From: Bacteriovoracaceae bacterium | GTDB taxonomy: Bacteria; Bdellovibrionota; Bacteriovoracia; Bacteriovoracales; Bacteriovoracaceae | Direction of reading: 5' to 3' | Length of the DNA: 64,000 bases | Assembly: GCA_048270185.1 (NCBI GenBank) | Contig: JBLWTJ010000001.1 | Coordinates: 864,001-928,000 of the forward strand | Part shown: positions 1 through 64,000 of the stretch, piece by piece | How positions within the stretch are numbered: the first letter of the stretch is position 1 | Layout: the number at the start of each line of letters is the position of its first letter | Notes under the pieces: model-generated | What the model was told of the DNA's origin: nothing | The model's input: the letters and a program-made list of their open reading frames with translations, nothing else | The model's database searches: none | Translations under genes and position numbers: made by a program

Positions 1-369
1 CGCCCCTTCATTTCAGATGGCTGTTCTAAATGGCCTGATGGAACATTAAAAAAGCCAGATGCATGGCTTAAGTGCTGCTTCAAACACGATCAGCAATATT
101 GGCTTGGAGGTACACAGTCCCAACGCTATAATGCCGATCAACAACTGAAGGCCTGTGTAAAAGAAGAGTTTGCAGATTGGATGTCAATTGTCATGTACCT
201 TGGAGTTCGAATTGGTGGTGTTGCCGAATTTCAAACATCTTATCGTTGGGGCTATGGCTGGAATTATGACCGTGGCTATCTTCCTCTAACGCAAAAAGAA
301 GTTAATTATGCTAAGACAATAGCACCAAAAGAATCTGATGCTATTGAAAAATATCTAAGACAAAATTAA
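1..369 (+). CDS. 5'-truncated prokaryotic phospholipase A2-like (DGCS...CC..HD) protein
   Basis: Frame 1 is open from base 1: RPFISDGCSKWPDG...WLKCCFKHDQQYWLGG...ADQQLKACV...GVRIGG...YRWGYGW. The ORF track shows only the last 62 aa. Confidence 0.6.
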   Translation, partial: RPFISDGCSKWPDGTLKKPDAWLKCCFKHDQQYWLGGTQSQRYNADQQLKACVKEEFADWMSIVMYLGVRIGGVAEFQTSYRWGYGWNYDRGYLPLTQKEVNYAKTIAPKESDAIEKYLRQN

Positions 370-3278
370 TTTAGCGTTTGAACAAAGTCTTTAGAGGCTT
401 CAAGAGCATCTTTAAAATTCGCACGATGTATTTGATAAGGTTCCATCTGTTTTGTAAGCTTTGCCATTGTCGAGTTCTTCCACTTCTTGATTCGTGAATC
501 AATAACAACAACAGCTCCTGCATCAGATTCAGTTCTTAAAAGTCGTCCAAGTTTTTGGTGAAGACTTCTTGTACGGTGAGCAAGATAATAATCTTCGAAT
601 TCATTTCCAATATTGGTCTCGTAGTACTCACGTCTAAGTCGCACAACTTGATCCATTGAAAGATCAGGAATCTTATCAATAAAGACAAATCTTAGGGCAT
701 CTCCTGGAACATCAATCCCCTCTCCAAAGGACTCCATTCCAATGAGGATTCCATTTCCAGATTCTTTAAAGTCTTCGACTACATTGGCCCCCATTCCTTG
801 AACAAAGACCGGCAGCTTCCCTTCAAACTTATCAAGCATATATTCCACGGCCTTCTCAAATCGAGCGCGAGCAGAGAAAAGCAGAAGGGAGCGTCCATCA
901 ATATCCTCAATAAAAGGAGTCAGACGATCACAAATCGTCTTTACAAAGTCTTTGTCATAAAGGGATGGCGTATCATCACATAAGAAAACTCTTGTGCGAT
1001 CTTTGTAGTCATAGACAGAAGGTAGAAATAACCCCGTTCTAAATCTTCTTTCAGGCTCACTGTAGAGATAACCAGTGGACCATTCCATCCCTTTACTTCC
1101 AAGATCGCCATGTTCATTGCCAAGAGTTGCCGATGTATAGACAACTGAAGATGAAGTTTGCAGAAGTTGGTCATGTAGGATTTTACCTGTATTAATTGGC
1201 CCAGCACTTAGTAAGAAACCTTGTTTCTCATGGTACTTCATTGAAAAAGAATATGGCTGAGTTGATGTTTCAATCTTTAATAGAAGTGATAATGCATTCA
1301 TCACATCTTCAAGTGTTCCAACGAAAGACTCAAAGCGAGTCCATGCTGTAATCTCAGGCTGTCCCTGCATATCACTTACTTGCCAACGAATGGTATATGG
1401 ATAAAGTCGATCATATACTGACTTTAGTAGGTGGTAGATACTCTCCAGGTGATGAAAAACACTTAGGCGAAGTGCTTCCTTTTCATTTGGCATAATCATC
1501 GGAAGCTCATTCCAGAACTTATCAGTATAACGAGGCATCTTTTTAAAGATCATTTCAAACTTATCAGGTAATTCAAATAAGTGTTCCCTTAGCATCGATG
1601 CCGTATCAATTGAAAGCATTCTTAAAGAAGAGATTTCTTCTTCTTGTTTACCGCTTTCATCATCTCCCATCATATTTGAAATAAGATAGAAGAGAGAGCC
1701 TAAACCTTGAAGATTTTGTAATTGCTTTTGTAAGCTTTCTAAATCACTTTGCCCAACTTCTGCCGAGAATGAATTAGTCGCCTCACCTTCAATCTTATGG
1801 GCCTCATCCACTACAACATAAGCTGGACGTGGAAAAGACTTTGTCCAAGAAAACATGAGAGCGTGGTTACCAACAATGATATCCGCTTCCTTTGCATCTC
1901 TAAGTCCCCTAATATAAGTACAATTCGTATAGAATGGGCATTGCTTATTCGAGCAGGCCCTATAATCAACGGCCAGATCCTTTTGCGCCTGATCAAAATT
2001 TTCTAACTTCATTCGCAGAACAAAAGGTAGATCATCTTTTGCAATCATATGCTCTAGTGCACTATTAGAATTATGATAGAAGAGAGCATCAAAATAGATA
2101 TCTGCAAACTTTTCTTTGAGATCATTTCCTTGAGAGAATAGATCTGTTTCATTCTGTCTTTGCGTAAAGAGTAGTTCACAAAAGTGGTTACTAGAGCCAA
2201 CTAATTGTCTGATCTTTAAGTCTTTTGGTGATACACCTAAGAGCTTATGAAGAGCTGGCACATCCTTATTCATGGCCTGTGCCTGAAGTGTCTTTGTTCC
2301 AGTCGCAATTAATACTTGTTTTTGCTCAGTGATAGCAAATAAAGCTGCAGGTACTAAATACCCTAAAGTCTTTCCTGTTCCCGTTGGAGCCTGAATCATT
2401 GAGTGAATATGATTCTTAAATGATTGACCGACTTTTAGAGCAAGTCCTTCTTGTGACTGTCGATACTTGTAACCATTAAAAAGTGTTGAAACTTTTTCTT
2501 CATCACCGAAGATCTTCTTAACATTTTCACCAGAAAATTTAAGATCAAAATTCTGATGATATTCCTGCTTATCTTCTAACGTTTTAGGGTATGCCCACGC
2601 GAGAGCTTGATCAATATGCTTTGTCGGATCAAAATCTATTTGCTCAGCAATTTCCATGACCTCTTCTTCATAGAGGCATAGAAATTTAAAAAACCAATAA
2701 TCTTGTAATGAATACTTATGCATTAGAGACATTAGAAAGTTATACTTACCAGCGTCTTTCTTCGTCATAAGTGTTGTGACAATAACAACCTTAAGGAGGT
2801 CCACTGAGTCTTGTAGACCACGGTGAAGTTCTTTATCTGCTAAACCAAATCCAACGATAAAGTTCTCTAGTTTAAGAGAAGACATATGTGGAAAAATTAA
2901 TGACAAGAAATAAAGTGAATCTTGCCAACGGTGTCCTTCTCTAAAGTCTAATTTTTCAAAATGGTGATCGAGAAAACCTTCCTCAAAGTCTGCATTATGA
3001 GCGAGAATATCATGGCCATCAAGCTCAAGAACTTCACCAATAACATCTTCTAAGCGCGGAGCTTTCTTAAGCATCTTATTGTCGATGCCAGTAAGCTTTT
3101 GAATAAATTTTGAAATTTCAAAATCTGGACGGCATAGTGATTCATATTGTTGAATCAACTTTGTCCCTTCAAATTGCAAAAATCCAACATCAATTATTTC
3201 ATCGACGCTAGCATCTGCTCCTGAAGTTTCAATGTCTAATAAGGCCCATTTACCAAGTGTGTTATTTTCTGTCGTCAT
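366..3278 (-). CDS. dinG: DnaQ-like (DEDDh) exonuclease / DinG family helicase fusion
   Basis: N-terminal DIETSG, HNADFE, HRGLQD exonuclease motifs; QAPTGTGKT Walker A, DEAH, EGIDVPG, QKLGRLLR helicase motifs. Confidence 0.9.
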   Translation of the reverse strand: MTTENNTLGKWALLDIETSGADASVDEIIDVGFLQFEGTKLIQQYESLCRPDFEISKFIQKLTGIDNKMLKKAPRLEDVIGEVLELDGHDILAHNADFEEGFLDHHFEKLDFREGHRWQDSLYFLSLIFPHMSSLKLENFIVGFGLADKELHRGLQDSVDLLKVVIVTTLMTKKDAGKYNFLMSLMHKYSLQDYWFFKFLCLYEEEVMEIAEQIDFDPTKHIDQALAWAYPKTLEDKQEYHQNFDLKFSGENVKKIFGDEEKVSTLFNGYKYRQSQEGLALKVGQSFKNHIHSMIQAPTGTGKTLGYLVPAALFAITEQKQVLIATGTKTLQAQAMNKDVPALHKLLGVSPKDLKIRQLVGSSNHFCELLFTQRQNETDLFSQGNDLKEKFADIYFDALFYHNSNSALEHMIAKDDLPFVLRMKLENFDQAQKDLAVDYRACSNKQCPFYTNCTYIRGLRDAKEADIIVGNHALMFSWTKSFPRPAYVVVDEAHKIEGEATNSFSAEVGQSDLESLQKQLQNLQGLGSLFYLISNMMGDDESGKQEEEISSLRMLSIDTASMLREHLFELPDKFEMIFKKMPRYTDKFWNELPMIMPNEKEALRLSVFHHLESIYHLLKSVYDRLYPYTIRWQVSDMQGQPEITAWTRFESFVGTLEDVMNALSLLLKIETSTQPYSFSMKYHEKQGFLLSAGPINTGKILHDQLLQTSSSVVYTSATLGNEHGDLGSKGMEWSTGYLYSEPERRFRTGLFLPSVYDYKDRTRVFLCDDTPSLYDKDFVKTICDRLTPFIEDIDGRSLLLFSARARFEKAVEYMLDKFEGKLPVFVQGMGANVVEDFKESGNGILIGMESFGEGIDVPGDALRFVFIDKIPDLSMDQVVRLRREYYETNIGNEFEDYYLAHRTRSLHQKLGRLLRTESDAGAVVVIDSRIKKWKNSTMAKLTKQMEPYQIHRANFKDALEASKDFVQTLN

Positions 3279-3397
3279 ATATTCCTAGACTCCCCTCACT
3301 ATTTAACTTAGCACCGTTAAATCGTATTGATAATCAACTTTTTATGTCATATTCTACTAAGCATAATACTAACGTTTAACTACCTTAAAGGACTGCC

Positions 3398-3793
3398 ATG
3401 TCTTCAGCGACATTTTTCCAAATCCAATCATTTTTGATTCTATCTTTAATGATTTACGGAGTAACACAAAGCAAAAAGAGAATGAAGCACGTCAAGATTA
3501 TGTCTGCAGCTATTATCTGGGATATCATTCTTGTTCTTCAAATTGAACTAAACAGAAGTGCAATCGATAAAGCACTAGAGGTTTTCCAATCACAAGCAGC
3601 TCTAAAGATTCACCTCTTCTTTGCTGTTTCAAGTGTGGTTCTCTACTTCATTATGATCTTTACAGGGCGTAAAGTTCTTAAAGGTTATAATAGCTATAAA
3701 AAGAAGCACCGTTTTCTTGGTATCACGACTCTAGCTTTTAGAATTCTAACTTTCATTACAAGCTTCTACGCTGTATCGAAAACTCTAGCATAG
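3398..3793 (+). CDS. DUF420-like 4-TM membrane protein
   Basis: Four hydrophobic segments with conserved His (KHVKIM, IHLFFA, HRFLG). Confidence 0.6.
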   Translation: MSSATFFQIQSFLILSLMIYGVTQSKKRMKHVKIMSAAIIWDIILVLQIELNRSAIDKALEVFQSQAALKIHLFFAVSSVVLYFIMIFTGRKVLKGYNSYKKKHRFLGITTLAFRILTFITSFYAVSKTLA

Positions 3794-3802
3794 GACAAAT
3801 TT

Positions 3803-4054
3803 ATGTTATTTGAACAAGTAAAAACAATTATCGAAGAGAATATTAAAGATTCACAAGTGCAGGTCTATGACCTAACTGGTGGTGGTGATCACTTAGGAAT
3901 TACAATCATCAGTGATGAATTCAAGGGCAAGATGCTTCTTGCTCAACATAGAATGGTCATGGATGTTTTAAAGCAGAAATTAAGTGAAGATCTTCACGCT
4001 GTTCAACTTAAGACTTTAACAGTTGAACAAGCACAATCTCAGGGGTTAATCTAA
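3803..4054 (+). CDS. bolA: BolA/IbaG family protein
   Basis: DLTGGGDH...SDEFKGK...QHRMV...LHAVQLKT signature. Confidence 0.9.
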   Translation: MLFEQVKTIIEENIKDSQVQVYDLTGGGDHLGITIISDEFKGKMLLAQHRMVMDVLKQKLSEDLHAVQLKTLTVEQAQSQGLI

Positions 4055-4060
4055 CCCCTG
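4040..4060. terminator. Hairpin between convergent bolA and small ORF
   Basis: CAGGGGTTA-ATC-TAACCCCTG, 9-bp stem. Confidence 0.55.
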
Positions 4061-4075
4061 AAGCATTTTTACGGC

Positions 4076-4192
4076 CTAATGATGGTCGTCCATCATTGCA
4101 TCATCAAAGTCCTTACATGCAATAGCTAGAGAAGCTGGTAGAAGGGCCCAAAAACCTACTAAACATAGTGCAACAAATACTTCTAAACTCAT
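4076..4192 (-). CDS. 38-aa single-TM small protein (below ORF-track cutoff)
   Basis: MSLEVFVALCLVGFWALLPASLAIACKDFDDAMMDDHH*, preceded by AAAGGA SD. Confidence 0.6.
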   Translation of the reverse strand: MSLEVFVALCLVGFWALLPASLAIACKDFDDAMMDDHH

Positions 4193-4236
4193 ATATTATC
4201 CTTTTACAGGTTAAATTTAATTGATTCTAAATTCGA

Positions 4237-5445
4237 TTATAAGTCATTTAGACTTTCTTGACTAGAAAATTCGACCTCTGGCAATTGCCCCTTTTCGATG
4301 TCGACTTCCATAATCTTTTGAAATCTCTTAGAAATCTTTCCTGTTGTTATATTAATATTATTGACGTCCTTCGTGACTGTCGCAAGATGCTTTGTCAGAT
4401 CAGTCCATCTCTTTTCATAAAGGCCAAAGTCCACCCCTAATTTATTAATCTCTTCATGGAGAATCGACATATACTTAGAGCGCTCCATATTCATCATAAC
4501 ACTTTGAACTGTCGTCAGTGTTGCCATGAAAGTTGTAGGACTTGCTATCCAAACATTCTTCTTTTGTGAATAGGCAATGATATCTTCATGATAAGCATGA
4601 ATTTCAGCAAAGATGGCCTCGGCCGGCAAGAAGAGAACGGCCTGCTCCGAAGTCTCTCCATTTAAAATATACTTTGAAGAGATATCATCGATATGTTTTT
4701 TAACGTTCTTTACAAATTCTTTTCGAGCATTTGCCTTCTCTTCAATACTTCCTTCAAACATGCGCTTAAAGTTCTCAAGAGGAAATTTTGAGTCCACACA
4801 AAGCTTTCCAATAGGCTCAGGCAGATCAAGCATCGCATCGACTAATTTATCATTAGAGAGTTTATATTGAAGTTTGTAGTACTTATCACCATCTCCAAAG
4901 ACAGACTTTAAAAGAGAAGTCAGCTGAACCTCTCCGAAGATCCCACGGGACTTCTTATCTGTTAGAACCTCTTGTAGGCTAACAACATTAGTTGAAAGAG
5001 ATTCAATTTTCTTTTGGGCCTCATCAATTTTTGCAAGGCGAGCGATAATTCCAGTGAATGTTTCATTTGTCTTCTTGAAACCTTCATTAAGATTTTCTTG
5101 AACCTTATTATTAATCTTTTCAAGCTTGTCTTGAATTGCAAGGTTAGTCTTATCAAATTTCTTTTCCAGATCTTGAGTCAGTTGATCCTTAAACATAAAC
5201 ATATCTTTATTTAAGGCCCCCTTAGTCTCCATTAGACGCTCAACAACGATTTCACGTAGATTTGAAAAATTCTCTGCAAGCTGATTATTATTTTTAAAGA
5301 GTGTATCTGTGATCTCATCTTTTTGCGTACGAACAAGAGAAGTTACTTCATCGAAATTAACAGTGTGCTCTTTTTTAAAGATCACAAATAAGAAAGCGAT
5401 AATTGCGACTTGTAATAAAATGATAATGATTAATATTGGCGTCAT
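4237..5445 (-). CDS. rmuC: DNA recombination protein RmuC
   Basis: N-terminal TM, coiled coil, KSRGIFGEVQL, VDSKFPL, FLPAEAIF, SPTTF motifs. Confidence 0.9.
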   Translation of the reverse strand: MTPILIIIILLQVAIIAFLFVIFKKEHTVNFDEVTSLVRTQKDEITDTLFKNNNQLAENFSNLREIVVERLMETKGALNKDMFMFKDQLTQDLEKKFDKTNLAIQDKLEKINNKVQENLNEGFKKTNETFTGIIARLAKIDEAQKKIESLSTNVVSLQEVLTDKKSRGIFGEVQLTSLLKSVFGDGDKYYKLQYKLSNDKLVDAMLDLPEPIGKLCVDSKFPLENFKRMFEGSIEEKANARKEFVKNVKKHIDDISSKYILNGETSEQAVLFLPAEAIFAEIHAYHEDIIAYSQKKNVWIASPTTFMATLTTVQSVMMNMERSKYMSILHEEINKLGVDFGLYEKRWTDLTKHLATVTKDVNNINITTGKISKRFQKIMEVDIEKGQLPEVEFSSQESLNDL

Positions 5446-5450
5446 TTAGC

Positions 5451-6392
5451 TTATTCCTCAACTATTGAAAGTGTTAAATTCTGTGGACGACTACTCTTCT
5501 TCTGTTCTTTAAGAAATTGTAATCCATCAACCCACTCACCTTGAATGCGAACTCCCCAGTGCAAGTGCGGCGCACTTGAGCGTCCAGTATTACCACTTAA
5601 AGCAATGATTTGACCACGTTTTACCATATCACCTTGCTTGACCTTAAATTTTGACAGGTGGCAATACATAGTAATGATACCCGCTCCGTGATCGATAAAC
5701 ACTGCGTTACCATTAAAGAACAAATCGTGAACCAGAATAACTCTTCCATCGTTTGAAGCCTTCACAGGAGTTGGTTTGCGAGCACGCATATCTACTCCAG
5801 AGTGCCAGCTATTCTTCTTGTCATTGAAAACCCTGCGATTTCCGTAAACGGCCGTAATTTTACTATTTAGAGGCCTGATAAATTCTCTTTGCGTCAAAGA
5901 CTTCGAGATCGAAGCACTTGCATAAGCTTCATTTTGTAGCGCTACTTCCTGCTTCCAGCGCTGGACGGCCTCAGGAGAAAGATCCACGTGTTTCTTAGAT
6001 ACTTTGATATAACTCTTCTTGTACTCAAAAGGCTTCACTTCAAAAGTAGCAAAGTGATATTGAACGTCATGGCCATAAACATCAGACTTTAAATAACAGT
6101 GAACTGTCGTTGGTGCGTTGGTTTCCTCACCGTCCTTCGTCTCAAAGTACCAGTACTTAGGTCCCCAAACTGCTTCCATCACGCCATCTTTAACATCGTA
6201 GCCTAATTCTTTATCACCACAGACAATTTTAAAGTTTTCCCCAATTGTCGGAAGTCTCAAGGAAATCTTATTGACCTTCCCAGGATATGCTACCCTTTGT
6301 TCCACATTGTATGAACCTAGTTTCGGAAGAGGTTTAATATTTGCGCAAGAATAGATAAAGAAAAGAAGTGCTAGTATTGTGATTTGTCTCAT
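5451..6392 (-). CDS. M23 family metallopeptidase lipoprotein
   Basis: Lipobox (FIYSC); HSGVD, YCHLS, PHLHW M23 motifs. Confidence 0.9.
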   Translation of the reverse strand: MRQITILALLFFIYSCANIKPLPKLGSYNVEQRVAYPGKVNKISLRLPTIGENFKIVCGDKELGYDVKDGVMEAVWGPKYWYFETKDGEETNAPTTVHCYLKSDVYGHDVQYHFATFEVKPFEYKKSYIKVSKKHVDLSPEAVQRWKQEVALQNEAYASASISKSLTQREFIRPLNSKITAVYGNRRVFNDKKNSWHSGVDMRARKPTPVKASNDGRVILVHDLFFNGNAVFIDHGAGIITMYCHLSKFKVKQGDMVKRGQIIALSGNTGRSSAPHLHWGVRIQGEWVDGLQFLKEQKKSSRPQNLTLSIVEE

Positions 6393-6494
6393 AAGAAAAT
6401 TATGACAAAGAAGTCACGTTTTTTAAATGCCTATTGCTTTAAAAGTACTGAAAATCAGGGTATAAACAAATATATTTATTTTTAAGGGGTATCA

Positions 6495-7835
6495 ATGGCA
6501 GCGATTAAGCCACAAAATGCAAAAGGGACAAGAGATTTCGGTCCAATCGAATCAGCAAGAAGAAATTTTATTTTTGAGACGATCAAAGAACGCTTCCAGT
6601 CACATGGTTTCATGCCACTTGAAACTCCAGCAGTTGAAAATCTAAATGTTCTAACAGGTAAATACGGAGAGGAAGGAGATAAACTTCTTTTTCGCGTTCT
6701 AAACTCAGGTGACTTTCTAAAGAAAGTAAAACCACAAGACTTAGAAGAAAAAAACCTTGGGGCCGTCTCAAGTAAGATGTGTGATCGTGGGCTACGTTAT
6801 GATCTAACAATTCCATTTGCCCGTTTTGTTTGTGCCAACCTAAATGATCTGGCCCTGCCATTTAAGCGCTATCAAATCCAACCAGTATGGCGAGCTGACC
6901 GTCCTCAAAAAGGTCGCTACCGCGAATTCTACCAATGTGATGGTGACATCATTGGAACAGAATCTCTTCTTAGTGAAGTTTCACTTGTTGAAGTTTATCA
7001 CGATGTTTTCAATGACCTAAAAATCGACGGTGTTGAAATCGTCATTAATAATAGAAAAATCCTCCAAGGAATCGCAAGTGTTCTTGGCGTTAGCGACAAG
7101 CTAACGGATATGACAGTTGCCATTGATAAGCTCGATAAAATTGGAGCTGAAAAAGTTGGCGAAGAACTTCTTGGCCGTGGCTTTAGTGCCGATCAAGTTG
7201 CAAAGCTATCGACTCTTCTAACACTTGAAGGCGATTCAGATAAGAAGCTTGCGACAATTAAGTCATTCTTAGGTGAAGATGAAATCGGAAAACTTGGACT
7301 AGAAGAACTTGAATTTGTTCTATCAAATGTAAGTGAACTTGGAATTGAGAATTTAGTATTTGATCCTACTCTTGCAAGAGGCCTTGACTACTACACAGGT
7401 TGCATCTTTGAAGTAAAACTTGTGGACGGTTCAATGGGAAGCATCGGTGGCGGTGGACGCTATGATGATCTTACAAGTATGTTTGGCCAAAAAGAAAAGC
7501 TCTCGGGAGTTGGAATCTCTTTTGGTGCAGAAAGAATTTATGATGTCATGCTTGATCGTGGCCTCTTTGAAGATATTAGTGCCAGCGTTGATTATATGAT
7601 CATCAATATGAGTGATGAGGATCAAAAAGAATATCTTAAAATTGCTCGCAAGTTTAGAGCTCAAGGTCATTCAATTGAGATCTACCCTACTTCGGCAAAG
7701 ATGAAGAAGCAGATGACTTACGCTAATAAGCGTGGGGTTAAGAATGTGATCTTCTATGGGGAAGCTGAGAAAGAGAAAGGTGTTCTGCAAGTCAAGAACA
7801 TGGAATCTGGGGAACAATCAGAAATTCAAAAATAG
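6495..7835 (+). CDS. hisS: Histidine--tRNA ligase
   Basis: KGTRDF, LRYDLT, WRADRPQKGRYREFYQCD, RGLDYYTG, GGGRYD. Confidence 0.97.
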   Translation: MAAIKPQNAKGTRDFGPIESARRNFIFETIKERFQSHGFMPLETPAVENLNVLTGKYGEEGDKLLFRVLNSGDFLKKVKPQDLEEKNLGAVSSKMCDRGLRYDLTIPFARFVCANLNDLALPFKRYQIQPVWRADRPQKGRYREFYQCDGDIIGTESLLSEVSLVEVYHDVFNDLKIDGVEIVINNRKILQGIASVLGVSDKLTDMTVAIDKLDKIGAEKVGEELLGRGFSADQVAKLSTLLTLEGDSDKKLATIKSFLGEDEIGKLGLEELEFVLSNVSELGIENLVFDPTLARGLDYYTGCIFEVKLVDGSMGSIGGGGRYDDLTSMFGQKEKLSGVGISFGAERIYDVMLDRGLFEDISASVDYMIINMSDEDQKEYLKIARKFRAQGHSIEIYPTSAKMKKQMTYANKRGVKNVIFYGEAEKEKGVLQVKNMESGEQSEIQK

Positions 7836-7881
7836 TCGACTTCTGCTCCTGCCTCTCGTCGACATACCGTCTATCCTCGAC

Positions 7882-7918
7882 ATAAAAAAAAGCCACTCTA
7901 AGAGTGGCCTTTTTATTT
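7882..7918. terminator. Bidirectional intrinsic terminator between hisS and histone gene
   Basis: A-tract, GCCACTCT-A-AGAGTGGC, then T-tract. Confidence 0.75.
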
Positions 7919-7940
7919 CTAACGAAATGTATTCGTTCGA

Positions 7941-8201
7941 TTATCCAAGGATATCGTATGGACGAATAGTCTTTCTACCGTTAGCTGTACATCTCTTTTG
8001 AGCTTGATCAACTAGCCAGTATACGTACTCGTTCATAGCTTCAAGAGCGTCTGAAGATACATTGTATCCTTTACCCTTAAGTGCTTCTTTAGTCTTAGAA
8101 CCAACTAGTAGCATTTCTTTTTTCTTAGATGCTGCTTTCTTAGTTGTTTTCTTAGCTGCCTTCTTTGGAGCTGCTTTTTTAGTAGCTTTTTTCTTTGCCA
8201 T
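7941..8201 (-). CDS. Bacterial histone (Bd0055-like histone fold) with Lys/Ala-rich N-terminal tail
   Basis: Residues 29-86 (EMLLVGSKTKEALKGKGYNVSSDALEAM...ANGRKTIRPYDI) match the LVxSKxK...N.S...GRKT...DI pattern of Bdellovibrio Bd0055; residues 2-28 are K/A/T/P/S only; SD GAGG upstream. Confidence 0.85.
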   Translation of the reverse strand: MAKKKATKKAAPKKAAKKTTKKAASKKKEMLLVGSKTKEALKGKGYNVSSDALEAMNEYVYWLVDQAQKRCTANGRKTIRPYDILG

Positions 8202-8391
8202 TTTAAACCTCTTGTTTAGTAGTTTTTAACGAAAAATATCTTATATTGTAATTTTAAGGACCTAGCTTAATGAACGTCAATAAAAAAAACGGATTGCCAC
8301 CTTTAATTGCCAAAAAAAGCCCCTAATCTCAACTAAATAAGTGGGTAAATCGGTCACCTTTGCAGCGATTTTGATCTTAAGGTAATCTTTC

Positions 8392-8838
8392 ATGATGGAC
8401 ATCCAAGATATTAGAATTGCTACACAGAAAAGTAATCAATTCATTCTCGCTTTCGAAAACCTCACGAGTAATACAGAGGTCCTCGACACCAGTAAGAGTC
8501 AATTAGTTCTGCTTGAGAGTCCTACTCAAATCTGTGCACTCATACCAAAGAAAAGTTGTGCTAACGGACACCGAATTGAACTTTATATTATTCAAGCAAA
8601 TGATCTTCAAAAGAATCAAATTAATGATATTCGAAAGGCTCCAAAAGCAATTCGCCTCTCTTGTATCGTCAAGGATCTTGAAGAGTATAACGAAGAACAA
8701 AACCATGTTGTTTTCAAAGTACTTGAGGACAATATTGGTCAACATAAAGAAATAGAAGCCGTCATCTTAGAGCGACAAGAAAATTTTAATAATCTCATTA
8801 AAGAGTTTAGAAACACACAAATTGTAGAAGACGAGTAA
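8392..8838 (+). CDS. Hypothetical protein
   Basis: 148-aa ORF, 4 bp upstream of the REC-TPR gene. Confidence 0.65.
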   Translation: MMDIQDIRIATQKSNQFILAFENLTSNTEVLDTSKSQLVLLESPTQICALIPKKSCANGHRIELYIIQANDLQKNQINDIRKAPKAIRLSCIVKDLEEYNEEQNHVVFKVLEDNIGQHKEIEAVILERQENFNNLIKEFRNTQIVEDE

Positions 8839-8842
8839 AGCG

Positions 8843-10168
8843 ATGGATAGAGAATCATTTTTCAAAGATATGGAAGTCTTGGTGATCGAATCAATTGGTA
8901 ACGCCCGCGTTGCCTACGAGAATGCATTCAAGGCCCTAGGTATTGAGCGCAAGAACGTGCGTTTTGCGAAGACCTTTAATGACGCTCTTATTGAAATGAG
9001 AAATTTCAAACCTTCATTGATCTTCTCATATGAAGTTATTGGCGAGGATCGCTACACTAGTGTTCTAAAAGAACACTTAAAAATTCTACCAAATCGTCTT
9101 AAAAATAGTTTCATTCTTCTGACGCAGAATGATTCAATTGATGCCATTTCAAAAATTGCTCAACAACAAGTCGATCTCGTTCTCCCTATTCCTTTTACAG
9201 TCGAAAGTATAAAGGCCCTTATGGAAGAACTCTATCAAATGAAGTCCTCACCTAGTGAGTATCGTGTTCTTATCAATGAAGCTTATGAATTTATAGGAAA
9301 AGAACACGAAAGAGTTTTTGAAATTACGGCCAAGGCACGAGAAGTTTCAAAGAACCCATTTGAAGCTCATTACCTCGAAGCTCTTTGTCAATTTAAAGAA
9401 GAAAAATACGATGAAGCCGTCATCACTTTAGAGAAGTCTTATGCAATCAATCCAAGAGACTTTAATACATTAAAACTCTTCTTTAAAACTTATAAGCATC
9501 AAAAAAATTACTATATGGCGCTTCAATACTCTCTTAAGCTTCACGCCGACTACCCGATATCACCCGATATGCTAAAAGACTTATCAATGGTTGCAGTAGC
9601 AGCAGGAAAGCATGAGTTAATACTTAACTACTACGAAGCCTATAAGAAAATTAACGAACCATCTGCAGAAATAAAGGACTCTATTGCTGCGGCCCTAGTT
9701 ATCTATGCTCGTTGTGAACTTGCAAAAATTGATTTCTTTAAAGAAGATATGCAGTCACTTTCTAAGAATAAAAAGTACAAAGAGACTCTTAAGCTACTAG
9801 AAGAAGCATCAATTATCTGTACGGACAAACCAGCTATTCTTGAGAAGATGGTAGTGATTTTGACACAAACACCAGATAACAAGACGACAAAATTCATTCA
9901 AGTAAAACAAAAGGAAAAATTTCCAAAATACGAGAATGCACCTCTTATGGATGCCCTTGTTACAGATAAGGACTCTACTCCATCACAGGCCTTGAAAATG
10001 GCCATTGATACCTTAAATAGTGGTTTTAAATCAGAAGAGCTTTATGAAATCATCATCAAAAGATCTATTGAGATGGATAGAAATAAAGAAAGTACGCAAG
10101 AATGGTATGATCAGGCCGTTAAAATCTATCCAAAACTAAAGCCTCGTCTCGATAAAATTTACCGCTAA
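8843..10168 (+). CDS. Atypical receiver domain + TPR repeat protein
   Basis: N-terminal REC-like beta/alpha pattern (VLVIES...PSLIFSYE...PIPFT) without the canonical phospho-Asp/Lys; TPR-like helices (EAHYLEALCQFKEEKYDEAVITLEKSYAINP). Confidence 0.65.
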   Translation: MDRESFFKDMEVLVIESIGNARVAYENAFKALGIERKNVRFAKTFNDALIEMRNFKPSLIFSYEVIGEDRYTSVLKEHLKILPNRLKNSFILLTQNDSIDAISKIAQQQVDLVLPIPFTVESIKALMEELYQMKSSPSEYRVLINEAYEFIGKEHERVFEITAKAREVSKNPFEAHYLEALCQFKEEKYDEAVITLEKSYAINPRDFNTLKLFFKTYKHQKNYYMALQYSLKLHADYPISPDMLKDLSMVAVAAGKHELILNYYEAYKKINEPSAEIKDSIAAALVIYARCELAKIDFFKEDMQSLSKNKKYKETLKLLEEASIICTDKPAILEKMVVILTQTPDNKTTKFIQVKQKEKFPKYENAPLMDALVTDKDSTPSQALKMAIDTLNSGFKSEELYEIIIKRSIEMDRNKESTQEWYDQAVKIYPKLKPRLDKIYR

Positions 10169-10268
10169 ATTGTAATTCCAACCCCTTTGCTGTGCGCAAC
10201 AAGATAAATTACTTTGCATAATTTCCCCAAAATTATATAAAAAAGCAATTTTTTAGGGGGAGATTACC

Positions 10269-10877
10269 ATGATTAGAGCTACGATTCTATTAGTTGCTAT
10301 TGTCTATTTAACAAGTACGATGGCGCAATTTAGAGCACCAAGAATTCCAAGTCACACACAAGCGACTTGCTATGAAAAGCTATGTGCTAATTCACGTGAC
10401 TGTCGTTCACAAGATGAGCGCATGAGAGTTTTTGATGCATGTACAAGACAACTTGATACGAAATGTATTGATAATTCAATGGCCACTCTTTCAAGATATG
10501 ATCAAGATGATATTAACGAGAAAGTTCAAATCGCTCGTTCATGTCAGTATGTATACTCAGCATCACAGGCTATCGTATTTAATAATCTTTCAAGATACGA
10601 TCGCAATGACTTAAGTGAAGTGACTTACTTAAACTCAAGACTATGGCTAGCTGAGCCAGCTTGTCTTGCAAGTGCAGCTTCACGTCTTAGTCGTTATGAC
10701 TTTAACGATGTTGAAGATATAAGAAGAGTAACAGCTCAGTGTACTGGAACGTTCAATGCTCAATGTTTTGAAATTCTATGTAAGAGTAAATGGGACTGTA
10801 ATACTCAAGAAGAAGTAATCAATGCCCTTAGTAGATGTATTAGCGGACCAAGTAAGCAGGACCGCAGAAGACTATAA
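10269..10877 (+). CDS. Secreted Cys-rich internal-repeat protein
   Basis: Signal peptide; three LSRYD.(N/D)D repeats flanked by two C...LC.....C..Q(D/E)E.......C modules. Confidence 0.75.
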   Translation: MIRATILLVAIVYLTSTMAQFRAPRIPSHTQATCYEKLCANSRDCRSQDERMRVFDACTRQLDTKCIDNSMATLSRYDQDDINEKVQIARSCQYVYSASQAIVFNNLSRYDRNDLSEVTYLNSRLWLAEPACLASAASRLSRYDFNDVEDIRRVTAQCTGTFNAQCFEILCKSKWDCNTQEEVINALSRCISGPSKQDRRRL

Positions 10878-10931
10878 GTCGACTATAAAAAATAAAAAGC
10901 TTTACACACAACACACAACACAGGTTTTTTA

Positions 10932-13139
10932 ATGATTAAAAATTTCTTTAAAATAACGGCCATCGGGATGATGGCCAATTTTACACTAGCGAGCCTAGAT
11001 CACCCTATTCTATTCTCCGGACGTCTCCAAAATTCTTGTAGTTTTGTGAGCGATACAACTGTTCTCGACGTTGTTGATTCTCTTTCCGTAGCAATCAAAG
11101 ATATTCGAGACGATCGTTATCGTTGTCAATCGATCTACGCCAACTCGAAAGCATTCCTATCGTCACTATCTGATGGTTACCTGGGTCGTGCTAATGAGGT
11201 TTCAATTGTGGACTCAAACTTAGAGTCTCTATCAAATGAAGTCTATAAGATGGTAACGAATCAGACTTATGCTGGTGAATACGACGCTGAGATCATGGCC
11301 CTTCAACAAAAACGTTCAGAAATTTTAGATGATGAGTATCAGAACAATAATAATGTTATGAACTCTCTTGGGATGGCCGGGGCAATCTTAGATGATCTAA
11401 GAGCAGCACCAGAGTGTGATGAAGACCTTGGAAATAAAATGCTACGTCCGGCAATTATGCTCATGGGACAAGTTGCAGGATCTTTCTACCCTGGCTCAAG
11501 CCTTCTAACGTCGGCTGCCTCAACAGGTCTTGCCAATATGGTTGATAGCCTCGTCTCTTATGTTAATTACAAAGGTGATGAAGCGAGATCGGCACTTGAA
11601 GATTTATACAGAGACCGTAATTACTATGTTTCATATAAGTGTGCTTATAAGAATATCAATGCCATGACTTGTAATCTGCGTCGAAAGGACGCAACACGAG
11701 AAGATGCGGTATGGCTCTACAATTATATCCAAAGCCTTGATACACCTGATAAAGACTTTGAGCGTATTAAAGACCTAAGAAAGCACTACCCAAGATTACA
11801 ACGAATTCTAAGTGAGTTGCGCGATATTTACGAAACAGCTAATCAACAGGATACAATTGTAACGATTGCCACACTTCAAAAAGAGCAAGCAAAGCTTCAG
11901 CTTTTTCAACCAGATCCATACTTTATTCAAGAGTGGTCAGATGAGTACGAAAATATCAAGCCATGGAGTAGCTGGGCACACCAACTGACTTGGTACTCCA
12001 ATGTTAATAAGAAATTAAAAGTTTACTGTCGAGAATTCATGGATGGTAAGTACTGGGTTAATGAGCAATCAGACTGTCAGGAAGATGCCATCGCAAAAAA
12101 TGATGACCGCTCTCTTTATATTCAAGAAGTAATCAAGCCAGCACTTCGAGATCTTGCTGCAGATAAAGAAAGACTTTCGGAAAAACTTAGAAATACTGTT
12201 AACGTTGAAAGACTTTATAAAGTAATCGAGGCCGAAGATAATTGGCGTGATAATAAGAATGAGTTCTCAATCACAGAAGTTATTGAAGCTTTCGAAGATG
12301 ATCTAAGAAATACAGACACAAGACCAGAGGCCACAAGTCTATTTGCAATTCGTATTAGAAAAGCACTAAAGGCACTAAGAGCGCTAGTTAAGTTTGAAAA
12401 TGTTGTGGATAATACAACGACGAGTATGCCAGAAGATTGTGATATCGAGAATCCAACTTGTAAGTGCAATAGTTTCAAGGACCTCTCTCAAGCGGCTTAC
12501 ACATATCTTGCCAACAACCTTTCAGACGGTGATGTTCTTTCAGTCGAGACAATTGATGCTAGTTTTTATAACTATATTAGAACAGTTGAAGAGTACTTCC
12601 TCTACGGTCTACCGTATGCAGAGTCTCCAAAACTTACTTATCAAGACAGTTTAAATTACTCGAAGTATGTTTTCCTTGTTCCAATTTACCGTGGCATTCA
12701 AGAGAATCTTTTACGCGGAAATAATGTTGGGGCAAGTAATATTCCATTACTAAACCGCGCTCGAGAAAGTTTTGAAAAAGTTTTTGGAAAAGAAATTATT
12801 AGTATCCTTCACAAGAATGTGAAGCGTGCACTTGATAAGGGCCCAAGAGATGATATTTACCGTGACACTCTCCACTCTTGTGCGATCTACTATCCAATGA
12901 TTAAGAAGAAAGGCAAGGCCTTGGACTTCAAGCGCCGTGCCGTCGTAAAGAATTGTAAGAAGCTACTTGATAAGAGTGGCGGGATTCCATACCTCATCGA
13001 AGGAAGTGCTAAGTTCTCAACAAAGAATGAGTCCTACCGCTCACAGTGTTTCTACCGTGACTACGAAGAGGCCGTGACAGTTAAGAAAACTGAGCTTGCT
13101 CGTGATCTTGACCGTACAGGTGATTTACCAGAATTATAA
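10932..13139 (+). CDS. Secreted hypothetical protein
   Basis: 735-aa ORF with signal-peptide-like N-terminus and scattered Cys. Confidence 0.75.
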   Translation: MIKNFFKITAIGMMANFTLASLDHPILFSGRLQNSCSFVSDTTVLDVVDSLSVAIKDIRDDRYRCQSIYANSKAFLSSLSDGYLGRANEVSIVDSNLESLSNEVYKMVTNQTYAGEYDAEIMALQQKRSEILDDEYQNNNNVMNSLGMAGAILDDLRAAPECDEDLGNKMLRPAIMLMGQVAGSFYPGSSLLTSAASTGLANMVDSLVSYVNYKGDEARSALEDLYRDRNYYVSYKCAYKNINAMTCNLRRKDATREDAVWLYNYIQSLDTPDKDFERIKDLRKHYPRLQRILSELRDIYETANQQDTIVTIATLQKEQAKLQLFQPDPYFIQEWSDEYENIKPWSSWAHQLTWYSNVNKKLKVYCREFMDGKYWVNEQSDCQEDAIAKNDDRSLYIQEVIKPALRDLAADKERLSEKLRNTVNVERLYKVIEAEDNWRDNKNEFSITEVIEAFEDDLRNTDTRPEATSLFAIRIRKALKALRALVKFENVVDNTTTSMPEDCDIENPTCKCNSFKDLSQAAYTYLANNLSDGDVLSVETIDASFYNYIRTVEEYFLYGLPYAESPKLTYQDSLNYSKYVFLVPIYRGIQENLLRGNNVGASNIPLLNRARESFEKVFGKEIISILHKNVKRALDKGPRDDIYRDTLHSCAIYYPMIKKKGKALDFKRRAVVKNCKKLLDKSGGIPYLIEGSAKFSTKNESYRSQCFYRDYEEAVTVKKTELARDLDRTGDLPEL

Positions 13140-13143
13140 TATT

Positions 13144-13164
13144 GCCAACCTTTAGAAGGTTGGC
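13144..13164 (+). terminator. Hairpin after 735-aa gene
   Basis: GCCAACCTT-TAG-AAGGTTGGC. Confidence 0.55.
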
Positions 13165-13194
13165 TATTATTCTTCTACGAAATATTCCAATTGA

Positions 13195-13270
13195 GGGCCT
13201 TTAGCTCAGCTGGGAGAGCGCTTCGCTGGCAGCGAAGAGGTCAGCGGTTCGATCCCGCTAAGGTCCACCA
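13195..13270 (+). tRNA. tRNA-Ala (GGC)
   Basis: 76 nt; acceptor stem GGGCCTT/AAGGTCC with G3:U70; anticodon arm CTTCG-CTGGCAG-CGAAG; T-loop TTCGATC; encoded CCA. Confidence 0.97.
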
Positions 13271-13285
13271 TTTTTCTTTCTTACA
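13263..13285 (+). repeat. att core copy 1 (tRNA 3' end)
   Basis: GTCCACCATTTTTCTTTCTTACA. Confidence 0.9.
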
Positions 13286-13339
13286 TTTTTCAATCAAAAT
13301 TCAGTTCAAGCTAACCACCCAATAACATTACTAACCATG

Positions 13340-13352
13340 TATCAACTACTTG
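13340..13352 (+). promoter_or_regulatory. IHF-consensus site in att arm
   Basis: TATCAACTACTTG fits WATCAANNNNTTR exactly, 55 bp from the att core. Confidence 0.55.
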
Positions 13353-13369
13353 TGTTCGCTGTTTCTTCT

Positions 13370-13433
13370 AAAAGTCTTCCAGAATCTCTTCAAGTCTCTA
13401 CCGTTGGCTAATCTTGGCTAAAATTTTGGCTAA
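13370..13433 (+). repeat. Putative integrase arm-type sites
   Basis: 13370-13409 matches 36192-36231 at 31/40 positions ungapped; TTGGCTAA x3 at 13404, 13414, 13426. Confidence 0.55.
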
Positions 13434-13444
13434 CGTGGTTGTAG

Positions 13445-13465
13445 CACTATGCCGGAATTACCAGA
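13445..13465 (+). repeat. fpg/mutM-start-like direct repeat, left copy
   Basis: CACTATGCCGGAATTACCAGA, 20/21 identical to 30005-30025; translates MPELPDV*. Confidence 0.7.
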
Positions 13466-13585
13466 TGTATAGACCCGACTTATTGAACAACTAATTAAAT
13501 CAATGAGATAGTATTGTTTATGGGCATTTCAGCGTTTTAGTCATTTCATTTCTTTTCACATCTTTTAACGTCATTTCACAAAAAC

Positions 13586-13612
13586 AGTCGTGAAAGTCGT
13601 GAGAGTCGTGAG
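13586..13612 (+). repeat. 3 x 9-bp tandem repeat (arm-site/iteron-like)
   Basis: AGTCGTGAA AGTCGTGAG AGTCGTGAG. Confidence 0.7.
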
Positions 13613-13700
13613 AAGTTTTACCAGTTTATTCCCCATATTTAGCCTGCTCAAAAAGCCTTTATTAACAGCTATTTTTAGCAATAAACAACGGAGGCAAGAA

Positions 13701-14051
13701 ATGTCTAAAAAAGAAAACAAGAATGTTACTTACAATTCTCTAAGAGTTAAAAATGAAACTAAAGCTTTGCTACAAAATTTATTAGCAAAGATTAACAAGA
13801 ATGAAGATTGCGGGAAAATCACCTCTGACAAAATCATTCATCACTTAGTTAAAAATGTGACAAATGAAGACATCAAAGCACTACAGCTAGAATCTATAAC
13901 ATGGGAGCATGAAGATCGTAGATTGAAGAAGCTTTGGGAAAAGAAAAAAGGCAAAATTTCTGAGAATAAATGGAAGGAAATGCTCTACATTGGTCAACTT
14001 GCTGAGTTCATAAATGAACATTCTAGGCTGAAAGTTGGGGCAAATGCTTAG
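13701..14051 (+). CDS. Island hypothetical protein, possible RHH-type DNA-binding
   Basis: ATG 13701 follows GGAGG SD; YNSLRVKNETKALLQNLL strand-helix pattern. Confidence 0.6.
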   Translation: MSKKENKNVTYNSLRVKNETKALLQNLLAKINKNEDCGKITSDKIIHHLVKNVTNEDIKALQLESITWEHEDRRLKKLWEKKKGKISENKWKEMLYIGQLAEFINEHSRLKVGANA

Positions 14052-14122
14052 AGAGAATATGTACATTAATCAGGGGAGACTGTCACATTTCTTCCCTGAT
14101 TATAAAGACTTACAGTTAAACC

Positions 14123-14153
14123 TTGACAAACTACGCTAAGTAGCGTAGTTTGT
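14123..14153 (+). promoter_or_regulatory. Sigma70 promoter with palindromic TA operator
   Basis: TTGACA-17-TAGTTT overlapped by ACAAACTACGCTA-AG-TAGCGTAGTTTGT. Confidence 0.75.
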
Positions 14154-14167
14154 AAAAAAGATTAAGG

Positions 14168-14488
14168 ATGATTAGCAAGAAAATTATTTATTACACACTG
14201 GAAAACGGAGACTCCCCCTTTGAGAATTGGCTCAAGAAATTAGACAATTTAAGCCGAGCAATTGTCGTTAGATTTGTTCAAAGAGTTGCAACTGGAGGAG
14301 CAAAAAAATCCATCAAAGCTTTAAAAGATGGAATTTTTGAAATTAAAATAACTCACGGCCCAGGTTATAGAGTTTACTTTGCTGAAGATGGTGATGAGAT
14401 CATTATTCTTTTAGTTGGTGGTGACAAGAAAACCCAAAGTCGTGACATTGATAAAGCAAAGGAGTATTGGAGGAATTATGGCAAATAG
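14168..14488 (+). CDS. RelE/HigB-like addiction module killer protein
   Basis: SPFENWLKKL...GIFEIKITHGPGYRVYF...LLVGGDKKTQSRDI..AK.YW. Confidence 0.88.
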   Translation: MISKKIIYYTLENGDSPFENWLKKLDNLSRAIVVRFVQRVATGGAKKSIKALKDGIFEIKITHGPGYRVYFAEDGDEIIILLVGGDKKTQSRDIDKAKEYWRNYGK

Positions 14489-14789
14489 ACATAAAGACTT
14501 TAATGAATTGGTCGCTCAAGAATTTGAAGATTTAGGTTTTGCTCAAGCATATATTACAAATTTGATAAACAATGAAGACCTTACTTTGGAAGATGCCCTA
14601 AGAGAATCAATCAAATCTATGGGCCTACAAGCATTTGCTGAAAAGGCAGAAATTTCTATTTCTTATGTCTCTGACTTCGTAAATAAACGTCGCAAATGGA
14701 GCACTGATAATCTTGTGAAATACATTGAGCAAGTGTTCAATCTAAAAATAAAAATGAGCGTAGAAGTTCAAAATAACGAAGTGGCTTAG
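14478..14789 (+). CDS. Addiction module antidote (HTH antitoxin)
   Basis: Overlaps the toxin end; ATG after GGAGG; FAQAYI...ALRESIKSMGLQAFAEKAEIS HTH. Confidence 0.75.
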   Translation: MANRHKDFNELVAQEFEDLGFAQAYITNLINNEDLTLEDALRESIKSMGLQAFAEKAEISISYVSDFVNKRRKWSTDNLVKYIEQVFNLKIKMSVEVQNNEVA

Positions 14790-14829
14790 CTGCCGCTTTG
14801 TTCGTAATTGCTAATACATATGAGGCTGC

Positions 14830-15288
14830 CTATGCAGCCTCTAGGTTGTCTTCAATAAAATTTTCAAGATCATATAACCAGTAATAATTTGATCCATTAT
14901 CGAATGTAATTACTTGGTCATCTTGCTCTAATCCGTCCATATATTCTGATTTAGCAATATCCCATGCAATTGGGTCTTGCTCTTTCATAACTTCAACTGT
15001 CAAAAGTTCAAGAAATCCAACTTTAGTTGTTTCGCCATAGCAATCTTCAATCATTTGCTCGAAACTTTCAGTTATATCAACTGTTTCAAGGTTCTCTTCG
15101 AGTATGTTTTCGATAACCCAATCAGTTCCATATTCACACCCATATTCAGGTAATAGCCTCATCAGATCGTCTGAGTGACATGTCTTACAAGTTCCAGTTG
15201 GTGCTTCCTTGTAACATGAGTAACAAAATGGAATAGTTTTATTGAAAGCTATTTTTTCTAAATTTTTATTAATTTCTTTTAAACACAT
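14830..15288 (-). CDS. Acidic Zn-ribbon protein (candidate DNA mimic / anti-defence)
   Basis: ATG 15288 after AGGAG; CxxC...CxxC; about 34 D/E vs 10 K/R by hand count. Confidence 0.65.
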   Translation of the reverse strand: MCLKEINKNLEKIAFNKTIPFCYSCYKEAPTGTCKTCHSDDLMRLLPEYGCEYGTDWVIENILEENLETVDITESFEQMIEDCYGETTKVGFLELLTVEVMKEQDPIAWDIAKSEYMDGLEQDDQVITFDNGSNYYWLYDLENFIEDNLEAA

Positions 15289-15294
15289 AATTTT

Positions 15295-15462
15295 GCTCCT
15301 ATATAATTGTTTCATTTCTTGGAAGCCGAAGTAACGAAGTCGAGTGCATTTCAAGGAAAAACTCGGAGGGTTCCCTCTGGGAGACCGTGTTTTTCCTTGA
15401 AATGTTAGGGAGCGTAGTGAATGAATAGCGTACAAAATGAAGACAATTTATATATTAGGAGC
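15295..15462 (-). promoter_or_regulatory. Large nested stem-loop (ssDNA promoter/Frpo-like or translational switch)
   Basis: Perfect 16-bp IR 15347-15362/15389-15404 plus outer arms GCTCCT/AGGAGC, ATATAATTGT/ACAATTTATAT, TTCATTT/AAATGAA. Confidence 0.5.
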
Positions 15463-15533
15463 TTTAATCAGTTTACTAAGAAGCAAATAATTGAAATAAA
15501 TAACTAATAATACAGTTCTTGTTAGGGGTTACT

Positions 15534-17330
15534 ATGTCAAACAATGAAAAAAAGAATTTCACACTCGATAATTTGATTGAGATTTTTACTGAAAACGACT
15601 GTATTGAGAAATGTTTATCTAAAATCTCGAAAGAAAAAAATGATGATACTGAAATAGACAAAGATGTGTTGTTAATCGAAGAAGTCTTAAGACTTGGCTT
15701 GGATGGAAAAAACGAAAAGGAACCATTTAAACCTTTCATGGAATATCAGGGCAAGAGAACATTGTCGTTGGAAGATATAAAGACAGAACAATATCAGGTA
15801 ATAGAAAACTTAATTGGTAAAATAAAAAGTCATCATGTCAATGCTAGACTAGCAGATGTCCTCTGGGCCGGATGCCAAGATTACCCAAAAGTAGAACTGG
15901 CACTAGAATCTTATCTTTCATACATAGAAGACTTTGTTAGCAGTGAAGAAAAAAGATCAAAGGCACTAATACGAGATGAATTAAAGAGATGTTCCTCTCT
16001 TCTGCGTTTAACTAAAGACAAAGATACTCTTAAAGAAAGATTGTCTAATATTTTCAAAATATTAATTAGTCCTAAAGACAAGGAGCCAAGTGACTTTACA
16101 AGATTTATCTATTTTAAGATTTACGCTTTTGCAAACCTTGAAGATGATAAGAATATTATTCAAATGTCAGAGAATTATGCAGATGAATCAAAAACTCAGA
16201 AGCACTTTAGAAAATATCGTGACTACTTAGATATATGTTTAAAGTTACACAAAAAAGCAAAAGACGTTGATAAAAGAGATCAGACCCTTAATCTTATTTG
16301 TGACTCATATTTCGATGAAATTAAAAGTATAAAAGAAGACGGGGGCAATGGCCTAATGTTAACCGAAGCATGCTCAAGAGCTTTGTACGAAAATATGATG
16401 GCACATAAAATAACGAGAAGTCGAAAAGAAGCAATTGATGATATACATGCAGAATTAAATAATGCCTCACTTAAATCACAAGATGAAATGAAGTCTTCTC
16501 CATTTGACATAGACCTTTCAAAACCAATGGAAGAAACATTTAAAGCAATTGAGAAGCTAGATACTATAAATGGTATATTGGCTTTAACTTATAAAACGAT
16601 TCCTCAAGAAGTTGAATATTATCAAAATCATGCAAAAGAAGCTGTAAAGGGTTCTCTGCGCCATTTGTTTTCGACAATACATTATGATGACAATGCGAGA
16701 ATAGTTGATAGAGATAATGGCCTCTCTTTTGAGAATGAAGATGAGAATGCTTCGATTTTACTCTCAGAAGCCTTATTTCTATTTAAAAACGGAGTCTTAA
16801 TAAAAGGAACTTGCATAGATCACGGCAGAAATACTCTCCTTCTTAGACATGACATCACTGAATATGATTTTGAAAGTTTTCTTACAAATAATCCTTTTAT
16901 ACCTCCAAACAGAATCTCCATAATCAGAAAAGCCTTATGGTATGGGTTTATTGGGAAATGGGAAGAATCAATGTATTTATTAGTCCCTCAATTTGAAAAC
17001 TGTTTTCGGCATTTCTTAGAAAATGTAGGTGTAATAGTTACTCTTATTGATGAAGATATAGTTCAACAAGAAAGAACTTTAAGCTCTCTGTTACATCTAC
17101 CTGAATTTAAAAAAGTATTTGGTGAAGCTCATCTCTTTCAAATTAAAGCTCTTTTGTCAGAAAATAAAGGTTTTAACTTCAGGAACAGGCTTTCACATGG
17201 ACTAATTGGAGATGATTTCTACGACTCATGTTCTTATTTCTCTCCATTTGTTTGGGGCTATTTCATTTACCTTAGCTATATGCTTAGGGAAACTTTCTAT
17301 GAAAAGCTCAACCAAGTCAAAGAAATCTAA
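15534..17330 (+). CDS. DUF4209 domain protein (C-terminal HEPN-like RxxxxH)
   Basis: LVPQFENCFR...TLSSLL...GFNFRNRLSHGL. Confidence 0.7.
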   Translation: MSNNEKKNFTLDNLIEIFTENDCIEKCLSKISKEKNDDTEIDKDVLLIEEVLRLGLDGKNEKEPFKPFMEYQGKRTLSLEDIKTEQYQVIENLIGKIKSHHVNARLADVLWAGCQDYPKVELALESYLSYIEDFVSSEEKRSKALIRDELKRCSSLLRLTKDKDTLKERLSNIFKILISPKDKEPSDFTRFIYFKIYAFANLEDDKNIIQMSENYADESKTQKHFRKYRDYLDICLKLHKKAKDVDKRDQTLNLICDSYFDEIKSIKEDGGNGLMLTEACSRALYENMMAHKITRSRKEAIDDIHAELNNASLKSQDEMKSSPFDIDLSKPMEETFKAIEKLDTINGILALTYKTIPQEVEYYQNHAKEAVKGSLRHLFSTIHYDDNARIVDRDNGLSFENEDENASILLSEALFLFKNGVLIKGTCIDHGRNTLLLRHDITEYDFESFLTNNPFIPPNRISIIRKALWYGFIGKWEESMYLLVPQFENCFRHFLENVGVIVTLIDEDIVQQERTLSSLLHLPEFKKVFGEAHLFQIKALLSENKGFNFRNRLSHGLIGDDFYDSCSYFSPFVWGYFIYLSYMLRETFYEKLNQVKEI

Positions 17331-18175
17331 TCACAGCTATTAGAACAGCAGGGCTTATCTTTACCTTCTACTTTCTTCTGTGGTCTTGAAAGTTTAATTA
17401 TTGTAAATCCACCTTTAATAACAATAAAAGATACAAATGCTCCAATAACAAGGTCTGGAATATTGCTGTTTAGATAATAAACGAGGACACCTGATACAAT
17501 AACACCAGTATTTACAATGACATCATTTGCTGAAAATATCCAACTAGCCTTCATGTGAACCTCACCATCTTTATGTTTGTGTATCAAAACTAAGCATAAA
17601 ACATTAGCAATTAGGGCAATTATTGAAATAATGATCATGTAATTGGATAGAGGTTCACTTCCTGTGTAAAACTTTCGACCTACTTCAACAAGACATAAAA
17701 GGCCTAACGATATTTGCATGATACCACTAAGAAAGGCTGTTCTATTTTTTGTAACAATGCTTCTTCCGACAGCATACAAGCTGATACCATACACAAATGA
17801 GTCGGCTAACATATCCAATCCATCTGCTATTAATCCTGTAGATTCTGCATAAATCCCAACAAATATCTCAACGATGAACATTGTAAAATTTATCGCTAAC
17901 AAATATTTAAGGGTTCTTGCTTCAACACTAGGCCCAATATCAGGTATGTCTTCTTCAGAAATACTTTCAGTTGAAACAAGTTCGCCAGGTAATGATACAT
18001 TCTTTAATTCATTCAAAATCATATCACTAGTTATACTATGGTAAAAAGTAACAACTCTTTTATCTAAATCAAATTCTGCCTTTATATCCGTGCTAATCTT
18101 CTCAATAAGACTTTCTATTATTTTAACTTCAGACGGGCAGTCCATCTTTTGAATTTTAACAATACTCTTTTTCAT
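17327..18175 (-). CDS. Cation transporter (HMA-like N-terminus + cation efflux domain)
   Basis: KMDCPSE; STGLIADGLDMLAD; HMKASWIFSANDV. Confidence 0.85.
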   Translation of the reverse strand: MKKSIVKIQKMDCPSEVKIIESLIEKISTDIKAEFDLDKRVVTFYHSITSDMILNELKNVSLPGELVSTESISEEDIPDIGPSVEARTLKYLLAINFTMFIVEIFVGIYAESTGLIADGLDMLADSFVYGISLYAVGRSIVTKNRTAFLSGIMQISLGLLCLVEVGRKFYTGSEPLSNYMIIISIIALIANVLCLVLIHKHKDGEVHMKASWIFSANDVIVNTGVIVSGVLVYYLNSNIPDLVIGAFVSFIVIKGGFTIIKLSRPQKKVEGKDKPCCSNSCD

Positions 18176-18206
18176 TTTTTTCCTTTTCTTATAACTCACT
18201 TAGATA

Positions 18207-18545
18207 TTATTGTAGCATCTTCTGTAAGTCATCTCGAACTTCCATTTTTTTAAACGGTGGAACATTACTTCCTCCTGTATTACCTATTGGTAGAATACCA
18301 AACATAGAACCTAATACTCCTGTAGGAATACGAAATAATTGACCTATGATTTCTTTTAAATCTTTTTGCAAGAAACCAATTTTAAGCATATAGATATGAG
18401 TAATCGTGTGAGGAATTATATACCTTTGCCCCAAGACATGTGCGTCCTCAAGAAAAGAGAAAGCTTCCTCATATTGCTTTAAACTAATTAATCCCTTGGC
18501 CTTTGCAAGTTTTAGGTAAAAATTCTTTTTTAGTTTCGTATTCAT
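18207..18545 (-). CDS. DUF3703 domain protein
   Basis: LEDAHVLGQ...HT.TH..ML...EIIGQ..R...P.GNTGGSNVPPFK. Confidence 0.8.
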   Translation of the reverse strand: MNTKLKKNFYLKLAKAKGLISLKQYEEAFSFLEDAHVLGQRYIIPHTITHIYMLKIGFLQKDLKEIIGQLFRIPTGVLGSMFGILPIGNTGGSNVPPFKKMEVRDDLQKMLQ

Positions 18546-18558
18546 CAACAAAGTTCCA

Positions 18559-19326
18559 TTATTTATTATTAAAAGAAATTGAGTTAATATCTTCAATACT
18601 ACACAATGTTCTTAAATCACCGTTAGATTGTGTTTTTTTCTTTCTAAGCTTTGAAATTGTATTATTCATAATATGTCGAACTAATAATTTAAAAAGCACT
18701 TTTTTTAGACCTTTAGGATTTGTTCCATACTTCTCGTAAAACTCATCAGGTGAATCAAATATACCTAAATCTTTTACAATACCTTCTTTTTGAATATAGG
18801 TATTATTATTCCCACTCCACTCTACCTGAGGAGACTGGAAGTCATCACTAGCAACACCATATCCACAAAGTGTTTTAGGATTACTTGTGAAATATGACTT
18901 TAAAGAACTTAAATATTCTTTATCTAATATAAAACCTTCGAGGTTATACCAACTCCCATTGAAATTAACCTCAATCCAGCTATGAAAAATTTCTTTTGGA
19001 GTTAACCAATAAAAGATTCCTGTAACAGCTCCATATTGTAGTCTTTTATCAATCGTGAAACCATGAAAACGAGCTTCAATTCCGGCACCTCGAAGTAGTG
19101 CAAGTAAAAGGTTTGATTTTGTATTACATTGGCCATACCCATCATTCAAAACCTTTGAGGCAGGAATGTCATCACTCTCGTTATAACCAAATTTAATTTC
19201 ATCCCTAACGAACAAATAGCAAGCGTTTATTATCTCTTGTTGCTCAGTAAGACCGTTGGTTATCTTATCTATTACCCTTTTTATCTCATAGTGGTTAAAG
19301 TTTAAAATTTTTGTTTCATTCATCAT
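18559..19326 (-). CDS. Transglutaminase-like cysteine protease domain protein
   Basis: GYGQCNTKS, HSWIEV, W.NLEG. Confidence 0.85.
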   Translation of the reverse strand: MMNETKILNFNHYEIKRVIDKITNGLTEQQEIINACYLFVRDEIKFGYNESDDIPASKVLNDGYGQCNTKSNLLLALLRGAGIEARFHGFTIDKRLQYGAVTGIFYWLTPKEIFHSWIEVNFNGSWYNLEGFILDKEYLSSLKSYFTSNPKTLCGYGVASDDFQSPQVEWSGNNNTYIQKEGIVKDLGIFDSPDEFYEKYGTNPKGLKKVLFKLLVRHIMNNTISKLRKKKTQSNGDLRTLCSIEDINSISFNNK

Positions 19327-19367
19327 TGGACCTCTCTAGTTAATGTTTATTAAGTATAGAGCAAGCA

Positions 19368-20066
19368 TTAATTATGATCTTTTATAAACTGGCTATTCTT
19401 AAGGATTTCAGAAGGTGAAAGACCAAATGATGCCTTAATAACCTTTGATAAGTGTGTGGAATCACTGAAACCTGCTCCCAAGGCAATATCAGTTAATTTC
19501 ATGTTTTTATTGCTAGCAAAGGATGATATTGCTCTTCTAAGCTTCTTCCAAAGAATATACTTTCTAAAGGGTACTCCTACTTGTTCTTTAAACAAATGTA
19601 ACATTCTGCTTTCAGATAAGGCCATTTCTTTTGATATTTCACTCAGTCGAATTTCTTCTAGGAATTCAGCACTATCTATCATCTCTTTTACCTTAATAAT
19701 TCTAGAGTCTAAATTTTTACCACTTCCGAGTCCAAGGTGCTTAAGTAGAGGTTCAACATCTCCTATTTCAGTTGGAAAAGTATCGAGATTACGAAGCTTT
19801 GATCTCAATTCAGATAAATTAAACAAAGACTCATTATCTATTAAAATAGATAGGAAGTGAGAACAGCTCCCTAGAAAATTATGTGTTTCCTGAGAAGGAA
19901 TAAATACAACCTTTGAACTAATTAGCTCTTCCCCAACCTTAACTTCGAAAGACTCATCGTTTAACGAAAATGTTAATTGATGAGCAAGGTGAGAGTGTTT
20001 TTCGGTATTAAGAGAATCAGATATAATTACAGCGTAAAATTCAAATAGATAAATTTGATTATTCAT
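19368..20066 (-). CDS. AraC family transcriptional regulator
   Basis: HSHLAHQ cupin; LSESRMLHLFKEQVG...GFSDSTHL...FGLSPS. Confidence 0.9.
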   Translation of the reverse strand: MNNQIYLFEFYAVIISDSLNTEKHSHLAHQLTFSLNDESFEVKVGEELISSKVVFIPSQETHNFLGSCSHFLSILIDNESLFNLSELRSKLRNLDTFPTEIGDVEPLLKHLGLGSGKNLDSRIIKVKEMIDSAEFLEEIRLSEISKEMALSESRMLHLFKEQVGVPFRKYILWKKLRRAISSFASNKNMKLTDIALGAGFSDSTHLSKVIKASFGLSPSEILKNSQFIKDHN

Positions 20067-20934
20067 TTCTCTCACACTTCGCTTCAAACTCAATTGTTGA
20101 ATATGTAACATTATAGGTCTTTAAAATCTCTTTTACTTTAATTTTCAATGAATCAACAGTCCCAATCTTTGTATCTTCTGGAACGAGGACATGAAACCGT
20201 AAATAGTAAGTCGAATCATCAATTGACCATCCTTTAACAGCGTGTATATCGTAGACGAGATCAAGATCCATTATTTCTTTTTTTAACTGCTCAAACTCAA
20301 GCTCATCAGGGAATTTTTGGAGAAAAATTAACCCAACTTTTATTAAATTTTTATAAACCCCTCTAAGTATTACTAAAGAAATCAAAATCGAAAGGATAGA
20401 ATCCAGTATATACCAAGGTTTAAATAGTAAAATCACACTCACAATTAATACAGCAACCCATCCAAGTAAATCCTCTAAGAGGTGAAACATGACCATTTTC
20501 GTATTCATGCCATCATCTTTAGACAACCTAAAAGCAGCAAATGAGTTAACTGCAATCCCTAGAATTGCTAGACCTAACATTCCTTCGGGAGATACTTTTT
20601 CTGGCGACATTATTCTTTGAGAAGCTTCATAAATCACGAAAATACTTCCCAATAATAAAATCATTCCATTAATTAGAGCTGAGAGTATAGAAAAGCGTCG
20701 ATAGCCAAATGTAAACTTCTTATCCGCATCTTTATGGCTTAATTTTTCAGCAAAGTATGAAAAGAGTAGAGCAAGACTATCGCCAAAGTCATGTAAAGCA
20801 TCGGAGTAAATAGCAACACTATTGGTTAAGTAGCCACCGATTAACTCTATAACTGCAAAACCAGCATTAAGAAAAAAGGCAACAAGTATGTTCTTGCTGC
20901 CATGATGATGTGAGTGATTATGCGTTCCTGACAT
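20059..20934 (-). CDS. czcD: CDF family cation efflux transporter (CzcD-like)
   Basis: SDALHDFGD, FTFGYRR, HLLED motifs; His-rich N-terminus. Confidence 0.85.
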   Translation of the reverse strand: MSGTHNHSHHHGSKNILVAFFLNAGFAVIELIGGYLTNSVAIYSDALHDFGDSLALLFSYFAEKLSHKDADKKFTFGYRRFSILSALINGMILLLGSIFVIYEASQRIMSPEKVSPEGMLGLAILGIAVNSFAAFRLSKDDGMNTKMVMFHLLEDLLGWVAVLIVSVILLFKPWYILDSILSILISLVILRGVYKNLIKVGLIFLQKFPDELEFEQLKKEIMDLDLVYDIHAVKGWSIDDSTYYLRFHVLVPEDTKIGTVDSLKIKVKEILKTYNVTYSTIEFEAKCERNE

Positions 20935-20946
20935 TATTCATCCTAT

Positions 20947-21228
20947 TTAGCGTCTTCCACCGCGATCTACCCAATTCTGATTTGCCTTTTTGATATTGGT
21001 TTCAAGGTCGTTCTTAAAGTCATTAAGTTTTTCACTAGTCGAAAAGTAATAAGTTTTTCCTCCGTGCTCAAACTTATATTCTACTTTGCCTTTAGTTTTT
21101 AAATCTCCATGAGCTACGCTATAGGCACATTGTTTTTCATACTTATGGTGATGATGCTCAGTTTTATTATGATGATGAGCACATGATGCTAAAAACATAG
21201 TTAGTAAGACTGCGATAAGGTATTTCAT
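20947..21228 (-). CDS. His-rich YHS-domain lipoprotein
   Basis: Lipobox LASC; HHH...HHHH; EHGGKTYYFSTSE. Confidence 0.7.
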   Translation of the reverse strand: MKYLIAVLLTMFLASCAHHHNKTEHHHHKYEKQCAYSVAHGDLKTKGKVEYKFEHGGKTYYFSTSEKLNDFKNDLETNIKKANQNWVDRGGRR

Positions 21229-24200
21229 TATAATTCTCCTTTAAATAGATTTGGTTGCATTTGTTTTATAAATAATCTGTATAAACTTGGTAATACTATC
21301 AATGTTAGTGCTGTCGCAGATAAGATTCCTCCAACAACAACAGTTGCAAGTGGTTTCTGTACTTCAGCACCAAGTCCAGTTGAAAACATCATTGGTAAAA
21401 ATCCAAAGATATCGGTTAGGGCAGTCATAAGAACAGGTCTAAGTCTTGTCATGGCCCCTTCTCTAACGACATCGTCTGGTGTTTTCCCATCTAAAATTAG
21501 TCTGTTAAAATATGTCACAAGGACAACCCCATTTAATATACTAATTCCACAAAGTGCTATAAAGCCAACTCCGGCTGATATACTAAAAGGCATATTCATA
21601 ACATTTAATGCAATAACACCTCCGATTAAGGCCATTGGCGCACATGCAAATATTAACACCACCTGAGAGAAGTTTTTAAATGCAGCATATAGCATTGCAA
21701 GAATTATCAAGAGGGCCATTGGAACAAGTACGCCTAATCTTTCTTTGGCACTTTGAAGGTTTTTAAAACTACCTCCCCATTCGATGTAATACCCCTCTGG
21801 AAGCTTTACTTTTTCTTCAACCATTTTCTTAGCTTTATTTACAAAGCTTTCAATATCTCTAACTTCAGGATTAATAAGTACAGCAATACGCCTTTGCGAG
21901 TTTTCTCGACCTACAGCCGAGAAGGTCTCTACAAAATCAATATCTGCGACTTGTTCAATGGGAACAGTATGACCTTCAGCAATACCAACAGGTAATTTTC
22001 TAACTGTCATTATGTCTTTTCGTTCTTCCTCAGAAAGCCTAGTTACAATAGGAAACTTGCGTACTCCATCATAGACATGTCCTACTTCTCGACCTCCAAT
22101 CGCCGTGTTAATTGCATCTAGTACTGGACGTGCAGTAACTCCCAATTGAGCTAGTTCATCCATTTTGGGTGTATATTGAAGTAGAGGTGATTTTCCTTTA
22201 GATTCAGACTCAGCCTCTCCCGCTCCCTCAATACTACCAACAATTTCAGCAACCTCTTTGGAGTATGCTATTAGTTTATCCAAATCTTCACCGAATACTT
22301 TTGCTGAAACATCTGCACGAGTTCCTTCTAAAAGCTCATTAAAACGTAATTCGACTGGTTGAGAAACTAGCATAACTTGACCAGGGACATGTAAATCTAA
22401 TTTTTCCTTTACAGCCTTCATCAAACTCTTTTTGTCCGTAATAGAACTATCTTTCGGCCATTCTTCTTTGTTGTTAAGCATCACATATGAGTCTGAGATA
22501 TTCACACCCATCGGATCTGTTGCTACCTCCGCAGCTCCAGTTCTCGCAAAAACATTTTTAACCTGTGGAAAATCCAAAACAATTTTCTCTGAAAGTCTCT
22601 GTAATTTTACCGAGTTCTCAATACTAATATTAGCAGGACGAATAAATTGTAACGCAAAATCACCTTCATCAAGTTGAGGAATAAATTCTGCACCTAATCT
22701 TGAGAATAAAAATACCCCCACGACTATTGAAGCTATTCCAATACCAAGAACAAACTTTTTTGCCCTTAATGCCATACCTAATGTAGGACTAAATGCCTTT
22801 TCAGCGAGACTCATTAAGAATGGTTTTTTATCTCTTGTTTTTCCACTTAAGAATGTTGCGGCCAATGCAGGAACAACTGTAAAAGAAAGGAGAAGCGCTG
22901 ATGCTAAGGCCATTATAAATGTTGTAGCCATAGGGCCAAACATTTTACCTTCAACACCAGTTAGGGCAAAAAGTGGAATAAAAACTACAATAACAATTAA
23001 TTCACCAAACCCAGCAGCAGACCGAATTTCAATTGCTGAGTCTATGACTACTTGCTTAACCTCGGCTCTGGTCATTTCTCTTCCAAGCATCTTTCCTTTA
23101 CTTTGAAGTCGATGTACACAGTTTTCTATAACAATAACAGCTCCATCAATAATAATCCCAAAATCAAGAGCACCCAAACTCATTAAGTTACCAGATACAT
23201 TTTGCCACTTCATTAAGATAAAGGTCATAAGAAGTGATACAGGAATCATAAGAGATGTAATAATTGCTGCTCTTATATTACCAACAAGTAAAAGTAAGAA
23301 TAGTATTACAAGTCCTGCCCCCATTAGTAGGTTATGCTCTACTGTCCCAAGAGTAGCATCTACCATATTTGATCGATCATAAAGCACCTTGAGTTTTACC
23401 CAAGGAGGTAGATCCTTTTTAATATCATCAAGTTTTACAGACACTCTTTGAGCTACAGCTCTAGAGTTTTCCCCAAGCAGCATAAAAGCTGTTCCAATAA
23501 TAGACTCTTCGCCATTTACAGTTGCAGCTCCTGTTCTAATCTCTTTATCGTATTTTACTTGGGAAATATCCTTAATCTTTATGACTTGATATGAAGAAAG
23601 TCTTTTTACAACGACTGACTCAATATCTTTAATATTATTTAATAACCCAACTCCTCTAACGAGAAGTTGCTCTCCTGTCTGCTGAATATAACCGCCACCA
23701 ACATTTAGATTAGTACGTTCAATCGCAGACTCAATATCATCAAAATGAAGACCATATTTGGCCATTTCCTGAATATTTGGCTGGATAAAAAACTGTTTTT
23801 CATATCCACCAATAGTATTAACTTCGGTGACTCCTTTAACGGTTAGAAGTCTTGGCTTAATAAACCAATCTTGAAGAGATCTCAAGTCCATTAGTTGAAT
23901 CAATCTTTTTTCAGGGTCTGTTTCAGGAACCTTAGCTTCAATTGAGTAATGGAAAATTTCTCCAAGTCCAGTACTAATAGGGCCCATTTCTGGAACAACT
24001 CCATCTGGTAGCTCAATATTTTGAAGCTTTTCAGAAGCAAGTTGCCTGGCCCTAAAAATATCCGTCTCTTCTTTAAAGATAACAGTTACTTGAGAAATAC
24101 CATATCGAGATATTGAACGAATTGTTTCAACGCCAGGAATTCCATTCATAGAATATTCAATCGGAAAAGTTACCATTCTCTCGACTTCTTCTGGAACTAG

Positions 24201-24365
24201 GCCTTTCACCTGTGTGTTTATTTGAACTTGTGTATTGGTGATATCAGGAACAGCATCAATAGATAACTCCTGAAAAGACTTCATACCAAATACAATCAGT
24301 AGCAATGTTGCCATAAAGACAAACATTCGATTATTTACGGAGAATTCAATAACTTTATTAATCAT
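21228..24365 (-). CDS. czcA: CusA/CzcA family heavy-metal RND efflux transporter
   Basis: IDAVPDITNTQVQI, NLMSLGALDFGIIIDG, RLRPVLMTAL. Confidence 0.93.
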   Translation of the reverse strand: MINKVIEFSVNNRMFVFMATLLLIVFGMKSFQELSIDAVPDITNTQVQINTQVKGLVPEEVERMVTFPIEYSMNGIPGVETIRSISRYGISQVTVIFKEETDIFRARQLASEKLQNIELPDGVVPEMGPISTGLGEIFHYSIEAKVPETDPEKRLIQLMDLRSLQDWFIKPRLLTVKGVTEVNTIGGYEKQFFIQPNIQEMAKYGLHFDDIESAIERTNLNVGGGYIQQTGEQLLVRGVGLLNNIKDIESVVVKRLSSYQVIKIKDISQVKYDKEIRTGAATVNGEESIIGTAFMLLGENSRAVAQRVSVKLDDIKKDLPPWVKLKVLYDRSNMVDATLGTVEHNLLMGAGLVILFLLLLVGNIRAAIITSLMIPVSLLMTFILMKWQNVSGNLMSLGALDFGIIIDGAVIVIENCVHRLQSKGKMLGREMTRAEVKQVVIDSAIEIRSAAGFGELIVIVVFIPLFALTGVEGKMFGPMATTFIMALASALLLSFTVVPALAATFLSGKTRDKKPFLMSLAEKAFSPTLGMALRAKKFVLGIGIASIVVGVFLFSRLGAEFIPQLDEGDFALQFIRPANISIENSVKLQRLSEKIVLDFPQVKNVFARTGAAEVATDPMGVNISDSYVMLNNKEEWPKDSSITDKKSLMKAVKEKLDLHVPGQVMLVSQPVELRFNELLEGTRADVSAKVFGEDLDKLIAYSKEVAEIVGSIEGAGEAESESKGKSPLLQYTPKMDELAQLGVTARPVLDAINTAIGGREVGHVYDGVRKFPIVTRLSEEERKDIMTVRKLPVGIAEGHTVPIEQVADIDFVETFSAVGRENSQRRIAVLINPEVRDIESFVNKAKKMVEEKVKLPEGYYIEWGGSFKNLQSAKERLGVLVPMALLIILAMLYAAFKNFSQVVLIFACAPMALIGGVIALNVMNMPFSISAGVGFIALCGISILNGVVLVTYFNRLILDGKTPDDVVREGAMTRLRPVLMTALTDIFGFLPMMFSTGLGAEVQKPLATVVVGGILSATALTLIVLPSLYRLFIKQMQPNLFKGEL

Positions 24366-24373
24366 GTTAATTC

Positions 24374-25048
24374 CTAGTGTGAGTGACCGTACTCTGATTT
24401 ATCTGTTGAATAAACATCTGTTACTCGTAAAAGACCAACGCCATTTACAACAATCTGATCTCCAAAATCAACACCTTTAACTTCTACCTGATAGCCATCA
24501 GAAAGCTCTTTTGTAATTTTCGCTGGCATAAACTTAAAAAATCCTGCTCTAAACCTATACACACCTTTTTTATTTTTGGATGCCACTAAAGTCTTCTTAG
24601 AAATCTTAAAAGAAGAACCATCTACTGTATTAAGTTTTAGTTTCAAAGTCTTAATGGCTTCTTTTGAAAGTTTGAACCCTTTAATTTCATCTACTTCCTC
24701 TATAGCTTTTCCTTTTCCAATGGCCTTTCCTCCACCGTGTCCTTCATGAGAACCATGACCTTCGTGTGAACCATGATCATGCCCATCTTCTTCTTTATGT
24801 TTATCATGCTCATGACCGTCATCTTCATTGTGGCCTTTATGCCCATGATCATCGTGGCCGGCATGAGAATCTTTCTTCTTTTTTTTCTTGTGATTATGAC
24901 CATCCCCATCACTGTGGTCATGAGATTCCTCTTTAGAATGCTTTTCTTTTTTTTCATGAGAACTGTGATCATGTCCATCTTCTGCAAAAGAACTAAATCC
25001 TAGAAGGGATGTAACTATAATTCCTGATAATATTAATTTACGATTCAT
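24374..25048 (-). CDS. His-rich, truncated CzcB-like periplasmic adaptor
   Basis: Signal peptide, about 85-aa His/acidic tract, then MFP-like C-terminus (VEVKGVDFGDQIVVNGVGLL). Confidence 0.6.
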   Translation of the reverse strand: MNRKLILSGIIVTSLLGFSSFAEDGHDHSSHEKKEKHSKEESHDHSDGDGHNHKKKKKKDSHAGHDDHGHKGHNEDDGHEHDKHKEEDGHDHGSHEGHGSHEGHGGGKAIGKGKAIEEVDEIKGFKLSKEAIKTLKLKLNTVDGSSFKISKKTLVASKNKKGVYRFRAGFFKFMPAKITKELSDGYQVEVKGVDFGDQIVVNGVGLLRVTDVYSTDKSEYGHSH

Positions 25049-25609
25049 TTATATCTCCTGTTTATAATATTTACTACATTCTGATTCATCTAAGTGAGTG
25101 CTTCCAAATAAACCCTTTAAGTTATTAAGAATTTCATAAGAGTTCTCAAGATAATTTGAAAATGATTGTGGACACACGTCAAAATATCCTTCAATGCATT
25201 TATCTCTAATCTCTTCAACCATTTCTTTCTCAACGAGAGTTGCTGAGCAAAACTCTCCGATTTCCATAACTGATCTTATCTCCCTAACTAATTGTTTTCT
25301 CTTTCTTCGTGTGCCGATATTATTCTTTATATAATCATTAAGTTCAGTAATCTTTAGTGAGAAATCATTAATAACAACAAGATAATCTGCATCAAATTTA
25401 TTAAACAGTTCCTCGTCCATTATTTTTAGATTAATATTCTCAAAATCTAAAATACCTTTGACTTTAGTCGCTTCAGCGGTAGATGAGTTTACAGTTTTAC
25501 ATATTCGGATTTTACTCCCGGGCCTTTTCTTGCATACTCGCTCACTTGCATATACATTTTGAATAAGCAAAATACTGAAAATAAAAAACGCTATATTTCT
25601 AGTTTTCAT
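25049..25609 (-). CDS. Secreted hypothetical protein
   Basis: Signal peptide, 6 Cys, within the efflux operon. Confidence 0.7.
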   Translation of the reverse strand: MKTRNIAFFIFSILLIQNVYASERVCKKRPGSKIRICKTVNSSTAEATKVKGILDFENINLKIMDEELFNKFDADYLVVINDFSLKITELNDYIKNNIGTRRKRKQLVREIRSVMEIGEFCSATLVEKEMVEEIRDKCIEGYFDVCPQSFSNYLENSYEILNNLKGLFGSTHLDESECSKYYKQEI

Positions 25610-25613
25610 AACT

Positions 25614-26858
25614 CTATTCCTCTATATTTAAAATTGGACCACTACTGTAATCACCACTAAAAGTGATCCTTTTGAGTTTCTCTACTAAATCTGAAAATCG
25701 AAACTGATATGAGAGTAGTAATATTTTAGATGCATATAGATTGTCTAAAATCTCGACCATTTCCATAACGTTAAGGGTTCCACCAATCGCGATGTGGCTC
25801 ATCATTGCTTCATAATTAGAATTAGCTAATTCAATTCTCTCTTGAGTAATAGTGTAGTTATGAATTAAAGAGTTATATTCTTTAACAAGAACATTTACTT
25901 GTCTCTTAATGATTTCTATCGTTCCTTTGAGCTGTGTCTTTAATATTCTTCCCTCAGATTTAGAGATTCGTATGCTAGCTCCCATACCAAATCCCAATCC
26001 ATCCTGAATTGGTATATGATCAAAAACTCCATTTCCTTCACCCATTGAGAATGTAGATGTTCCTAAAATACTAAAGTTAATTTGTCCTCTCACTTTAGAA
26101 AGGGCATTAATCAAGTGTTCATACTGAACGACTTCAGGAGATGCTTCTATCGCTTTAAATATAATTTTAGAAAAATCAATTTTAGAAGCTCCCTCTAGCT
26201 TCGGAAGTATTGGAGGTTGAATCACAACATCTTCTTCATTATTAATTCCTGTTAGAAACTGTAGTTCTTTTATCTCTGAGTAAACTAAATTTTCAAGATT
26301 TCGTGAGTCCTCTACCAGTGAAAGATATCTATCCCTTACTAAGTTGTAAGCGAATAAGTTTCCATTTCCAAAAATATTTCTGGTCTTTGCAATTTCCATT
26401 ATTTCTTTATATTTTTTTTGCTTTTGCAGAACAAGATTAGCAAAAACTTCGTCACGATAAACACTTACAAATAGTAATTTTGCTGTATTAACTTCATTGG
26501 CCCAAAGTGCTCTATATTGTTCTTTTCTAGCTTTATAAAGATGCTTGGATTGAGCGACTTTAAACCAATTTGCTGGAACTAAAAAAGGTGCAAAGTCTTG
26601 GATAATATCTCCAATGGCCAGAGGGTCAACAAAAACCGCTGGAAGCTTAAGTAGATTCCAAATATTTAACTTTGGAAGCAAATTAGCACGGGAAAACTTT
26701 ATGTTTTCTTTTTTTTGGTAAACTCGCTCAGCATTTTCTATTACAAGAAAGTTGTCGTTAGAGACCTTCTTAGCAACATCTTCTAGCTTTAGTTCTACTG
26801 GGCCTGCAAAGGAAAATGAAGAAGATATGAGTATTGATATCAGTAATAAGTTCTTCAT
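25614..26858 (-). CDS. TolC-like outer membrane efflux protein
   Basis: LKLEDV...RANLLPKLN; two-repeat OEP pattern. Confidence 0.65.
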   Translation of the reverse strand: MKNLLLISILISSSFSFAGPVELKLEDVAKKVSNDNFLVIENAERVYQKKENIKFSRANLLPKLNIWNLLKLPAVFVDPLAIGDIIQDFAPFLVPANWFKVAQSKHLYKARKEQYRALWANEVNTAKLLFVSVYRDEVFANLVLQKQKKYKEIMEIAKTRNIFGNGNLFAYNLVRDRYLSLVEDSRNLENLVYSEIKELQFLTGINNEEDVVIQPPILPKLEGASKIDFSKIIFKAIEASPEVVQYEHLINALSKVRGQINFSILGTSTFSMGEGNGVFDHIPIQDGLGFGMGASIRISKSEGRILKTQLKGTIEIIKRQVNVLVKEYNSLIHNYTITQERIELANSNYEAMMSHIAIGGTLNVMEMVEILDNLYASKILLLSYQFRFSDLVEKLKRITFSGDYSSGPILNIEE

Positions 26859-26860
26859 AA

Positions 26861-27514
26861 TTAAATCCTTGTAAGAGAAAAGTTATAGATCATAGCATTG
26901 GTACTAGAGCGCAATTTCCCCTTAAACTCTTGAATGTAGTTTACGAATCCGTCTTTTATTTGATTTGCCAAGGCATGGCTCTGTGCCATAACGTCCTGAT
27001 CCTCTACATTTTGTCCGTCATCAGGTGTATCGGACAGAAAAAGCTGATAAGTATTTGAACACCCCTCAGAAATTAAGTTCATAATACCTTTCTTTAAGTC
27101 AGGCTTAATATTTTGTAAAACACAACCAACGGCTGATAATTGACTATTAGGGTTCCATTGCATTATTTGAACGTTTAAATTTAAATTTTGAAGTTCATAC
27201 TCTAGCTCTGCAAGTGTCCTAGTTCGATCAACATCATAATCTGGAATAGTTGGTGTAATTAGCAAACGGATCATGTAAGTAGATTCTTTTACGGAAAACT
27301 GTCCTTCAAACTCTCCTTCAACTGCATTGATAAAAGTTCTTCTTTTATCTAAGTCAACTTCAAGTTTTTCTGCCCACTCCTGTAGGTTTTGGTTTTGAGC
27401 ATTAATTTCTTCTTTTGTCTGTATCCCTGTTTGTTCTTTCAATCCCTCTTCGCCATCGCTACATGCGATCAGTGAAAGTAACATAAATGCCATAAGTATT
27501 ATTTTTGACTTCAT
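26861..27514 (-). CDS. Hypothetical lipoprotein
   Basis: Lipobox LIAC. Confidence 0.7.
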   Translation of the reverse strand: MKSKIILMAFMLLSLIACSDGEEGLKEQTGIQTKEEINAQNQNLQEWAEKLEVDLDKRRTFINAVEGEFEGQFSVKESTYMIRLLITPTIPDYDVDRTRTLAELEYELQNLNLNVQIMQWNPNSQLSAVGCVLQNIKPDLKKGIMNLISEGCSNTYQLFLSDTPDDGQNVEDQDVMAQSHALANQIKDGFVNYIQEFKGKLRSSTNAMIYNFSLTRI

Positions 27515-27534
27515 AATATCCCCCTTAGTAGGTT

Positions 27535-28755
27535 TTAAAGTTTTTTATTCTCAATTTCCCCATTTAACTTATATATATTCCAAAGAGCTTCCGTTGCTCC
27601 ATTTTCAAATTCAAACCTTGTGTTAAAAAATTCTATTAATTGTCTGTGTGACTCAATTACAAGTGATGTAGAAATAATTCCTCTCTTAAATAGAGATTCA
27701 ATTTTTCTATGCTTTTTTTCTAATTTTTCTTTATTTGCAATGGTTTTTAGTGAATCTTTATATTGGTTGTACTTTTGCACCCACGATTGAATATCTAGCT
27801 TACTTTCTTGCTTTATGTTCCTCAAGTTCAGGCTTGCCGCTAAAACATCTTTAGCTGCCTTTGCTCTACCACCACCATTAATATTCAGTATTGGTAAGTC
27901 CATTGTTAGCGCAATACCGACAGTGTTTGTTTGGCTGACATTAAGCTTTTCATATTCATAAGTTGGCCCAATCTGAAGATTTGGGTAACTATTAGATTTT
28001 TCTAAATCTAAGTTCGATTTTGCCAACTCTAAAGCAAGTGATGCTATTTTAAGCTTTGAGTAGTTCTCAACTTTCATATCACTATTAAAACTCTCACTTA
28101 AATTCACAGTAAAAGGAAGAGCGTTTCGTGGGATAATGCAGTTTTCTCCCATAAAGAAAGACAAATGTGTTGTTAGATTCATTTTTTCAGAATTAAGCTG
28201 CGAGATTTTAAGCTTATAATCATTTACAGCTAATTCAAGAGTTTCACCTTCTACCTGTTGTTCAGGAGAAAGAGACTTTCTTTTCTTGATAGTTCTTAGA
28301 ATTTTATTGAATGCATCTAAAGACTCTTTATAAAGAGGAATCAATTCATATACTTGCCTCAAGCGGTGAAGTTTAATAACTGTATCAATTATAGTTTGCT
28401 GGTTTTCAAATTCTGCTACGGCCATGCCAGTCTTAAATGTATTTCTTGCAACATTAACCCTTGAGTCACGTTTTCCGCCTAGCTCAAAAGTGTGCTTTAG
28501 AGAAACAGAGGTACGATAAATATTTCCCTCAACTGAGTCACCAACAGTACTCTCGGCATCTAACTCAGGATTAGGTCTTTGTCCTGCTACTTCTATAGTA
28601 GATTCGAGAGCCTTTCCCTTTGCCTCATTAAAAGCGATACTTGGATGGTTTTTCTTAACTAGCTCTAAGATATCATTTGAACTTTTAAGGTTACATTTTG
28701 CATAAGTATTAAATGTACAAATACTAATAAAGATGACTAATAAACTATTCTTCAT
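27535..28755 (-). CDS. czcC: TolC/CzcC family outer membrane factor
   Basis: AGQRPNPEL, FELGGKR..R, YPNLQIG, LPILN.N.G. Confidence 0.8.
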   Translation of the reverse strand: MKNSLLVIFISICTFNTYAKCNLKSSNDILELVKKNHPSIAFNEAKGKALESTIEVAGQRPNPELDAESTVGDSVEGNIYRTSVSLKHTFELGGKRDSRVNVARNTFKTGMAVAEFENQQTIIDTVIKLHRLRQVYELIPLYKESLDAFNKILRTIKKRKSLSPEQQVEGETLELAVNDYKLKISQLNSEKMNLTTHLSFFMGENCIIPRNALPFTVNLSESFNSDMKVENYSKLKIASLALELAKSNLDLEKSNSYPNLQIGPTYEYEKLNVSQTNTVGIALTMDLPILNINGGGRAKAAKDVLAASLNLRNIKQESKLDIQSWVQKYNQYKDSLKTIANKEKLEKKHRKIESLFKRGIISTSLVIESHRQLIEFFNTRFEFENGATEALWNIYKLNGEIENKKL

Positions 28756-29016
28756 TCCCATTTTTCCTTTTTTTATATGAGAGGGGCGAGAGATCTCTCC
28801 CACTCTAACTTCTTAAAGTAACCAAAATCATGTTTGTGCTTATTGCTCAAAGAGTTAACTCTATTATCTGACAATGCCTCTAGAGGACTGGCTCCTACAG
28901 GCAATGCTGTTATCAAAGCTAAATTGTTATTAAATTTCATTAAACTTCACCTAATTAGTTAGTAATTATTCCAAGTAAGCATACGCATAGATGCTTATAA
29001 AGAATCTAAAATCTAA

Positions 29017-29370
29017 TTAGGAGAACATCGGAGGCTTTAAAGCCGGATCAAGAAATAGGGTTTTATAGTGGTGGTTGTAATACCAAAGGACTTTATTATT
29101 AATACCTGTAGGACTTTTTAGTGAAGCCTGACTCTGAGCTGGGGCAATATTATGTAAACCACTACAATGGTGAGAACAGTGCTCCGTGTGGTCGCCACAG
29201 TCATTCTCTTGGCAATCTGCACTTACAATCTCAGACGCAGTTGTAAAAGAGCCTACACTAGAAATTTCAGACTCAACACTTGAAGTAAGTTCATGAATAC
29301 CATTTGACTCAGCAAATGAGCTGAATAAAAATGAAATCAAAATGAATAGTGAAAAGAATCTTCCAATCAT
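29017..29370 (-). CDS. CzcI-like Cys/His-rich periplasmic protein
   Basis: Signal peptide; DCGDHTEHCSHHCSGLH; C-terminal LKPP; first gene of the czc-like operon. Confidence 0.55.
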   Translation of the reverse strand: MIGRFFSLFILISFLFSSFAESNGIHELTSSVESEISSVGSFTTASEIVSADCQENDCGDHTEHCSHHCSGLHNIAPAQSQASLKSPTGINNKVLWYYNHHYKTLFLDPALKPPMFS

Positions 29371-29452
29371 ATATACATAATTATCAACGTGTATCTTGTT
29401 TAGTCAAGTAATAATTTCACTGTAAATATATTAAGAAAATTCTCTGGTTACA

Positions 29453-29515
29453 GTTAGTCAAGCTTCCTCCTTCAAAGCCTTTCGGCATGGGTGAAAGGAG
29501 GAGAGCATGACTAAC
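29453..29515 (+). promoter_or_regulatory. 5' leader hairpin sequestering SD and AUG
   Basis: GTTAGTCAAGCTTCCTCCTTCA pairs with TGAAAGGAGGAGAGCATGACTAAC. Confidence 0.7.
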
Positions 29516-29665
29516 AAAGACAACAAAATTGAATTTGAGATTAATCTAAAATTTAAAATGAGGGATTACAGATTAAAGTTTGCAACTAAGAGAGCTTGGG
29601 TCGTTTCATTTATACTAATCATTCTAAAGATAATATTTAAAACCTACAACGACTCCTCACCATAG
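29507..29665 (+). CDS. 52-aa basic single-TM peptide (type I toxin-like)
   Basis: MTNKDNKIEFEINLKFKMRDYRLKFATKRAWVVSFILIILKIIFKTYNDSSP*; strong AAGGAGG SD. Confidence 0.55.
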   Translation: MTNKDNKIEFEINLKFKMRDYRLKFATKRAWVVSFILIILKIIFKTYNDSSP

Positions 29666-29668
29666 TTA

Positions 29669-30007
29669 TTAACTTCTAGCTGCCCACATAGTCTTAATCA
29701 CAGAATCTTCAACTAAATATGTAATTAAAAGCGATCTATTTTCGCCAGTAGATTTTTTAGTTTTTCTTTCGACTGTGGTTACATAATCACCAAGAGTAAT
29801 AACCTCTAATACTTCAACTTCCTCGAAGTCCTCAGTTCCAAAAGAAGATTTTAGATGACCCCTTAGAATGTCTTTACCTTTAAAAAGAGATTCATTATCT
29901 GGAAGGAGTAATACTTCAATCTGGTCGTCGCAATACGCAAGACACTTTTCAATGTCTTGATTGTTGTACTCCTCTATCTGTTTTAGGACTATTTCTTTAA
30001 CATTCAC
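29669..30007 (-). CDS. SnoaL/NTF2-like protein
   Basis: IVLKQIEEYNNQDIEK...GKDILR...LGDYV..E; GTG start lies inside the fpg-like repeat. Confidence 0.7.
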   Translation of the reverse strand: MNVKEIVLKQIEEYNNQDIEKCLAYCDDQIEVLLLPDNESLFKGKDILRGHLKSSFGTEDFEEVEVLEVITLGDYVTTVERKTKKSTGENRSLLITYLVEDSVIKTMWAARS

Positions 30008-30025
30008 TTTGCCGGAATTACCAGA
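30005..30025 (+). repeat. fpg/mutM-start-like direct repeat, right copy
   Basis: CACTTTGCCGGAATTACCAGA; frame reads (M)PELPELETIITQFQQHPAEIFPQTIHNN*. Confidence 0.7.
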
Positions 30026-30154
30026 ATTAGAAACTATTATAACCCAATTTCAACAACATCCAGCGGAAATATTTCCACAAACAATTCATAACAACTAGTA
30101 ATCACTTTAAAAACCGCATAGGTTTGACGAATTTTCGTCAAAAGGGAGTCCTTT

Positions 30155-31339
30155 ATGAAAAAGCAATATCGTAAATATAGCGATGAAATAAAAGAAATCA
30201 TTATACGAACGGGAAACCCAAATGCGTTTCCAGAATTGAATATACCAAGATCAACTGCGCTATATTGGATTCGTCATTCAAAGAAGAAAGTTTCTATCGG
30301 AGACAGACGAATAAACTCAGCTAATAAAAATGAGGTCGAATATTTGAAAAACAAGCTCGAGAAAGAAAGGGCAAAAGTATGCTTTTTGAAAGAAGTAAAT
30401 ACTCTCCTATCAGATGAAGTCTCTATAAAGAAATCAAAGAAAATATGCGCTGTCATAAGCAAGTACAGTCAATACCATTCAGCTACTATTCTTTGCCATT
30501 TAGCAAAGATCGATCACTCAAAATACATGCGATATAAGTTTAATACATCAACAAACCGCTCACTCTATTTACGAAGATCGAAACTTTCAAGCAAAGAACT
30601 GCGAATAATAGAAAGACTGTCAAAATCAAAAAGTCTTTCTCACCTTCCTGCAAAACGTCTTCAACTTTATGCCTACAGAAAAGGATTACTTTACTGTAGC
30701 TACGGAACCTGGAGAAAGTATATTAAAATATTTAGCGAAAGAAGAAATAAGAAGAAATATAATAAAAGTAAAAATAGAATAGGACTTAGAGCAACACGTC
30801 CAAATGATATTTGGCATATCGACATAACTGAATTTAAGTCAAAACCACATGGGAAAATTTATCTTCAGTCAGTAATTGATAACTATTCTCGAAAAATAGT
30901 GTCCTGGAGAATAAGTCATACAAAGGACAAAAGTGTAACTCTTAAAACTTTAAAATGCGTTCTGAAAGTAGAAACTCCTAAAATGATTGTTTTTGATGGT
31001 GGAAAAGAAAACACGGCCATAGACGTGAGCAATTTGCTACAAATGAAAAATATTAAAAAATTCATTTGTAAGAAAGACATTCGGTTTTCAAACTCCATGG
31101 TCGAATCCTTCTTTAATATTCTAAAGTCTAATTATGTGAACAAGTATCGGTGCTATAACTTTGTGGAACTCTACAAAACAATTAAAGAAGCGATAAGAAA
31201 ATATCACCTAGCCCCCATTCCATGTCATCATGGTGCAAATGCTCTAGAAATTTATAACAGAAATATAAATACACTATTTCTAAAAGAAGATCTGAGATAT
31301 AAAATTATGACAAGCTCTCTGGACCGTTATCAAAAATGA
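30155..31339 (+). mobile_element. DDE (rve) transposase/integrase, IS3/IS481-like
   Basis: PNDIWHIDIT, VIDNYSRKIVSW, FDGGKEN, NSMVESFF catalytic motifs; upstream palindrome TTTGACGAA-TT-TTCGTCAAA (30123-30142). Confidence 0.85.
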
Positions 31340-31657
31340 AAAAACAAGTACAAACCTATCCTCACCCTTGATGAAGCTAGAACACTTCTTTATCAAACAG
31401 AGAGAACAAACTTCCCATACCGTATAGGAATTGAAAAGCACATCACTTTTCACACTCTAAGGGCTTGCTTTGCGACTCACGTATTGGCCTCAGGAGCTGA
31501 ACCGACTCAGGTTATGAAAATGGGAGGCTGGTCAGATTTTAAAACCTTTCAAATCTACGTCCGTATGGCGGGGGTTGATGTGAAGGGAGTGACAGACGAC
31601 TTTAGGGTGACTCCTAACCTTGGTTCACTTGATAATGTCATTAGACTTAAAAAATAA
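31340..31657 (+). pseudogene. Tyrosine recombinase/integrase remnant
   Basis: Frame with no 5' start codon: ILTLDEARTLL...ITFHTLRACFATH...VMKMGGWSDFKTFQIY; has HxxR, W and Tyr but lacks the first Arg/Lys segment and the N-terminal domains. Confidence 0.85.
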
Positions 31658-31661
31658 GCTT

Positions 31662-31686
31662 AATGAGGGAGAATATCTCCCTCATT
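31662..31686 (+). terminator. Intrinsic terminator
   Basis: AATGAGGGAGA-ATA-TCTCCCTCATT. Confidence 0.7.
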
Positions 31687-31740
31687 TTAGCTATTTACGC
31701 GTCTGTATGGCATAATAACATATTAGAATTATTAGCACAG

Positions 31741-31769
31741 TTGAAAAAGTATCACATTTGTGATACTTT
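31741..31769 (+). promoter_or_regulatory. Sigma70 promoter with palindromic operator
   Basis: TTGAAA-17-TACTTT overlapped by AAAGTATCACA-TT-TGTGATACTTT. Confidence 0.7.
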
Positions 31770-31784
31770 AGTGTCAGGAGGCTT

Positions 31785-32144
31785 ATGAATGCCTTAGAAA
31801 ATGAAGTTGATGGAGAGCTATTTTTAGAGAAGCTCATTATTGTTTACGAAAAAGGTGAACTAGATTTTTGGGAGGAGCGAAATAATCCTCCAAACTTATC
31901 TAAAGATGACTTTGATATTGTTCTCTATAAAATAGGACAAGTAGATAATTTGAAGTGGCCAGTAAGAAAAAGTCAAAATGGGCCACATGGAAAAACAGGT
32001 GAAGACCATTGTTTTCAATTTAATTGTACTGTTGAATTTGGTGGAATTTTTGGAAGCACAATCAAAACCTACTATATAAAAGGTTACTATTTTGACAAAG
32101 GAAATCTGAAGGGAGTTACAATTCAAAGCTTCAGAGAGGTATAA
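31785..32144 (+). CDS. Putative MqsR/RelE-fold toxin
   Basis: 119 aa; C-terminal YYIKGYY...VTIQSFRE resembles the MqsR-like YIK...I.SF(H/K) end. Confidence 0.45.
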   Translation: MNALENEVDGELFLEKLIIVYEKGELDFWEERNNPPNLSKDDFDIVLYKIGQVDNLKWPVRKSQNGPHGKTGEDHCFQFNCTVEFGGIFGSTIKTYYIKGYYFDKGNLKGVTIQSFREV

Positions 32145-32145
32145 A

Positions 32146-32709
32146 ATGGAAACAGTAGAAAGAGAATTTTTAGGACAAACATTTTCATATAAGACAGAAG
32201 TTGATTCTGACGGCAAGGCTCTTTGGACAAAAGAGATCGATCACGATTTCTCTAAGTGGATCTACCATTTAAGAGATGAAAATAGAGAACTTTTTAAAGT
32301 TCAATATTCCCTATCATCAAATAGCTATGATGTTCTTGAAAAACTCAAAGAACTAATCGGTGTATATGATGATAGCCTACTCGTTCGCGCTATTACGATT
32401 ACATTTATAAATTTCATTGATACAAGAAACGGTCGCCCTATTCTAAAACGCTTAGGACAATATAAAGAATCAGGTGATTTAGAAATGTTAATGGCAGGCG
32501 AAAGAATCAAGAAGAGTCTTTATTTCTCACCTGTTGGAATGAGAGATGTCGTAGCATATTCAAACCTTACAGGCTTTAAAAGATCGAAAGTTATTCAGAA
32601 TGCACTATACTCAGTTCTTCTTATCTCAATTAATGAAGATGAAGAAATTAAGAAATTTTGGGAAGACTTAATCTTAGAGCAGATCACGACGATTGCTAAG
32701 GCTGCTTAA
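32146..32709 (+). CDS. Putative antitoxin with tandem RHH-like units
   Basis: KVQYSLSSNSYDVLEKLKELIG..DSLLVRAI and KKSLYFSPVGMRDVVAYSNLTG..RSKVIQNAL; C-terminal AKAA. Confidence 0.45.
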   Translation: METVEREFLGQTFSYKTEVDSDGKALWTKEIDHDFSKWIYHLRDENRELFKVQYSLSSNSYDVLEKLKELIGVYDDSLLVRAITITFINFIDTRNGRPILKRLGQYKESGDLEMLMAGERIKKSLYFSPVGMRDVVAYSNLTGFKRSKVIQNALYSVLLISINEDEEIKKFWEDLILEQITTIAKAA

Positions 32710-33668
32710 TGAGTATTGTTAGAGGTAAAAGACTAATAGGCTTTCTAGACATCCTCGGTTTCTCGAAACGTATAGAAGATGAAAATATAGAAGACCTCTA
32801 CAAACTCTTTAAAGCCCTCATAAATGAGGCTGACTCAAAAGTTTTTAACACACAAGGAGTTACCCCTAACGGTCAGATCAAAGATAATAAAAATTTCTTT
32901 CTATCAGAGTTCATGTCTGATTCAATAGTACTAGTTTCAAATGAGCTTGTAGGCCCAAATGATACCGTTAAGTTTATATTTGGTTGTATTCACTTAATGG
33001 AGATTGCATTCTCTTTGAATTTTCCACTTAGAGGAACGATTGGATACGGTGATGTCTTACTAGATCTAGATAATAAAATAATGTTAAGTAAGCAATTTCC
33101 TCCTCTCGTAAAATGTGAAACGATACAAGATTGGAGTGGATGTTTCTTGTTTGATTCAGAGACTGAAGAAATCGTTTTAAAAGCGATCTATGGAGACAAC
33201 TGGAAAGCCCCACAGACAAAAAGATCATCTCCACTAATTCCATACAATGTACCTGTTAAAGTAAAGAATGATTTATTCAATAAGCCAAAACTGTGTTTAA
33301 ACTGGGTTCATTTAATAGGCCAAGATGATCTAAACACAGGATTAGAGTTCCTTAAGGGTACCAAAAAAGTTGAAACGCAAAAATTTATCGATATAGTGAG
33401 CAGTCTTATTGATGACTCATCTCCATTAGGACCAGAGCATCATCCAGCCATCTTAATGAGAACAATGATGTCGAGAGTTCAAATGCGTAGTTCTTTTCAG
33501 GATACAAATGGAAATCAAGCTGACCCAGGTGCAGATGTAGAGCTAGTATTTCAGCAGCCGGGAGATACCACTCAACACAAAATGATCCTCTATAAGCATA
33601 TACCGGGTCAAAAATTAAGATTTAAGTCTTGGTCTGAAAAGTTTTTGAAAAGCCAAAAGATACAATGA
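32709..33668 (+). CDS. Class III nucleotidyl cyclase-like protein
   Basis: GFLDILGFS, FMSDSIVL, PLRGTIGYGD; start overlaps previous stop (TAATG). Confidence 0.65.
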   Translation: MSIVRGKRLIGFLDILGFSKRIEDENIEDLYKLFKALINEADSKVFNTQGVTPNGQIKDNKNFFLSEFMSDSIVLVSNELVGPNDTVKFIFGCIHLMEIAFSLNFPLRGTIGYGDVLLDLDNKIMLSKQFPPLVKCETIQDWSGCFLFDSETEEIVLKAIYGDNWKAPQTKRSSPLIPYNVPVKVKNDLFNKPKLCLNWVHLIGQDDLNTGLEFLKGTKKVETQKFIDIVSSLIDDSSPLGPEHHPAILMRTMMSRVQMRSSFQDTNGNQADPGADVELVFQQPGDTTQHKMILYKHIPGQKLRFKSWSEKFLKSQKIQ

Positions 33669-33695
33669 ATATTAAAAATACATTAGGAAGTAATT

Positions 33696-34424
33696 GTGCA
33701 TTGGAACACTAATTATATAAAGCAGAGATGTAACCAACTATACGTTAATCAACACTTTTCAAACTATGATACAACACTGTATCACTACACAAGTAAAAAC
33801 TCTGGTGAAAATATAATTAAGTCGAAAGAATTATGGTTAACAAAATACAACTTATCTAACGATAACCAAGAATTCAAGCATGGGCTTCAAATAATAAAGA
33901 CACAATTGAAAGAGATTATAGATAAAGATGAAAAGACAAAAGTAATATTTGAAAAACTCATTCCATTCCTTGAGGAAGAAAGTAAATCACCAAAAACACA
34001 CTTCTATATGATTTGTTTCTGTAGCACATCAAGAAATGAATACCTTAAACGAAACTACGCAAATGGCAAGAAAGGTCTTTGTCTAAATATAAAATTAGCA
34101 AGCGAAGACTTTAACAATCAGAAACCAATTTTATATAAAACAATTTACTCTATAAATAAATTTAAAAGAATACTAACTAAACTGCTCTATAACTATAGAA
34201 ATATGATAATATCTCATTTTGAAGAGTGGTCTAAATTACAAATCTATGATCAAGTAAATTCTGAATTTTTTGTTCTACTCATTAGAGATTTATTCATTCA
34301 TGCTTCAAGGTTGAAAAGACATAAATTTTCTGCTGAAAAAGAAATCAGACTTCTTGCATGGGGAGATATGCAAGATGAGAAATATATAATGAAGTTTGAA
34401 CATACATTGATTAAAAAAGCTTAA
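33696..34424 (+). CDS. DUF2971 domain protein (ART-like)
   Basis: LYHYTS...IIKSKELWLT....ND.QE, ICFC, YA...GLCL, K...F..EKEIR. Confidence 0.75.
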   Translation: MHWNTNYIKQRCNQLYVNQHFSNYDTTLYHYTSKNSGENIIKSKELWLTKYNLSNDNQEFKHGLQIIKTQLKEIIDKDEKTKVIFEKLIPFLEEESKSPKTHFYMICFCSTSRNEYLKRNYANGKKGLCLNIKLASEDFNNQKPILYKTIYSINKFKRILTKLLYNYRNMIISHFEEWSKLQIYDQVNSEFFVLLIRDLFIHASRLKRHKFSAEKEIRLLAWGDMQDEKYIMKFEHTLIKKA

Positions 34425-34513
34425 TTCTTCTCAACATGACCGGACGTGACTCACGTTCGCTCTGTTGTTAACGATCCTTACTTAACTTGTTGGATTAACT
34501 TGAACCAAGATAA

Positions 34514-34536
34514 GTCCACCATTTTTCTTTCTTACA
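34514..34536 (+). repeat. att core copy 2
   Basis: Identical to 13263-13285. Confidence 0.9.
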
Positions 34537-34711
34537 AGGTCCGTACCGGAGACATGGTTTACACTTTTCCCATGCCAAATGGATCCGTTATTGCTTCCAC
34601 CTTTCTACTCTTATCGTCAAAATATCCCAAATCATAATCTAAAAAACTAACTGCCCAAATTCCATCCTCCATTTCTTTAATTCCTACCTCTACTCCAGCA
34701 AATGAAAACAA
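34537..34711 (-). pseudogene. IS481-family transposase C-terminal fragment with terminal sequence
   Basis: 34711-34559 reads LFSFAGVEVGIKEMEDGIWAVSFLDYDLGYFDDKSRKVEAITDPFGMGKV*, overlapping GTGTAAACCATGTCTCCGGTACGGACC. Confidence 0.75.
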
Positions 34712-34761
34712 TATATAGAGTTTAATTATGACATTCTGACATTTTCTATAGAAAATACAGA

Positions 34762-34796
34762 AACTAAAAGGCCCTGTTTAACAGGGCCTTTTAGTT
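34762..34796. terminator. Intrinsic terminator
   Basis: AACTAAAAGGCCCTGTT-T-AACAGGGCCTTTTAGTT. Confidence 0.8.
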
Positions 34797-34801
34797 AGAT
34801 T

Positions 34802-35221
34802 TTATTTTGTTGTAAGACAGTCAAACTTCTTTTGTGAAACTAGCTCATTATCTCTAAGTGTTGTAATGACAATTTTTAACCCATCCTCAAGCTTCACGTA
34901 ATCTCTAATAATTTCAATAGCATTCTTATTTTGATACTTACCAGCAAAAACTTCTGTTAGAGTATCCTGTGAGCAGCTCCCCATCGTGTATGCATTCACG
35001 TAATGTCTAGTCGTAAACTCTAACTCTCTTTTAAGTCCATCAGTAAAAACACGATCAGTATAAAATGAGAAGTGGACATCAAATGCATGAGCACCATCAA
35101 CTTCAACTTCTTCAAAGTTCACATTAAAGTCGGCATAGTTATTTTCACAAAGATATTGTGAGTCAAATTGAGGACATGCAAATACTGCAGTACTCATCAA
35201 CAGAATTAGAATAGCTTTCAT
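34802..35221 (-). CDS. Secreted hypothetical protein
   Basis: Signal peptide, ACPQF..QYLC start. Confidence 0.7.
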   Translation of the reverse strand: MKAILILLMSTAVFACPQFDSQYLCENNYADFNVNFEEVEVDGAHAFDVHFSFYTDRVFTDGLKRELEFTTRHYVNAYTMGSCSQDTLTEVFAGKYQNKNAIEIIRDYVKLEDGLKIVITTLRDNELVSQKKFDCLTTK

Positions 35222-35466
35222 TTTTCCCCCTAAGAAAATTACTCAACTATTATGAGCAATCAAATATCATAGGTCAAATAGTGAAAACTTAGCAATGCGT
35301 TACGATAAATCAACAATTTATATAAGGAAGAAGTAAAAGAGTATCGACGTACCCTTTAACCATTACCGGAAGTACTCGGTAGCTTACGAGTGTAATAAGT
35401 TCATATTCATATAAACCGTTTGCATGTGCGTACGCAATCGTGTACCCTGTACTTACGGAGGTTAAT

Positions 35467-35778
35467 ATGACCGAAAATACAAACTCAAGAAATTTTAGAA
35501 CAAAACTAAGTGAGTTTTTTGATAAAGCACGTAAGTCACCAATCGCAATCACAAGAGGAAATGATCGCTATATTCTTGTTAGCGAAGAAGAGTATCTTTC
35601 TCTTAAAGACGAAGTGATGTCATTGCAAAAAAACCTAATCTCAATGATGCAAGTAAATGAAGGAAACTCAAAAACTTTCAATAATGCTGAAGAGAGTATC
35701 GACTCTTTATTTGATGAAATCAAAGAAGAGAAATACAATGATGGGGTTAAAGATAAAAAGAAATATGCTGTAGGATAA
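35467..35778 (+). CDS. Phd/YefM family antitoxin
   Basis: NSRNFRTKLSEFFDKARKSPIAITR...YILVSEEEY; ATG after GGAGG. Confidence 0.85.
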   Translation: MTENTNSRNFRTKLSEFFDKARKSPIAITRGNDRYILVSEEEYLSLKDEVMSLQKNLISMMQVNEGNSKTFNNAEESIDSLFDEIKEEKYNDGVKDKKKYAVG

Positions 35779-35782
35779 AGAC

Positions 35783-36193
35783 TTGCCAATACAAATTGTA
35801 CGAACTGATAACTTCAAGGACGATATTTAAGAATTACTAGCTTTTGTTTTTCAAAGGGCACTTGATAATTCAGAACCACCTCAAGAAGCAGAAGACAAGT
35901 TTCGTGACAATCTACAGACAGAGCTGAGAAAGAAAGTTTCACAAATACATGGACTGCCTTTTTCTTATGAGGCATATGACAAGAAAAAGAATCCTGTTAG
36001 AAAATGTCCTCTGATGAATGGTGATCTTGTCCTTGAATATCTAATTGGCCCAACAACGGCCGAAGAAAGAACCCAAGTAAAATCAATCTATCTAACAGCT
36101 ATACTTCCAACTCGATCAGGAAAGTATGCTGGCGCATATAATACAATACCTACAGTAAGTATCGACGATCTTATTGAAGAGTATAATATTTAA
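35783..36193 (+). pseudogene. RelE/ParE-like toxin with premature stop
   Basis: LPIQIVRTDNFKDDI*(TAA 35828-35830)ELLAFVFQR...IHGLPFSYEAY...VRKCPL...LVLEYLI...IYLTAILPTRS. Confidence 0.65.
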
Positions 36194-36579
36194 AAGTCTC
36201 TCTAAATCTTCTCAAGTCTCTGTGGTTGGCTTGAACTAACTAAAATAATTTGTAAGTTATAGGGATTATTCGATTCACGGATAATCCACCATTTTTCGTA
36301 AGGCTTTTTTGAAAGGCCTTTTTTTACGCCCAAAATCTTAAAAGACATCGTTAACAACATTCTAAACACTTATGAATTCAATTACTTGGTATCTGGTGTT
36401 TGATCTCTTCTTCCGTTGTTCCAAATCTGGCTACGCCGATTAGCCTCCCTTTCATGCACTGTCACAAAATTAGCCTTTGGTTTGTAACCATCTAAATTCC
36501 TTGAGCAATTTCACTGGCGTCCCGCTGGCCAGCTAGGCTAATCCAGCAAATCGCCTTAACAACTTTAAGGAGAACTGAA

Positions 36580-36759
36580 ATGACAAAACCTAAATCAAAG
36601 CAAAACGCAAAGAAAGCAATTACTTCCGATCACCTCGCCCTTAGAGAGTTGAGGCTTGAGTGTGGCATGACGCTTAAAGAAGCTGGTGCAAAGTATGGCC
36701 TATCGGTAGTACTCGGTAGACAGTGGAAGACTTTAATTTATGCATTACGAGAATGTTAA
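36580..36759 (+). pseudogene. Truncated XRE-family HTH protein
   Basis: AAGGAG SD; LALRELRLECGMTLKEAGAKYGLS, then similarity is lost. Confidence 0.55.
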
Positions 36760-36905
36760 GTTAGCATTTTGGCATGCGGGCTACTTTGCCTTTGCTGTTT
36801 GTTCATTCTTCTTATATAAATTTATAAAGTTCACAAAAGATTATAAGAATGGAATTGCTGCACTAGAGAATAGTCCAAACCATGTACTTGCGGCATAATA
36901 AAAAC

Positions 36906-37115
36906 ATGTCGAGAAACAAGAATAAGAAAAAGAATAAAGAAGTAAAACACCAATATCGCATCCTACATGATGAGGCCGTCAGAAATGGTGAAGATTACTA
37001 TCGCGATCCAGTTACTGGTGGTCTTGTCTCAACTGAACCTCGTCTAAAAAGAATGAGAAAGTGCTGTAAAGATGGCTGCCGCCACTGCCCTTGGGGATTC
37101 AAAAAAAGAAACTAG
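36906..37115 (+). CDS. DUF5522-like Cys-rich small protein
   Basis: DYYRDPVTGGLV.T...KCCKDGCRHCPWG. Confidence 0.75.
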   Translation: MSRNKNKKKNKEVKHQYRILHDEAVRNGEDYYRDPVTGGLVSTEPRLKRMRKCCKDGCRHCPWGFKKRN

Positions 37116-37565
37116 TTCAGCTTTCTTATTCGTTAAAGATAAGTCCTAGCGTCTCGCTCGGGAAACATAATTTTCACAATCTCTTTGCATAAAATCAACT
37201 CACTTCTAACGATTAGAAATTCTCCTATGGCTATAATTATAAAAAAGAGATCGTACTCTTTGGAAAACATAACTAGGAGAAAAATATGTGCTTGAAAAAT
37301 GTAACAAAAAAATTAACTCAATCAATCATTACGGGGTCAGTTTAACTGGCCCTTTTTTTTTACCTCGAATTATACCCATTACGCGGACAATACGGCAGTG
37401 ATAAGTGCAAGTGATGTTGATGGTTGTGATCTTCGTGACCGATTGAACCTTTAAATGATTGAGTTTCACCATTTTGTGTTAGCCTAACTTCTCTAACATC
37501 AATGGCGCGATTTACTGAATGATAGCTGCGATTTGTATGACGAGTGTCTCCTGTAATACCTGCAT

Positions 37566-37906
37566 GTGAAAAAGAGATTTTCTCAATTGTCTCTTCTCCC
37601 CTATCGGAAGTTCTCTAAGGTCGAATTAGTGGATTACGCTAACCTACTTCACCTAGGAGATCATTTTGGTATTGTAGAAGTCTACGTCGGACATGATCAC
37701 TGGTTTGAAGACAAGAATGTGCGTGAATTATCTCTGCCCCGAGAAGGACTCATCATCCAAAGGACTATATTATAAGTTCTGGGGATACTGTCATCCTCTA
37801 TGGCCGTGCTGATATGCTAACTGAAATTAGTACCCGTACAAAAGAAGTAGGCGAAGAAGAGCGTGAAAAAAAAGAAGAAGAAGTCCAAGAGCATCGAGCA
37901 AATTAA
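37566..37906 (+). pseudogene. Degraded TrkA-C domain protein
   Basis: DYANLLHL...VEVYV..DHW..KNVRELSLPREGLII, then frameshift to SGDTVILYGRADML.EI; N-terminal part missing. Confidence 0.6.
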
Positions 37907-37909
37907 GGA

Positions 37910-39865
37910 CTACTTTAACTGACTAGCAAATAGTTTTTCGACCTCACTAATAACCGAATCATTTACTTGATTCATATCAATATCAAAGCTCTGTGCATTA
38001 TTCTCAATGGCCTTCTTAATCTCCTCAAGACGACATTCTTTCTTCTTAAAGAATTTCTTCTTACACTTTTTGGATTTAAAGGCATCTGTTAGTAAATCAA
38101 CCATTTTGTGAGCATCGGCCTTAACGTTAGGGCTTTTATAATATTGATCGACAAGAGAATACTCTGTATATTGATCACCAGCATAACGCTTATTGGATTT
38201 TAAACTCTCTCTTATTCCCTTTCCGCAGTAGACGCTGGACTTAGTATCCCACATCTCTTTGAGTGGTTCTTTTTTAAAAGAGAAAACTTCAGTAAGGCAG
38301 GTAATAATTCCGGTACCACCGAACACAGCTTTTGCCACTTTTGCATTCACTACTGGCTTTACTTGCATACTATCTTTTAATACTTCTGGTTTTATACCTG
38401 AAAGTTGTGCGAGCTGCTTTGTTGCTTCACTTGAATAACAAGAGTCGGTAATTGACTTTTCTTGAATACATTTATCTTCAACTTTTTGCCAATCAACTTT
38501 TTTCACTCCATCGATAAGCATTGAAGTATATTTCTCAACTTGCTTACTTGAGTCTGACTTAGCTAATTTCTTTAAGGACTCCATCCCTCCGCGATAACAA
38601 AGGTCTTTATTTGAATAAGTATCAGTATGGTCAACAGCATCAGCAACAAGCTCACTTATACACTTATCATCAATGATAATATTTGGAATACGAGATAATC
38701 TTACGTTATTGGTTTCAATTGAACTCATTAGTAAGTGTTCTTTATTTGTGTATAAACTGAAACCAGGCTTACTTGAAATACACTTATCTGTACTTGCGAT
38801 ATTAACTTTAAATGGATTAGTAAATTCTTTCCCGTTAAAAATATTCTTTTTGAAATAAGAAAAGTGTTTCGGGCATTGTTTTTTTATTTGTTCTGGAAAT
38901 AAAATATACCAAGAAATCATTTCAGCATATTCTTCAGTTGGATCAGTTTTACCATACTCTGTAACAGAACATCCTTTTGAATCTCTAGTCCATATATCTG
39001 TATCAATACTTATTGAACCTATCTTCTTCTTACCTTTTGTAAGTTTCCAATTATTTAATTTATAATAGGGATCTTTCTCACTAAGTTTTTTTCCTTTCAG
39101 ATCTATACCGATTGCCATAAAGTCATGATGATGAGCTGTCTCATGAACAATTGTATGAAAAGTATCATCGATGGAACGATTCAATGAACGATGAGTAAAA
39201 GTGATACTCCCTTGATTCTTAGAATACTTCGTTTCATATGACGGTTTGGCCCAAGCGAGGGTACCGGCTTCAAGAGTGTACCCTTCAGGAAGAGCATACA
39301 TCTTCTTTAGTCCTTTAAGTCCTATTAGCTCCTTAGGCATCATTTCCATCGCCGTGCCTAATTTTCGAAGATCTTCTTTACTCCAAATATACTCATCACC
39401 TTTTTGAAATGGTCCATTTGATTGGCTAGCACTTACTGTATATCCAGTTTTCTTTGTTATACTTGCCGCTCTCATGGCCGCTTCTTTGTCTTTAAATGTT
39501 GCCTCAAGTAAACATATGGCCGTCTTACAACTCTTGGCCTTTTCTTTAAACCAAGTTGGAGTGAAATTCTTGTCTTTATCAGCGTTACTTAAAATACTCT
39601 CAGTCACATCAAGTAATGCCTTTGGTCCACTGACATTAATACCTGCGATATTTCTTTTTTGAACTGATTTATTAGGAAATAATTTATCAAATTCATTCTT
39701 TGCATCAGAGAAGTACTTACTTTCTTCACAAGTAAATATCTTTCCAGTAATACTATCAATATCTGATGAAAACCCATGAAAGTGATCATGAGCGTGTGGT
39801 TCATAGCATGATGGATCTTGAGCAAAAGATGATAATGTTAGTAAGGCAATGAATAATGACTTCAC
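37910..39865 (-). CDS. Secreted zinc metalloprotease-like (HExxH) Cys-rich protein
   Basis: Signal peptide; TIVHETAHHHDF; VTEYGKTDPTEEYAE (third-ligand motif). Confidence 0.75.
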   Translation of the reverse strand: MKSLFIALLTLSSFAQDPSCYEPHAHDHFHGFSSDIDSITGKIFTCEESKYFSDAKNEFDKLFPNKSVQKRNIAGINVSGPKALLDVTESILSNADKDKNFTPTWFKEKAKSCKTAICLLEATFKDKEAAMRAASITKKTGYTVSASQSNGPFQKGDEYIWSKEDLRKLGTAMEMMPKELIGLKGLKKMYALPEGYTLEAGTLAWAKPSYETKYSKNQGSITFTHRSLNRSIDDTFHTIVHETAHHHDFMAIGIDLKGKKLSEKDPYYKLNNWKLTKGKKKIGSISIDTDIWTRDSKGCSVTEYGKTDPTEEYAEMISWYILFPEQIKKQCPKHFSYFKKNIFNGKEFTNPFKVNIASTDKCISSKPGFSLYTNKEHLLMSSIETNNVRLSRIPNIIIDDKCISELVADAVDHTDTYSNKDLCYRGGMESLKKLAKSDSSKQVEKYTSMLIDGVKKVDWQKVEDKCIQEKSITDSCYSSEATKQLAQLSGIKPEVLKDSMQVKPVVNAKVAKAVFGGTGIITCLTEVFSFKKEPLKEMWDTKSSVYCGKGIRESLKSNKRYAGDQYTEYSLVDQYYKSPNVKADAHKMVDLLTDAFKSKKCKKKFFKKKECRLEEIKKAIENNAQSFDIDMNQVNDSVISEVEKLFASQLK

Positions 39866-40290
39866 TACTCTCCTCCTTTAGTAATAGGAGGATTTGTCAT
39901 CGATTTAAAGTGTGCATTTAATGTATCGACTTTCTTCTCTGACTTCCAAGGCTTTTGCCATTGTAGCTTTGTTAATTTGTTTGGAAATTTAAAATAAAAG
40001 AGTTGCCCAGTCTTGGCATCTCCTAAAATATAGCTTTTAACTTGACCATGTGATGAGTTTTCTTGATAGACAACTTCAAATTTAGATTGCGCTATACTAT
40101 CAATGATCTTACTAGAGTCTTTTAGCTCTAATGTTGTCGCTGTCTCACTCTTTTTAAACTCACCATACTTTACAGTGAACTTAGCCTTCTTGGACTTTGA
40201 AAACTGTACGTAGTCCCTCTCAACTTGCTTTATATCTTGAGCAAGAGAGTAAGTAACAAAGAATAGAGAAAGAAATAAAAATCTAACCAT
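39865..40290 (-). CDS. Secreted hypothetical protein
   Basis: Signal peptide from ATG 40290; overlaps both neighbours. Confidence 0.65.
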   Translation of the reverse strand: MVRFLFLSLFFVTYSLAQDIKQVERDYVQFSKSKKAKFTVKYGEFKKSETATTLELKDSSKIIDSIAQSKFEVVYQENSSHGQVKSYILGDAKTGQLFYFKFPNKLTKLQWQKPWKSEKKVDTLNAHFKSMTNPPITKGGE

Positions 40291-40693
40291 TACCTTCTCT
40301 AGCTTCTCTTTCACTAATTTCTTTTAATTCTTTATAGAGTTTCTTATTCTTTTCAGATAGGGCCTTATTAAGAATAGGCATAAACTCATCTTTTCTCTTC
40401 TTAATTAATGGTTCAATCAACTCCACAAGAAAGTAATTTCCATTTACATCTAAGAGCTCATTAAAAACACGAGCAAGCTCTTTAGCAAGTTCTGGTGACC
40501 AGTCTTTTGTTAACTCATCAGCTGTCTGGCCAACTAAAGTTAATTGCTTATTATCACCATTGCCCTTAATTTTCTTTATTTCTTTTAGCTGCTTAACATA
40601 AGTTTCTTTCATATTTGAAGCGAAAGATGTCGCTCCACTAAAACTAATGATCAGGCAAAATAAAATATGCTTGAGGTACTTTTTAGAGTTCAC
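40283..40693 (-). CDS. Secreted helical protein, candidate amidase immunity protein
   Basis: GTG after AAGGAGG overlaps the end of the amidase gene; signal peptide. Confidence 0.6.
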   Translation of the reverse strand: MNSKKYLKHILFCLIISFSGATSFASNMKETYVKQLKEIKKIKGNGDNKQLTLVGQTADELTKDWSPELAKELARVFNELLDVNGNYFLVELIEPLIKKRKDEFMPILNKALSEKNKKLYKELKEISEREAREGNG

Positions 40694-42149
40694 TAGGTAC
40701 CTCCTTAAGTTGTTTCTTATACTCATCAGGTATCTGATAATAAATTCCAATTGGTCTTCTCATACCACCGACTCTCGTTGGTTCATCATTAATAAAGTCA
40801 CTAATATACTCATTCTCAGATGCTTTAATTTCTATATGCCCAGGGGCCCCGCGACGTACTCCATCAACAGTAGTCGTACGACCTGAACGAATCTTTTCAT
40901 AAACAATAATAGCACCAGGAGGCGCTGTTTCTGGAGTTAGATGTGCCATTTCAGGGTAATCAAGAATATTTTCAAACCCTAACTTCTTAAGCCATCTTCC
41001 ACCTTCAACAGCGTCGTCTGCATTTTTCCCCCAAGGATACTCAGAGAAATTAGCAAATCGTTTTCCTTCTTCTGCTGGATATGGGTAGAGAGCATGCTTT
41101 ACATAGGCAGCACACTTTGCAATTGATTTCGTCTTAGGTTTTGATTTCGAATATCTTGTACCCTTACAAAGCCCTCTTAGACATTCTGTTGTATTATCCC
41201 TAATTCTAGTTATGGTATCTTTCATACGTTCATCTTCAACTGAAGCTGTGATTGCTTGCTCAAGAATACCGCGGTTAAAGAGCCTAGCTTCCTCTTGCTT
41301 CTTTTCAAGCTCTTCAAGATATTCAACGGCCTTTGTCCCAAGTCCATTTGTAATTTTATCAATTTCATCTTGATTAAATGGCGTGATCACATCAGGAAGA
41401 AAAGAAATTAAATTTTGCACATCCATACATTGAACAACGGTTTTCGTTGTATTTTCCATAATCCAAGTTAAATTTTTACAATAATCAAAGTTTGTAGAAG
41501 AGACCTCACAAGAACGCATTGACTCAGCGGCAATTGCAATATAGGCACTTAATTTCTTTGGGTCCTCTTGTAAACTAATTAAATGATCCATCCCTGCAAC
41601 ATGATCTTTTAGGAAATCATCAATACAAGATGAAGTAGCAAGATTTGGATCAGAATCATCTGTTGTTGTACAGATCCCCTTACCATCATCTCCAGGGCCA
41701 AAGATTATGGGATTACAGCGAAAGAGATTCGCACCACCACAGCTATTCTTATAGCCTTCACCAAAAATTTCCATTTCAGGGTTATCTCGAACAGATCGAG
41801 ACCATGGAGCAACACACTTTCCATTTTTAATATTGGTCATCCAACCACCAAAATTACAAAAGATAGTAGGATCTTCAATTGTTGCATAAGCACTATTAAA
41901 AAGATTTTCGAGTAAGTAGAAATTATTCTGTGTTAAATAGACATTGATTTTTTCTTGCTCATACTTTGTCTTCTTAGCTTTCTGCTCTAAGACCTTCATG
42001 AGATTGAAATGAAACTCTTTCCTCTCACCTAAACTTAACTGTCCATAGGCGATATCAACTCGCTCATTGGTCCACTGGTAATCAGCGGCCGACACACTTG
42101 TCGCCAAAGCAGTAAAGACTAAGGCCAAATTGATAAATACTCTTCTCAC
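40683..42149 (-). CDS. Secreted protein with C-terminal CHAP/NlpC-P60-like peptidoglycan amidase
   Basis: KCAAYVKHAL...LKKLGF...PPGAIIVY...PGHIEIK...YISDF (Cys-His-Asp); Cys-rich N-domain CNFGGW...RCNPIIFG. Confidence 0.7.
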   Translation of the reverse strand: MRRVFINLALVFTALATSVSAADYQWTNERVDIAYGQLSLGERKEFHFNLMKVLEQKAKKTKYEQEKINVYLTQNNFYLLENLFNSAYATIEDPTIFCNFGGWMTNIKNGKCVAPWSRSVRDNPEMEIFGEGYKNSCGGANLFRCNPIIFGPGDDGKGICTTTDDSDPNLATSSCIDDFLKDHVAGMDHLISLQEDPKKLSAYIAIAAESMRSCEVSSTNFDYCKNLTWIMENTTKTVVQCMDVQNLISFLPDVITPFNQDEIDKITNGLGTKAVEYLEELEKKQEEARLFNRGILEQAITASVEDERMKDTITRIRDNTTECLRGLCKGTRYSKSKPKTKSIAKCAAYVKHALYPYPAEEGKRFANFSEYPWGKNADDAVEGGRWLKKLGFENILDYPEMAHLTPETAPPGAIIVYEKIRSGRTTTVDGVRRGAPGHIEIKASENEYISDFINDEPTRVGGMRRPIGIYYQIPDEYKKQLKEVPSEL

Positions 42150-42370
42150 ATCTTCCCCATAAGAAACTATAGTGTTCCTATCGGTTAATCCTTAAATTTC
42201 CTTTAGACACTTTAATTTCTTGTCGTCAATGAACTAAGTTACTGATAATTGGCTTAATATTTATTAATATGTGTGATTTAACAGAAGTAATTTCAATGTA
42301 AAAAGTACATAAATTCTATCTAGTTAAGAAAATATGCTATGTATCTCCTAATTTATATTTTGGAGATATT

Positions 42371-42964
42371 ATGAAATTTTTTTTATGCTTAATTATTAGT
42401 ATTTTTTCACTTACAAATGTAAACGCTCAATCCTGTACTGAACAGTATGAACAGATAGTAAAAAACGATAAGTTCCTACCACAAGAAGTAAAGAATGCCA
42501 TTTCAGTCTCGGCCGGTGTTACTGGTGGTTTTTTAACTTATGTAGCAGCTTCATTCGTTGCACCGGGTGCTCCACTAGTTTTTGCAGCAATAGGTGCATT
42601 AACAACACAAAAATCAGTTTATAAAAATCTCTTTAGCGAATCTGGGGAAGCATTTACAGAGGTATATAAATTCTCTTTTAACAATACAAAATCAAAAATT
42701 GGTCAGGAGCTAGTTGCGAAACTAATTATTGAAGGAAAAAATAAAGAAGAAGCGATTAATCGTGTAAAGTCTATGGCCGCAATTACAAAGGACTTAATGG
42801 AATCAGATGCACTTTGTAATGGAGAGGTTTCAAAACTAGGTGAAGAAATTGTCACATATAAGAAACGTCATAAAGGTCATAAGATAAAAGTTAAAACGAC
42901 AAAAACCAGAAAGCTTGCACATATTGAAGAAGTTCTAAACTATATAAAAGATAATAATCTCTAA
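42371..42964 (+). CDS. Secreted/membrane hypothetical protein
   Basis: Signal peptide, Gly/Ala-rich hydrophobic segment. Confidence 0.7.
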   Translation: MKFFLCLIISIFSLTNVNAQSCTEQYEQIVKNDKFLPQEVKNAISVSAGVTGGFLTYVAASFVAPGAPLVFAAIGALTTQKSVYKNLFSESGEAFTEVYKFSFNNTKSKIGQELVAKLIIEGKNKEEAINRVKSMAAITKDLMESDALCNGEVSKLGEEIVTYKKRHKGHKIKVKTTKTRKLAHIEEVLNYIKDNNL

Positions 42965-42965
42965 T

Positions 42966-43015
42966 ATTTTTGGTCATATAGCTCTGCATAGATAATTGCT
43001 ATATGACCAAAAAAA
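42966..43015 (+). terminator. Long inverted repeat / terminator
   Basis: TTTTTTGGTCATATAGC ... GCTATATGACCAAAAAA. Confidence 0.6.
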
Positions 43016-43296
43016 TTATCTACCTTAAGTTCATTTACGATAGCATATCAACGGAAAAAGAATTCGTGATTTCAAGCAATTAGGCTATCTAATGACTAAA
43101 AATTAACACAAAAACATGATATATGTCAGTAGATTTTTCATTATTTTCTGCAGATTTCTACGTACTTTCACGCGATTTTTATACACAAAATTTACATAGA
43201 AAGAGTAAGTGTACATTATTAGTAAGGATTTAAACACACCACATTAGTACATTTCTCATTTTTGATGTTAAAAACTAAATCCATTAAAATAGCTGC

Positions 43297-43671
43297 ATGG
43301 AAACAATTCTTAAAACAATAATCGTTGCAGAAGACGACCTTACTTTAAACGAACTCTATGTAGAGGTCTTAGAATCTTATGGCTTCAAAAGTATTGGTTT
43401 TGAAGACGGAAAGAAAGCATTACTATACGCAATCACTAATAAAGTTGACTTCATTCTTACAGATTTAAAAATGCCGACAATGGACGGGATCGAACTCCTA
43501 GAAGAAATACGAAATATTCACCCGAAGGATCCACCAGTTCTAATCATTACAGGTTACGCTGATGCAAAAACAAGACAACAAGCACAAAACTTAGGGGCCA
43601 TAGGCTTATTATCAAAACCTTTTAACTTTGATGAAATCATTAAAATAATCAACACAAATATAAAAAGCTAA
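43297..43671 (+). CDS. Single-domain response regulator
   Basis: AEDD, LTDLKMPTMDG, ITG, KPF. Confidence 0.92.
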   Translation: METILKTIIVAEDDLTLNELYVEVLESYGFKSIGFEDGKKALLYAITNKVDFILTDLKMPTMDGIELLEEIRNIHPKDPPVLIITGYADAKTRQQAQNLGAIGLLSKPFNFDEIIKIINTNIKS

Positions 43672-43674
43672 GTC

Positions 43675-46635
43675 ATGAAACTACACAGAGAGAATAAAGA
43701 CTTACTCACATTAATAACGAGTATAATAGTAGTCTTTATAGGCTCTATTGTTGTAATTGGTTGGATAATGAATATCCCCACTTTCGTTCAAATCTCAAAG
43801 AGCTTTGTTCCTATGCAATTAAATACAGCAATATGCTTTATTCTTTCAGGAATCATTTTAAATTACTCCTTAGGAAGAAAGAAATACTCTCACTTCTATC
43901 AAATTCTATCGATTACGCTATTTATGATTTCTTTTACTACATTACTTCAATATATTCTCGGTCATAATTATGGAATCGATGAATTTTTGATGAAGCATTA
44001 TATTCTAACCAAATCCACATTCCCGGGGCGAATGTCCCCTAATAGTGCAACATGTTTTATCCTTGTTTCTCTTACAAGCTTAGTTAAAGTCTTTCTCTCA
44101 AGATACAAAGTATATCTGAATCTACAATTATTAATCATCAGTCTCTTGTTTACTCTATCTGCAACTGCATTTTTAGGATATATATTTAGCCTAGATGTAA
44201 CATTTGTTTGGCAAAAGTATACAAGAATGGCGCTACATACATCACTAACATTCCTTATTATTGCATCAACTAGTTTCTACAACACAATATCATCTATAAA
44301 AGAAGATAACGACTATAATTGGATCCCAATACCTACTACACTTGGCTTTCTTTTTACATTTGTTTTAATCGGGCAAATTATAAAACAAACGGAAATCAAT
44401 AATATCAAACAAGTGATTCAAAATGAAACAAACTCGCTCAGAAGTCGAATTGAAATAATAATCGATGATAAAGTAAATGATTTAAAAAGATTGGCTAAAC
44501 GATCTGACATATATAAACAACAGGATGAAAATGCATGGAAGAAAGATGCTTTTAGCTATCTTGAGGCAAATGAACAATATATTCAGCTGCAAAGAATTAC
44601 AGAAAATGCAAAATGGACAGTTACAGCACATAACAAAGAAGTCTATTTCGAAAATAAGGCAAAGAAAGAAGAAATTCTTAAACAAGTAAAAAAATTAGAA
44701 AAAACACTATTTAGTCGTATATTTTCAATACGAGATATAGATGAGAAAAAAAATCGTAATGTATTCTATATAGCAATACCAAGATTTGACTTTAACAAAT
44801 ATGTAGAGACAACTCTAGTACTTGTTGATGTCGAGAAACTATTTAAAAGTATGTTACTAAACATTGACTCACAAAGCTTTCATATAAGATTTAAAGAAAA
44901 CGATAAAATTATTTATACAAATACTCACTCTGATATATCAAGTATTACTCCAGTCAATTTTGATCTAAATAGCTACAATGATAATAATTGGATAATACAA
45001 ATAAATGTAACCGAACAATATGTTGATTCTTTTCGTTCTTCTATTGGTGAAGTGATTCTAATTTTTGGAGCTTTTTCTTCATTACTAGCAGGTTTACTCA
45101 TTTATATCTATCAAGATGCCAGAACACTAAAAGTAAAAGCTCAAGAGACTGAGAAAATTAAATCAGCAATTCTTGCAAATATGAGTCATGAAATAAGAAC
45201 TCCAATGAATGGTATCATTGGGATGGCAGACTTACTCTCTGATAACTTGAGTAATAAAGAAGATATTAATAAATTAAATATAATAAAAGAAAGTGGTTCT
45301 GCGCTATTAAAAATAATTAATGATATTCTAGACTTCTCAAAACTTGAAGCAGGAAAAATTCATCTTGATGAACAAAATTTCAATATTAGAGAATTAATTA
45401 CTAAGATTACGCAATTATTTGAAATTGAAGCTCATGCAAAAGGTATATATTTAAAAGTTGAATATGAAAAAGACTTTCCAGAATATATCTGCTCTGATGA
45501 GTACAGAATAAGACAAATTATCAATAATCTACTTAACAATGCCATTAAGTTTACGAGTAAAGGCGGAGTGCTTATCAAAGCATCAGCAAAGAAAACTTTA
45601 ACTCAGGGTCATGATATTTCAATATCAATCATCGACACAGGTATCGGTATATCAAAACAGAACCAAGACCTACTCTTTCGAGACTTCTCACAAGTTGACC
45701 TATCCACAACAAGAAGATTTGGCGGAACAGGACTTGGTCTCTCGATATGCAAAAAACTTGCAACATATTTCAATGGTTCAATCACAGTAGAGAGTGAACT
45801 AGAAAAAGGTGCAACATTCACATTTAACTTCAAAGCAAATACTCTTTGTGAGGGACTGACCACTACGACAAAAACAAATAATATAAAACTAGATAAGCAA
45901 TCATTGAAGCTTGATATACTTGTAGTTGATGATAATGTTATTAATAGAAAAATCGCACAAGAAATATTAAAAAAATTCAATTGTAATACTTATTCTGCAT
46001 CTAATGGAAATGAAGCTCTCCTTATTATTGAGAAAAATAAGATTGATATAATATTAATGGATTGTCACATGCCTATTTTAGATGGTTATAAGACAACTCA
46101 GAAAATTATTGAAACCTATGGTGAAAATAGACCTCTAATTATTGCACTAACTGCAAGTACGATGAAAGAAGATATTTTAAAATGTGAAGAGTACGGAATG
46201 GACGATTTTCTAGCAAAACCTATCACATCTAAAGCTGTTTATAAGGTACTCTCAAAATATAAAGAAGTGGATCAAGTAAATAAAACATTAAGTAGTTTAA
46301 AGAGTGATCTTTTAAGCTACTTTGATGGTGATGAGAAGTTTATGAAAGAATCAATTGATTTACTCCTAAGTTCACAAAAGAAAATGCTTAATAATATAAG
46401 TAAGGCCATTCACACAAAGGATGCGCATAAAATTAAGAATGCGACCCATACCTACATAGGTGCTATCTCTAACTTTGGTTTAAATGAACTTGTAACTCAG
46501 GCCCAGTTGATAGAGAAAAATGGACAAGCACATAAGTTTAACACTTGCGAATTCCAGTACTTAGAACTTAAACGACAATCTCAATTATCAGAGAAGTATT
46601 TAAAGCAAATTAGCGAAGAAACAAAAAATGTCTAA
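43675..46635 (+). CDS. Multi-TM hybrid histidine kinase (HisKA-HATPase-REC-HPt)
   Basis: ANMSHEIRTPMNG, NAIKFT, DTGIG, GGTGLGL, MDCHMP, C-terminal ATHTYIG HPt. Confidence 0.92.
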   Translation: MKLHRENKDLLTLITSIIVVFIGSIVVIGWIMNIPTFVQISKSFVPMQLNTAICFILSGIILNYSLGRKKYSHFYQILSITLFMISFTTLLQYILGHNYGIDEFLMKHYILTKSTFPGRMSPNSATCFILVSLTSLVKVFLSRYKVYLNLQLLIISLLFTLSATAFLGYIFSLDVTFVWQKYTRMALHTSLTFLIIASTSFYNTISSIKEDNDYNWIPIPTTLGFLFTFVLIGQIIKQTEINNIKQVIQNETNSLRSRIEIIIDDKVNDLKRLAKRSDIYKQQDENAWKKDAFSYLEANEQYIQLQRITENAKWTVTAHNKEVYFENKAKKEEILKQVKKLEKTLFSRIFSIRDIDEKKNRNVFYIAIPRFDFNKYVETTLVLVDVEKLFKSMLLNIDSQSFHIRFKENDKIIYTNTHSDISSITPVNFDLNSYNDNNWIIQINVTEQYVDSFRSSIGEVILIFGAFSSLLAGLLIYIYQDARTLKVKAQETEKIKSAILANMSHEIRTPMNGIIGMADLLSDNLSNKEDINKLNIIKESGSALLKIINDILDFSKLEAGKIHLDEQNFNIRELITKITQLFEIEAHAKGIYLKVEYEKDFPEYICSDEYRIRQIINNLLNNAIKFTSKGGVLIKASAKKTLTQGHDISISIIDTGIGISKQNQDLLFRDFSQVDLSTTRRFGGTGLGLSICKKLATYFNGSITVESELEKGATFTFNFKANTLCEGLTTTTKTNNIKLDKQSLKLDILVVDDNVINRKIAQEILKKFNCNTYSASNGNEALLIIEKNKIDIILMDCHMPILDGYKTTQKIIETYGENRPLIIALTASTMKEDILKCEEYGMDDFLAKPITSKAVYKVLSKYKEVDQVNKTLSSLKSDLLSYFDGDEKFMKESIDLLLSSQKKMLNNISKAIHTKDAHKIKNATHTYIGAISNFGLNELVTQAQLIEKNGQAHKFNTCEFQYLELKRQSQLSEKYLKQISEETKNV

Positions 46636-46724
46636 ATAATTGACGACTCTAAATATTTTTTACTTCCTCTAATAATCTCTCTTAAATTCGGTATACTGCC
46701 AAGAAACCAATAAGAGAGAGAAAA

Positions 46725-47726
46725 ATGAAAAAACTTCTATGTATTAGTCTTGCGACCTTACTCGCATTTAACACTGTCGCTCAAGAGATCCCAGGGCAGG
46801 TCTCAGCTCAAGAGTCACAGGAACAAGTAACTCAAAATGAAGAAATTATATCTGATGATAATGAAACGATTGAAGTTCGTGAAAAGAATGAAAGGCTAAA
46901 TGAAGAGATTTACGACATCCTAGGAGAGAACGAAACTCTTGTACAACTAAATGATGCAAAAGATCTAATTCTCGACGAAGAAGATGAGTCCGACCTCGAT
47001 ATTATTAAGGCCATTCCACGAGACGCTTGGGCCCTTGTTAAAGCTCCAGCAGGCTGGTCAAAGAGGCAGTGGATTGTAGCGAGTGGTGCTGTTTCAATTT
47101 CAACAATGATTATGGTTGGAGATAAGCGTATTGCAGACTTCTTTCAGGCCAATAAGTCAGAATTTACAGAAGATGTCGCCTTCTGGGCAGAAAAAGGTGG
47201 AAGCCAGGCCCATATCGGTTTAGCTGCAACTTATGTTGTTGGAACAATTCTAAAAAATAAAAAACTTAAGAAAGCAGCTACACTTGCCTTCTCAAGCATG
47301 CTTATTAGTGGTGTTGTTGTTCAAGGTCTTAAAAAAGTTATTGGTCGAACTCGCCCATATGCAACGAATTCACAATGGGACTTCAAAGGGCCAGTACAGA
47401 TGTCATCGAGACATAACTCATTCCCGTCAGGGCATACTGCTTCAGCATTTGCCGTTGCAGCAAGTATTGCTACAGTTTATGACAGTAAACTCGTTAAAAT
47501 CCTGGCCTATGCAGCTGCTGCACTGACAGGTCTTTCAAGAGTACACGATAATAAACACTGGATGTCAGATGTATTTATGGGAGCTGTTATAGGAACTGCT
47601 TCAGGTATCTTTATTACAAAGAGACACATGAATAATAATTCTAAGAAGAAACTACAAGTTTATCCAACATATATCAACACTGGAGGCCAAAGTGGCGTTG
47701 GTGTTGGAATCAGACTAAGATTTTAA
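46725..47726 (+). CDS. PAP2 family phosphatase
   Basis: KKVIGRTRP, SFPSGH, SRVHDNKHWMSDV. Confidence 0.9.
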   Translation: MKKLLCISLATLLAFNTVAQEIPGQVSAQESQEQVTQNEEIISDDNETIEVREKNERLNEEIYDILGENETLVQLNDAKDLILDEEDESDLDIIKAIPRDAWALVKAPAGWSKRQWIVASGAVSISTMIMVGDKRIADFFQANKSEFTEDVAFWAEKGGSQAHIGLAATYVVGTILKNKKLKKAATLAFSSMLISGVVVQGLKKVIGRTRPYATNSQWDFKGPVQMSSRHNSFPSGHTASAFAVAASIATVYDSKLVKILAYAAAALTGLSRVHDNKHWMSDVFMGAVIGTASGIFITKRHMNNNSKKKLQVYPTYINTGGQSGVGVGIRLRF

Positions 47727-47733
47727 TAAAAAC

Positions 47734-47759
47734 AAAGGAGCTCTTAATGAGCTCCTTTT
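47734..47759. terminator. Bidirectional terminator hairpin
   Basis: AAAGGAGCTC-TTAAT-GAGCTCCTTT. Confidence 0.65.
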
Positions 47760-48181
47760 AGATCACTCTTATTAAAGGCATCAGACACGAAAACTTCAAC
47801 AAGGGCATTGAGGGCGTCTGTTACAGTAAAAATCCCATAAACTTTCCCATTATCATCAAGGACAATTGCCGAACCAATCTTGTTGGCCGACAACTCATAG
47901 GCAACCCGGCCAATTCCTTCATCTTTATGGACGGATAGAATATCTTCGCTCATAAAGTCATTAACCAGTACCTCACTACTCCAGTCTGATCCAAGGACCC
48001 CCATGACATCTCTTTCAGAAATGATTCCAATAATATTGTTACCATTACTAACGGGAAGATGCCTGATGTCGTTTTCAATCATTAGCTCATAGGCTTCTTG
48101 GGCCCTCGCATTTTGATCGATAACATGAATAATTGGAGTAGTAAATTCTTTGACTTTTATATTTTGCATGACAACCTCCAT
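47744..48181 (-). CDS. CBS domain pair protein
   Basis: IRHLPV...GIISERD; IGSAIVLD...GIFTVTD. Confidence 0.9.
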   Translation of the reverse strand: MEVVMQNIKVKEFTTPIIHVIDQNARAQEAYELMIENDIRHLPVSNGNNIIGIISERDVMGVLGSDWSSEVLVNDFMSEDILSVHKDEGIGRVAYELSANKIGSAIVLDDNGKVYGIFTVTDALNALVEVFVSDAFNKSDLKGAH

Positions 48182-48252
48182 GGTTTATTAAAGATTATCA
48201 TATTCATGAAATGCAATATTTGATCTATGTCAGTTAAATGTAAATTTTATTT

Positions 48253-49440
48253 CTAATCGAGATACTTTTTAATTTCTTCTTCAAAACGATCAAGTACTTT
48301 CTTGTCATAAGTAATTGAGCCATGACCAGAAATACCTTGCCCCTTCATATAGATATTTTCAGCATTCTGCATTGGACTGCCGTGAATTCCAAAACGTGCA
48401 GCATCTCCTCCAACTTTTAATCCTAGGCGATCTTCATTTTGATAGAAGTTTATATGGTTTTCAACATTAGTTGGTTTATATAGTTTATGAGGCTGATCTC
48501 TAGTCCAAACGGCTGAGTATGGATAATCTTTTCCACTACCTCCACTCATTTTCCACTGAAGGTATCTAATTGGTTCACCTGCTTTTTGTGGTACCACTTC
48601 CTCAATGGCATGATGGGCCTCTTTAACAGGGTCAATGGAGAATGCTAAATCAATATGGGCCGAGGGTAAATCCTTCTTAACATGCTCGGCAAACTTTACG
48701 AGTGAGCGTCCACCTGAACTATGACTAACAACAACTACTTTGACTTCAATTCCCATTGCCCAAGCATCTGTCATATAGCTTTTAATACAGTCTCGTGCAT
48801 TTTGAATTCCTTTAGGGTTTGAAGCAATTGAATCCTTTATTTCACCATAGAGTTTTTTCAAAGATAGGCTCTTGGCCTCATCAAGCCCAGCTAATTGCTC
48901 AACTTCCTCAGATGGGAAACTGTACCAATCAACTTTATTTGAGTCTTTAATCTCTGTCAGACTAGACATCACGCCAGCTTGAAGGCCTGACCACTTAGAA
49001 TCCTTTTTCTTATCGGCTTTGTAGATCTCACGAGTCGTGGCATATATTTTAGATGAAATAGTAGAGTCTACTTTTCCATTTCCAAAACACTTATTAAAAA
49101 GTGCCATTGTTCCTGCAACTAGAGGCTCATAAGCCCCAGTACCTTCAAAGGCAATAATCAAAACCTTTGAGTCTTTCGTTGGACTACACAAGTTCATCCT
49201 CTTAGTCACCATATGGCGATCAGGTGCATCTTTCATCTTTGCAATTTTATAGAAATACTCCAAAGACTCTTTTAACTCTTCATTAGTTTTTATCATTGGC
49301 ATTTTGTCACAAAGGGACTGCATACTTGATAACTGCTTAACAGAGTCAAGACTATCTGGAACGTCTTGATTCATACAAGTTGCGGCTTCAACAGAAATAT
49401 AAAAAAATAGTGTCAGAAAAATGCGGCTAAACTTATCCAT
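48253..49440 (-). CDS. Secreted alpha/beta hydrolase-fold protein
   Basis: VVVVSHSSGG nucleophile elbow, SIDPV, INFYQ, C-terminal GH. Confidence 0.65.
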   Translation of the reverse strand: MDKFSRIFLTLFFYISVEAATCMNQDVPDSLDSVKQLSSMQSLCDKMPMIKTNEELKESLEYFYKIAKMKDAPDRHMVTKRMNLCSPTKDSKVLIIAFEGTGAYEPLVAGTMALFNKCFGNGKVDSTISSKIYATTREIYKADKKKDSKWSGLQAGVMSSLTEIKDSNKVDWYSFPSEEVEQLAGLDEAKSLSLKKLYGEIKDSIASNPKGIQNARDCIKSYMTDAWAMGIEVKVVVVSHSSGGRSLVKFAEHVKKDLPSAHIDLAFSIDPVKEAHHAIEEVVPQKAGEPIRYLQWKMSGGSGKDYPYSAVWTRDQPHKLYKPTNVENHINFYQNEDRLGLKVGGDAARFGIHGSPMQNAENIYMKGQGISGHGSITYDKKVLDRFEEEIKKYLD

Positions 49441-49590
49441 ATCCCATTATCGTCCAAAACACTATTGTAGTTAATTTTTATTTAAACTCCTCAAGGATAT
49501 TAGATGCTTATACCTGTAACCTTTGTTATTTCAGAACCTTAGAACAAAAGACTTTAACATGTGTATTAAGTGAAATATAATTTATTCACT

Positions 49591-49959
49591 ATGGCTGTAA
49601 AAAAACTTATCCTAGTCGCAGAAGACGAACCAATATTGAATGAAATGTATGTTGAGACTTTCGAGTCTCTTGGTTATGACAGTGTCGGTGTCCTTGATGG
49701 AGCTGAAGCCTTAAAATATGCCCAATCGAACAAAATTGATTTTGTCGTTACAGATTTAAAAATGCCAAATATGGATGGTGTTACCCTCTTAAAAGAGCTG
49801 AGAAAGATTGACCCAGAGATCCCACCAGTCTTAATTGTAACTGGTTTTGCTGATGAAATTAATAGTCAGAGTGCAATTGATTTAGGTGCCATCGGGCTTA
49901 TTACCAAGCCTTTCAATTTTGATCATGTTATCAACTATATTGAAAATGAGACTGCTTAG
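49591..49959 (+). CDS. Single-domain response regulator (paralog of 43297)
   Basis: AEDE, VTDLKMPNMDG, KPFNFD. Confidence 0.92.
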   Translation: MAVKKLILVAEDEPILNEMYVETFESLGYDSVGVLDGAEALKYAQSNKIDFVVTDLKMPNMDGVTLLKELRKIDPEIPPVLIVTGFADEINSQSAIDLGAIGLITKPFNFDHVINYIENETA

Positions 49960-52921
49960 ACTCAGCAAAGATAATCGTCATAAAATTCTCATGACGTCGT
50001 TAGTGGCCACGACCGCTGTGAGCTTAACAGTCATCATCGGCTGGCTATTAAAAATAGATCTCTTAATTCAATTAAAACCAAATTTTGTTCCAATGCAATT
50101 CAATACTGCCTTAAGCTTTTTTTTAGTAAGTATTGCTCTTTTTACGACCAATATTACGCCTTCATATAAAAAAACAAAGTACGTAGCTGCCATTGCTCTT
50201 TTCTTAATATCCTTTCTGACATTAATACAATATTCAACAGGTGCCAATTTTCATATCGATGAACTCTTTATGAAGCATTATATTCTAGTTAAAACTTCTC
50301 ATCCTGGAAGAATGTCTCCAATAACGGCAGTCTGTTTTGTTATAATTGCGATTACATCTTTAGTTCCAAAATTTAAATTTAAATATATCTACCATACAGA
50401 TATTCAGTTATTTCTAGTTGCGATAATAATTTCATTAAGTGCCACTTCCCTCTTAGGTTATGTAATTGAAGTTGATATTCCCGTTTCTTGGGTAAAGTTC
50501 ACTAAGATGGCCCTTCATACATCCTTTTTATTTTGTCTTATAGGTACAACTCTATACTTTAATATCGTCACGTCATCTAAAAGACCTGAAAGTCGCTGGA
50601 TATCACTTCCAACGACACTAGCTTTACTCATAACATTCACTCTAATTGCACAAATTATTAAACAAAATGAAAGTAATAATATAAAACGCGTGGCCATTCA
50701 TGATGCATCAATTTTGCGAAGTAAGGTCGTATTACTTATTAATGAGAATATTCTGGCATTCAATCGGTTTGCAAATAGACTCGGCAGTCAAAAGGTCTTA
50801 GATTTTGATATCTGGCAAGATGATGCTCGAGCTTATTATCGCGACTTCAAATTTTACGAATCATTAGAGGTAATGAGAGATAATAACACTGATTGGCTAT
50901 TTCCTGACAATCGACTTAATTTTAATCCTGTCGATAAAGAAAACCTTGAAAAGATTAAGGAAGATCTCATCTCAAAATTGACTTTTAGAAGTCAAAATAT
51001 TTTTAGTGAGGTTTACCAAACACATGATAACCGACATCTCACTTATATCGTAACTCCTGTTTATCGTGGAAGTATTTTTATAGCAAACTCAATCGCACTG
51101 ATTAACACTCGAATACTTTTTAGTAAAATATTTGAAGATATGAAGGCTCCTTCCTTTTCAATTGCAGTTTATGAAAAGAATCAGAGAATATTTTCGGTTG
51201 CAAATAAGGATATCAGTACATATCCACCTGTGACATTTCCTCTTATGACAACACTTGGCGGACAGTGGTTTATACGAATTACTCCAACAAAGCAGTACGT
51301 TGAAAAATTAACATCTCCGATGGATGAGATCATCATGATTTTTGGAGTTTGCTTCTCTCTTGTAGGAGGATTACTTGTACATGTTTACCAAAAATCTATA
51401 ATAGCTAAGCATGAAGCACAAAGAGCTGAAAAGATGAAATCCGCAATTCTAGCAAATATGAGTCATGAAATTAGAACACCAATGAATGGAATAATTGGAA
51501 TGACTGAGCTTCTTTCAACAAATATTAAAGACAAAGAAAATTTGAAGAGAATCAACATCATTAAATCGTGTGGAGATTCGCTCTTGCGAATTATTAATGA
51601 TATTCTCGACTTTTCAAAGCTAGAAGCCGGAAAGAATTTAGTTGATGAGAAAACAATCAAAATAAAAGAACTTGTAAAAGAAATTACGGAATTATTCACG
51701 CCAGAGCTCAACAAAAAATCACTTACTCTAGAACTTAAGTTCTCAAAAGATTTTCCTGATTACGTAAAAAGTGATGAACATCGTATCAGACAAATCCTAA
51801 ATAATATTCTCAGTAATGCCATAAAATTCACAAAAGATGGTGGTATAACTATTGATGCAACAGCAACAACATTGAACTCCGACACTATTGAGCTTAGCTT
51901 CAAAGTAATCGACACCGGAATCGGAATTAATAAAGCTGACCTACCTAAACTATTTCAAGACTTCTCTCAAGTGGACTCATCCACAACAAGAAGATTTGGT
52001 GGTACAGGACTAGGTCTTTCAATTACAAAAAAGTTAGTTGAAATGCTTGGTGGAGAGATTTCAGTTCGAAGTACTCCTCAAGTAGGAACCGAGTTTGATT
52101 TTTCGATAAGAACATATCTTGTCTCAGCTAATGAGATTGAAAAATCACAATTAGATAAAACGACTGATATTAAATATAAGCAAGAGTTTAGTGTTCTTGT
52201 TGTTGACGACAATGAAATAAACCGAAATGTGGCCAAGGGTTTATTAGAAAAATTTAATTGTAATGTTTCCTTTGCAACAAATGGAAAAATGGCCATTGAA
52301 TCAGTAGCAAATGAAAATTATGATCTAGTCTTTATGGACTGCCACATGCCTATCCTTGACGGTTTTGCAGCAACACAAGCGATCATCCAAGAACAAGGAG
52401 AAAAGAGACCTGTGATCATTGCCCTAAGTGCAAGTACAATGCAAGAAGATATAAAAAGATGCAAAGATGCCGGTATGGACGACTTCCTCTCAAAGCCAAT
52501 AACACTGAAGTCAGTATTTGATGTTGTATCAAAGTATAAAGAAATCCATTTAAATAAAACTGAAGAAATTAATCAGAAAAAAAGATTTACAAATAATTTA
52601 ATGGAGCTCTTTGATAATGATACCCATCTTTTGAAAGATTCAATTGAGCTCTTACTAAGAAATTATAATCAAATGCTCGTGAATATTCTTATGGCCATTG
52701 ATGAACAGAATAAAAGTAAATTAAAGTTAACAGCTCATACTTTCAAAGGCGCTATTTCAAATTTTCATATACACTCGGCCATGAAAATTGCCCAACAAAT
52801 CGAAAAAGATGCTGACAATGACAATTTTAAGAATGCAAGGGATCACTATACTGAGTTAGTGGAATTATCAGAAGAAATAAAAGGCGACTTGTCCGAATTA
52901 ATAAAAGAGATGAACACATGA
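49946..52921 (+). CDS. Multi-TM hybrid histidine kinase (paralog of 43675)
   Basis: ANMSHEIRTPMNG, GGTGLGL, MDCHMP, AHTFKG HPt; CHASE-like sensor (WQDDARAY..DF). Confidence 0.92.
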   Translation: MRLLRLSKDNRHKILMTSLVATTAVSLTVIIGWLLKIDLLIQLKPNFVPMQFNTALSFFLVSIALFTTNITPSYKKTKYVAAIALFLISFLTLIQYSTGANFHIDELFMKHYILVKTSHPGRMSPITAVCFVIIAITSLVPKFKFKYIYHTDIQLFLVAIIISLSATSLLGYVIEVDIPVSWVKFTKMALHTSFLFCLIGTTLYFNIVTSSKRPESRWISLPTTLALLITFTLIAQIIKQNESNNIKRVAIHDASILRSKVVLLINENILAFNRFANRLGSQKVLDFDIWQDDARAYYRDFKFYESLEVMRDNNTDWLFPDNRLNFNPVDKENLEKIKEDLISKLTFRSQNIFSEVYQTHDNRHLTYIVTPVYRGSIFIANSIALINTRILFSKIFEDMKAPSFSIAVYEKNQRIFSVANKDISTYPPVTFPLMTTLGGQWFIRITPTKQYVEKLTSPMDEIIMIFGVCFSLVGGLLVHVYQKSIIAKHEAQRAEKMKSAILANMSHEIRTPMNGIIGMTELLSTNIKDKENLKRINIIKSCGDSLLRIINDILDFSKLEAGKNLVDEKTIKIKELVKEITELFTPELNKKSLTLELKFSKDFPDYVKSDEHRIRQILNNILSNAIKFTKDGGITIDATATTLNSDTIELSFKVIDTGIGINKADLPKLFQDFSQVDSSTTRRFGGTGLGLSITKKLVEMLGGEISVRSTPQVGTEFDFSIRTYLVSANEIEKSQLDKTTDIKYKQEFSVLVVDDNEINRNVAKGLLEKFNCNVSFATNGKMAIESVANENYDLVFMDCHMPILDGFAATQAIIQEQGEKRPVIIALSASTMQEDIKRCKDAGMDDFLSKPITLKSVFDVVSKYKEIHLNKTEEINQKKRFTNNLMELFDNDTHLLKDSIELLLRNYNQMLVNILMAIDEQNKSKLKLTAHTFKGAISNFHIHSAMKIAQQIEKDADNDNFKNARDHYTELVELSEEIKGDLSELIKEMNT

Positions 52922-53592
52922 ACAGCTTAAAAAAAATCTTAATTATCGATGATGAAGAAATCACAACTCATATAATCTCTCAGAAAATTCAAAAGAAGGG
53001 ATATAATGTTACAGTTCTTAATCAGGCACATAAAGTAATTAAGGATTTAAGTCTCTTGAAAGACTTTGATTTAATTCTACTTGATATTGTGATGCCTGAA
53101 ACATCTGGAATAGAAATATTAAAGTTGATTAGAAATAGTCAAGAATACCAACACGTTCCAATAATTATGATGACAGCACAAAGTTCTGTTGAAGATGTTG
53201 TTAACGCATTAGAGCTTGGAGCCAATGACTATATCTCAAAACCAGTAAACTTCGACATTCTAATATCGCGAATTAACACTCAATATCGACTTCTAGAGCT
53301 ACGTCAAGAACAAGAGCAAAGAAAACAAGTTGAAGCTATTAATGCTATGGTTGCAACTTATCATCATGAGCTCAACACTCCACTATCGATTGCATTTTCG
53401 TCATTAGAGAAAATAAAAAAAGAAAATCAAGAAAATATCAATATCGAAAGGTTAGAATTTTCACTGTACCGTATTTCCAATATTATTGAAAAAATTCAAC
53501 GAGTTAAGGAATCATCTGAAATATCTTTCAAACAATATATGAGTGATTCTCAGATGGTTGATTTAGAAGACAAAGAAGACAAAGAAGATTAA
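52918..53592 (+). CDS. Response regulator with HisKA-like tail lacking ATPase
   Basis: LLDIVMP, GANDYISKP; TYHHELNTPL; no HATPase boxes. Confidence 0.85.
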   Translation: MNSLKKILIIDDEEITTHIISQKIQKKGYNVTVLNQAHKVIKDLSLLKDFDLILLDIVMPETSGIEILKLIRNSQEYQHVPIIMMTAQSSVEDVVNALELGANDYISKPVNFDILISRINTQYRLLELRQEQEQRKQVEAINAMVATYHHELNTPLSIAFSSLEKIKKENQENINIERLEFSLYRISNIIEKIQRVKESSEISFKQYMSDSQMVDLEDKEDKED

Positions 53593-54920
53593 GTCTGATT
53601 CCACTCTGTTTTTAACTCTTTAATTCGTTTAACAAAGAGAAAAGTTAAAATTGACGAAACAATAGTTAGCCCTATTGCAAGACCGGCCCACAGGCCAGCG
53701 GCTTCCATATTGAACTTATATGTTAAGAAAAGTCCTGCAGGAATTGCAATCAACCAATATCCACAAAATGAAAAGATCATTGGGAGCTTACTCATTCCAA
53801 GCCCTCTAAGAATTCCCCACATCGTAATCTGAAGCCCATCAGGTATTTGAAAAAGAGCGACATATAAGAAGAGACTACTTCCATAAGCAATAACCGCTTG
53901 ATCATTTGAGAAGAGTCCTACTAGGATTTCAGGAAATAAAAAATAAAAAGTTGCTGTAATTAGCATATAAGTTTCTGCCATAAAAATACAGCCATAGGCA
54001 TAATTCTTGATCATTTCAAGGTCACGTCGCCCAAGAGCATAGCCGACTTTTACACCAGCAGCTCCATTGATACCAAGTGGAACCATAAATGTAAGCCCTG
54101 CAATAGTCAGAACAACATTGTGTGAAGCTGAAGCAACAAGAGTCATTCGCCCAATTAGAACAGTTACAGTTGAGAACATAAGAACTTCGATAAAAGTCCC
54201 AAGTCCAACAGGAATTCCTAATTTAATAAGTCTTTTAAAAGATTCTTTATTGAAGTGAGTCTCGATTGGCAGAACACGATAAGCGTAAATAAAGATCACA
54301 ATAGCAAGAATTGTTCGTGTCACAACTGTTGCAATGGCCGCACCTTTGATCCCTAATTCAGGGAACGGCCCAATACCAAACATCAAAACATAGTTCATAA
54401 TAAGGTTCACTACATTCATGAAGATAATGAGAATATTTGCAAAGACTGTTTTTTCAAATGCTTGTAAATATTCTTTAATCATCTGAAAGATCAAACCTGG
54501 TAAGATCGAAATATTCACCCAAAAGAGGTAAGTCTCCACTAGAGGAACGATTTTAGGAGTTAGTCCAATATCACTAACAAAGAATGTAAATAGATAAAGG
54601 GCCGCACAAAGTAGAGCGCTTAAGACCAGCGCTAAGCTCATTCCACTTCCCCACACTCCATTAGCATGAGGGTTAGAGTCTTCTCCACGCATTTGGGCCG
54701 TCACAGAACTAACAGAAAATAATGTTGAAACACCAACCATAATGAAAGGAGATAGGATTCCGGCCGCAACACCAATAGAAGAGACAGCTTCAGTTGAGTA
54801 CTTTCCTGCAACAAAGATATCACCAACACTAAAGAGCATTTGACCAACTTGTCCGATGACGAGTGGGATTGTGAAATATAATAACTCTTTGAGTCTTTTC
54901 TTTGTTGTTTGAACTACCAT
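53589..54920 (-). CDS. MATE family efflux transporter (NorM-like)
   Basis: 12-TM pattern, PELGIKGAAIAT, FMVPLG, FQIPDGLQ. Confidence 0.92.
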   Translation of the reverse strand: MVVQTTKKRLKELLYFTIPLVIGQVGQMLFSVGDIFVAGKYSTEAVSSIGVAAGILSPFIMVGVSTLFSVSSVTAQMRGEDSNPHANGVWGSGMSLALVLSALLCAALYLFTFFVSDIGLTPKIVPLVETYLFWVNISILPGLIFQMIKEYLQAFEKTVFANILIIFMNVVNLIMNYVLMFGIGPFPELGIKGAAIATVVTRTILAIVIFIYAYRVLPIETHFNKESFKRLIKLGIPVGLGTFIEVLMFSTVTVLIGRMTLVASASHNVVLTIAGLTFMVPLGINGAAGVKVGYALGRRDLEMIKNYAYGCIFMAETYMLITATFYFLFPEILVGLFSNDQAVIAYGSSLFLYVALFQIPDGLQITMWGILRGLGMSKLPMIFSFCGYWLIAIPAGLFLTYKFNMEAAGLWAGLAIGLTIVSSILTFLFVKRIKELKTEWNQT

Positions 54921-55032
54921 AACGATTTAGTTTATACCTTAATTTTTAAATATCTGGCATACAAAAATTGTAACTAAATAAACTTTAAAAATGGCCCTGT
55001 GTTTCGTAAAATAGGATCACGAAGGAGCAAAT

Positions 55033-56307
55033 GTGAAAATCATATCAAATGCAAAAGAAGCACTCTCAGTTGTCTATTCCAACTCAAATATTTTTATTCA
55101 CGGAGGAGATGCAACTCCGACAGACTTAATTGACGGCCTTATTGAAAATGCCCATAAATTAAAGAATGTCACAATTTCTCACCTCCACACTCATGGTGAT
55201 GTGAAGTATGCTGCTGATGAATTTGATGGTATTTTCAATATAGTAAACCTCTTTGTTGGTGGTAACGTTAGAAAGTATATTAACTACGATCGTATTGATT
55301 ATCTCCCATGTTTTCTATCTGAGATACCAAATCTCTTTCGCTCAAAAAGAATTGAGCTAGACTTTGCCCTCATCCAAGTAAGTCCACCTGATGAACATGG
55401 ATTTTGTACTCTTGGAACTTCAGTTGATGTGGCCAAGGCAGCAGTCGACAGTGCAAAGCATGTCATTGCTCAAATAAATCCATATATGCCAAGAGTTCAC
55501 GGCGATGGCTTCATTCACGTAAACGATATCGACTACGCCATTGAGGTTAATCATCCAATTGTAAATGGCCACTCTCTATCTCTTAGTGAAGAAGATTTAA
55601 AAATTGGTCAAATAACAGCTTCACTCATTGAAGATGGAGCAACTCTTCAAATGGGGATAGGAAGTATTCCTGATGCAGTCCTAGCAAGTCTAACTAATCA
55701 TAAGAACCTGGGGATTCATACAGAGATGTGGTCTAATGGTGCACTCGAACTTTTAAAGAATGGAACTGTTAATAATTCGCAAAAGAAGGTTCACCGAGGA
55801 AAAACAGTGAGCTCATTTATTGTCGGTGGAAAAGAAGTTCATGACTTTATCAATGATAACCCTAGTGTAATTCAACTAGAAGCCGACTACGTCAACAACC
55901 CTAGTATTATCAAACGAAACCCAAAAGTCTGTGCCATCAATAGTGCCGTTGAAGTGGATCTAACAGGACAGGTTTGTGCTGACTCGATAGGACATCGAAT
56001 TATTTCAGGTGTTGGAGGACAAATGGACTTCATGCGCGGCTCAAGTCTTTCTGAAGGAGGAAAGCCAATCATTGTTATCAATTCAAAGAGCTCTAAGGGA
56101 TTTAGTAAGATCGTTCCGACACTAAGGCCAGGAGCAGGAGTTGTGACGACAAGATCACACGTACACTATGTGGTGACTGAATTTGGGGTTGCAGATCTCT
56201 ACGGAAAGACGCTTAAGCAAAGAGCGAGTGAGCTAATTAAAATAGCTCACCCTGATGAGAGAGAAGCCTTAGAAAAGGCATGGTATGAAACACACCACTG
56301 CTACTGA
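55033..56307 (+). CDS. Acetyl-CoA hydrolase / 4-hydroxybutyrate CoA-transferase family
   Basis: LQMGIGSIPDAV, GIHTEM, EVDLTGQVCADS, SGVGGQMDF. Confidence 0.92.
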   Translation: MKIISNAKEALSVVYSNSNIFIHGGDATPTDLIDGLIENAHKLKNVTISHLHTHGDVKYAADEFDGIFNIVNLFVGGNVRKYINYDRIDYLPCFLSEIPNLFRSKRIELDFALIQVSPPDEHGFCTLGTSVDVAKAAVDSAKHVIAQINPYMPRVHGDGFIHVNDIDYAIEVNHPIVNGHSLSLSEEDLKIGQITASLIEDGATLQMGIGSIPDAVLASLTNHKNLGIHTEMWSNGALELLKNGTVNNSQKKVHRGKTVSSFIVGGKEVHDFINDNPSVIQLEADYVNNPSIIKRNPKVCAINSAVEVDLTGQVCADSIGHRIISGVGGQMDFMRGSSLSEGGKPIIVINSKSSKGFSKIVPTLRPGAGVVTTRSHVHYVVTEFGVADLYGKTLKQRASELIKIAHPDEREALEKAWYETHHCY

Positions 56308-56831
56308 ACAGTTGGTTGCTCACAAAGAAGCTCAACCATTCCCTCTGAATCTAATTTTGAGTTAGCAATTTTTAAATCAACTCTCTTAAAGATAAATAAA
56401 GAAATAAATGAACGCAGATTTAAAATATAGTCTTGTTCATTGCCATTGATCTTTACAGTGTCATCAGTGACATACTTTTCATAAATTTCTCTAAAACCAG
56501 AAGAGTCAACAGTTAGAAGCATAATGATAATTGCATTCTGCTGACTCGTTTTTTCGACACTTTCTTGGATAATTAAAGTAAGTTCATTGAGATTCTCGTA
56601 TGAACGAGATGCTATATCTTTAATCTGAGCACAAAGCTGTTGCACGCAGAATTCACCACAAGTTCTAATAAACTCTTCTTTCGAGCCAAAGTGATAAAGT
56701 ACCGAAGAAACGTTAATTTCTGCTTTCTTAGCTATATCACGAAGGCTAATTCCATAGACTCCATGCTCGGCCATGAGAGGGATCGCCACATCAATTAAAT
56801 TTTGTTTTGTTGTTTTTGTTGCCGTCATCAA
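56301..56831 (-). CDS. TetR family regulator
   Basis: GISLRDIAKKAEINVSSVLYHFGSKEE. Confidence 0.88.
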   Translation of the reverse strand: MMTATKTTKQNLIDVAIPLMAEHGVYGISLRDIAKKAEINVSSVLYHFGSKEEFIRTCGEFCVQQLCAQIKDIASRSYENLNELTLIIQESVEKTSQQNAIIIMLLTVDSSGFREIYEKYVTDDTVKINGNEQDYILNLRSFISLFIFKRVDLKIANSKLDSEGMVELLCEQPTVQ

Positions 56832-56854
56832 TACTTTTTCCTTGCAGAAAAATT

Positions 56855-56888
56855 GTTAAGGTGTTAACTATATAGTTAATATATTAAC
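56855..56888. promoter_or_regulatory. Tandem operator boxes between divergent tetR and marR
   Basis: GTTAA-GGTG-TTAAC (56855-56868) and GTTAA-TATA-TTAAC (56875-56888). Confidence 0.6.
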
Positions 56889-56903
56889 CAAACGGGAGTA
56901 AAT

Positions 56904-57356
56904 ATGTCAATAGTTAACCTACCGCAAATTGAACACAAAATTGTCGGGAGAATGCTTAGAACAGTAAGAATCCTTGAAAAGATGATATCTGAAGAAGTTT
57001 CCCAATATAAACTTACAAAGCCTCAAATGGATGTTTTAGTTATTCTTAAATATTCAGATCAAGAGTCAGTCACGACAACTGAGCTAGCTGAGGAATTATT
57101 CGTTTCAAAGGCCAATATCACAGGAATCGTGACTCGTCTTGAAAACGCCAATCTTATTCAGAAAGTAACTGATCCAAATGATACTCGTTCAAAGAAGATT
57201 ACAGTGACTGAAGAAGGTGAAGCCTTAATTGAGAAAGTTATTCCACGTTATTTTTCAATGGGCGTTGAAGCTTTCTCAAACCTTAGCCAAGAAGAAAAAG
57301 AAAAACTACTCGCACAACTTTTATATATCGAAGAGTTTTACAGCGCACGCAGATAG
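56904..57356 (+). CDS. MarR family regulator
   Basis: LTKPQMDVL...ELAEEL.VSKANIT....RLE...D..DTRSK. Confidence 0.92.
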   Translation: MSIVNLPQIEHKIVGRMLRTVRILEKMISEEVSQYKLTKPQMDVLVILKYSDQESVTTTELAEELFVSKANITGIVTRLENANLIQKVTDPNDTRSKKITVTEEGEALIEKVIPRYFSMGVEAFSNLSQEEKEKLLAQLLYIEEFYSARR

Positions 57357-57377
57357 TAAAACCTTTAGGAGACGCAC

Positions 57378-58673
57378 ATGAGAAAAATCTCAATAGCTTT
57401 GCTGTTGCTGATAGCAGGCACTCAAGTTCTAGCAGAACAATACCGTTTAACGGAAGAATCGGTCATTGAATTGGCCGTCAAAAGAAATGAACAAATAGGA
57501 ATTGCAAGACAAGAAATTGAGCAGGCCAATGAAAAACTTAGCTCTGCCTACTCTAACCTATTTCCTGTCTTATCAATTACGGCCGGTGTATCTAAGGCCG
57601 ATGGAAGTGGAAACTTTGCTCCAAATGCCTATGACTGGAGAAGAAACGCCAGTATTAGATTAACTCAACCTATTTATACATTTGGCAAGATATCAAGTGG
57701 AATTGATATTACTAAATCAGCACAAAAAATTAGTGAATTAAACAGTGTTGTAACGACAGCAGATGTTATCAACACTGCACGCAAGCTCTACTATGTTGTA
57801 CTCTTTAACCGTGACCTTGTTGAAATCACGACTCAATCATATAAGAACGCAGTCGATAATAAGAATGCTCTGGAAGGACGCGTCTCTTTTGGACGTATTT
57901 CTAGAAATGATAACTTAAAGATGCAGGCCGACCTTGCTTCAAGAAAGCCTGAAATGATTGTAGCAAAGAAAAACCTTGAAACATCAATTCTAGACCTTAA
58001 AAACTTTTTGGCCTTATCAGAAGATGACAAAGTAAAAATCATTCACCATTACAATGACAAAAAAGAAATTCAAAAAGTTCCTCCAAGTCTTAGCAAGCTT
58101 GAAGAGACAGTTGATGTAAAGATCTTGAAGGAAAATGTTGCTCTTTCGGACCTCTCAATTGATTTAGCAAAGAGCCAGAGACTTCCCGACTTAGCACTAT
58201 TTGGCTCATACTCTCCAACAACATACCGAGACTCAATTGATGGAGATATCTTAAAAGAACAAAGTGATTTAACGATTGGACTTTCATTAACTTTTGATTG
58301 GGACCTCGGAGGAAGTAAGAACTCGGAAGTTGCAGTTAAAAGAAGTCAGGCCATCGTCGCTAAGCTACAATTTGACCAAGTTAAGAGAAATATCAAAACA
58401 GAATACCTAAAACTTGAAGCAGAATTTGACAGTCTCAATGAAAGAGCAAAGGCAGAACAAGAAGCTGTAAAACTTGCGGCATCCTCTTATAAAGTTGCAC
58501 TTTCTGCCTTTAAGACAGGAGGAGTATCTCAACTGCAACTAAATGACAGTGAACAACTTCTAACAAGAAACCGTCTAAGCTTAGCACAGACAAAATTAAG
58601 AATAAAAAACACTTACTCTGATATGGAGAGACTTCTTACGAGCGATAGTTCAAAACAAGAAGGAGATAAATAA
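57378..58673 (+). CDS. TolC family outer membrane efflux protein
   Basis: LFPVLS...LTQPIYTFG, LPDLAL, two OEP repeats. Confidence 0.88.
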   Translation: MRKISIALLLLIAGTQVLAEQYRLTEESVIELAVKRNEQIGIARQEIEQANEKLSSAYSNLFPVLSITAGVSKADGSGNFAPNAYDWRRNASIRLTQPIYTFGKISSGIDITKSAQKISELNSVVTTADVINTARKLYYVVLFNRDLVEITTQSYKNAVDNKNALEGRVSFGRISRNDNLKMQADLASRKPEMIVAKKNLETSILDLKNFLALSEDDKVKIIHHYNDKKEIQKVPPSLSKLEETVDVKILKENVALSDLSIDLAKSQRLPDLALFGSYSPTTYRDSIDGDILKEQSDLTIGLSLTFDWDLGGSKNSEVAVKRSQAIVAKLQFDQVKRNIKTEYLKLEAEFDSLNERAKAEQEAVKLAASSYKVALSAFKTGGVSQLQLNDSEQLLTRNRLSLAQTKLRIKNTYSDMERLLTSDSSKQEGDK

Positions 58674-59344
58674 TGAAGCATTTTATATTTGTCAGCATAA
58701 TTGGGGCACTCTACGCTGCAAGCCTCTATATAAAGGATCTAGACCTTCAAAGAAAGAAAGGTGTCGTAACTCCAACAACTTTTGCCATTCGTTCCAAAAC
58801 AGGAACTCCCGTGGTAACGACCAAAGTAGAGAGAAGAGAGTTTTCAAACTTTGTTATCGTAACAGGTCAAGCAACAGGCTCAAGAATTGAAGCTTCTGTT
58901 GCCCCTCAAATTGCAGCAAAGATCAAATCAGGGGCCGTTGCTAGTATTCGTTTAGATGAAGAGAAGATTTACGGTAATGTCACAAGTATCAACCGCAAGG
59001 TTAACTACCTCTCAGGTCTAAACTCACTTACCGTATCATTTGGAAATAAGAAAATAAAACCAAGCTTATATGTTATGGAAATCGAATCAACAAAGCTTCC
59101 TCGTGCTCTTGTTTTAAAAAGAGAAGCAGTATCTCAACGTGGTGGTATCTTCCACGTTTATCTCGTGAATAAAGATAGAACGATTCGTCGACAAGATGTT
59201 GAGATCGAAGGAAGCAATGAACTTTACTACGCAATTTCATCAGGGCTTAAGGCCGGGGATGAAGTTGTTCTAAGTGATCTACGCTATCTTAATAATGGCG
59301 AAAAAATCAATGTAGTTAAGGTCTATGAGGAGAAGACAAAATGA
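58673..59344 (+). CDS. Short RND periplasmic adaptor (MFP-like)
   Basis: Between TolC and RND genes; GLKAGDEVV...L.NG MFP C-terminus; only 223 aa. Confidence 0.7.
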   Translation: MKHFIFVSIIGALYAASLYIKDLDLQRKKGVVTPTTFAIRSKTGTPVVTTKVERREFSNFVIVTGQATGSRIEASVAPQIAAKIKSGAVASIRLDEEKIYGNVTSINRKVNYLSGLNSLTVSFGNKKIKPSLYVMEIESTKLPRALVLKREAVSQRGGIFHVYLVNKDRTIRRQDVEIEGSNELYYAISSGLKAGDEVVLSDLRYLNNGEKINVVKVYEEKTK

Positions 59345-62300
59345 TCGAAATATTTGTAAAAAGACCCGCGACAACAATTATCTTCATTGCCATCTTCATG
59401 GTCATGGGGCTTGTTTCAATCGGAAATCTGATTATTGAACCAACACCAAAAATTGACTTACCAATTATTACAGTACAAACGATCTATGCAGGTGCCTCAC
59501 CTGAAGAGATCGAGTCTCAGATCTTAAAGAAAATCGAAGATGAGATTTCTGAAGTATCACAGATTAAGAAGATAAAATCTGATGCTCGTGATAGTTTTGG
59601 TATTGTCGTAATTGAATTTGAAATCGAAGCTGATGCCAACATCAAATCGATTGAAGTTAAAGATAAGGTTGAAGCAATTCTAAACGAGTTCCCAGAGGGG
59701 GCCGATCGTCCAATTATTGCAAAATTTGACCCACTAATTCAGCCAATTACAACAATTGCTCTTTCGAGTTCAAAACACAATCTAACACAGCTTTATGAGT
59801 TTGCTGATAAGAAACTCAAGTCACGCATGTCATCGATTAACGGAGTTGCCTCTGTTGATATTTTCGGTGGACGTGAGCGTGAAATCAATATTGAACTCGA
59901 TAACAACTTACTTATTCAAAATTACTTATCAATTGAAGACGTTATTAATGCTATTCAACGAAAGAACTTAAATATCCCAGGTGGTTCAATTAACCGTATG
60001 GACTCTAAAGTTAGTGTTCGATTTGTCGGTGAATTTGCCAATGTTCAAGAGATTAAAGATCTTGAAGTAGTCTCTCGTGAAGGACAAGTTTTTAAACTTA
60101 GTAAAATTGGTACTGTAAAAGATAGCTTCAAAGATGTAGAGACAATGGCAAAGTTCAACGGACGCGATGTTGTTGGACTTTCAGTTCTAAAACTTTCAGA
60201 TGGTGATGCCATAAAGATCGTACAAAACGTTAAGGGATCTCTTGATCAAATTGAATCAGAGTTACCTGATGGAATGAAACTTGAAGTCGTAGTTGATACG
60301 ACAAGAATTACTCTTGATGATACAAAAGGAACGATCCAATCGATCTTAATTGGTATTGGTTTAACAATTGCTATTCTTCTAACTTTCCTTGGAGATTGGC
60401 GAGGGGCCCTTATTGCAAGTATCGTTATCCCAACTTCAATTATTTCAACTCTATTCTTAATGGATATGGCATCGTTCTCAATTAACGTCATGACTCTCCT
60501 TGCATTTGGTACTTGTCTTGGGACGCTTATTGCCAATGCCCTAATTATTATTGAAAACGTTTATAAACATTTAAAAATGGGAAAAGACCCACAAACAGCC
60601 TCAATTGAAGGAACGCAAGAAGTACTCCTTGCAGTTATGGCCTCGTCTGGAACAAACCTAGTTGTATTTACTCCGCTGGCCTTCATGGGTGGTGTTGTTG
60701 GTAAGTTTATGATGCAATTTGGGATGACTGTTGTTTATGCAACAATCTTTTCAATTCTAGCATCAGTAACACTAACTCCAATGCTATGTTCTCTTCTTCT
60801 TAAAGATCCTGATACTTTAAAAGGACCTTTCCCGAAGCTTTCTCACTTAGTTGATAAAGTTCTAGCATGGGTTACAAAACAATATAAATGGTACTTTGAT
60901 AAATTTATGAATTGGCCAATTACATCAATCATTCTTCTGATGGCCATTTTCTTTACAATTGTTTACCCAGCAAAGAGAATTGGTAATGAGTTCTTACCAA
61001 AGTCTGACCGTGATGATTTTACGGCCTATATTCTTATGCCAGATGGTTCACCTGTTGAAAAAACAGCAGAAGTTACAGCATTAGTTGATGAGCTAATTAG
61101 AAAGAATCCTGAAGTCAAATCAACTCTTTCAGATATTGGATATGACGGTGAAGAAAGAGCACGTATTACAGTTAACTTAACTCCTGCTGCGACTAGAAAG
61201 CGTAGTTATGCTGACTTAATGAATGCAATGATTCCACAAACAGCAAATATCCCCGAAGCCGAGATCACTTATACAGGAGGTAGTCGCTCAGTTTCAAATG
61301 ACGGGGATATTACAATCGATATTCGTGGGCGAAACTTTGAAGATATGGTTACTGCGTCTAAGAAAATGCAAGAGATCATGAAAAACTCTGGTTACTTCGG
61401 TTCGATTGAAAGTTCATACCGAGTTCCAAAGATGGAAGTTCAATTCAAATCTGAGACTCAGAAAGTTATTCGACAAAGCTTAACAAGTGCAAGGATGGGT
61501 GGAGTAATCCGAGCCCTCGTCAATGGTAATGACGATGCTGTTTATAAAGAAGGTGGAGAGGAATATGATATCAACGTAACTCTAGCTCCTGAGTTTAAAA
61601 GAAATATTTCTGACTTTGATAAATTTCTCATTCACGGTAAAGATGGTCTTATTCCAATCTCATCTCTTGGTGAAGTAAAGGTTGTTGAGGCCACTTCCCC
61701 ACTTAAACGTCGTGATAAAGATCGAATCATTCAACTTAAGGCATACGTTGTTAAGGGGATTGTTGGGGCGATTATGGGTGAGCTTGCGACAGAATTTAAT
61801 AAAGCTGATCTTCCAGAAGGTGTTAGTTTTAAATTCTCTGGACAAGCAGAAAGCCAGTCTGAGTCTCAACAAGAAATGGGAAAAGCATTCATGCTAGCGG
61901 TTATCTTAACGTATATGCTACTTGTTGCGATCCTTAACTCTTTTGTCTTCCCTGTTTCAATTGGCTCGGCCATTCTGACTTCATTCCTAGGATCATTTCT
62001 CATGATGTTCTATACAGAGCAGACGATCAATATCGGCTCCATGATGGCCATCGTAATGGTTGTAGGTCTAGCGGTTAACAACGCCATCCTCATGATTGAG
62101 TACACACAACAAAAACTTGAAGAAGGTGTTGAGATCAAAGAAGCACTATGGCTTGGGGCCAGTGAGAAGCTTAAGCCAATTCTTATGACTTCCATTGCAA
62201 TTATCGCAGGGACAATGCCACAGCTCTTTATGATTGATAAGATGAAGTCGGCCATGGGCGCTGTTCTTATCGGCGGGATGCTAGGGTCAATATTCTTTAC

Positions 62301-62415
62301 TTACACTCTTGTTCCGACTCTCCACTTAATCATCTACAAGATTAAGTCTTGGTTTAGCCGAGTCACAAGAAAAGACAATAAAATTAAAGACTTAGAGGTT
62401 ATCGTTAAATCTTAA
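59341..62415 (+). CDS. AcrB/AcrD/AcrF family RND transporter
   Basis: YAGASPEEIES, IIIENV, SVTLTPML, LKPILMTS. Confidence 0.93.
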   Translation: MIEIFVKRPATTIIFIAIFMVMGLVSIGNLIIEPTPKIDLPIITVQTIYAGASPEEIESQILKKIEDEISEVSQIKKIKSDARDSFGIVVIEFEIEADANIKSIEVKDKVEAILNEFPEGADRPIIAKFDPLIQPITTIALSSSKHNLTQLYEFADKKLKSRMSSINGVASVDIFGGREREINIELDNNLLIQNYLSIEDVINAIQRKNLNIPGGSINRMDSKVSVRFVGEFANVQEIKDLEVVSREGQVFKLSKIGTVKDSFKDVETMAKFNGRDVVGLSVLKLSDGDAIKIVQNVKGSLDQIESELPDGMKLEVVVDTTRITLDDTKGTIQSILIGIGLTIAILLTFLGDWRGALIASIVIPTSIISTLFLMDMASFSINVMTLLAFGTCLGTLIANALIIIENVYKHLKMGKDPQTASIEGTQEVLLAVMASSGTNLVVFTPLAFMGGVVGKFMMQFGMTVVYATIFSILASVTLTPMLCSLLLKDPDTLKGPFPKLSHLVDKVLAWVTKQYKWYFDKFMNWPITSIILLMAIFFTIVYPAKRIGNEFLPKSDRDDFTAYILMPDGSPVEKTAEVTALVDELIRKNPEVKSTLSDIGYDGEERARITVNLTPAATRKRSYADLMNAMIPQTANIPEAEITYTGGSRSVSNDGDITIDIRGRNFEDMVTASKKMQEIMKNSGYFGSIESSYRVPKMEVQFKSETQKVIRQSLTSARMGGVIRALVNGNDDAVYKEGGEEYDINVTLAPEFKRNISDFDKFLIHGKDGLIPISSLGEVKVVEATSPLKRRDKDRIIQLKAYVVKGIVGAIMGELATEFNKADLPEGVSFKFSGQAESQSESQQEMGKAFMLAVILTYMLLVAILNSFVFPVSIGSAILTSFLGSFLMMFYTEQTINIGSMMAIVMVVGLAVNNAILMIEYTQQKLEEGVEIKEALWLGASEKLKPILMTSIAIIAGTMPQLFMIDKMKSAMGAVLIGGMLGSIFFTYTLVPTLHLIIYKIKSWFSRVTRKDNKIKDLEVIVKS

Positions 62416-62430
62416 TGGCCAACCTCGCCA

Positions 62431-62463
62431 GGGCCCGTGAACTCCAGTTGCGGGCCTTTTTTC
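62431..62463 (+). terminator. Intrinsic terminator
   Basis: GGCCCG...CGGGCC followed by T-tract. Confidence 0.65.
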
Positions 62464-62549
62464 TCATGTAATCTTTACCATTCCAAACATCACTGCGCCG
62501 CAATATGCTATATATGTTCATTATTTTTTTGAAGGAAAAGAGAGTGAAT

Positions 62550-63134
62550 ATGAAATCTATTATTCTAACATCAGTTCTGTGCTCTGGAGTAAGCCAGGCC
62601 ATGCCAGTAAAAGTATTCGATGGATCAGTTGTAACTTGTAAATCAAAAGCCGATCTTCACCGTACAAAGCTACAAGCATACAAAGTAAAAAGCTTTAATG
62701 CTGAGCAGTTTGGTGATTATGTTGAAGTAACCCTTAATATCCAAATGTTAGAATGTACTCAAGCAAATAAAGACTTTGCTTTTAAAGAGAAGAATATCTT
62801 TGATCTCTTCTCATATAAGAATGCAAAGAATGAAAATATTGAAGTAAGAACGAAGTCTGCTAATGTTATTTTCTATCAAGACGGTGTCTACAAAAGTCTA
62901 TCTAAAGTAGAAGTAAATGATGGGCATGATATGTCTAAGATTAAAGCAGTTTTTAATGTTCGTGATATTCTTACGAAAGATGAACTTGAACTCTATGAAT
63001 TAGGCGTAGGTGTAAAGCTTAATACAAGCCTTGATTTTAACCTTAATCGTCGTGTTGAAATTAGTAATTCAGAATTTAGTGATGAGTTTAATCAAAGCTA
63101 CGGTGGTTTTAGAATACAATTAGAAATTCAATAA
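62550..63134 (+). CDS. Secreted hypothetical protein
   Basis: MKSIILTSVLCSGVSQA signal peptide. Confidence 0.7.
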   Translation: MKSIILTSVLCSGVSQAMPVKVFDGSVVTCKSKADLHRTKLQAYKVKSFNAEQFGDYVEVTLNIQMLECTQANKDFAFKEKNIFDLFSYKNAKNENIEVRTKSANVIFYQDGVYKSLSKVEVNDGHDMSKIKAVFNVRDILTKDELELYELGVGVKLNTSLDFNLNRRVEISNSEFSDEFNQSYGGFRIQLEIQ

Positions 63135-63138
63135 AAAG

Positions 63139-63166
63139 AAAGGGAGCTTAAAGCTCCCTTTTTTAT
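63139..63166. terminator. Bidirectional terminator
   Basis: AAAGGGAGCTT-A-AAGCTCCCTTT with flanking A/T tracts. Confidence 0.75.
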
Positions 63167-63171
63167 TTTCA

Positions 63172-63546
63172 TTATTTTGCTTGAAGCATACCTTTATAAC
63201 GAGTCTTAGTCATTTGATGAACATAAGCTGCTACGTCTTTAATATCTTGAGGCTTAAGACTTCTAACTTTTGTCCACATCATTGATGTGTTCTTAGTCTT
63301 TCTCTTCTTCGATTGAATTGCTTCTACTTGTTCAACAATATAAGCTTCATCAAGACCAGCAATTTGCGGTCCTTTAACGATTGCAAGCTTACCATCTTTT
63401 GCCTTCCCCATACCATCAGCATTGTGGCATAGAGCACAGTTTACTTTCTTATAAATTTTTTGTCCGTTAGCAACATTACCAGCAGCAAATACAGAAGCAC
63501 TTGTACTTAGTACTGCGGCCATTAGTGTGATCTTTAGTAGTTTCAC
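63172..63546 (-). CDS. Monoheme cytochrome c (c553/c4-like)
   Basis: Signal peptide, CALCH, GPQIAG, distal Met. Confidence 0.9.
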   Translation of the reverse strand: MKLLKITLMAAVLSTSASVFAAGNVANGQKIYKKVNCALCHNADGMGKAKDGKLAIVKGPQIAGLDEAYIVEQVEAIQSKKRKTKNTSMMWTKVRSLKPQDIKDVAAYVHQMTKTRYKGMLQAK

Positions 63547-63678
63547 AATATATCTCCTTTTATTTATAGCATGCGATTAATTTATAGAATTATCGACAAA
63601 TAGTCAGTAAAATTAAGGGATTTTTTAGCGATGACGCGATATGTATTCCGCTAAATTGGCCCATTATATTTTGACTAA

Positions 63679-64000
63679 ATGGAGGTCAATATAAACTCTA
63701 GTATCATTAGCCTAATTTTAGGTACAATCTGCATAGGATTGGCCCCTATTTTTGTCAAAGACTTAACCTCAAGCCTCTCTCCTAGTATGATCGGCGCATT
63801 ACGCTGCGGCATAGCAGGCGCGATTCTACTAATCTATCAAATCCTGAGAAAAGTCATCTCACAACAACCTTTTATCAGAGATAAGCGCTTCTATACTATG
63901 ACCTGTATCATAGGTTTATTCTTTGCAATGGATTTATTTGTCTGGCACCGTTCTGTTCACCTTATTGGAGCTGGAATGTCGACAATACTGGGAAATACCC
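63679..64000 (+). CDS. 3'-truncated DMT/EamA family transporter
   Basis: CIGLAPIFVK...GALRC...GLFFAMDLFVWHRSVHLIGAGMSTILGNT; runs off the window. Confidence 0.85.
   Translation, partial: MEVNINSSIISLILGTICIGLAPIFVKDLTSSLSPSMIGALRCGIAGAILLIYQILRKVISQQPFIRDKRFYTMTCIIGLFFAMDLFVWHRSVHLIGAGMSTILGNT

Follow-up and report, generated by a model that had tools for sequence, protein, structure and literature searches.

The histone locus and its expression signals

The window, a 64,000-nucleotide stretch of a Bacteriovoracaceae contig, carries on its minus strand a small gene for a face-to-face (FtF) type histone with a basic N-terminal tail. The features are listed here with their grounds in parentheses.

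7941..8201, minus strand: FtF-type (α3) histone gene, 86 aa, pI about 10.1 (translation, alignment, predicted fold)
8118..8201, minus strand: N-terminal tail, residues 1-28 (composition, predicted disorder, repeats)
7944..8117, minus strand: histone-fold core, residues 29-86 (alignment to 9QT0 and roles of HLp residues)
8207..8213, minus strand: Shine-Dalgarno sequence AAGAGGT before Met1 (sequence and locus comparison)
8251..8280, minus strand: putative σ70-type promoter, TTGACG-18-TAAAAT (conservation)
7884..7914, both strands: bidirectional intrinsic-terminator-like element (hairpin 7892-7908 with U-runs, folding versus shuffles)
6495..7835, plus strand: hisS (histidyl-tRNA synthetase), convergent neighbour, given for context only

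The 86-aa ORF is unbroken on the minus strand from 8201 to 7941. A sequence-only reading had described a stand-alone gene with its own Shine-Dalgarno (SD) sequence and terminator, and both are in place, as AAGAGGT at 8213-8207 and as a terminator-like hairpin at 7892-7908 (z −5.8) that has a U-run on each strand and separates the gene from the convergent hisS. On the gene strand, the hairpin folds with −22.2 kcal/mol, a value equalled by 0 of 200 shuffles. A second small hairpin lies at 7918-7938, between the stop codon and the terminator, and own-genus loci have a similar sequence there. hisS is found near the histone gene in 19 of 110 overlapping loci, chiefly in the own genus and its close kin.

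In 21 of 30 related loci, a promoter-like site with a 10-of-12 match lies 30-49 nt 5′ of the start, and these sites are predominantly TTGAC(G/T)-18-TANAAT. Across the region, σ70-like sites show no excess over chance (2 observed, mean of 4.5 in shuffles). Codon bias of the histone gene is strong relative to a reference of only 12 motif-picked ORFs, which include duplicates and one probable wrong pick. The histone product is likely very abundant, and its gene appears to be monocistronic and highly expressed.

Elsewhere in the window, 17327-31339 contains two cation-efflux genes, an RND pump with an outer-membrane factor and an rve-type integrase/transposase, and looks like a metal-resistance island. 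Several ORFs that have no Pfam match come after these genes.

Fold and class of the core

Helices predicted by AF2 at residues 34-43, 50-73 and 81-85 make up a three-helix histone fold, and the identity of the protein as a stand-alone tailed bacterial histone is upheld. The model superposes on HLp of Leptospira perolatii (PDB 9QT0-9QT2; PMC12701072) with an rmsd of 1.2 Å over 56 residues and 45-46% identity, and the two proteins align without gaps over 61 residues. A Pfam search gave no HU or winged-helix match, and the folded part is histone fold. The α2 helix is short, and α3 is truncated to one turn (81-85), about one residue above the FtF definition of 3-4 residues; the protein lacks the full-length α2 and α3 of the nucleosomal fold of eukaryotic core histones.

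Bd0055 of Bdellovibrio bacteriovorus, proposed earlier as the reference, gives way to HLp, an FtF tetramer, as the closest solved relative. Bd0055, or HBb (PDB 8FVX, 8CMP), comes from the same phylum and has an α3-truncated singlet fold (rmsd of 1.2-1.4 Å), but it is a dimer with 32-33% identity that lacks the tetramer residues R48 and N52 as well as a basic tail. The sequence match has an E value of 6e-12 with HLp versus 1.5e-3 with Bd0055; monomer fold scores are tied between the two.

R70 and N74 sit where the FtF profile has its tetramer residues R48 and N52 (R49 and N53 in HLp), which are absent from bacterial dimers according to Schwab 2024 (PMC11390915). Along with R76, they align with the HLp tetramer interface, and S35, K36, K38 and K42 align with DNA-facing HLp residues in the alignment to 9QT0. 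K38 in α1 aligns with HLp K17 and HTkC K11, and is probably equivalent to K16 of the profile. The RD clamp is shared with HLp, the RxTxxxxD motif is present as R76-T78-D83, and all 100 rows of alignment A2 keep N74, R76, T78 and D83. Five of nine DNA-contact residues are identical to those of HLp. On the other hand, the N-terminus of HLp is seven residues long and non-basic, and its chain ends at D+1, whereas the protein here has a +14 tail and ends at D+3.

Composition and translation of the tail

With Met1 included, the 28-residue tail consists of 14 K, 8 A, 3 T, 1 P and 1 S besides the methionine, has no acidic residue and carries a net charge of +14, versus +2 for the 58-aa core. The 27 residues with 14 lysines after Met1 are as they had been described from the sequence, but the C-terminus quoted with them is not the end of the protein, which is two residues longer (...YDILG). 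Residues 1-24 have pLDDT below 50 in the AF2 model and are predicted to be disordered. The tail is encoded by degenerate direct repeats (family D1, three copies of 39 nt, 8122-8199) with mixed codons (AAA/AAG, GCA/GCT).

SD pairing was compared between the tail start and the Met30 equivalent in 30 loci, using an assumed anti-SD, as the assembly yielded no 16S 3′ end. Pairing is strong at the tail start in 30 of 30 loci (−6.1 to −8.7 kcal/mol, mean −7.3), and at the Met30 equivalent −4 kcal/mol is reached in 0 of 30 (mean −0.9). These loci, our own and the 29 best class-level matches, are all related to one another, and for four of them the best start was taken out of several upstream ones. All 38 rows of the close alignment A1 have Met30, yet the equivalent residue is Val in another orthologous group and Thr in HLp, so Met30 is probably structural. 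A weak hint on tail expression comes from an RNA-library contig of a relative (one library), which covers tail and core and has tail indels of 27 nt and 3 nt that keep the frame. The tail is very likely translated, from its own start rather than from Met30 (EMLLV).

Tails among homologs

A search returned 498 homologs, and among the best 120 listed the named ones are Halobacteriovorax, Bacteriovorax and Bacteriovoracaceae. At the class level, 151 of 238 genomes have a match; by hand count, the best E value is below 1e-14 in 106 of the 151, and 45 have weak matches only. Seven weak matches were fetched, and they are six ZZ-type histones and one ZZ-less relative. The histone gene is present in all 12 same-genus genomes, and a copy in viruses was not confirmed.

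In the protein set, tails measure 3-46 aa (median 19; at least 12 aa in 87 of 119), and among the best 80 of 187 genome loci they measure 0-42 aa (median 9; at least 12 aa in 38 of 80 and at most 9 in 41 of 80), the two sets overlapping so that their counts are not additive. With at most nine residues before the core in those 41 loci, a long tail is dispensable in relatives. Every own-genus locus examined has a tail of 19-42 aa, and an identical core is found in six loci with tails of 27, 28 or 36 aa. On the poorly resolved core tree, long tails and short ones are intermixed. While length and sequence drift, composition is kept at about half lysine (0.49 ± 0.08 in the protein set) with almost no acid, as D/E are absent from 80 of 81 long tails. 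Further out, among 109 distant representatives no longer than 112 aa (drawn from 150 listed of 237 found), 42 carry an extension of 12 aa or more whose net charge is +4 or higher, and tails are thus common across the family.

Several observations on distribution are added here. Two large genera of the family, g4 and g57, gave only weak ZZ-type matches and no strong FtF match with this histone as query. Nine records with Candidatus Omnitrophota titles (L061, L067, L068, L074, L076, L080, L086, L088 and L090) belong to the same subfamily with 69-84% identity and short tails; the tree is too weak for inferring transfer to or from them. Some Bacteriovoracaceae have two FtF paralogs, such as L131 and L132 in genome G076 (also L125-L130 and L135). 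One member of the G076 pair has a 26-aa tail and a long C-terminal end, and the other has a 5-aa N-terminal end and an HLp-like end, resembling tailed and tailless variants.

The tail as a probable tract of the lineage

Linker histone H1 has a winged-helix domain and a K/A/P-rich C-terminal domain with S/T-P-x-K sites, and ARTK, GRG and ARKS are core-histone tail motifs. Among 119 homolog tails, S/T-P-x-K occurs in none, and the core-histone motifs are nearly absent (ARTK 0, GRG 0, ARKS 2). KAAK, one of the motifs by which lysine-repeat tails have been defined (PAKK/KAAK; PMC5676037), is present in the tail here and in 40 of the 119, and PAKK is in 12. The tails of mycobacterial HupB and Streptomyces HupS and the H1 C-terminal domain are likewise basic low-complexity K/A/P/T sequences and share KAAK, but the tail here is N-terminal, short (28 aa) and attached to a histone fold without HU or winged-helix domain.

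Similar K/A/T tracts are present on 14 other ORFs of the same genome. TopA, a GyrB-type subunit, RecQ and IF2 are among them, and so are a phosphorylase-family protein, a zinc-protease-family protein and several ORFs without Pfam match. Because of these tracts, some of which align with the histone tail (16-21 identities across 23-33 residues), the tail is best read as the customary basic low-complexity tract of this lineage, not as a eukaryotic loan. The description 'eukaryote-like' holds for charge and predicted disorder only, and fails for a conserved sequence and length, fixed modification sites and core-histone motifs.

Incidentally, the lysine-repeat tract of TopA (L138; G000:C1:1138703-1141240, minus strand) is about 65 residues long and N-terminal, not C-terminal. 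A stand-alone ORF (L142; G000:C1:1220173-1220661, minus strand) is made up of K/A/T/V repeats over nearly its whole length, about 147 aa counted from its probable start, and has no Pfam or NCBIfam match. The proteins L143 and L145 have repeat N-termini of more than 100 residues. By composition, we take L142, L143 and L145 to be H1/Hc2-like.

Published relatives

The tailed FtF histone is already known, and near-identical proteins in published surveys make this one an ordinary example. Hocher 2023 (PMC10627809) includes in Table S1 the Halobacteriovorax/Bacteriovorax histone singlets AYF45080.1, EPZ50939.1 and POB15291.1, which have the same 58-aa core as here and K/A/T/P tails of 27, 36 and 36 aa, differing only in tail length and tail sequence. 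Further tailed orthologs are in the same table. The suspicion that tailed bacterial histones might already appear in surveys was thus correct, and novelty falls with it. The main text of that paper, in its accessible parts, regards most bacterial singlets as tailless and leaves the tails of these three undiscussed.

Schwab 2024 (PMC11390915) places FtF histones in Bacteriovoracia, describes bacterial FtF tails as common, unconserved and mostly positive, terming them H3-like, and both floats and doubts the ZZ domain as a tail reader. E1WYC3 (CBW25971.1) of Halobacteriovorax marinus SJ, assigned there to the Face-to-face class from predicted multimers, appears by name, if the peer-review file is followed, in the legend of a supplementary figure, and its three published multimer ipTM values of 0.66, 0.70 and 0.64 are moderate, with oligomer states unlabelled in the accessible passages. 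It is an ortholog with a 91% identical core and a lysine-rich 26-aa tail, but has Lys at position 70 in place of Arg, and its genome has an intact ZZ histone.

From the accessible texts, the characterised FtF histones HLp and HTkC lack long basic tails, a Bacteriovorax chromatin paper (PMC11789641) deals with a different histone, and an Asgard preprint (10.64898/2026.07.02.735847) covers archaeal tails. A literature search, mostly of papers outside subscription, turned up neither an experiment with the tail of a bacterial FtF histone nor proteomics on tail-lysine modification.

Proposed function of the tailed histone

We propose that the protein is an FtF α3 histone of a Halobacteriovorax-type predator, likely very abundant, which forms ring tetramers that wrap about 60 bp of DNA and uses its tail for additional non-specific electrostatic grip. 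We give this reading a probability of about 0.7. From its likeness to HLp, homodimers would pair face to face into an HLp-like ring tetramer, around which DNA would wrap over about 60 bp as reported for HLp (PMC12701072). Four flexible tails, together +56 per tetramer, would bind flanking or neighbouring DNA in the manner of an inbuilt linker-histone tail or of the lysine-repeat domain of HupB and HupS, raising affinity and compaction. By analogy with HLp, nucleoid compaction by this histone is plausible. For HupB, the tail is needed for nucleoid binding (PMC5676037). Affinity would be tuned by bulk tail charge rather than by a residue-specific code, and slippage of short repeats is the likely cause of changes in tail length.

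Non-specific grip is favoured over a modification code because tail length varies between about 4 and 42 aa on a near-fixed core and 14 similar tracts exist in the genome. Tracts on proteins without a DNA role, such as those of the phosphorylase and zinc-protease families, speak against a grip on DNA. The nucleoid may have a main organiser other than the histone, as this genome has three HU/IHF genes, unlike Leptospira, where HLp is the sole histone of a cell without HU.

A second histone coexists with them (L150, also L124; G000:C3:261492-261755, plus strand), which is 87 aa from the first ATG and has a codon bias at the median. It groups with ZZ-type histones (support 100) and keeps the linker motif but lacks the ZZ zinc finger. 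Its orthologs are in Table S1 of Hocher 2023 (PMC10627809), and no remark on the ZZ loss was found in the accessible literature.

Alternative readings

The tail could be a regulated switch, in which lysine acetylation or methylation, reversed by a sirtuin or an HDAC-family enzyme, loosens and tightens the nucleoid between attack and growth phases. Such a switch can coexist with the grip on DNA. Fourteen lysines within a predicted disordered tail offer the sites, and the genome has 17 GNAT-family matches, one SIR2 gene and one HDAC-family gene. Regulation of this kind is possible in view of Streptomyces HupS, which has a lysine-repeat tail and is reported to be acetylated and controlled by the sirtuin CobB1 (PMC11229371). 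However, the enzymes are general ones, matched in 14 (GNAT), 10 (SIR2) and 9 (HDAC family) of the 14 control genomes; none adjoins the histone gene. A SET domain was not found in the genome (95.9% complete), and neither a site nor a length is conserved in the tail. The ZZ domain, as candidate reader, was found neither in this genome nor in any of the 12 same-genus genomes, each of which has the histone. We regard the switch as unlikely.

Alternatively, the tail may be a nearly neutral accretion of low-complexity sequence by repeat slippage, tolerated but unneeded in a lineage that adds K/A/T tracts widely. The tracts on the 14 other ORFs, some without a nucleic-acid role, would fit this, as would the interspersion of long and short tails and the at most nine residues in about half of the orthologous loci (best 80 of 187). 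Neutral drift would hardly hold composition so tightly, with lysine at about 0.5 and D/E all but missing, or retain a 19-42 aa tail in every own-genus locus examined; the mixed codons are not those of a pure DNA repeat, and the tail costs one third of a likely very abundant protein. These points make neutral accretion quite improbable.

The protein might instead be a DNA-bending dimer like HBb or an altered oligomer, with the tail making up for lost wrapping surface. This reading arises because the C-terminus is two residues longer than that of HLp. Among the best 80 of 187 loci, 77 extend 2-5 residues past the end of HLp, and position 70 is R in 46 and K in 34, which counts against the tetramer. 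A C-terminus 2-5 residues longer than in canonical FtF histones and frequent Lys at the tetramer Arg also mark the subfamily in alignment A1, along with an aromatic YVYW stretch in α2, and the subfamily may have an altered interface. According to the HTkC preprint, a C-terminal extension would disrupt the Arg-carboxylate bridge and R45A behaves as a bending dimer. The tied monomer fold scores of HLp and HBb also speak for this reading. Yet R70 and N74 are both present here, N74 is found in 80 of the same 80 loci, the preprint notes that Lys also occurs at this Arg position, and E1WYC3, which shares the long end and has Lys there, was classed as FtF. A dimer or altered oligomer is quite unlikely, and the predicted ring tetramer stays our preferred state.

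Finally, translation always or partly from Met30, which would yield a protein without the tail or a pair of isoforms, would suit the invariance of Met30 in alignment A1 but is hardly credible given the lack of an SD there and the strong SD before the tail in all 30 loci, the Val and Thr at this position elsewhere, and the tail indels that keep the frame, including those in the RNA-library contig.

Significance

Discovery value is little, since the protein family, the tail and identical-core orthologs are already in print. Some value lies in a test system, as culturable Halobacteriovorax species provide, with the core identical throughout, natural tails of 27, 28 and 36 residues in series.

A bolder and rather improbable idea is that Halobacteriovorax chromatin has a built-in regulated linker. 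FtF tetramers would wrap DNA, and four H1-like tails, length-tuned between species and reversibly acetylated, would switch the nucleoid between a hyper-compact attack phase and a growth phase, with the tailed and tailless FtF paralogs of relatives acting as histone variants. If the tail is modified and regulatory, control through histone tails would have an independent origin here, and under the regulated-linker idea tail-based histone regulation would have arisen in bacteria separately from Asgard archaea and from eukaryotes.
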